A model generated the notes under the pieces. The model was not told the origin of the DNA. It worked only from the letters and a program-made list of their open reading frames with translations, and made no database searches. A DNA stretch of 29,011 bases, taken from the IMG/VR virus record IMGVR_UViG_3300030389_002546, positions 1-29,011 of that record. One strand, 5' to 3'. The position numbers and the translations under genes were made by a program. Origin of the DNA: a virus (Duplodnaviria > Caudoviricetes). Shown here piece by piece: positions 1-29,011 of the stretch. Within the stretch, counting starts at the first letter, position 1; each line of letters starts with the position of its first letter.

Positions 1-983
1 GCTTGCATAAGTTCATCACGACCACCAAGTTGTCCTTCTGTTTTTACTCCTAATAACATTGGACTTGTAACTCTATGTCCAATCATTATATTCTGTGTAA
101 GTAATTCCTGTAAAGCAACATACTGCTTATCTGCATTGCTCATACTTATTGGAGTTATCTCTGCCGCTCTATCTTTGCTATCAGAAAAAGACAAAACAAA
201 ACGTCCACTTGCTTTTTCTCCTGTAAACTTCTTTTCTATACTTCTTTCTATTTGTAAACGTTCCTCTTGTGTAGGGATTCCATTGTTAAAATTTATAAAA
301 TAACTTCCTGAGAATCCATTTTGTATATTGTTGAGATGAAATTCGCTGACTTTTTGGTCAATAAGTGCCCAATTACAACAAGAACTATAGTCAGGAGTAT
401 AATACATTTCCATATTTGGACTATATAGACCAGTATATAATATCTGACTAGGACTTGTCCTATCGTTCATACTAAATGCAGGAATTTCTTGTGGTTTATT
501 TTTTCTTGTATTTTTCCAATCTGCGCTTATATAATATTTATCCACTCTGCCCATTTCGTTTGGTAATCCTACTCTTAGTCTTTCTACAGGTATATGATAT
601 ATCTCGCTTATTTCTGTTCTGTCTTTACTCCATATAATATTTAATGCAAAACCACCTTGGAGTTTAAAGTCAAAGGCGCATTTTTTTATAACCTCATGTA
701 GTGTTTCATTACTATTTGCATTTGCTATGAATTTTTGTAGCTTAACATATGCCTCTAAGTTATCTGTTTCTTCTGCAACTATTTCTTGACCTGCTATCAT
801 TTCGCTTGTAGCATTTATGATTGCTGCATGGGTTGAGCTATTATAATATAAATCTATTAGAAATTGTGGATATAAATTTCTATATTCATCTGTTCCATAT
901 TCTATATAATCTTTACCTCTTATTTCTTGTATAATCGGAGCTGTTGATGTTTCTAAATTTATATTTATAAGATTATCTTTCAT
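1..983 (-). CDS. Portal protein, N-terminal part (runs off window start and continues at 29011)
   Basis: Hand-translated from ATG at 983 (ATGA overlap with the 980..1225 stop): MKDNLININLETSTAPIIQEIRGKDYIEYGTDEYRNLYPQFLIDLYYNSSTHAAII...FHLNNIQNGFSGSYFINFNNGIP...QNIMIGHRVTSPMLLGVKTEGQLGGRDELMQA, open to position 1. Motifs resemble Bacteroidota phage portals. Confidence 0.85.
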   Translation of the reverse strand, partial: MKDNLININLETSTAPIIQEIRGKDYIEYGTDEYRNLYPQFLIDLYYNSSTHAAIINATSEMIAGQEIVAEETDNLEAYVKLQKFIANANSNETLHEVIKKCAFDFKLQGGFALNIIWSKDRTEISEIYHIPVERLRVGLPNEMGRVDKYYISADWKNTRKNKPQEIPAFSMNDRTSPSQILYTGLYSPNMEMYYTPDYSSCCNWALIDQKVSEFHLNNIQNGFSGSYFINFNNGIPTQEERLQIERSIEKKFTGEKASGRFVLSFSDSKDRAAEITPISMSNADKQYVALQELLTQNIMIGHRVTSPMLLGVKTEGQLGGRDELMQ

Positions 984-1225
984 ATTTGTGATTTCCAATT
1001 GTCGTTATTTAATGCAACTTTAATTTCTGCATGTGTATAAGTATCTACATCATTTAAGAATATAGGTGTAGGTCCAATCCATTTTACTAAAAAATATTGA
1101 CCATCATTAGATAATCTTAAAGTAGGTTTACCTTCTTCTATTACTTGTGAAAAATCAAAGATAGGCTCACCATCTGCAGTAACCTCATCTAATAATTCTA
1201 TATTACATATTGCGTATTTCATCAT
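980..1225 (-). CDS. Hypothetical protein (81 aa)
   Basis: ORF coupled by ATGA overlaps to both neighbours in the structural operon. Confidence 0.75.
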   Translation of the reverse strand: MMKYAICNIELLDEVTADGEPIFDFSQVIEEGKPTLRLSNDGQYFLVKWIGPTPIFLNDVDTYTHAEIKVALNNDNWKSQI

Positions 1226-2406
1226 GGAGTATCGTTTGTTAAATCTGTTTTTATCATATTAGTCATTATACCTGCACCACCTAACACTTTTCTAAAAGTA
1301 ACATTAGTAATTATGCCACTAAATGAGGCTATTCCATACACTTGTAAAGCATGATTTCCTGTATATTGTGGTTGCATATATGATTTAATTGTTACTGATT
1401 TATTTAATTCTGTGCTAGTGTATCTACCTGTTGTAGTATTTGTATTATCACTAACTAAATCTCCAAATAAATTTGTTTGTCCTGTTCCACTTAGATATTC
1501 TCTTGTATATGCAACTTCATATATTGCATATTGCTCTACTGCTATTGTTTGACTTATTTGAGAGTTATCTGTTTGCTCTGCATCTCTTATTGCTCTATTG
1601 TTAGGAGCATCTATTGTCCAACCAGAAGCTGTAAACCAACCTGCACCCTCTTCTCCTGCTGGTATGCTAAAATCTCCATTTACTACTAAATTATCTCCTA
1701 AAAGTGGTTTTTTCATATTAAGAATAATTCCTCTAGTTAAACCGGTAGATGTTGAACCTGTTTCTTGGAAAAATTTGTCAAAATTACCATCTCCAAATAA
1801 GTAACAAAATTCTATGTTAGATGGATTATAGATATTATCATTTATACTTCTATTTCCATGCATTGGATTTATAGGTTTTCCTGCATTATATATTGCTCTT
1901 ACTTCGTCTAATGATAATGCTCTAGAAACTCCTGTAAGTTGTAATATTTTACCTTGGAAAAAATTATGTGGAGAAGTAAAAGACCTAGAGCCAATCCTTG
2001 CATGTGTCGTTGTTGATATAGTTTCACTCACAGATGCCGACTTAACTAAAGATGCGTTTATATATATTTTAGCAGTAGAGCCATCATAAGTACAAGCAAA
2101 ATGGAACCATGTGCCAGTAGATACTGCAGATGTAGTTTCTGTAATTGTACTATTTAAGACATAACGCATTTTTTCATTTCCTATACAAAACACTAATATT
2201 CCATCTCCATTTGTATCTCGTATATCTATTATTGTTTTGCTATCGCTATCATCTACAACTTTAACCCAACCAAATATACTGTGAACTGTATGACTAAAAG
2301 TTTGGTTAGTATCTATATAAGCATCGTCGCCATCAAAACTTACCGACTTACTTGGTTTATATTCTGTAACGATATTAGAGTTAAAAGAATGGTTTCTTGC
2401 TAACAT
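1222..2406 (-). CDS. LamG/concanavalin-A-like virion protein with a CBM-like module (putative receptor-binding protein)
   Basis: LamG signatures SVSFDGDDAYID, WFHFACTYDGSTAKIYIN, FFQGKI and ALSLDEVRAIYNAG, plus a CBM-like NLVVNGDFS...GW segment. Start re-called at ATG 2406 (TAATG overlap) instead of 2451. Confidence 0.75.
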   Translation of the reverse strand: MLARNHSFNSNIVTEYKPSKSVSFDGDDAYIDTNQTFSHTVHSIFGWVKVVDDSDSKTIIDIRDTNGDGILVFCIGNEKMRYVLNSTITETTSAVSTGTWFHFACTYDGSTAKIYINASLVKSASVSETISTTTHARIGSRSFTSPHNFFQGKILQLTGVSRALSLDEVRAIYNAGKPINPMHGNRSINDNIYNPSNIEFCYLFGDGNFDKFFQETGSTSTGLTRGIILNMKKPLLGDNLVVNGDFSIPAGEEGAGWFTASGWTIDAPNNRAIRDAEQTDNSQISQTIAVEQYAIYEVAYTREYLSGTGQTNLFGDLVSDNTNTTTGRYTSTELNKSVTIKSYMQPQYTGNHALQVYGIASFSGIITNVTFRKVLGGAGIMTNMIKTDLTNDTP

Positions 2407-2693
2407 TATTGTCCTGTTAAGCCATCTAATTCTGTATAACCTATACCACAACCACTTTCTAATTGTATTGCAGTAAATCTTCCTTGTAGGATTGTTCCTG
2501 CAGGTAAGACTAAATCTACTAAGTTATTTGCATTTGTAAAATTAGCTACGGTTAAGCTAGATATTGTACTTTGTACAGGAAAATGAATTAAGTAAAAATC
2601 TTTACCTGTTTGTGCCGCAGTTGTGAAAACTTCTGCAGAACCTTTTCCAAGCATTTCTCTTAGTAAGTTATTATTTGTATCTGATATTGACAT
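2406..2693 (-). CDS. Hypothetical virion-associated protein (95 aa)
   Basis: Coupled ORF in the structural operon; beta-rich sequence. Confidence 0.65.
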   Translation of the reverse strand: MSISDTNNNLLREMLGKGSAEVFTTAAQTGKDFYLIHFPVQSTISSLTVANFTNANNLVDLVLPAGTILQGRFTAIQLESGCGIGYTELDGLTGQ

Positions 2694-3175
2694 TAGTTTA
2701 TATGTATATAGTTAGTACTAGTTGTTTCTTCATATTGCGTATATCTTACTTGTTCGCTTCCAGATGTTTCACTAACAAGTAATTTACCTTGCTCCACTAA
2801 ACCTTTTATTGTTCCATGTGTTCCACTTGTATCGTTTGCAGTATCAGTTTCGTTCATAGGTGCAGTATTTACGTCTAAGGTTGGAACTGTACCATTAAAA
2901 CTAACTTCATAAAGTTCGTACTTCCAAAAACCATAAGGTTTTAAATTTACACGACCAGATGCTATCCTCTCTGTTGTGTTATGCTCAAATTCTAACTTTG
3001 TAAATCTATCATTTAGTGTTTGGTTTTGTCCATATGCATATTTTACAGAACCAGATAAATCGTTTGTAAATTTAGCTAAAAAACGTATTTGTGAACTTGG
3101 AACAGATGTATCTATTCTCTTATCCTCTGTTGAGAAATAAAAAACGCCATTCTGTCCATAAGTTATGTGTTGCAT
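2693..3175 (-). CDS. Hypothetical structural protein (160 aa)
   Basis: Clean ORF preceded by the TTTCTATTTAAG motif; TAATG overlap with the next gene. Confidence 0.7.
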   Translation of the reverse strand: MQHITYGQNGVFYFSTEDKRIDTSVPSSQIRFLAKFTNDLSGSVKYAYGQNQTLNDRFTKLEFEHNTTERIASGRVNLKPYGFWKYELYEVSFNGTVPTLDVNTAPMNETDTANDTSGTHGTIKGLVEQGKLLVSETSGSEQVRYTQYEETTSTNYIHIN

Positions 3176-3178
3176 ATA

Positions 3179-3190
3179 CTTAAATAGAAA
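3179..3190 (-). promoter_or_regulatory. Candidate late-promoter motif TTTCTATTTAAG
   Basis: Identical 12-mer at 15453-15464; both copies lie 3 nt upstream of an ATG. This copy follows a terminator. Confidence 0.5.
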
Positions 3191-3214
3191 ATTAGTTAAT
3201 TTATTTTGACTAAT

Positions 3215-3242
3215 AAAAAAAAAGAGGGCATATAGCCCTCTC
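3215..3242 (-). terminator. Rho-independent terminator after the tail tube gene
   Basis: Minus strand reads GAGGGC-TATAT-GCCCTC followed by a T9 run. Confidence 0.85.
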
Positions 3243-3262
3243 CTTTATCATGAAAACATAGT

Positions 3263-3814
3263 TTAGTCTGCATCAACTGTTACAGTAAATGCAGTATTGT
3301 CAAATGGTGCATCAGTATAACCTGCAACTTCTTTGCATGGCTCTGGCTCTTGACCCTCAAAAGTCAAATCATAACCATTCATATCTCCTAGCGCCACTCC
3401 ACTAGCACTAGTTCCTGCAGATAACTCCATACCATTATGTTCGCCACAACACCATATTCTAGTAAGACCAGTTGGTTTTGTGCTGTTTGTTTCTACAAAT
3501 ATTATTAATCTATTTTGTGCTAATAATTTTATTTCGTTTCTATCATCAGCAGTCATATTGTGCAATTTGATATTTATAGATGGAGTGTAGAAAACTGTAC
3601 CATTCTCAGAACTAGGATTTATTGTTTCTGTGAAACTACCTGTTCCTCTTTTTAATTTGTACTTTCTCAATGATGCAGTTAAGTCTATATCGCTAATAAA
3701 ACCACCTGCACTTGCTAATGTTGCTTTATCGTACTCAATAAAATAAACCGCTTTTATTCCACCGACAGCATCTCTACAGTCTAAACCACGTCCTTTTGTT
3801 AAATCACATGCCAT
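3263..3814 (-). CDS. Putative major tail (tube) protein
   Basis: Start re-called at ATG 3814 (MACDLTKGRGLDCRDAVGGIKAVYF). ENGTVFY and GDMNGYDLTFEGQE motifs are typical of the gene following the capsid gene in Bacteroidota siphophages. Confidence 0.65.
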   Translation of the reverse strand: MACDLTKGRGLDCRDAVGGIKAVYFIEYDKATLASAGGFISDIDLTASLRKYKLKRGTGSFTETINPSSENGTVFYTPSINIKLHNMTADDRNEIKLLAQNRLIIFVETNSTKPTGLTRIWCCGEHNGMELSAGTSASGVALGDMNGYDLTFEGQEPEPCKEVAGYTDAPFDNTAFTVTVDAD

Positions 3815-3836
3815 ATTATATAGTTTTAGGCAATTA

Positions 3837-3859
3837 GATGAGGGTATAAAACCCCCATC
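3837..3859 (-). promoter_or_regulatory. Intergenic hairpin between capsid and tail tube genes
   Basis: Minus strand GATGGGGGT-TTTAT-ACCCTCATC (9-bp stem with one G-U pair); no U-tract. Confidence 0.55.
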
Positions 3860-3874
3860 CTTTTGCATTAATTA

Positions 3875-4798
3875 TTAGTCTAAAAGAACAACGTCTGCTC
3901 CTTGTGCCACTTGCACTCCTGCTGTAAACTTAGCAACCACTCTGATATTGTCAGAACCATCTAAGTCAGACATATCTAACATTCTAATTTCTGTGTGGTC
4001 AGATACTAAATCTGTTCCAAAGAATAAATTAGACTTCTGTGCTGCTACCATTCTGTCTGCTTGCATACCTGGACAAACTGCAATCTTAACACCATTATAC
4101 ATAGGAACGAAAGCGTCATTCATGTTGTATAATTGTTGGAATCCTGCATTTGCTTGGTTCTCTAGGTAAAATCTATAAGCAGTCGTACTCATGTAGATAT
4201 ATAAATCTTCTTTTGAGTATACTGCTGCAGGTATTGCATTTACTAAAGTAGTTAAATTAGTAACGATATTTGTAGAGCTAAATGCTCCTGTTGCTTTGTC
4301 TGCCTGTGTAACTGTTGCATCTACACTTCCTATAAGTAAACCTACAGTATCATGTAAATATCCAGTAAAGCCACCTGCATTAGCATCATTACCATGCCAG
4401 ATATTAGCTTCAACATGGTCTGCTATTGTAGCTGATAGATACGAAACTACAAACGCTGCAAAGTCGTCAGACATATCTCTGTTATGTGCACCTGCCGCCA
4501 TTTGTGCTGCTTGCCAATCTGATAGTAAATCTTTTTTACATAAATCTACATTAATTTGTAATTCTTTTGGATTTAGGACTTTCTCTGATAAAGTTAAAGT
4601 TCCTGCATCTGTAAAATCACAAGTAGCATCTGCAATCATTGATGATGTACTTACATTTGTTATATTTCTCTTGTATTTTATATTCTCAAGAATTGTTAAA
4701 TTTTCTAACGACTTAGCAGAACGTAACGCTGCGCCAATATACTGACCGGCATGTTCGCCACTATAGTTAGAAGTAATCGGTGATGTATTAAAACCCAT
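3875..4798 (-). CDS. Major capsid protein
   Basis: 307 aa, directly after protease and scaffold. Motifs ENIKYK, DATCDFTDAGTLTLSEKVLNPKELQINVDLCK and NLFFGTDL...DGSDNIRVVAKFTAGVQ. Confidence 0.85.
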   Translation of the reverse strand: MGFNTSPITSNYSGEHAGQYIGAALRSAKSLENLTILENIKYKRNITNVSTSSMIADATCDFTDAGTLTLSEKVLNPKELQINVDLCKKDLLSDWQAAQMAAGAHNRDMSDDFAAFVVSYLSATIADHVEANIWHGNDANAGGFTGYLHDTVGLLIGSVDATVTQADKATGAFSSTNIVTNLTTLVNAIPAAVYSKEDLYIYMSTTAYRFYLENQANAGFQQLYNMNDAFVPMYNGVKIAVCPGMQADRMVAAQKSNLFFGTDLVSDHTEIRMLDMSDLDGSDNIRVVAKFTAGVQVAQGADVVLLD

Positions 4799-4817
4799 TT
4801 TCTTTTATTTTTAATTA

Positions 4818-5468
4818 TTATTTATTTAAGTTAAAGAAAAATCTTTCTTTGCTACTCATAGCATTGTAAGGTTTTCCTTTAGGTACTTGTGTCTCGCTAA
4901 ATTTAGAAACTCCTACAGGTGTTGTAGCAGGTTCTTTACTTAACTCAGTTATTTGACTTTGCAATTCTGCTTTTTCTGTTTCTAATTGCTCTGTCATTTC
5001 TTTTAGGTCAGTATTTTCTCCTTTCATTTCTTTAAGTTCTGCATCTAGTCTGTCTAAATCTGACTTTACTTCTGCTAATAACTCCTTAATAACTGCTCCT
5101 ATTTCGTTTATAAGACCCTCTTTGTCAAATTCTACATTTTCTGACATTTCTTCTTTGTCTTTATAACCCATTTCATCTTCTTCTTCCTCTTCCTCTAACT
5201 CATCTTCTTCTTTTTCTCCAACTTCTGCTACGATACCTTCTTCTTCTACTGTAAAAGAAACTCCATCTTCTGTTTCATAGTTTCCTACAGGTAAAGGCAT
5301 TGTAGTGCCATCTTCTGCAAGTATCATTATAGATATACCTGCTTCTAATTCCTCTGCTTCAGATACAACTATTGTACCATCCACAAGTTTTGCTTGCATA
5401 GCTAAGTTTAGAGTTTCTACTTCTTCCTCTAAACCTAGTGCTACTCTTATTTGTTTTTTAATATCCAT
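4818..5468 (-). CDS. Putative capsid scaffolding protein
   Basis: Very acidic with a coiled-coil C-half; lies between protease and capsid genes; PLPVGNYETEDG motif. Confidence 0.65.
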   Translation of the reverse strand: MDIKKQIRVALGLEEEVETLNLAMQAKLVDGTIVVSEAEELEAGISIMILAEDGTTMPLPVGNYETEDGVSFTVEEEGIVAEVGEKEEDELEEEEEEDEMGYKDKEEMSENVEFDKEGLINEIGAVIKELLAEVKSDLDRLDAELKEMKGENTDLKEMTEQLETEKAELQSQITELSKEPATTPVGVSKFSETQVPKGKPYNAMSSKERFFFNLNK

Positions 5469-5483
5469 GGTATTTTTTTTATT

Positions 5484-5494
5484 TTAAATAGAAT
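5484..5494 (-). promoter_or_regulatory. Candidate late-promoter motif variant ATTCTATTTAA upstream of scaffold/capsid genes
   Basis: Shares TTCTATTTAA with 3180-3189 and 15454-15463; AAAC lies about 13 nt upstream, as at the 15453 site. Confidence 0.4.
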
Positions 5495-6134
5495 CTTTCT
5501 TTTTTTGTTTCATTTTCATACTATCTTTTTCGCTTTCCTCTATAATATCTCGTAAAGCAACAAGAATATCTTTTTTGTTTATAACAGGTTTAGACATTTT
5601 TTCCATTTTATCAACGAAATATCCCTCTATGCTTAAACCTTTTAACTCGCCACTCTTTATCCTACTCCATAACTCTTTATTTTCTATTTTCATTTTCACA
5701 AACCATGTTCCATCTGGTAAGTCAAAACCATATAGTTTAGATTTGTCCATATCGCCCTCTTTTATCCAACTTTCAACTGTAAGTACACCTGCTACTCTAT
5801 CTTCGTGTTGGTATGTTGCTTTATGATGATTATTGTATTTAAGATACAATTCAGACGCTTTCCTAACAGTTTCCTTACTAAAGTATACATAATAGTCGCT
5901 ATCTGTATTTGGATTGTATCGTAGTATTTGTTTATTTGGTATTAGTGCAGGACTAATGAGTATCTGTTTATCATCATCTGTTTTAGCAAAAGTTAAATTA
6001 TTCTTTTCTTTGCCAAAGAATATAAAGTCCACTTCAATTGCAGGACTTGTTACTAAACTTATAGCATCTATTGATAATTCTTCATTTTCTTCGCTAATTA
6101 CTAATTCTGTTATTTTGGTATATTTCTTTTTCAT
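5484..6134 (-). CDS. Prohead protease, XkdF-like serine peptidase
   Basis: Motifs AISLVTSPAIE, LISPALIPNKQI, FSKETVRKA, VESWI, LPDGTWFVKMKI and GELKGLSIEG. Confidence 0.8.
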   Translation of the reverse strand: MKKKYTKITELVISEENEELSIDAISLVTSPAIEVDFIFFGKEKNNLTFAKTDDDKQILISPALIPNKQILRYNPNTDSDYYVYFSKETVRKASELYLKYNNHHKATYQHEDRVAGVLTVESWIKEGDMDKSKLYGFDLPDGTWFVKMKIENKELWSRIKSGELKGLSIEGYFVDKMEKMSKPVINKKDILVALRDIIEESEKDSMKMKQKKKDSI

Positions 6135-6144
6135 GGTTTTTTAT

Positions 6145-7749
6145 TTATATGGTTGCTCTACGTCTAATATTTGCTAATTTATTTTGGTTATTGGTAATAT
6201 CATCACTAACTACATACGCTCTTTGTGGTTCTATATCTGTCGTTCCACCTAACTCAAAATTTCCACTAACTAATCTTGGTGCAGGTGTGTTAGTTGGAGT
6301 TGGTGCATTACCACCACCGCCACCGCCACCACCACCTTTAACTTTGGTAGATAATATTTTTCTTACATTTGCTAATCCTGCTACTATAACTGCTGCGCTT
6401 GTTAGAAAACCTGCTACGCCACCTTGTGCAAATGCCTTTGTAGCACCTGCGTAAGTATCTATCGTTGCTGATGCAACTGCTAATGCTTTGTTATCTCCTG
6501 CGAGTGATGATGTAGCTGATGCTAATGATGATAAACCACCAATAATTGCATCATTTTTTGCCTGTGTTGCTTTTTTCTCTGCATCTGTTTCTGCATCTCT
6601 TTGTTTATCCCTTTGTGCTTTAAATTTATCTCTTATTGCTTGTATCTCGCTCTCTTGTGCCTCTGTTAATTCTGCTGTATCTATTCCTAATTGTTTTTGT
6701 CCTTCAATTATTGCAAAATACTTATCATATACTGCATTTATTTGTTGCTGTTCTGCATCCAATTGTGAATTATAGTATTTGTCAAGTATAGTAGTTGCAT
6801 CTGTGGTTAATTTGTCTAATCTTTGTTGTTCTAAGTCAATGAGTTCTTGTTGTAACGCCATCTGTGCTTTTAACCTATTTTGTTCCTCTGTATTTATTTC
6901 ATTTTGTAACGCATTTACCTCTGTAATAACTCGCCTACGTAATCTTGCAGAGTTAGTTTCTGCATTTATTACTTGTGTCTTTAATTGCGCTAACTCTCTT
7001 TCATCTTCTGCACTATTTTCGCTAAGTTTCATTTCTTCTTCTTTTATTTTCATTCTTTCTCTTGCTAACTCCAACTCTCTTTTGGTCGTTTGTTCTTCTA
7101 AGTCTAGTGCTAATTTTAGGTTTTTTAGTCTTTCTGCCGCAGATAAACTCTCATCTTCTGCTAATAGCCTTGCTTGTTCTATTTGCTTACGAGTTTCTGC
7201 TTTCTGTATCATAAAATCATTTTCTGCATCTCTTAACTCGTTTGTTCTTACTTTTAAGTCCATCATTGCTTGACTTTCATTTTTTATCTCATCCACCACG
7301 CCTTTAAATGAGTTTTTTAGTAAATCAGCACCTTGTTTAAATTCTCCGCTAAAAATCAATGTTAATCCCTCACCAAACGAGCTAATTCTATCTCTTAACA
7401 CATCAAAAGTGGCTCTTATACCTGTTAAAGCAACATTAAATTGGTCTGCTCCTCTTTTCGTATTGGTAAAGAAACCTGCTAATGAACCTATTGCTACAAC
7501 AAAGGCACCAATACCTGTACTAATTAAACCTGCTCTTATAGTAGCAAATGATGCTTTAGCTATACCTTTCATCTTAGTAAATCCTGCTCCTATATCATTT
7601 AAGCTAACTCCAAACATTCTAAAATTACCTAAAGTATCTTTTGCTTCATTATTTACTTCTTTTACCTCTTTTTTTAAGTCTTTTGTTTCCTTAGTGGCAC
7701 TTTTTATGCCTTGACTTTCTATTTTATATACTCCTATTGTTTCACTCAT
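6145..7749 (-). CDS. Tape-measure-like protein
   Basis: 534 aa; hydrophobic ALISTGIGAFVVAIG-type segment (here AGLISTGIGAFVVAIG), long coiled coil, Ala/Gly-rich region, poly-Gly linker and a C-terminal RAYVVSDDITNNQ motif. Confidence 0.7.
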   Translation of the reverse strand: MSETIGVYKIESQGIKSATKETKDLKKEVKEVNNEAKDTLGNFRMFGVSLNDIGAGFTKMKGIAKASFATIRAGLISTGIGAFVVAIGSLAGFFTNTKRGADQFNVALTGIRATFDVLRDRISSFGEGLTLIFSGEFKQGADLLKNSFKGVVDEIKNESQAMMDLKVRTNELRDAENDFMIQKAETRKQIEQARLLAEDESLSAAERLKNLKLALDLEEQTTKRELELARERMKIKEEEMKLSENSAEDERELAQLKTQVINAETNSARLRRRVITEVNALQNEINTEEQNRLKAQMALQQELIDLEQQRLDKLTTDATTILDKYYNSQLDAEQQQINAVYDKYFAIIEGQKQLGIDTAELTEAQESEIQAIRDKFKAQRDKQRDAETDAEKKATQAKNDAIIGGLSSLASATSSLAGDNKALAVASATIDTYAGATKAFAQGGVAGFLTSAAVIVAGLANVRKILSTKVKGGGGGGGGGNAPTPTNTPAPRLVSGNFELGGTTDIEPQRAYVVSDDITNNQNKLANIRRRATI

Positions 7750-7752
7750 ATC

Positions 7753-8646
7753 TTAAAAATCTATTGCTGTTTTACACGTTATCATTTTTACATTTATATA
7801 CCATTCTAAATTTATATTTGCTGACCCTTGACATTGTACAGTTAATCCACCTGCAGTCGGACTATCAGCAATAACAGGATTGGTTATATCTGTGTTATTT
7901 ATCTTATAAGTAGTCGTTTGTGTTAGACTATCTGTTGCACTATCTGTTCCTGTTTTTTGTGCGCCTTCTATTTTCCACTGGTCAAAATTACCTACTGTAC
8001 CATCTGTTCCGCCTATACAAAAACTTATAACATCAATCTCAAATATTTGGACTGAACCATTTATTTTTTGTATATAATGACTTACATCTAAATTTGTATC
8101 AGTTGCATCTATATCTCCTGTTTTTTGGACTATTGCACTATGGGATTGATTTCCTGCTGTTATTGTACTCATAAGAATAAAACTTGTTTGGAAAGAAGCA
8201 AGTCTTTCATCCAAAGTGTCAGCAGTTTCTAAATGTGTACCACCACCAATTACAAACTCTCCTCTATTTGTTGCTGTACCAAAACTACCTGTTACAAAAC
8301 AATCATTTAGTCCATTTTGTATAACATTGTTAGAGCCAATTATTAATGAGTTTTGGTTATCGCCTAAAGTTTTATTTTTTGTTCCTGTTATTATACTATT
8401 TTCTGTTCCACTTTGTGCTTCATTATTTGCACCTTTTATAGATAAAGTTTCATGCTTTGTTTGTTGTTCTCTATCTCTAGGAAACCTAAACGCATAACAA
8501 ACTCCTAAATTCTTATCAAATTCATATCCATATGCTCTACAAGTAATCTCATTTGCAAAAACATCATTTGTTCCATCTGTGAATGTAACTTCTCCTGTTG
8601 CCTCTATTACTTTCGGTTTTATTTTATATCCTCTTTTAAAGTCCAT
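7753..8646 (-). CDS. Minor tail/fibre protein
   Basis: Short G-x-x-N repeats (SIITGTKN, SLIIGSNN, CFVTGSFG) typical of beta-helical fibres; located in the tail module. Confidence 0.55.
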   Translation of the reverse strand: MDFKRGYKIKPKVIEATGEVTFTDGTNDVFANEITCRAYGYEFDKNLGVCYAFRFPRDREQQTKHETLSIKGANNEAQSGTENSIITGTKNKTLGDNQNSLIIGSNNVIQNGLNDCFVTGSFGTATNRGEFVIGGGTHLETADTLDERLASFQTSFILMSTITAGNQSHSAIVQKTGDIDATDTNLDVSHYIQKINGSVQIFEIDVISFCIGGTDGTVGNFDQWKIEGAQKTGTDSATDSLTQTTTYKINNTDITNPVIADSPTAGGLTVQCQGSANINLEWYINVKMITCKTAIDF

Positions 8647-11396
8647 TATGGTAATAAAATTAATTCTACTGTTGCTAATTCATCTTCTTTATATTCTATT
8701 CTATTTACTCTAAAATTTCTGTTCTTAATAAATACTTTATCAAAAAAATTAAAATTTTGTATGTCACTTGGATTTAGGTTTAATTTTACAGTAACAATTC
8801 TTGTATCTGGATGGTATAGTTCATCTATATAGTTAGACCAATAAGTGTTAAATAAGTTATTTACACAAATTTGCCCCATACTTGGAAAAAGCGCCTTACT
8901 TTCAAAATTGTAATCATTAGTATCTATTGTAGCAGGTACTTCTTCTGTATGACTAAATGATAAATATGTATTTTGTTGATTAAATTGTGAAGAGTTATTT
9001 TGTGGTGGACAACTATATGTAGTTGTTGGTAAAGTTTTAACACCTACATCATATAATATTCTTGCTTCATTGCTAAAGTCACTAAATTCTTCTTCGTCTT
9101 TCTTAGAAAATATAGCAGGTATGGTAAATTCTTCATCCACAACATCTAAAACAGGCTTCATCACAGTTGGTGCGAATACATCTAATTTTATTTCTTTTTT
9201 ATTTTCTAACCTGTTATAATCACTATATGTTCGTACACTACTACCATAATAATATGATGTAAAATTTTCATATATTTTTAGTGGATGGTCACTTTCATCT
9301 CTTTTATAAGAAAATGTGGTTGTTAAATCTAGATTTTCTAATGGTTTTAGTTTATATTCTCTAGTATCTAACTTTTCTGTCCAATCTAAATTATTTACGC
9401 TTATAGTAGTTGTGTCTGCTGTATCTTTAAATACTTTATCATATGGTTCTATAATTATATTATTTTTATCCTCTTTATCTTCTATAAATACAAGATTAAA
9501 CATTTTTCGTAGGTCATTTAAGATATCAAACAACTTAGTTGAGCCTCTTTTCTTTATTAAGTAATTCTGTAAAGTTGTACCTGTAGAACTATGCCTAAAT
9601 ATTGCACCATCATGTATACCTTTTTCTTCTCTGATTCTACCTGCATCATCAGTTTTTACCTGAAATTGCAAGAAATCTCCTACGTCCATTATTACATTAG
9701 CAGAACCTCTAAAAGTTTTATTTGTTAATCCTAGTAAATCTCTTACTTTTTTGTTTATTACTGCTTTTTTAACTCCATTAGAATCAAAATGTACTAATCT
9801 AAATGTAATTTTTGTCCTAAATACGCTTGTATTTCTTACGCTTAATGTATAACCTACATTTACATTTAAGTTATTTACTGTATTAACGAATCTATCATTT
9901 GATAAATTAAAATAAGTTAAAGATGGAGAGAGTTGCGTGTCAAAATTATATGCTTGGAATGAAGTGCCAATGAAACTTTCTGAACCATCAAGTCTTACAA
10001 TATCTCGACCTGCTGTGTCAATACTAAATACACCCTCACCCCAATTAAAGTCCATATATAATTTTTTAAAATCAGCATCATCAAAGAAATTACTACTAAA
10101 AGTAAAATCTGTCAAAGCAAATATTTTATCTACTATATATCTAACTTTAAGCCATGGTCTATAAGCTTGTTCCAAATTTTGTAATTGTAACTCATTATTA
10201 TTTGCAAATAAAGAACCTGTCCAATCACAGAAAGGATATTTAAGTACATCTGTTCGTGATGCACCAACTGTACCTGCAAAAGTACCAGATGGTAAAGGAT
10301 TCGTTAATGGTAATGTTCCTGTCCATGATGCAACAATATTATCTTTATTATAATCATGGTCTAACTCTGTAAAATCTAAATCTGCTATTGTATTGTTAGC
10401 TAATCTATCTTTAAGAGATAATGTATTGGAATATAGATTTACATTATACATTACCTCATCATCTTTTTCCACTACATCATTTAGCTGTAAAAAACCATCA
10501 AATATAGTATAACCATCATTTTTTAAGACTGCTTTTGTCTTTACATATGGATTAAAAATAGTAGAATTAAAGGTAAAAGTATCATCTTGAGAACTCCTCG
10601 TTATGTCAAATATTTCGTTAAAAATCCTATTGTTTCTTTTTGTTCCAGGTAACATAAAGTCTTTACTATAACTCTTAGTTTGCTCAATGGTGTTTTTAAA
10701 TTCATCCATGCTTAATGTAACAGGTATATCCTCATCATCATATAAATCACAAATTACCTGTCCATCTTCTAAATCTTCAAAAGTAACAGCGCTAAAACCT
10801 AATGCTTCTTTAATTTCTACTTTATTAAGTACAAGTGTACTTGGAGTAGTTCCAAAAACATTTATAATTAAATCTAATTCATTGGTAAATGCAGTAATTA
10901 GTAAAGAATATGTACCTGCACTTTGGATAGTATTGTTTACAAATGTTTGAAAATAACCAGTATTTACACTAGGGTCTGCTGTAATAACTTCAATTAGAAA
11001 TGAACCTGTTGGAACGCTTGCTATATCTAAATTTAACTCATAGTCATTACCTGCAGTTAAATTAGGTATTTTTTGAGCAATCATAGACATTTGCTGTACA
11101 AAAGAACCTGTGTTTAATGTAATTTGTCCACCTGTCTGTGTAGGTGCAGATAAAGTATTAGTATGCAATGCAGTCCAATTTCCTGCTAATAATGGTACTG
11201 CGCTAAAACCATTTACAGTATGGAGTGTTGCATATAAATCTAAATATGATTGCGTAGTGCTAGCTGACAAAACAGGAGAAAATATAGCGTTGGTAAAAGC
11301 ATGGTTAGCTACATACTGACTAATATGACTAATTGCTGTTGAGCTAAATGTGCCATCATGTGTTTGCGGAAATAGTATAAGTTGAGTATTAGGCAT
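8646..11396 (-). CDS. Large tail tip/hub structural protein (916 aa)
   Basis: Size and position; motifs DLYDDEDIPVTLS...SYSKDFMLPGTKRNNRIF, DVLKYPFCDW, MFNLVF and NLFNTYWSNYIDELY. Confidence 0.65.
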   Translation of the reverse strand: MPNTQLILFPQTHDGTFSSTAISHISQYVANHAFTNAIFSPVLSASTTQSYLDLYATLHTVNGFSAVPLLAGNWTALHTNTLSAPTQTGGQITLNTGSFVQQMSMIAQKIPNLTAGNDYELNLDIASVPTGSFLIEVITADPSVNTGYFQTFVNNTIQSAGTYSLLITAFTNELDLIINVFGTTPSTLVLNKVEIKEALGFSAVTFEDLEDGQVICDLYDDEDIPVTLSMDEFKNTIEQTKSYSKDFMLPGTKRNNRIFNEIFDITRSSQDDTFTFNSTIFNPYVKTKAVLKNDGYTIFDGFLQLNDVVEKDDEVMYNVNLYSNTLSLKDRLANNTIADLDFTELDHDYNKDNIVASWTGTLPLTNPLPSGTFAGTVGASRTDVLKYPFCDWTGSLFANNNELQLQNLEQAYRPWLKVRYIVDKIFALTDFTFSSNFFDDADFKKLYMDFNWGEGVFSIDTAGRDIVRLDGSESFIGTSFQAYNFDTQLSPSLTYFNLSNDRFVNTVNNLNVNVGYTLSVRNTSVFRTKITFRLVHFDSNGVKKAVINKKVRDLLGLTNKTFRGSANVIMDVGDFLQFQVKTDDAGRIREEKGIHDGAIFRHSSTGTTLQNYLIKKRGSTKLFDILNDLRKMFNLVFIEDKEDKNNIIIEPYDKVFKDTADTTTISVNNLDWTEKLDTREYKLKPLENLDLTTTFSYKRDESDHPLKIYENFTSYYYGSSVRTYSDYNRLENKKEIKLDVFAPTVMKPVLDVVDEEFTIPAIFSKKDEEEFSDFSNEARILYDVGVKTLPTTTYSCPPQNNSSQFNQQNTYLSFSHTEEVPATIDTNDYNFESKALFPSMGQICVNNLFNTYWSNYIDELYHPDTRIVTVKLNLNPSDIQNFNFFDKVFIKNRNFRVNRIEYKEDELATVELILLP

Positions 11397-12810
11397 GTTG
11401 TATGACTTTATTTTTGCTCATTTCTATTTCTAAACTATATTGTATTAGTTTATCGTTTGCTTTTGTTTGCCTTGTATATGTTTGTGATTTAATTACCACA
11501 GGCGTAACATATTTTCTACCAATTCCACCTATATCTAATGTTTCATGCTCACTAAGTATATATACTTCTGGACTTGTAAATAATTGCTCTAGCCATATTG
11601 CTGTTTCTTCTGTGATAAAATCTGTATTTAAAGATAAAGTTTCTTTGGAGTTTGTTCTAAATGTTTTAGTACCACCTTTATATCCTCTTAATTTAAAATT
11701 ATCATCATTCCAAGTACCTTTTAGTTGTTGGAAATTTTTCCTTGTCGTATTTACTGTTCTTATATTTTTCTTAGTAAAGTTAAAATAATCCCAAGCACCA
11801 TGTCTATTTAACCATGTTAATCTAAGCTTCTCAAATCCTTTACAATCATTTTCTACAATGTTAAATGTATATGATTGTGTAATAGGGTCATCATTATCAT
11901 CTTGCGCTTGTATTTTATAACTTTTAAAAGTAGATGTCGTTGTGAAATGTTGCTTTATATTTGCAGTACCAACACCACTAAAAACTAATTTACTATTACT
12001 ATTTTGATGGCTAACTCCAATACCACCAAATGTAGGTAGATTTACTATATTTTTTGTATGGACTATGGAGCCTGTTCCATCCAATCCATCATAAAAGTTT
12101 ATCTGTATTCTTCTAACATGTGTATTGCTTGCGCCTGAACCTGCAGTTGTAAAATCGCCCTCTAAATTGTTAAAGAATGCAACTGTATGATAATCATTCA
12201 ATCCTATTTCTAGTGTAGTTGGACAATCTGTTAAAAATTTAGCACTATCATCATTTGCTATATAATTAAATATATCTAAATTGTATCCAAAATCATCATT
12301 TATTGTTTGTAATACATCATCTTCTTGTAGAGTACCATTATAGATAATAAATTCATCTGACTGTTTTACTACGCTATCATCTATTTGTGGTGCATCATTT
12401 TCTGCATTTGAATATTGGATACCAAACTCTATTTGTAATAATCTAACCGTGTTTTGGTTAGTTGCAAATTGGTCTATAACATGTATAGGATGTTCTAAAT
12501 CGTTAAATGGATTGCTTTTAAAAGTAGAAAATTTGTTATGTACGTCACTTACTTTTCCACCTAAATTATCACTCGTAACATAACTTTGTAATACTTTACT
12601 AAAATCAAATATGCCTTTTCCTCGTCCATTTGGACTTACTTTTAATGTAACCACATGTTGTTGTTGCGCTACATTAGTCTTTGCTACTCTTACTTTTGCT
12701 ATAAACTTTACATTAAATTTTGTAGCTGTTAATTGGTCATCCTCTACAACAAATATAATTGGTTGGTAAACAGGTATAACATTAAATAATGGTTTTTGTC
12801 TAATATTCAT
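11389..12810 (-). CDS. Tail structural protein (473 aa, possibly distal tail)
   Basis: C-terminal LTWLNRHGAWDYFNF...LSLNTDFI...LEQLFTSPEVY motifs; directly upstream of the hub-like gene. Confidence 0.6.
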   Translation of the reverse strand: MNIRQKPLFNVIPVYQPIIFVVEDDQLTATKFNVKFIAKVRVAKTNVAQQQHVVTLKVSPNGRGKGIFDFSKVLQSYVTSDNLGGKVSDVHNKFSTFKSNPFNDLEHPIHVIDQFATNQNTVRLLQIEFGIQYSNAENDAPQIDDSVVKQSDEFIIYNGTLQEDDVLQTINDDFGYNLDIFNYIANDDSAKFLTDCPTTLEIGLNDYHTVAFFNNLEGDFTTAGSGASNTHVRRIQINFYDGLDGTGSIVHTKNIVNLPTFGGIGVSHQNSNSKLVFSGVGTANIKQHFTTTSTFKSYKIQAQDDNDDPITQSYTFNIVENDCKGFEKLRLTWLNRHGAWDYFNFTKKNIRTVNTTRKNFQQLKGTWNDDNFKLRGYKGGTKTFRTNSKETLSLNTDFITEETAIWLEQLFTSPEVYILSEHETLDIGGIGRKYVTPVVIKSQTYTRQTKANDKLIQYSLEIEMSKNKVIQHA

Positions 12811-12812
12811 CT

Positions 12813-13328
12813 TTATGTCTTAAATTGTCCTACAAAGTCTTTATTAAAGGCAATGGCAAATTCTTTAGGAAAGTCTCTTATAAACCTGTTTAGTGGTTTA
12901 CTATAAAAACTTAAACCTTGTATTCCTCTAAAATATATTTTTCTTGCTATCAAAAATTTTAAACTTTGTCTTGTTATAAATCTTCCTTTTTCATCTCTTG
13001 GTGCTAATCCTCTTTTTACTATCCACTTGTCAAAAACTCTTGTTGGTGGCATTTTGTTTGTATATTGGTAAGGTGTACTACGTTTTTGGTTTTTGTAGTC
13101 AATGTAGTATCTTCTTTGTTTTGTTCCACTAACTCCTTTTTCTACAAATTGTCCATAATCCGACATCTTAAACTCTATAATAAATTCTCCTGCATTTTCT
13201 TTTACCTCATAGTTTATAGAGTTTAGCAAAGTTCCACTAACATTCTTATCACTCTGTTTAAGTGTGTTTTTTGCTTGGCTGACAACCTTTTTACCAAACG
13301 ACTTTAAGTAATTTCTTACGTTACGCAC
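12813..13328 (-). CDS. Putative neck/tail-completion protein (HK97 gp10-like)
   Basis: Basic protein with SGTLLNSI, DYGQFVEKGVSG and FLIARKIYFRGI motifs. Confidence 0.5.
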   Translation of the reverse strand: MRNVRNYLKSFGKKVVSQAKNTLKQSDKNVSGTLLNSINYEVKENAGEFIIEFKMSDYGQFVEKGVSGTKQRRYYIDYKNQKRSTPYQYTNKMPPTRVFDKWIVKRGLAPRDEKGRFITRQSLKFLIARKIYFRGIQGLSFYSKPLNRFIRDFPKEFAIAFNKDFVGQFKT

Positions 13329-13791
13329 CTGCTACAAATATTTCTACTGTTACATTCTGGTCTGCACTATCTACTATAATACTTTCTAAGTCTTTCATAG
13401 TAGTTTCTATGCTTGCAGAAGAATCATTTACTGCTATAGCGTCATGTGGCGTACCCATCATAAAAGATTGACCTGCAGGTAATGATATAGTAGCACTTCT
13501 TTCTGCGTCGCTATCATTATTATTTGCATCAATTTGTAAAGATAGATTTACATTATTGGTACTATCTAGGTTAGTTATTCTTATATATTTTGTATCCTGT
13601 ATATCTACTGCGCCATCTTGACTTGCAATAGTATCTTTCGTTAATACTACTGTTCCATCAGAGTTAGCAGGTATCGTTACTACTCTTTCTAATGTATGTT
13701 CTATGCCTGTTATTGTAAGTTGGTTGGTAGAACCTCTTACCGAACCATTTAAAATTACATTTTCTGTGATTGTTACTGTTAAATTTGCCAT
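13321..13791 (-). CDS. Hypothetical virion protein (156 aa)
   Basis: Coupled, beta-rich ORF (KYIRITNLDSTN). Confidence 0.65.
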   Translation of the reverse strand: MANLTVTITENVILNGSVRGSTNQLTITGIEHTLERVVTIPANSDGTVVLTKDTIASQDGAVDIQDTKYIRITNLDSTNNVNLSLQIDANNNDSDAERSATISLPAGQSFMMGTPHDAIAVNDSSASIETTMKDLESIIVDSADQNVTVEIFVAGA

Positions 13792-14141
13792 TATTTTTTA
13801 TCTATTTGTTTTAATTTTCTTATTGCCCATTCTACTCCACTAGTTCCACCCCAAGCATCCCACATTAGACCACCACATCCTTCCGAATATGGTACATCTT
13901 TGTGTTGTTGATGTCTTTTAAAACTAGCCATTCTTGCTATTGTATCTCTACTTATATTTTCTCTTCTTGCTAATTGTCCTGCTCTTGTCCAACCTACTCT
14001 TGTACCACAAGTCGTTCCATTTTCCTCTTTCCATTTTATTGCCCTCTTTGCATTGTTTGTTGCTGCCTTTGGATAATCGTTATATGTCTCAAATTTTCTG
14101 CTTATAGCATCTAACTTGTCTAATGTATCGTCATATTTCAT
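13791..14141 (-). CDS. Conserved-looking phage protein (116 aa)
   Basis: DYPKAATNNAKRA...CGTRVGWTRAGQLA...GCGGLMWDAWGG. Confidence 0.7.
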   Translation of the reverse strand: MKYDDTLDKLDAISRKFETYNDYPKAATNNAKRAIKWKEENGTTCGTRVGWTRAGQLARRENISRDTIARMASFKRHQQHKDVPYSEGCGGLMWDAWGGTSGVEWAIRKLKQIDKK

Positions 14142-14199
14142 AAGTAATCTTTGGTGGTATTATTTGTATTCTTAATTTTCCTATCTTAATTTTTATCAT
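14131..14199 (-). CDS. Small basic peptide MIKIKIGKLRIQIIPPKITYEI (22 aa)
   Basis: Hand-found. ATGA overlap with the upstream stop; its end overlaps the next start and fills the gap exactly. Confidence 0.45.
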   Translation of the reverse strand: MIKIKIGKLRIQIIPPKITYEI

Positions 14200-14690
14200 T
14201 TGCCTATTGGTGTTGTAGGTTGTGGTATGTTACAACTGTTAAAGTCTTGTTCCACTATTATTGGTATAGTAAATGTCCATCCACTAACTGCGTTGTCAAA
14301 TCTTTCTGTGAATGGTTCTATCGTAAAATCGTTATCCACAAAATATTTTTCTTCTTCTCCATGTTGTGCATTATATTTAAACAAACTCTCTCCACTTTTA
14401 AACGTTGCTATAATATCTGTACAAATGCTAAGGCAATCGCTTAGCACTTCTTGTTCATTACTTTCATCTGGTTCTACTAAATCCATAATGAAAACTTGGA
14501 AATTAAACGTAAATTGTCCTTGTGATGCCACAACAGTCTGTGGTACAATATGCATTAGTGGATATAACGTATTTTTTTCTAAATCCATCTCAAATATATC
14601 ACCACTACTAACTTGTTGTATTTGGTAATGATTTACTCCTAGTTGTTCTAGTGTATCTATAAGATTATTGTAAGTTTTATTATTTACCAT
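14196..14690 (-). CDS. Putative tail terminator/tail-completion protein
   Basis: Acidic; motifs YPLMHIVP, FNFQVFIMD and EPFTERFDNAVSGW. Confidence 0.55.
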   Translation of the reverse strand: MVNNKTYNNLIDTLEQLGVNHYQIQQVSSGDIFEMDLEKNTLYPLMHIVPQTVVASQGQFTFNFQVFIMDLVEPDESNEQEVLSDCLSICTDIIATFKSGESLFKYNAQHGEEEKYFVDNDFTIEPFTERFDNAVSGWTFTIPIIVEQDFNSCNIPQPTTPIGK

Positions 14691-14928
14691 TATTTACACT
14701 TTTTAGTTCATTTAAATCTGCTTCATACGTTAGCCATGTTAGACAAACATATAAACTTAGATTTGTTATATTATTTAGATTTACTATTTCTCCTTTTGTT
14801 AAATTATACATTATACCAAACCAACCCCATTTTTTAGAAAATTCTTCTCCTGTTGTTATATTGTCATCTTGCTCTGTTCTAGAGAATACCAAGGCAAATT
14901 GCTCAATAGTTCTCTTACGAAAGTCCAA
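14680..14928 (-). CDS. Tail assembly chaperone, -1 frameshift extension (GT-like)
   Basis: Has only a TTG start lying inside a T9 run; is in the -1 frame of 14856..15449; KKWGWF motif. Confidence 0.65.
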   Translation of the reverse strand: MDFRKRTIEQFALVFSRTEQDDNITTGEEFSKKWGWFGIMYNLTKGEIVNLNNITNLSLYVCLTWLTYEADLNELKSVNNGK

Positions 14929-15449
14929 AAAAAAAGCAATGCGTTTTGCACTTGCTCTGCTTTCATTTGTAGAAATTTATTTGCTCTCATCCCTGTTGTT
15001 GCACTATCATATGGTGCAATAGTATAATAAGATTTGTCTTTGTCAATTATTGGTCTAAATAATATAGCCATAATCTTATGTAAATTCTTATTTATATCTA
15101 TTTTTATATATTGCTCCAAATCTGCGTATTCTCCTAACGTTATTTCTTCTAAGTCTGGTATAAAACCATATTCATCATTATTTATTTTTACTATTTTTCT
15201 AAGATAAGTGGATTGTTTTGCTTGCCTATCGCTACATTTCTTAAATATATCTACAACATGCGCCAAACTTAGTTTGTCTAGTATTTTTGTAGGAATATCC
15301 GCCATCATATTTATTAATTCTTGCGTTTGCTCTATCTCTGTGCCATCTTCTTTTTCCAATAACCTCATCCATTTTTCTAGTGTTACATCACTCCATGACT
15401 TTATAGTAAACTCTTTTACTTCTTCATTTTCTAAAATCTTTATTGTCAT
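14856..15449 (-). CDS. Tail assembly chaperone (G-like)
   Basis: YGFIPDLEEITLGEYADLE...IMAILFRPI; slippery CTT TTT TTT TGG near the 3' end. Confidence 0.6.
   Translation of the reverse strand: MTIKILENEEVKEFTIKSWSDVTLEKWMRLLEKEDGTEIEQTQELINMMADIPTKILDKLSLAHVVDIFKKCSDRQAKQSTYLRKIVKINNDEYGFIPDLEEITLGEYADLEQYIKIDINKNLHKIMAILFRPIIDKDKSYYTIAPYDSATTGMRANKFLQMKAEQVQNALLFFWTFVRELLSNLPWYSLEQSKMTI
14927..14935 (-). other. Putative programmed -1 ribosomal frameshift site (T TTT TTT)
   Basis: T9 run on the minus strand exactly where the two overlapping ORFs meet. Confidence 0.65.
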
Positions 15450-15452
15450 AAT

Positions 15453-15464
15453 CTTAAATAGAAA
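15453..15464 (-). promoter_or_regulatory. Candidate late-promoter motif TTTCTATTTAAG at the head of the tail operon
   Basis: Identical to 3179-3190 with the same 3-nt spacing to ATG. Confidence 0.5.
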
Positions 15465-15488
15465 TTTTTTACTTTTAGTTTATCTTTT

Positions 15489-15496
15489 TATATTTG
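15489..15496 (+). promoter_or_regulatory. Bacteroidota -7 promoter element TATATTTG facing the intergenic hairpin
   Basis: Matches TAnnTTTG and is identical to the elements at 25291-25298 (-) and 25412-25419 (+). The -33 match is weak. Confidence 0.55.
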
Positions 15497-15499
15497 CAG

Positions 15500-15589
15500 A
15501 GTTTCGTAATGAAATGTTTTGTTTGTTGGCAGGAATAGACTGGAGACTTAATTAATTTTCTAAGTACAGGTTTGTTCCTGCTTTCTTAT
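15500..15589 (+). ncRNA. Candidate small regulatory RNA (~85 nt)
   Basis: Upstream promoter element, U-rich 5' segment, long hairpin 15529-15581 whose G-U pairs form only on the plus strand, then TTTCTTAT. Confidence 0.45.
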
Positions 15590-16896
15590 TGTATATAGTA
15601 TCTACCATAGCTAGTATCTATTTCATAATACATTCTCATAGCCATAGCATCTGCATAGTCAGGAGAACGACCAAGTATAGCTTTTATCGTTTCTTTTGGT
15701 ACAATTTGTAATTTATTGTCCTTATCTTGGTCTTTGCTTCTTATCTGTTCTAACTCCTCTATCATTGTTTGTTTTATATTTACATCATTCATACTTATAC
15801 CTATCTGTGCTGTATTTATCATACTTGCTAACTTGTAGTAACATTGCGTTTTAAGATTTTGGTAATTTTCTTTTTTTATTGGTCTAGAATTGTTTACAAA
15901 ACCTCTACATCTTAGATAATCTTTAACTCCACCACCAACGCCATCCTCATCTACAATTATGTTAGATAATTTAACTTGCTCTTGTTGTTGTATTTGTTTA
16001 ATTTGCTCTACAACATCATTTATAGCGCTTTTAAGCAACGTTCTTACTTTTGTAATATGTAACCCTTTCCATAACATTATAATTGTTTTATCGTTACCAA
16101 ATCGTGCTACATCACAGGTTATATATTTTTCTCCATCTATGCCTTGTTGGTCAAATAGTCTAACTATTGCATCATAGTTGCATAAACTATCGTCTGACAC
16201 ATCATATTCCCAATTACCAAATAGTAACCTTTGTTTACTTAGTTCGTCAAGTGTTTCTAGTTGTGTTTTATAGAATTTACTTATATATTCATTGTCATCT
16301 ACTAAGCTTTGTATAAATCTTCTATGTTTTTTTATAGTACCATCTTTTGCAGGTTTATAATATTGTGTATAAACCCAATTTTTAGCAGGATTGCAAGTCA
16401 TAAGTAACTTAGGTATGATATTGTACTTATCTAACTTGTACCTTAATCTACTTGCTACAATATTTTTTGCCTTTTCTGTAATTTGGTTTGCCTCATCTAT
16501 GAATGCACCTGTTATCTCTAACGAACCTAAGCTATCAAAGTTTCTGTCTGATGGATATAAGAACAAATCTTTTAGTATTATCTCTGAACCATTATAAAAC
16601 TTTATAATATTTGTACTTGCATTAAAATTATAATGTTTGTCTGCTATAATATTCCAATGTTGGCAAACTTCAAAGAATGTATTTAACGTGGTTTTTTTAA
16701 GTGCATCTAACTTACTACGCCCCATTAAATATCTTGTACCTGCATATTTAAGACATACTATAATTATCCATGCACAACCAACCCATGACTTACCACCACC
16801 TGCTGCACCACCAAATAGTATCTCTGTTGTTTGTTTGTCAAATAAGTATTCTATTGCCTGTTCCTGCGTATAAGTAAATTTAGCATCAATAGTCAA
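15586..16896 (-). CDS. terL: Terminase large subunit
   Basis: Walker A GGAAGGGKS, Walker B FIDE, coupling motif TCNP, nuclease motifs CDVARFGND and SPDYADA. Confidence 0.95.
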   Translation of the reverse strand: MTIDAKFTYTQEQAIEYLFDKQTTEILFGGAAGGGKSWVGCAWIIIVCLKYAGTRYLMGRSKLDALKKTTLNTFFEVCQHWNIIADKHYNFNASTNIIKFYNGSEIILKDLFLYPSDRNFDSLGSLEITGAFIDEANQITEKAKNIVASRLRYKLDKYNIIPKLLMTCNPAKNWVYTQYYKPAKDGTIKKHRRFIQSLVDDNEYISKFYKTQLETLDELSKQRLLFGNWEYDVSDDSLCNYDAIVRLFDQQGIDGEKYITCDVARFGNDKTIIMLWKGLHITKVRTLLKSAINDVVEQIKQIQQQEQVKLSNIIVDEDGVGGGVKDYLRCRGFVNNSRPIKKENYQNLKTQCYYKLASMINTAQIGISMNDVNIKQTMIEELEQIRSKDQDKDNKLQIVPKETIKAILGRSPDYADAMAMRMYYEIDTSYGRYYIQ

Positions 16897-17233
16897 TACC
16901 TTTTATGTTTACATTTATTTTTATAGGTTCATTGTCGCTAGTAATATCTAAATGCGTTTTTTCGTTCCAACCTAACCTCGTTTTAGCGGCATGTATAACC
17001 ACACTAGGTACTTTGTCCTTAACACATTCATAATATTTTGACTTAATAAAATCGTTTTCTATATTTTGTATCTCCTTTACTTGCTCTGCAAACTCTTTAT
17101 CCTCTTTCATCCATTTATAAAAGTTTGTTCTACTTAACTCTGTTTGCTTTAATGCAGTTGTAATAACGCCTAGGCTATTTTCTAAAGCTTTTAGTAAACG
17201 TTCTTTATTTATGCGTGTTCTATTTTGTTCCAT
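16886..17233 (-). CDS. terS: Terminase small subunit (putative)
   Basis: N-terminal HTH (LSRTNFYKWMKEDKEF); overlaps the terL start. Confidence 0.7.
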   Translation of the reverse strand: MEQNRTRINKERLLKALENSLGVITTALKQTELSRTNFYKWMKEDKEFAEQVKEIQNIENDFIKSKYYECVKDKVPSVVIHAAKTRLGWNEKTHLDITSDNEPIKINVNIKGIDY

Positions 17234-18578
17234 TTCTACAATATTTATCCATGTTTATATTATATGTATATCCAAGTTCATTAAGTATTCTTTTTATCTT
17301 GGTCATTGGAAAAGATTGACTAGCATATCCTAATCTAAATATGTAATTTTTAAACTCTGTCAAATCAATGACACTATGTTTTGCTACATATTCTTGTATT
17401 TTAACTTTCGTAGTTTGTTTTTTTATTTTGTTAAATACATCACCATACTCATCTTCTTGTCTTAAACTCATAAATAACTTATCTATTTTTGTTGCATGTG
17501 TTTCCAATAACAGCTTATTACTTTCTTTATATTTATACTCTCTGGTATTATCCTGTAATAATTTTGCTATAATTTCATACTGTTCTTCTTCATTATTAAA
17601 TAGATATGGATAGTTTTTATCTACTAACTCTGGAAAAGTAACTTTATTTGGTGCAATTACAAGTTGGTCATTCATTATACTTTCTGCTACACTTATACAA
17701 AATGTTTCATGCCTACTATTTATTACGTTTGCATGGCATTTGGATAACTCTTTAAGATAATCGCTATGTAAACTAAATGACTTTATTTCTACATATGGCT
17801 TATTTTCTATGGCTCCTAAGTTGCCTTTATCTCCTGCTGTGACTATAACTTTAAATGTATATTTTTCATATAGTCGGTCAAACATCTCAAATGTGTTCTT
17901 CCAATTTTTGTATCCATCTAACCTATGATTATAGATAAAAGTATACATGTGATATTTTTCATCTGTTTCTATTCTGTTACAATAACCACCTATTTCCACT
18001 TTACAAGTATCTTTTAATAATTGTAGTTGTTTTTTGTTAAGTATATCCTCTGCTTCTTCCATTAGCATATTGTAACAATGTTGCGTATGAAAATAATTTA
18101 TATCTACAGTCATACTTCCTATAATTTGGTCTAACATTATATGTTTACATGGTAAATAACTTGTCAGATGTTCTAAACTTCTATGTATAACGTAATGATG
18201 ATAGTTAAATACTTTCATTCTTGACTTCTCTAGTAAAGTGTCTTGGAAATACTTAAAATGATGTCCTCTTTCCACCACATTATTCCATACTATGTCAATA
18301 GCATATTTCTTAAATATTTCTCTTATGATATTTGTGTTAAAATGAATTACTTGGTGTTTTTTACCTCTAGGAAAAGGCATCTTAATTATCTTTATATTTT
18401 TATCTATATCATCTTGGTAGTATTTTCTATTGCTGTCAAGGATAAGAAAAAAATTGTAGTTATCTGTTTTTATAAGTTCATTACATAATTGTTTTATGAT
18501 TATATAATTGCTATCTGCGTTCATATTATCCACAGAGAACATTGGATATATCAGTATATTTAGTTTTGTATTTTGCAT
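17220..18578 (-). CDS. GT-B fold (GT4-like) glycosyltransferase
   Basis: E-X7-E motif ETFCISVAE, FIYNHRLDGYKN and VIAPNKVTFPELV. Confidence 0.8.
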   Translation of the reverse strand: MQNTKLNILIYPMFSVDNMNADSNYIIIKQLCNELIKTDNYNFFLILDSNRKYYQDDIDKNIKIIKMPFPRGKKHQVIHFNTNIIREIFKKYAIDIVWNNVVERGHHFKYFQDTLLEKSRMKVFNYHHYVIHRSLEHLTSYLPCKHIMLDQIIGSMTVDINYFHTQHCYNMLMEEAEDILNKKQLQLLKDTCKVEIGGYCNRIETDEKYHMYTFIYNHRLDGYKNWKNTFEMFDRLYEKYTFKVIVTAGDKGNLGAIENKPYVEIKSFSLHSDYLKELSKCHANVINSRHETFCISVAESIMNDQLVIAPNKVTFPELVDKNYPYLFNNEEEQYEIIAKLLQDNTREYKYKESNKLLLETHATKIDKLFMSLRQEDEYGDVFNKIKKQTTKVKIQEYVAKHSVIDLTEFKNYIFRLGYASQSFPMTKIKRILNELGYTYNINMDKYCRNGTK

Positions 18579-19093
18579 ACTATTTTGTCGTATAAGTTTG
18601 TTAATTTATCTAATTCTGGTCTTATTCTGCTAAATTCATCTTTAGGTATTTTCATTGTTACTATAACCTCACTTAAATCATAAGTTTCGTTTTCATCCAT
18701 AAGTTTCTCCTCTGCAAATATATCATCTGTATTTTGCCATACATCCATACCCCATGATTCTAAATCTGCTGTACTCCATTCATTACCTAACATATCCCAA
18801 TTCCACTCTCCAAAATTAACATTGTCTTTAATTACAAATTCTTTTTTTTTTTCGTCAGTTAAATCCTTTGCTTCATATATCCATATATCTTTTAATCCTG
18901 CTTCTTTACATGCTTTCCATCTCATATTTCCACCAAGTATAGTCATATTTTCATCTACCACTATTGGTCTTATTTTTAGCATCTCTGGAAAATTTTGTAA
19001 ACTTTCTACTAACTTTCTAAATTTACTATCCTTAACTATTCTTGGATTGTTTGGATTGCCTTTTATTTTGTAGGTCTTTATCTGTTTTATCAT
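18560..19093 (-). CDS. ParB/Srx N-terminal-domain protein
   Basis: NPNNPR...LVESLQNFPEMLKIRPIVVDENMTILGGNMRWKAC...FVIKDNVNFGEW. Confidence 0.85.
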   Translation of the reverse strand: MIKQIKTYKIKGNPNNPRIVKDSKFRKLVESLQNFPEMLKIRPIVVDENMTILGGNMRWKACKEAGLKDIWIYEAKDLTDEKKKEFVIKDNVNFGEWNWDMLGNEWSTADLESWGMDVWQNTDDIFAEEKLMDENETYDLSEVIVTMKIPKDEFSRIRPELDKLTNLYDKIVCKIQN

Positions 19094-19235
19094 TTTTATC
19101 TGTTTTTGGTTCTATTTTGTCTGTGTATTCTGCTAAAGCTTGGTTTTTTGTCGTATCAATTATAAGTTCTATCATAAATACACCTATTATAAGTAAAAAT
19201 CCAATGCCAATAAGTAAAAGAAATATCATGAACAT
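19032..19235 (-). CDS. Small membrane protein
   Basis: N-terminal ~25-residue hydrophobic stretch followed by a charged tail. Confidence 0.55.
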   Translation of the reverse strand: MFMIFLLLIGIGFLLIIGVFMIELIIDTTKNQALAEYTDKIEPKTDKNDKTDKDLQNKRQSKQSKNS

Positions 19236-19453
19236 TTTTCTAGTTTTCTAATTCTTTCTGTGTTGTTTAATCTACGCTTTAACTCATTGCTTATTGTTTT
19301 GCGTATAAAAACTTCATTAATATTAAACTTTTCTTCCATTTCTTTAGAACTATTTGCATGAGGATTATTAAAAAAATATTTAATAATTTTCTTTGCTAAC
19401 ATTTTGTATTGTCTTTGTGAAAGTATTTTTTTATTTTTCATAATATTTATCAT
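19226..19453 (-). CDS. Hypothetical basic protein, possible HTH
   Basis: SSKEMEEKFNINEVFIRKTI resembles an HTH; true start may lie slightly downstream. Confidence 0.5.
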   Translation of the reverse strand: MINIMKNKKILSQRQYKMLAKKIIKYFFNNPHANSSKEMEEKFNINEVFIRKTISNELKRRLNNTERIRKLEKCS

Positions 19454-19799
19454 ATAATTTTTTCATTGCATTATACATTTGATTTAAGCAACTAACACAA
19501 TTTGTATTGGTTTTAAAGTTAGTCTTATATATTTTATTGTATAACTCCACAAATTTTTTTTTAGTTTCTACATCAGGGGCTTTACCTGTTTTTATTTTTT
19601 GCCATATGCAAAGTATTTCTTCTTTTAAATTTTCTTCCTTGTTTTTATAAGGAAACATTTCGTTAAGTTTTTTTTGCCTTTCATCACAACCACAATCTTC
19701 TTTACCAACTGCATTAGCTATTTTTTTTGCTAACTTATCTATCTTGGTTGCTGATGTTATTTTTTTTATTGTATCTCCTAAACCTTTACTCTTGGTCAT
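19431..19799 (-). CDS. Conserved phage protein with CGC and CxxC motifs
   Basis: SKGLGDTIKKIT...DCGCDERQKKLN...TNCVSC; follows the sigma gene. Confidence 0.65.
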   Translation of the reverse strand: MTKSKGLGDTIKKITSATKIDKLAKKIANAVGKEDCGCDERQKKLNEMFPYKNKEENLKEEILCIWQKIKTGKAPDVETKKKFVELYNKIYKTNFKTNTNCVSCLNQMYNAMKKLYDKYYEK

Positions 19800-20325
19800 C
19801 TAGTTCTTCTTTTATTTCCTGTCTTATCTTATTTATTGTATTATATATACTATTTCTACTAATACCTGTTTTTTCTGCTAAACTATCCAAAGTGTTGTTT
19901 TCATAGTAATATAATTTAAATATTTCTTTATCATACCAATATTTAGTATCTAATATTTCATCTATTTTTTCTAAGTATTGCCATTTTATATCAGGTGCCT
20001 CATTCGGTATATTTTTATAAGGTTTCACACCTGCAGTAGCAGAGTAGTTCCAACTAATATTTTCATAATATTTTTTGTATTTATAATAGTATGGACTTTT
20101 TGTGCTATGAACAGAACGCCTCATAACCACTCCTGCATACCTTAACAAACCATCTTTACCATCTTTATCATAAATCTTTTGTAATGTTGTTTGGTTCATT
20201 TGCAACATATATACTAATGTTTCTTGTACGATTTCCTGTATTTCATTATAATCCTTAATTAGTCCATATGCCATATATACCATTGTTTGCCTAAGATTAG
20301 CAATTATATTATGCAATTCATTCAT
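19786..20325 (-). CDS. ECF-like sigma-70 family factor (putative late sigma)
   Basis: Region 2-like IQEIVQET and region 4 HTH DKEIFKLYY...TLDSLAEKTGISRNSIYNTINKIR; 179 aa. Confidence 0.7.
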   Translation of the reverse strand: MNELHNIIANLRQTMVYMAYGLIKDYNEIQEIVQETLVYMLQMNQTTLQKIYDKDGKDGLLRYAGVVMRRSVHSTKSPYYYKYKKYYENISWNYSATAGVKPYKNIPNEAPDIKWQYLEKIDEILDTKYWYDKEIFKLYYYENNTLDSLAEKTGISRNSIYNTINKIRQEIKEELDDQE

Positions 20326-20674
20326 TTATAGGTTCTATTTCTATGAGTGATTTAATAATTTCCTCTGTTTTTGCACCTATGAGAAATTTAAAACTATTTA
20401 TTTTGTTAGAATTTTTTTTTGTTCGTATTGCAGATAGATATGCCTGTGTAAGTAATGATAAATTTATTGGTATAATAAATAGAAAATCTTGCCAATTACC
20501 TACATGAGTACCAATTTTGTAGCTATTGTGATATTCTAACAATAAATCAAGTATTTCTTCATATTCCTTACATTTTTGCTTGGTAGATACTTCTGTTACG
20601 AATCCTAAAAGTAAGTGTATATAATCTAGGATTAATATTTTATGTAACTCATTTACAAAATCTATTTTCCTCAC
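20318..20674 (-). CDS. Hypothetical protein (118 aa)
   Basis: GTG-start ORF overlapping the sigma gene start. Confidence 0.55.
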   Translation of the reverse strand: MRKIDFVNELHKILILDYIHLLLGFVTEVSTKQKCKEYEEILDLLLEYHNSYKIGTHVGNWQDFLFIIPINLSLLTQAYLSAIRTKKNSNKINSFKFLIGAKTEEIIKSLIEIEPINE

Positions 20675-20695
20675 ACTTAAATATATACTTATTTG

Positions 20696-21100
20696 TTAGT
20701 CAATACCTTTGGTATTTTTTAAGTTTTTAACAAGGTTTTGGTAATAACTTATATCTTCTTTGTACTCACCTCTAGTACGTTTCATAGTTGAGTTAGCTAA
20801 ATTTGTTAGATATTCCACTTCTTCAACGCCAAACTCCATACTTAATTTTGTTCCAAATTTGTATTGTTCGCCTTGTTCATACATATTGCATTTTACACAT
20901 TGTACTTGACAATTAGTAGTATTCCATCTTGTTGTATGATATCTACGACTTAGGAAATGACCACATTGCATTTTTTTGTAATGGTCTATCTTACCACAAG
21001 TATAGCATTCTGTATATCCATTTTCATCTGCATATCTTAAACGTATATACAAACTAAACCATTTGTCTAAATCCTTTTTAAGTTTGCTTAACGTTTTCAA
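20696..21100 (-). CDS. ninG: NinG/Rap-like HNH-type endonuclease
   Basis: LDKWFSLYIRLR, CYTCG, QCGHFLSR and NCQVQCVKCN. Confidence 0.85.
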   Translation of the reverse strand: MKTLSKLKKDLDKWFSLYIRLRYADENGYTECYTCGKIDHYKKMQCGHFLSRRYHTTRWNTTNCQVQCVKCNMYEQGEQYKFGTKLSMEFGVEEVEYLTNLANSTMKRTRGEYKEDISYYQNLVKNLKNTKGID

Positions 21101-21356
21101 TAAATTTTCTTACGTTGTCAATAATATCCATTCTTAATTTATATTCTACGATTTGTGCCATTTTGGTTTCGCCATTTTGTTTTTTATAGCGTGTTGGCAC
21201 TTCTACAGGAATAGAATCTATTTCATATCCTTGTTGTCGTAGTCTATAAATTATACCAGATAACCTATAGGCGCCATAATTATTTATAGCTTCTTTTTGT
21301 GTTAATCTACGTCCATCCTTTAAATGTTGTAGTATATCATTTGTTTGTGTTTCCAT
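21078..21356 (-). CDS. Winged HTH protein
   Basis: ILQHLKDGRRLTQKEA...YRLSGIIYRLRQQGYEI. Confidence 0.7.
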   Translation of the reverse strand: METQTNDILQHLKDGRRLTQKEAINNYGAYRLSGIIYRLRQQGYEIDSIPVEVPTRYKKQNGETKMAQIVEYKLRMDIIDNVRKFIENVKQT

Positions 21357-21684
21357 TATTTAATAAATTTTGTTTGTAATATTTAACTTCCTCTGGCTTC
21401 CTGCCCATTGTATGAACTTCATAATAGGCTTCATTTAATCTTTTTTTATGCTCAAGGCACCAACGATAAAACGTACGAATATTTAAAAAACTATCTTTTG
21501 TATCTATTCTTACTCCTAATCTAAATGCCTCATCTACATCTTGTATCGTTAATCTTTTTAACCTGTTATCGTTTTGTAAATCATAAGTAAATGTTTTAGT
21601 TAATATTGCTAATGTTTTTCCATCTGTTTTAAATCCTAACTCTATTGCTGTGCGAGATATAATATCATATAGTTTGTCTTTCAT
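21337..21684 (-). CDS. Hypothetical replication-associated protein (possible helicase loader)
   Basis: Coupled by ATGA to the initiator gene, in the lambda-P position; LTIQDVDEAFRLG...FLNIRTFYRW. Confidence 0.45.
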   Translation of the reverse strand: MKDKLYDIISRTAIELGFKTDGKTLAILTKTFTYDLQNDNRLKRLTIQDVDEAFRLGVRIDTKDSFLNIRTFYRWCLEHKKRLNEAYYEVHTMGRKPEEVKYYKQNLLNNGNTNK

Positions 21685-22334
21685 AAGTATTGTTTGCCTT
21701 TTTCATATTCGTTTAATTGTATATCTATTTTAGATAATGTTTGTATTTTGTTTTTATTTAGTGTATTGTTAGATATATTTGTTTTGTTTCTTCTTTCCCA
21801 TGTCCTAACACTAGCTTTCCAATCTTTCATTTTATTTTTACCAACCATCCAATTTTTACTATCATAAAAATCACAAAACGCCTCTGCATCAACGTTATTT
21901 TCTCTCTCAATACAATAATTTTTAACTTGTAAAATTGTTGGTCTCTTAAAATATTTATTATTTATTTTTATTTCTTTATTATTATTATTAGTTATTAAGT
22001 TATTATAGTCCTTGTTATTAAGAAACTTAACAAGTACTTCTGTATTTATTTTGTAATGCATTTTAGCAGGTATGCCTTTCCTTTTTGTTTCTATAATTTG
22101 TAACTCTTTTAAGTATTGCAAAGCTTTTCTTTGTTGATGCGGACTTAATGTAGTATCGTCTTGTATATTTTTTTCAGTATTAAAAAACCAACCATCCACT
22201 AACAGATGATTGGTTTCAAAATACTGCTCTTTACTAATTAAATCTGCTAAAATGATTGTAGGTTTTAAACCTATTTGCTTAACCAAATTTTTATTAACGA
22301 TAAGGAAAGCAGAGCTGCTTAGTAAATGTTTCAT
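21681..22334 (-). CDS. Putative replication initiator (N-terminal wHTH, conserved C-terminal domain)
   Basis: N-terminal wHTH-like domain, Asn-rich linker, C-terminal FCDFYDSKNWMVGKNKMKDWKASVRTWE. Confidence 0.65.
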   Translation of the reverse strand: MKHLLSSSAFLIVNKNLVKQIGLKPTIILADLISKEQYFETNHLLVDGWFFNTEKNIQDDTTLSPHQQRKALQYLKELQIIETKRKGIPAKMHYKINTEVLVKFLNNKDYNNLITNNNNKEIKINNKYFKRPTILQVKNYCIERENNVDAEAFCDFYDSKNWMVGKNKMKDWKASVRTWERRNKTNISNNTLNKNKIQTLSKIDIQLNEYEKGKQYL

Positions 22335-22849
22335 ACTTCTATATTTATTGTATGTTCAAATTTATACATAATACCTTTAACCAATTCAATAGTTTTTGTG
22401 AATGATTTGTAGTCGCTATTTATAGTGTAATTAAAATATTTAGATGTAATAAATATTCTAACTTGTATAACATCTACCTCTGGTATATCATGTTTGCTTA
22501 ACTCATGCAAAAAATGTCTTTTAGAAATATGATAAAGTTTTTTATTATGATATGCATTATAGACTGCATCAAAATAATTTCTATATAATGGCCATGTTGC
22601 AAAATATATCTTATGTTTCTTTTCATAATGATATATATTTGACCTCGTTCTATTTACAACCTTAGCAATAGTGGTATAATGTATCCTTTTCTCAAATCTT
22701 GCTATATTACAAGCAATAATTCTTGCTAAGTTTATATTTTGTTTCCTAGAATCGTTATATAAGTCCATTTTGTTCAATCCACAAATTTTTGTAGTTATAT
22801 CACAAATATTTAGAAACTCATCCTCATCTGTAATTGCAATTTTTTTCAT
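22331..22849 (-). CDS. DnaA C-terminal-like HTH protein
   Basis: SRKQNINLARIIAC...YTTIAKVVNRTRSNIYHY resembles DnaA domain IV. Confidence 0.55.
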   Translation of the reverse strand: MKKIAITDEDEFLNICDITTKICGLNKMDLYNDSRKQNINLARIIACNIARFEKRIHYTTIAKVVNRTRSNIYHYEKKHKIYFATWPLYRNYFDAVYNAYHNKKLYHISKRHFLHELSKHDIPEVDVIQVRIFITSKYFNYTINSDYKSFTKTIELVKGIMYKFEHTINIEV

Positions 22850-22851
22850 AA

Positions 22852-23319
22852 TTAAAACTCAGAAAATGCAGAGTTAGACAAAGAATTTGGAACATTAGTA
22901 TGTGTTTTACCACTTATTATCCATGTAGTAAATATTTCTGCTGTATCAATTACCTCATTAGGAGAACATTTACTAGAATCACAATAATTTGTTGCATTAT
23001 ATAATCCTACTTGCCTTGCAATAACAAGCTCTTTTCTTGTATCCTTTGCTTCCCAATCTTGTTTAGTCATTTTATCATCTTTTTTAAGATAATTGTTAAA
23101 CTCTTCACGCATTGGACTAACTGACTTTGCTTTAGTATATTCGTGCTGTCCTAAATCACCAGTAAACTCGTATGTTAATTCATAACCTACCTCTTGTTTT
23201 TTTGTTTTACCTATGTCTAATTTATCGCCATTATCCATAATTAGTTTGTGATATAGTATATTGTATTTACCAAATGGTTCGCCAACGCTTACCACTTCTT
23301 TTATTTTAGCTGTTTTCAT
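22852..23319 (-). CDS. Hypothetical protein (possible ssDNA-binding protein)
   Basis: OB-like beta N-terminus, IARQ motif and C-terminal Phe; located in the replication module. Confidence 0.35.
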   Translation of the reverse strand: MKTAKIKEVVSVGEPFGKYNILYHKLIMDNGDKLDIGKTKKQEVGYELTYEFTGDLGQHEYTKAKSVSPMREEFNNYLKKDDKMTKQDWEAKDTRKELVIARQVGLYNATNYCDSSKCSPNEVIDTAEIFTTWIISGKTHTNVPNSLSNSAFSEF

Positions 23320-23548
23320 GTTTATCTATTTTAAATTGTTGCCTACTATTAAGGGGTTCGGCATTCCCTAATTTATCTATGTGTTTTTTAAGTTGTTCTT
23401 TAATATAATTTATATCTATCCATTCCAAAAATTCGTAAGCAGGTATAACAATAGTAAAATCTTTACCATTACTATCTGTACCAGATAGCATAAATTCTCC
23501 ATTTGCACACATCATAGTATGTATATCATGTAAACTTTCAAATCTCAT
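23306..23548 (-). CDS. Hypothetical protein (80 aa)
   Basis: Overlap-coupled ORF. Confidence 0.6.
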   Translation of the reverse strand: MRFESLHDIHTMMCANGEFMLSGTDSNGKDFTIVIPAYEFLEWIDINYIKEQLKKHIDKLGNAEPLNSRQQFKIDKHENS

Positions 23549-23829
23549 CTAATAATAATTACTAAAGGTTTAGGATTGCTTTCGTACATTTCCATATAAT
23601 ATTCTCTTTTCTCACTATTTTGCAAATCATACTCATAAACTCCTCTGCTTTCCCAATTTTGTTTAGCAGTATAATCTGCAATTTCTTTTTCTGTACCAAT
23701 AAGTCTAACATAATTTGCAGAGCCAATATCGTTATAATAGTCGTTGGTAAGTGCATCCTGTCTTTGTACACCAATTTGGACGCCTTGCTTTAGTAAATAA
23801 TCCTCTGCTATAACCATTAAATCATCCAT
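23545..23829 (-). CDS. Hypothetical protein (94 aa)
   Basis: Overlap-coupled ORF. Confidence 0.6.
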   Translation of the reverse strand: MDDLMVIAEDYLLKQGVQIGVQRQDALTNDYYNDIGSANYVRLIGTEKEIADYTAKQNWESRGVYEYDLQNSEKREYYMEMYESNPKPLVIIIR

Positions 23830-24077
23830 AGCTCCTGTATTAATTTAGTGACTAAATAACCTAATAGAAATATAAGCGTAAAAAGAACAATCTTATAGTC
23901 GTATTTATCCATAAATCTGTGAAATTTATTTTTGTAAAATGTTTCTATACGATAAACAGGTTTAGAAAAAGTATGATTGCTATTTGCTCTAAAGAACCTG
24001 TCAAGTTCGTCTGTTGTAAGATTTTTGGCAACCACATTGCCTGTATCTTTGTGATATATATTGTGTAATGTTTCCAT
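23817..24077 (-). CDS. Hypothetical protein with a C-terminal TM helix
   Basis: IVLFTLIFLLGYLV; A-rich leader. Confidence 0.65.
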   Translation of the reverse strand: METLHNIYHKDTGNVVAKNLTTDELDRFFRANSNHTFSKPVYRIETFYKNKFHRFMDKYDYKIVLFTLIFLLGYLVTKLIQELWMI

Positions 24078-24105
24078 GTGTTTTGTTTTTAATTGTTTTT
24101 ATTAT

Positions 24106-24303
24106 TTATATAAGTTCCCAATCTATTACTTCAGTATAATAAGGGTTATGACCAAATTGTTCAGCGCATAAGTCAGACGCTTTCATTCTAGCTTGCCATT
24201 CTGACTTTGCTTTGACTGTATAAACTATTGTATTTATTTCGTCTGATTTGATCGGATTTTTTTTAACCTCTACTTCTACTATGTATTCATATGTATTTTC
24301 CAT
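24106..24303 (-). CDS. Hypothetical early protein (65 aa)
   Basis: Directly downstream of promoter 24332-24364; A-rich leader. Confidence 0.65.
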   Translation of the reverse strand: MENTYEYIVEVEVKKNPIKSDEINTIVYTVKAKSEWQARMKASDLCAEQFGHNPYYTEVIDWELI

Positions 24304-24331
24304 TTTTTTTGTTTTTGTTTGTTAATATGTG

Positions 24332-24364
24332 TAAATATAAAAAGAAAGTATTGTTCCTGCAACT
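24332..24364 (-). promoter_or_regulatory. Host-sigma early promoter (AGTTGCAGGA...TATATTTA)
   Basis: TTG-N20-TATATTTA; near copy of the promoter at 25291-25323. Confidence 0.6.
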
Positions 24365-24405
24365 TATTTACAAGTATCTGTATAGTAGTTACTAACAATA
24401 TAAAG

Positions 24406-24705
24406 TTAGAATTGTTGTATAATAAATGATTCATTATCAATAGCCCAATAAAAGGTTGCATCCATAATAGCGTCCTCATCTGGATAATCCTCTTTATCGT
24501 AGTCTTTCCAAAACTCTTTTATATCATCATATTCTGTATATTCACAACACAATGCAATAGGGTCAAATTCCATTTCCTGTCCTGTGGATTCCTCATATTC
24601 TTCACAAATTTCCCATAATGCTTTTAATCCTTGCTCCGAGAAATTATTTGGTCTGTTTTTATAGAACCAATCTCTAAATTGGTAATAGTTTACGTTTGTT
24701 TTCAT
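24406..24705 (-). CDS. Highly acidic early protein (99 aa)
   Basis: D/E- and aromatic-rich; EFDPIALCCEYTEY motif. Confidence 0.7.
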   Translation of the reverse strand: MKTNVNYYQFRDWFYKNRPNNFSEQGLKALWEICEEYEESTGQEMEFDPIALCCEYTEYDDIKEFWKDYDKEDYPDEDAIMDATFYWAIDNESFIIQQF

Positions 24706-24711
24706 TTTTTT

Positions 24712-24858
24712 TTAATTTTTAAGTTCATGTTTTGTAATTTTTCTACCTAGCGCTTTTTCAAATGCTTCAATCATTTTTATTTCACATGAAGCATTTCTTT
24801 TGAGTTGTTTAATAACTCTAATCAATTCTCTTTCTGTAAAATCGTATATAACTTTCAT
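24712..24858 (-). CDS. Small early protein (48 aa, MKVIYDFTERELIRV...)
   Basis: Hand-translated from ATG 24858 to TAA 24712; fills the gap. Confidence 0.55.
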   Translation of the reverse strand: MKVIYDFTERELIRVIKQLKRNASCEIKMIEAFEKALGRKITKHELKN

Positions 24859-24869
24859 AACTATAGTTT

Positions 24870-25040
24870 TTATTTGATTATTGTTAATTTATTAATTTCC
24901 CATTTTGGTATCATATCACCATTGCATAATAAAATATTATGTTTATATAACATGATTACTTTTGCAATTTCTGTTCCTGTTTTACCAAACATGAATTCTT
25001 TTTTGTATTGTACTTTTGTTCCTGGTTTTAAATTTTTCAT
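24870..25040 (-). CDS. Small early protein (56 aa, MKNLKPGTKVQYKK...)
   Basis: Hand-translated; poly-A leader; SH3/KOW-like start. Confidence 0.55.
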   Translation of the reverse strand: MKNLKPGTKVQYKKEFMFGKTGTEIAKVIMLYKHNILLCNGDMIPKWEINKLTIIK

Positions 25041-25056
25041 AATTTTTTTTTTTTTA

Positions 25057-25260
25057 TTAATAAATAGGTTGTGGATAATATCCTAGCACTTCAATTTCAG
25101 CAGGAAAAAATGTATTTTTTCTCCTTGCACGAGCTTTAGCAGTAATGATTGCACTACGATTTTTACCCCAAGTAGGTTTAGAAAGTTCAGAAAATATACC
25201 TTGAGAAACATATAAATCAAATGTATGTTTATCCATTTTGTATTTTTGTGTTTTGTTCAT
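25057..25260 (-). CDS. First early protein (67 aa)
   Basis: Immediately downstream of promoter 25291-25323. Confidence 0.6.
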   Translation of the reverse strand: MNKTQKYKMDKHTFDLYVSQGIFSELSKPTWGKNRSAIITAKARARRKNTFFPAEIEVLGYYPQPIY

Positions 25261-25290
25261 TGTTTTGTTTTTTGTTTGTTAATTATTGTA

Positions 25291-25323
25291 CAAATATAAA
25301 CATATTCCATATATCCTGCAACT
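25291..25323 (-). promoter_or_regulatory. Bacteroidota sigma-70 early promoter (TTG-N20-TATATTTG)
   Basis: Matches the -33/-7 consensus and heads the early operon. Confidence 0.7.
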
Positions 25324-25411
25324 ATAAACAACTTTCTGTTTAGTATTTATTAACAGATATCTTGTTAGCAAGTATATACAAAGTACATTTTTTTCTTTAC
25401 AGAACTACTTA

Positions 25412-25419
25412 TATATTTG
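25412..25419 (+). promoter_or_regulatory. Bacteroidota -7 element for the plus-strand gene
   Basis: TATATTTG 25 nt upstream of ATG 25445. Confidence 0.65.
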
Positions 25420-25444
25420 ACCAATAATTACAAAACATTACATT

Positions 25445-25933
25445 ATGAATATATTTTATTTACACAAAAATCCTATCATTGCACCATCATTCTTATACAA
25501 CAAACACGTGGTCAAAATGATATTAGAAACTGCACAGATGCTTTGTACTGCACATCATCATTACGCAGATAAACACAATTATGACAAATCATATATACCT
25601 TACAAACCTGCTTATATTAATCATCCTAGTACAAAATGGGCTAGGCATAATGCAAAAACTTACAAGTGGTTATATGATTATTTCGTATCTATCAATATAG
25701 AGTACTACTCTAGATATGGCAAAATACATACAACTTATAAAAAATGCAGGAAAGCACTTGCAGATATTCCTGTTGGTATTCCTAGTGGAAAATTTATACA
25801 ACCACCACAATGTATGCCAGATGAGTACAAAACAGACTGCAGTTTAGATGCTTATTGGAACTATTATATTGGTGCCAAACAGCATATTGCTAACAAAAAC
25901 GAAAATATTATCACAGAGGCATTAGTAAATTAA
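25445..25933 (+). CDS. Pyrimidine dimer DNA glycosylase / endonuclease V-like protein
   Basis: MNIFYL...KHVVKMILETAQMLCTAH, YKPAYINHPSTKWAR, EYYSRYGKIH and PPQCMPDEY...AYWNYY; has its own promoter. Confidence 0.75.
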   Translation: MNIFYLHKNPIIAPSFLYNKHVVKMILETAQMLCTAHHHYADKHNYDKSYIPYKPAYINHPSTKWARHNAKTYKWLYDYFVSINIEYYSRYGKIHTTYKKCRKALADIPVGIPSGKFIQPPQCMPDEYKTDCSLDAYWNYYIGAKQHIANKNENIITEALVN

Positions 25934-26627
25934 TTGGTATTTGACCATTGTTAAGTATAACGCCAACACCTATAGCAGGTTTTTTACCATACTTAGCATA
26001 AGCCATTGCATAACTATCGTGGTCTATACCACATCCAACTTGCATACCAAAAACTCTAAATCTTTTGCCTACATAGTGTTCACAATACGCTTGTGTATGT
26101 AGATGACCTTGTACTGTATTCATCATATCTGCACGACATTTAGTACGAGCAGTTCCACCCTCGCCATGTATATACTGTACACCATCTAGTTCTAGGCGTT
26201 CCACGAAGTTCCATTTAGGCACCTCGAGAACCTCTTTATATGTTCTTATCCACTTGCTAGGTATAGAACTTGTTTGTGCCTTACGCATACACATTCTATC
26301 ATGATTGCCAAGTATAACTGTAGCATTTGGAAATGCTTTGTACCAACGACTTATCCTAGATATTGCTAACTCTAACTCATCTGCACCACCTAAACCATCT
26401 GCATCTGTTTCATGATAACTACTATAGTGGTTGTCTATAATATCTCCTATAAATATAACATCTGTAATAAAAAACCTTTCTTTTTGCTCAATACAAAAGT
26501 CTAAGTATTTATCTAAACAGAATGGTTCATGCAAATCACCGATACATAGAACATTTCTGCTATTAGAACGTACATATTTTAGGGCTTTAATTTCCTGTTT
26601 TTTTAAACGATATCTATTGGATAGCAC
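25911..26627 (-). CDS. Calcineurin-like metallophosphoesterase
   Basis: GDLH, GDIID, GNHD, HG and GHLH motifs. Confidence 0.9.
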   Translation of the reverse strand: MLSNRYRLKKQEIKALKYVRSNSRNVLCIGDLHEPFCLDKYLDFCIEQKERFFITDVIFIGDIIDNHYSSYHETDADGLGGADELELAISRISRWYKAFPNATVILGNHDRMCMRKAQTSSIPSKWIRTYKEVLEVPKWNFVERLELDGVQYIHGEGGTARTKCRADMMNTVQGHLHTQAYCEHYVGKRFRVFGMQVGCGIDHDSYAMAYAKYGKKPAIGVGVILNNGQIPINLLMPL

Positions 26628-26805
26628 CTTTGCCTAAATCTGCTACACCCTGTGCGCCTGTCAAAGTAACTAAAGCCCAAAATATCTCGCTTACTGCATC
26701 TTCAGAAACTCCTAACGCTCTTGCGACTGCAGGAATTACTATTGCCGCTATGGTAAACCAAACTTTTTTAGATTTTAGTATTGTTAAAATTAAATATTCT
26801 TTCAT
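26614..26805 (-). CDS. Putative holin
   Basis: 63 aa, KSKKVW followed by two hydrophobic segments and GAQGVAD; adjacent to the endolysin. Confidence 0.6.
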   Translation of the reverse strand: MKEYLILTILKSKKVWFTIAAIVIPAVARALGVSEDAVSEIFWALVTLTGAQGVADLGKGAIQ

Positions 26806-26820
26806 TTTTATTTATTTTAG

Positions 26821-27186
26821 TTAATAATCGTATGTCCATATTACTCCTAAATCTTTGTCAAAGTCTAAATCACAATGAATAAAATTTCTTCCTAATCCTA
26901 TCCTAGTAAATCCTACTTCTAACAAAGCGCTCATAATAAGAAATCTTTCTCTATTGTTTGTATAAAATATATCTGCCGCTAAACCTTTTAGATGAGAACT
27001 ACCAACTCTGCCACCAACTTTTTTGTTCCATTCTTCTGTTCTATATCCACTTGTTATACGAAATGGTATATTTGCTATTCCTCTAGCTTTATCTAACAAC
27101 TGTATAAAAGTTCCATCCATATCCTTTCCACTTTCTGGTTTATCTGGACTATCAAACTCAGAAAATTTAAAATATTTGAGATACAT
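26821..27186 (-). CDS. Endolysin, peptidase M15A family
   Basis: ITSGYR, SSHLKGLAADI and FIHCD zinc-binding motifs. Confidence 0.85.
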   Translation of the reverse strand: MYLKYFKFSEFDSPDKPESGKDMDGTFIQLLDKARGIANIPFRITSGYRTEEWNKKVGGRVGSSHLKGLAADIFYTNNRERFLIMSALLEVGFTRIGLGRNFIHCDLDFDKDLGVIWTYDY

Positions 27187-27335
27187 TAATTATATTTTAA
27201 GAATTTATATATTGTGAATGTTATAGCTAAGACAAGAGATACGAATGTAAGTATCTCATTGACTTGTGCCATACTTAATCCTATTGCACTAACGTTTGCT
27301 AATCCTACTTGTACTGTGTCTTTTATCTCGTTCAT
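27186..27335 (-). CDS. Small membrane protein (49 aa), holin/antiholin candidate
   Basis: Hand-translated MNEIKDTVQVGLANVSAIGLSMAQVNEILTFVSLVLAITFTIYKFLKYN; TAATG-coupled to the endolysin. Confidence 0.6.
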   Translation of the reverse strand: MNEIKDTVQVGLANVSAIGLSMAQVNEILTFVSLVLAITFTIYKFLKYN

Positions 27336-27399
27336 TTTTTAAATAGCATTTAAGTGCCTTTTCATTTTTTGGTTTTGGTTTATATCCTATTTTCCTCAT
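27289..27399 (-). CDS. Small basic peptide (36 aa, MRKIGYKPKPKNEKALKCYL...)
   Basis: ATGA overlap with the adaptor stop; bridges to the lysis genes. Confidence 0.4.
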   Translation of the reverse strand: MRKIGYKPKPKNEKALKCYLKNERDKRHSTSRISKR

Positions 27400-27962
27400 C
27401 TACTTATATCTGCAGTTAGGAAATCATCTAATGTTATTTTACCTGGTCGTTCATCCATTTTTTCTAAATTTATTCCACTATAGAATGCAGTTTTATCAGG
27501 TTGTACATCTGCGCCACTAGAGGTAGAATATTCAGGAAATAAATTATTGTTATGTCTTAGATAGTCAATTAGTCTTTCTGTATAAAACTCTGCTGTGTTT
27601 CTAACTTCTTCTCTTAAGTCAAGAGCCTCATCTCTAGATAATGGTGTACTGTTTTCTGCGTTCTTTTGGACTATGTTGTTGTTCATTATCTTATATCTAA
27701 GAAATGGAATGCACTCAAAGAAACTCCAATGCACCAATGTGTCTTGTATATAATCCTCTACAAGTGTTTGGTAATTACCTGTTAATGATGAGCCAGATAT
27801 GTCGCTTTGTAATTTCTCAAATAGGTCAGTTCCTAAAACGCGTTCAATATGTTTTTTCTGTGCTACTTTAAGATATGGTAATAAAAACTCTACATCCACG
27901 TTTCCTGTGATTGCAGTAGAATCTTTTAGCTTATTTTCTGATATGAATAAAACGTAACTCAT
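27396..27962 (-). CDS. Putative head-tail adaptor (DUF6712-like)
   Basis: Follows the portal; LFISE...AQKKHIERVLGTDLFEKL...FYTERLIDYL...FPEY. Confidence 0.6.
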   Translation of the reverse strand: MSYVLFISENKLKDSTAITGNVDVEFLLPYLKVAQKKHIERVLGTDLFEKLQSDISGSSLTGNYQTLVEDYIQDTLVHWSFFECIPFLRYKIMNNNIVQKNAENSTPLSRDEALDLREEVRNTAEFYTERLIDYLRHNNNLFPEYSTSSGADVQPDKTAFYSGINLEKMDERPGKITLDDFLTADISR

Positions 27963-27967
27963 CTTGC

Positions 27968-29011
27968 TTATCTTTTATTTACAAATCCTTGGTTTGGCAT
28001 ATCTATTGGTGCAACAGATACTTCTTGTGCATTTCTAGGTAATTTAACTCCTCTACTTTTTGCTTCTGTTGATGTAATAACTTCATCACTATTTTTTGGT
28101 CTATTTCCTTTTTGTACAAGTATAATCCTAAACCATTTATGATAGCAATTGGCTCCTCCTTTGTATTTCCAAATTGAATATTTGTCAGAGCCACCTCTTC
28201 CCCATCCCGGATTTACTGCTCTTTTTCCCATTTCTAGAATATCTTCTTTTCTATATATTTTATTAGCTGCTAACATTTTTCTACAAAACTCTCTTTCACC
28301 AGATTTTTTACCTGCATATCTATATCTTACTCTATAAATGTGGTCTTTATATTTCTCTTGGTTTGTAGTTTGGTCTTGTCCACTTTTTCTATTTGGATAT
28401 GCGCTACCTGTACTTGCTAATTGGATATGGTTTGCGTTAAGTTCGTTCTCAAAATCAAAATCTTCCATTTCGTCGCCTGTATCCTCTTCATTTATAATTT
28501 CCCACGAATCATCCATTTCTTCTCCAAACTCTGCTAAGAACGCTTCTAATTCTGTTTTATGCGTACAGGAGTCATCACATTCTTCTAAGCTCTTTTCACA
28601 ATTACAATCTTTGCTTAAATTAGTAATTTGGTCATGGTTAGCACATGGCATATATACAGTCTTACCATTATATTCGTGTTCATGGTATCCACTACAACCT
28701 AACTCTTCTGCTTTAGCAATAGCTTCTTCTTTACTATCATACACAGGCATTCCATCTATGTTTGCTACTTTTTCTAATTCTTCTTCTGCTACAACCTCGT
28801 TGTCTTGTAATGGTGCAAGTCCAATCATTTCTCTTATTTCATCTTGTGTCATTACTTCTTTCATATCATCTACACCAAAGACACTTGCTATTGGTTGTAC
28901 TTGTTTTATAGATATAGGTAGATTAATATTATTGACTGTTAGTATTTTTGTAATTATTTTAAGTATATGTTCTTGGTATGGTTTTACTACAGTAGATTGG
29001 TATATCTCAAA
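27968..29011 (-). CDS. Portal protein, C-terminal part with Cys/His modules and a MuF-like domain
   Basis: Frame is open from 29011 (FEIYQSTVVKPYQEHIL...VMTQDEIREMIGLAPL), completing the portal core, then continues for ~280 extra residues. Confidence 0.8.
   Translation of the reverse strand, partial: FEIYQSTVVKPYQEHILKIITKILTVNNINLPISIKQVQPIASVFGVDDMKEVMTQDEIREMIGLAPLQDNEVVAEEELEKVANIDGMPVYDSKEEAIAKAEELGCSGYHEHEYNGKTVYMPCANHDQITNLSKDCNCEKSLEECDDSCTHKTELEAFLAEFGEEMDDSWEIINEEDTGDEMEDFDFENELNANHIQLASTGSAYPNRKSGQDQTTNQEKYKDHIYRVRYRYAGKKSGEREFCRKMLAANKIYRKEDILEMGKRAVNPGWGRGGSDKYSIWKYKGGANCYHKWFRIILVQKGNRPKNSDEVITSTEAKSRGVKLPRNAQEVSVAPIDMPNQGFVNKR

What the first reader, a model, noticed from the sequence alone, without database searches (positions are those of the whole stretch)
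15489..15589. Candidate trans-acting phage sRNA complementary to the leader and start codon of the lone plus-strand gene 10 kb away
Seen: the terL-chaperone gap holds a plus-strand TATATTTG, a U-rich segment CGTAATGAAATGTTTTGTTTGTTGG (15505-15529), then a long hairpin (GCAGGAATAGACTG...CAGGTTTGTTCCTGC, 15529-15581) and a U-rich tail. The hairpin's G-U pairs become A-C mismatches on the minus strand. The reverse complement of the segment (CCAACAAACAAAACATTTCATTACG) aligns with 25421-25447 (CCAATAATTACAAAACATTACATTATG), the leader plus ATG of the glycosylase-like gene. 17 of the last 18 positions pair (one G-U, one A.A mismatch) and 7 more pair past a 2-nt bulge, although these may partly precede the transcript start. 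Known: TAnnTTTG is the Bacteroidota -7 element, and translation there relies on A-rich non-SD leaders. Inference: a phage-encoded sRNA blocks translation in trans, possibly antitoxin-like or as a timing switch. Low complexity raises the chance of coincidence.
Basis: partly seen in the sequence, partly recalled or inferred. Interest (0 to 1): 0.8.

Follow-up and report, generated by a model that had tools for sequence, protein, structure and literature searches.

The report
Phage small RNA mirrors early-gene starts
Behind its terminase gene, this uncultured marine phage carries a promoter-to-terminator unit whose predicted ~87-base RNA is the mirror image of the start regions of the phage's own earliest genes, and because RNA and start regions change together across related phages it likely damps early protein synthesis, though no transcript has been seen.

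Summary
The seed's best non-self partner in the window is the glycosylase-gene leader: −25.9 kcal/mol against −19.6 next; 10 of 1000 shuffled seeds match it over 51 start regions.

The promoter–U-rich seed–terminator unit recurs behind terL in related ~30-kb phages: 76 distinct versions, 18 clean absences. Its stem shows compensatory changes.

The glycosylase gene is not the conserved target; only 2 of 50 relatives carry it. Each phage's seed instead fits the leader/AUG of its own promoter-proximal early genes. This held in a second genome set under a rule written beforehand (p≈5e-5) and in 13 of 15 disjoint genome pairs. Middle-gene, late-gene and 3'UTR controls were flat. One large clade fits poorly.

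Best reading: a trans-acting, one-to-many sRNA that blocks early translation. No RNA data, no Rfam match. The scan noted similar units, including after terminase genes, in other phages (unchecked AI notes).

The parts
15489..15496 (+). Bacteroidota sigma-A -7 box TAnnTTTG of the sRNA gene
   Evidence: same box at the same place in 76 distinct relatives; box position -12..-5 from PMC9723704
15501..15587 (+). Predicted sRNA, ~87 nt (relatives 45-128 nt, median 60)
   Evidence: Start inferred from the -12..-5 rule; G at +5 or +6 after the box in 59 of 76 cassettes; no RNA data
15501..15528 (+). Mostly unpaired U-rich seed; the 5' part fits the glycosylase leader and AUG, the 3' part fits an 11-nt tag in two leftward early leaders
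   Evidence: Accessibility and cofold; tag positions
15529..15581 (+). Long hairpin, predicted intrinsic terminator stem
   Evidence: z -3.8; this strand folds better in 74 of 76 cassettes; compensatory pairs in 27 clade-B relatives
15582..15588 (+). U-rich tail overlapping the terL stop codon
   Evidence: at least 5 T among the 8 bases before the last base in 72 of 76 cassettes
15457..15481 (-). Conserved late-promoter-like motif (AAAC...TTCTATT), back to back with the sRNA promoter
   Evidence: Also before the genes starting at 5468 and 3175; kept in relatives with or without the cassette; function inferred
25412..25419 (+). -7 box of the glycosylase-like gene
25424..25447 (+). Predicted leader plus AUG of the glycosylase-like gene: best target in this genome
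   Evidence: -19.9 kcal/mol; rank 1 of 51 start regions
25445..25933 (+). 162-aa pyrimidine-dimer glycosylase/DenV-like protein, the only credible plus-strand gene
   Evidence: PF03013 E 5e-6, phrog_624, atlas 0.96; activity not tested
25261..25298 (-). Divergent early promoter (25291-25298) and leader of the first leftward early gene, with the 11-nt tag at 25270-25280: secondary target
   Evidence: -14.1 kcal/mol, not above background on its own
24304..24330 (-). Leader of a 65-aa early gene with the second copy of the 11-nt tag (24313-24323)
   Evidence: -13.7 kcal/mol, not above background on its own
15586..16896 (-). Terminase large subunit (flank)
   Evidence: PF03237; 52% identical to Flavobacterium phage 11b terL
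14856..15449 (-).
   Evidence: No Pfam hit; phrog_32199, unknown function
19786..20325 (-). Sigma-factor-like protein, candidate driver of late promoters
   Evidence: phrog_1740 E 2e-7; weak Sigma70_r4; role inferred

Best explanation
A host-type promoter behind the terminase gene likely makes a ~87-nt RNA whose unpaired 5' end is predicted to pair over the A-rich leader and start codon of the phage's own first early mRNAs (here best with the glycosylase-like gene) and so would block their translation. Shown: the layout, its conservation, the hairpin covariation, and the genome-specific match between seed and own early leaders. Inferred: transcription, pairing in the cell and repression. Most likely purpose (inferred): a delayed negative feed-forward. 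Early mRNAs and the sRNA both start at host sigma-A promoters; the hairpin-protected sRNA accumulates and damps the first early proteins after their initial pulse. The overlapping late promoter and terL read-through could later switch it off.
For: Best duplex in the window; 10 of 1000 shuffles reach it. 76 distinct cassettes at one site; G at the predicted start in 59 of 76; better fold on this strand in 74 of 76. Stem 99.7% paired with 4 doubly changed pairs in 27 relatives, 0 of 500 shuffles as high. Own-genome match: first set 16 genomes in 9 groups, p 0.0005 (targets chosen after looking). Second set 13 genomes in 10 groups, p 3e-4 by alignment score and 5e-5 by energy, own target first in 8 of 13. 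13 of 15 disjoint pairs favour own target, sign test p 0.004. No such excess for middle genes (p 0.83), late genes (p 0.64) or the U-rich tail-gene 3'UTR (p 0.36). Pairing peaks at -9..+4 around the AUG, where Flavobacterium initiation determinants lie (A at -3; PMC6847099 abstract). The unit stays intact when another gene is inserted between it and terL, 5 of 5.
Against: No transcript evidence. The large clade with near-constant seeds fits its own first leader poorly: ranks 4-21 of 31 for G001-G005, G016, G022 and G070; both failing pairs are from it. G053, G058 and G036 also fail. 18 distinct relatives lack the unit at this site, and no convincing promoter-led copy turned up elsewhere in 8 such genomes, so it is dispensable. 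Cognate duplexes are often modest (-11 to -19 kcal/mol), and the sequence is low-complexity. In this window the leftward leaders pair only at -14, within background. The G-U over A-C bias is slight, 25 vs 14. The window's U tail is weak.
Confidence: 0.68

Rival explanations
1. The RNA is a dedicated antitoxin-like repressor of the glycosylase-like gene.
For: That leader is by far the best target in this window, -20.0 vs -15.5 next, and is conserved in near-identical phages.
Against: The gene is absent from 48 of 50 related records. In the near-identical G007 it ranks second by energy and three leftward early leaders pair as well (-17.7 to -19.8). The protein is a DNA-glycosylase-family member, not a recognised toxin.
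Confidence: 0.07
2. The hairpin is only a terminator, and the U-rich stretch matches A-rich Bacteroidota leaders by composition.
For: Any U-rich stretch pairs with A-rich leaders (shuffled seeds average -14). In many relatives the hairpin has A and U runs on both sides and could also end terL transcripts. A similar U-rich stretch precedes the tail-gene terminator.
Against: Composition does not explain own-genome specificity or its restriction to early genes. The tail-gene 3'UTR control is flat. Box, start G and hairpin are gained and lost as one block. The hairpin stays when separated from terL, and in the window it has no U run on the terL strand.
Confidence: 0.1
3. The match works on the terL strand or as DNA: a ribosome-binding site for a mini-ORF, or an operator shared with early promoters.
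For: The reverse strand looks like a strong leader; 33 of 76 seeds contain CAT, i.e. a sense ATG.
Against: 43 of 76 have no CAT, and the window's sense strand has no ATG there. The ATGs fall in all three frames (11/13/9), so no peptide is conserved. Promoter and U tail face the other way. No repressor family was found in 127 proteins of 3 complete relatives.
Confidence: 0.06
4. The sRNA is real, but its main targets are host mRNAs or the early mRNAs of competing relatives (host shut-off or superinfection exclusion); the self-match is secondary.
For: Clade-B seeds pair better with a relative's leader (G002, -14 to -19) than with their own. Seeds resemble an anti-consensus of strong Flavobacterium start regions.
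Against: Outside clade B the seed tracks its own genome. The host is unknown, so host targets were not examined.
Confidence: 0.09

Closest known systems
GibS of Bacteroides thetaiotaomicron (PMC7366714, passages read)
   Same: Trans-encoded Bacteroidota sRNA with a long single-stranded 5' seed that pairs across start codons and represses; the paper notes no obvious Hfq or ProQ homologue.
   Different: GibS is chromosomal with a conserved seed and metabolic targets, and is experimentally shown. Here the RNA is phage-encoded, the seed is variable and tracks the phage's own early leaders, and nothing is shown by experiment. No Rfam family matched.
C4 antisense RNA of phages P1/P7 (PMC5320573, passages; P4 CI RNA recalled)
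   Same: Phage RNA that occludes ribosome-binding sites of the phage's own mRNA, with seed and target differing together between related phages.
   Different: C4 has three stem-loops, pairs through loops, is cut by RNase P from a longer transcript and serves lysogeny. This unit has its own promoter, a free 5' seed and one hairpin, lies 8-10 kb from its targets, and sits in phages with no integrase or repressor hit.
Lambda OOP and aQ, P22 sar, PAK_P4 as15 (PMC12197685, parts 1-2 of 6 read)
   Same: Phage RNAs that tune the phage's own gene timing.
   Different: The review describes those as antisense RNAs (asRNAs) each tied to one phage gene; this one is encoded far from its targets, pairs imperfectly and is one-to-many.
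Lambda PreS and VP882 VpdS (PMC12197685)
   Same: Phage-encoded sRNAs acting away from their own locus during phage development.
   Different: Both are Hfq-bound; PreS targets host dnaN and VpdS acts largely by competing for Hfq. Here the predicted targets are the phage's own early mRNAs.

Membership tests
Trans-encoded base-pairing sRNA (GibS type) | Stand-alone unit with its own promoter and terminator, no ORF | tested here: met
   Box, start G, hairpin and U tail conserved; no conserved ORF. By sequence only.
Trans-encoded base-pairing sRNA (GibS type) | Single-stranded 5' seed with imperfect complementarity to start regions at distant loci | tested here: met
Trans-encoded base-pairing sRNA (GibS type) | Transcript detected | tested here: inconclusive
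   No RNA holder listed; this is no evidence either way
Trans-encoded base-pairing sRNA (GibS type) | Pairing-dependent repression of the target | not testable with these tools
   Needs a reporter with compensatory mutations
C4 antisense RNA (P1/P7) | Match to the Rfam C4 model, three stem-loops | tested here: not met
   No Rfam hit at E<=1 in the window or in 11 loci; one hairpin
C4 antisense RNA (P1/P7) | Part of a temperate immunity system | tested here: not met
   No integrase or repressor Pfam hit among 127 proteins of 3 complete relatives or 20 window proteins; unannotated proteins remain
C4 antisense RNA (P1/P7) | Processed by RNase P from a longer transcript | not testable with these tools
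   An own promoter directly upstream argues against it
Type I toxin-antitoxin (features recalled) | Antitoxin RNA co-occurs with one toxin gene | tested here: not met
   Glycosylase gene in 2 of 50 relatives; first early genes differ between genomes
Type I toxin-antitoxin (features recalled) | Target protein is toxic | not testable with these tools
   Not assayed

The most novel reading that the evidence does not exclude
An RNA-only growth-or-wait switch in phages that have no repressor or integrase. One optional sRNA cassette, with a G+C-rich start region (0.60 vs 0.30 at early mRNA promoters) and overlapping the first late promoter, reads host physiology and holds the whole early regulon silent (carrier state or superinfection exclusion). 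It may be one branch of a post-terminase sRNA class spread across Bacteroidota phages.
Probability: 0.15. Interest if true: 0.88.

Novelty: new variant of a known kind. Interest (0 to 1): 0.68.

Why it matters
How small, apparently lytic phages turn early genes down without a repressor is mostly unknown, and the phage sRNAs I read about in a 2025 review are antisense to one gene or act through Hfq on host or mixed targets. A swappable 45-130-nt cassette whose seed co-evolves with the phage's own early leaders gives a directly testable mechanism. Dozens of natural seed-target pairs serve as ready-made compensatory controls, in a phylum that initiates translation without Shine-Dalgarno pairing. 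It could also be a compact translation-silencing part for Flavobacteria.

Tried and rejected
RNA evidence: no RNA holder was listed for 6100-16000; no evidence either way, so no reads were laid. Rfam: no match.

Unrestricted duplex scans within 10 kb of terL in relatives gave no clear target; signal appeared only with whole genomes and start regions. A host or prophage search in genome contigs returned one distant fragment. The metagenome scan gave 13 loci, 4 near-identical, none including the glycosylase leader. Flavobacterium phage 11b has only 34 nt between terL and portal.

An apparent relocated cassette in G011 (-23.3 with its own early gene) proved to be the tail-gene 3'UTR shared by genomes with and without the cassette; it shows no cognate excess, so I rejected it as support. 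My interim idea that a protein gene replaces the cassette in some relatives was wrong.

Rows dropped or flawed: G059 and G062 had no rule-defined target. G059's seed was mis-set; it entered only the controls and was removed. G018 and G024 lack the early region. terL of G001-G003 was cut at the fetch boundary, so the last two pairs are not true neighbours. One search timed out and was rerun, with only 13 whole-window shuffles. IntaRNA was not available; ViennaRNA duplexfold and cofold were used.

Literature: searches (listings only) showed no report of this RNA; the library lacks most subscription papers. No supplements were read. Table S1 of PMC12197685 (38 phage sRNAs without function) and SI Appendix D5 of PMC9723704 may bear on novelty and on the promoter subtype.

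Full report
Setting. The window is a 29,011-base virus record, 96% complete, with nearly all genes on the minus strand. Its terminase is closest to Flavobacterium phage 11b and Cellulophaga phage phi10:1 (52% and 51%), so a Flavobacteriia host is inferred. No integrase or repressor family was found among 127 proteins of three relatives with terminal repeats or 20 window proteins.

Observation. The hairpin folds at -23.2 kcal/mol (z -3.8) on the plus strand and -14.1 on the minus strand. The seed's best non-self partner among 5796 windows is 25411-25450 at -25.9; the next is -19.6. None of 13 shuffled seeds reaches this over the whole window, and 10 of 1000 reach the leader-trimmed value over 51 start regions. 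PMC9723704 (passages and section 15, part 1) places the TAnnTTTG box at -12..-5. That predicts starts at G15501 and A25424 and a duplex of -19.9 covering the leader and AUG. Seed and leader are both predicted to be mostly unpaired. A generic scanner does not call the hairpin a terminator, and the U tail is short. Rfam has no match.

Conservation of the unit. Three terminase searches returned 80 loci each (each kept only the best 80 of 146, 316 and 255, and the sets overlap). Collapsed to distinct sequences, 76 carry box, U-rich seed, hairpin and U tail on the strand opposite terL. 18 lack it cleanly, the late-promoter-like motif ending on the terL stop; 22 escaped my anchor pattern and 1 was too short. 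Of the 76, 59 have G at the predicted start, and 74 fold better on the sRNA strand. In 27 alignable members of one clade, the stem is paired in 99.7% of cells, with four pairs changed on both sides (relatedness inflates such counts). In 5 of 5 relatives where another gene is inserted between terL and the unit, the unit remains whole, so the hairpin is not tied to the terL stop.

The target is a class, not the glycosylase. The PF03013-like gene occurs in 2 of 50 related records, both near-identical phages. In whole genomes the first gene behind the host-type early promoter ranked first or second among the genome's start regions in 11 of 19 cassette-bearing genomes, although these genes encode different proteins. 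A cognate-versus-foreign matrix gave p 0.0005 (16 genomes, 9 seed groups), but I picked those targets after seeing matches.

Second test. I wrote a target rule down before fetching 21 new genomes. 15 had the unit and 13 had a rule-defined target. The 4-kb limit was fixed after I saw the list, where some matches were visible by eye, so the test is not fully blind. Own targets again scored best: p 3e-4 by alignment score, 5e-5 by energy, 10 groups, rank 1 in 8 of 13. All early start regions kept a weaker excess (p 0.03); middle and late ones showed none (p 0.83, 0.64). Across 31 genomes, 13 of 15 disjoint pairs with different seeds favoured their own target (sign test p 0.004; two pairs are not true neighbours). 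A U-rich 3'UTR from the same genomes showed no excess (p 0.36, 33 genomes). Paired positions centre on -9..+4 around the AUG. In this window the glycosylase leader stands alone (-20.0, next -15.5), while in near-identical G007, whose seed differs slightly, four early leaders pair at -17.7 to -19.8. An 11-nt complement of the seed's 3' part occurs exactly twice elsewhere in the window, each time 20 nt before an early AUG.

Against. A large clade with near-constant seeds fits its own first leader poorly and supplies both failing pairs; G053, G058 and G036 also fail. Many cognate duplexes are only -11 to -15. The unit is dispensable at this site. G-U-type mismatches exceed A-C-type ones only slightly (25 vs 14, against 582 vs 587 in foreign pairs). 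No RNA run was listed, which is no evidence either way.

Mechanism. Shown: layout, conservation, stem covariation, own-genome match. Inferred: host sigma-A makes a ~87-nt RNA; its free 5' end masks the A-rich leader and AUG that Flavobacterium ribosomes use in place of a Shine-Dalgarno sequence (PMC6847099, abstract); promoter-proximal early proteins are damped. Because sRNA and targets use the same promoter class, the simplest logic is a delayed negative feed-forward. The sRNA promoter sits back to back with a conserved AAAC...TTCTATT motif that also precedes two other structural genes. A phage sigma-like protein is encoded at 19786-20325, so mutual exclusion of the two promoters is plausible but untested. 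The four bases before the start are richer in G+C than at early mRNA promoters (0.60 vs 0.30); the link of such stretches to stringent control is recalled knowledge, not tested here.

Rivals. A glycosylase-specific antitoxin fails on co-occurrence. A plain terminator with a compositional match fails on specificity and on the controls. A sense mini-ORF fails because only 33 of 76 seeds give an ATG, in all three frames. Host- or competitor-directed targeting remains open for the constant-seed clade.

Comparison. It works like GibS (PMC7366714, passages): long unstructured 5' seed over start codons in a phylum with no obvious Hfq. It resembles P1/P7 C4 (PMC5320573, passages) in self-targeting and phage-specific seeds, but fails C4's structure and immunity-context tests. 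In the two of six parts of the 2025 review that I read (PMC12197685), the self-regulating phage RNAs are mostly antisense to a single gene and belong mostly to temperate phages. Seven listing searches showed no report of this RNA; coverage is partial and no supplements were read. Earlier scan notes describe the same kind of unit in other phages, two of them just after terminase genes of Bacteroidales phages; none concerns this sequence. They are unchecked leads, and they pointed me to GibS and C4.

Verdict. A real, conserved, probably transcribed sRNA gene with strong comparative evidence for pairing with the phage's own early leaders. New variant of a known kind; confidence 0.68, interest 0.68.

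Noticed in passing
window 3215-3262 (-), 3'UTR of the 201-aa gene at 3263-3868: U-rich stretch before the terminator with an anti-ATGAAAAC core, longer and conserved in many relatives; in G011 it fits an own early leader at -23.3 kcal/mol, but across 33 genomes there is no cognate excess.
   Followed up: partly
L416-L420, between terL and the cassette: Five relatives carry different 78-103-aa genes inserted antisense here, each with its own host-type promoter; three leaders pair with the adjacent seed at -15.8 to -17.3. Looks like an accessory-gene hotspot.
   Followed up: partly
L373:7795, L386:2783, L388:2250 (antisense, near or upstream of the small terminase gene): A second promoter-hairpin-U-tail unit in G057, G063 and G064; two of them begin with the same short motif.
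   Followed up: no
window 15457-15481, 5491-5515 region and 3182-3206 region (-): Shared AAAC/AAAT...TTCTATT motif before three late genes, a candidate promoter for the phage sigma-like protein at 19786-20325.
   Followed up: partly
window 25260-25445: Divergent pair of host-type promoters at the start of the early region; the first genes behind them are swapped freely between relatives, and in G008 and G038 a whole early operon runs on the opposite strand.
   Followed up: partly
L185:8235-9035 (G026): Tet/JBP-type 2OG-Fe(II) oxygenase gene just upstream of the small terminase (PF12851, E 1.6e-8, just under the cut-off); the window has a glycosyltransferase gene there. Possible DNA-modification slot.
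   Followed up: no
L188/L190 and G062, tail-gene 3'UTR: In G030, G031 and G062 the usual short terminator is replaced by a longer, possibly structured sequence.
   Followed up: no
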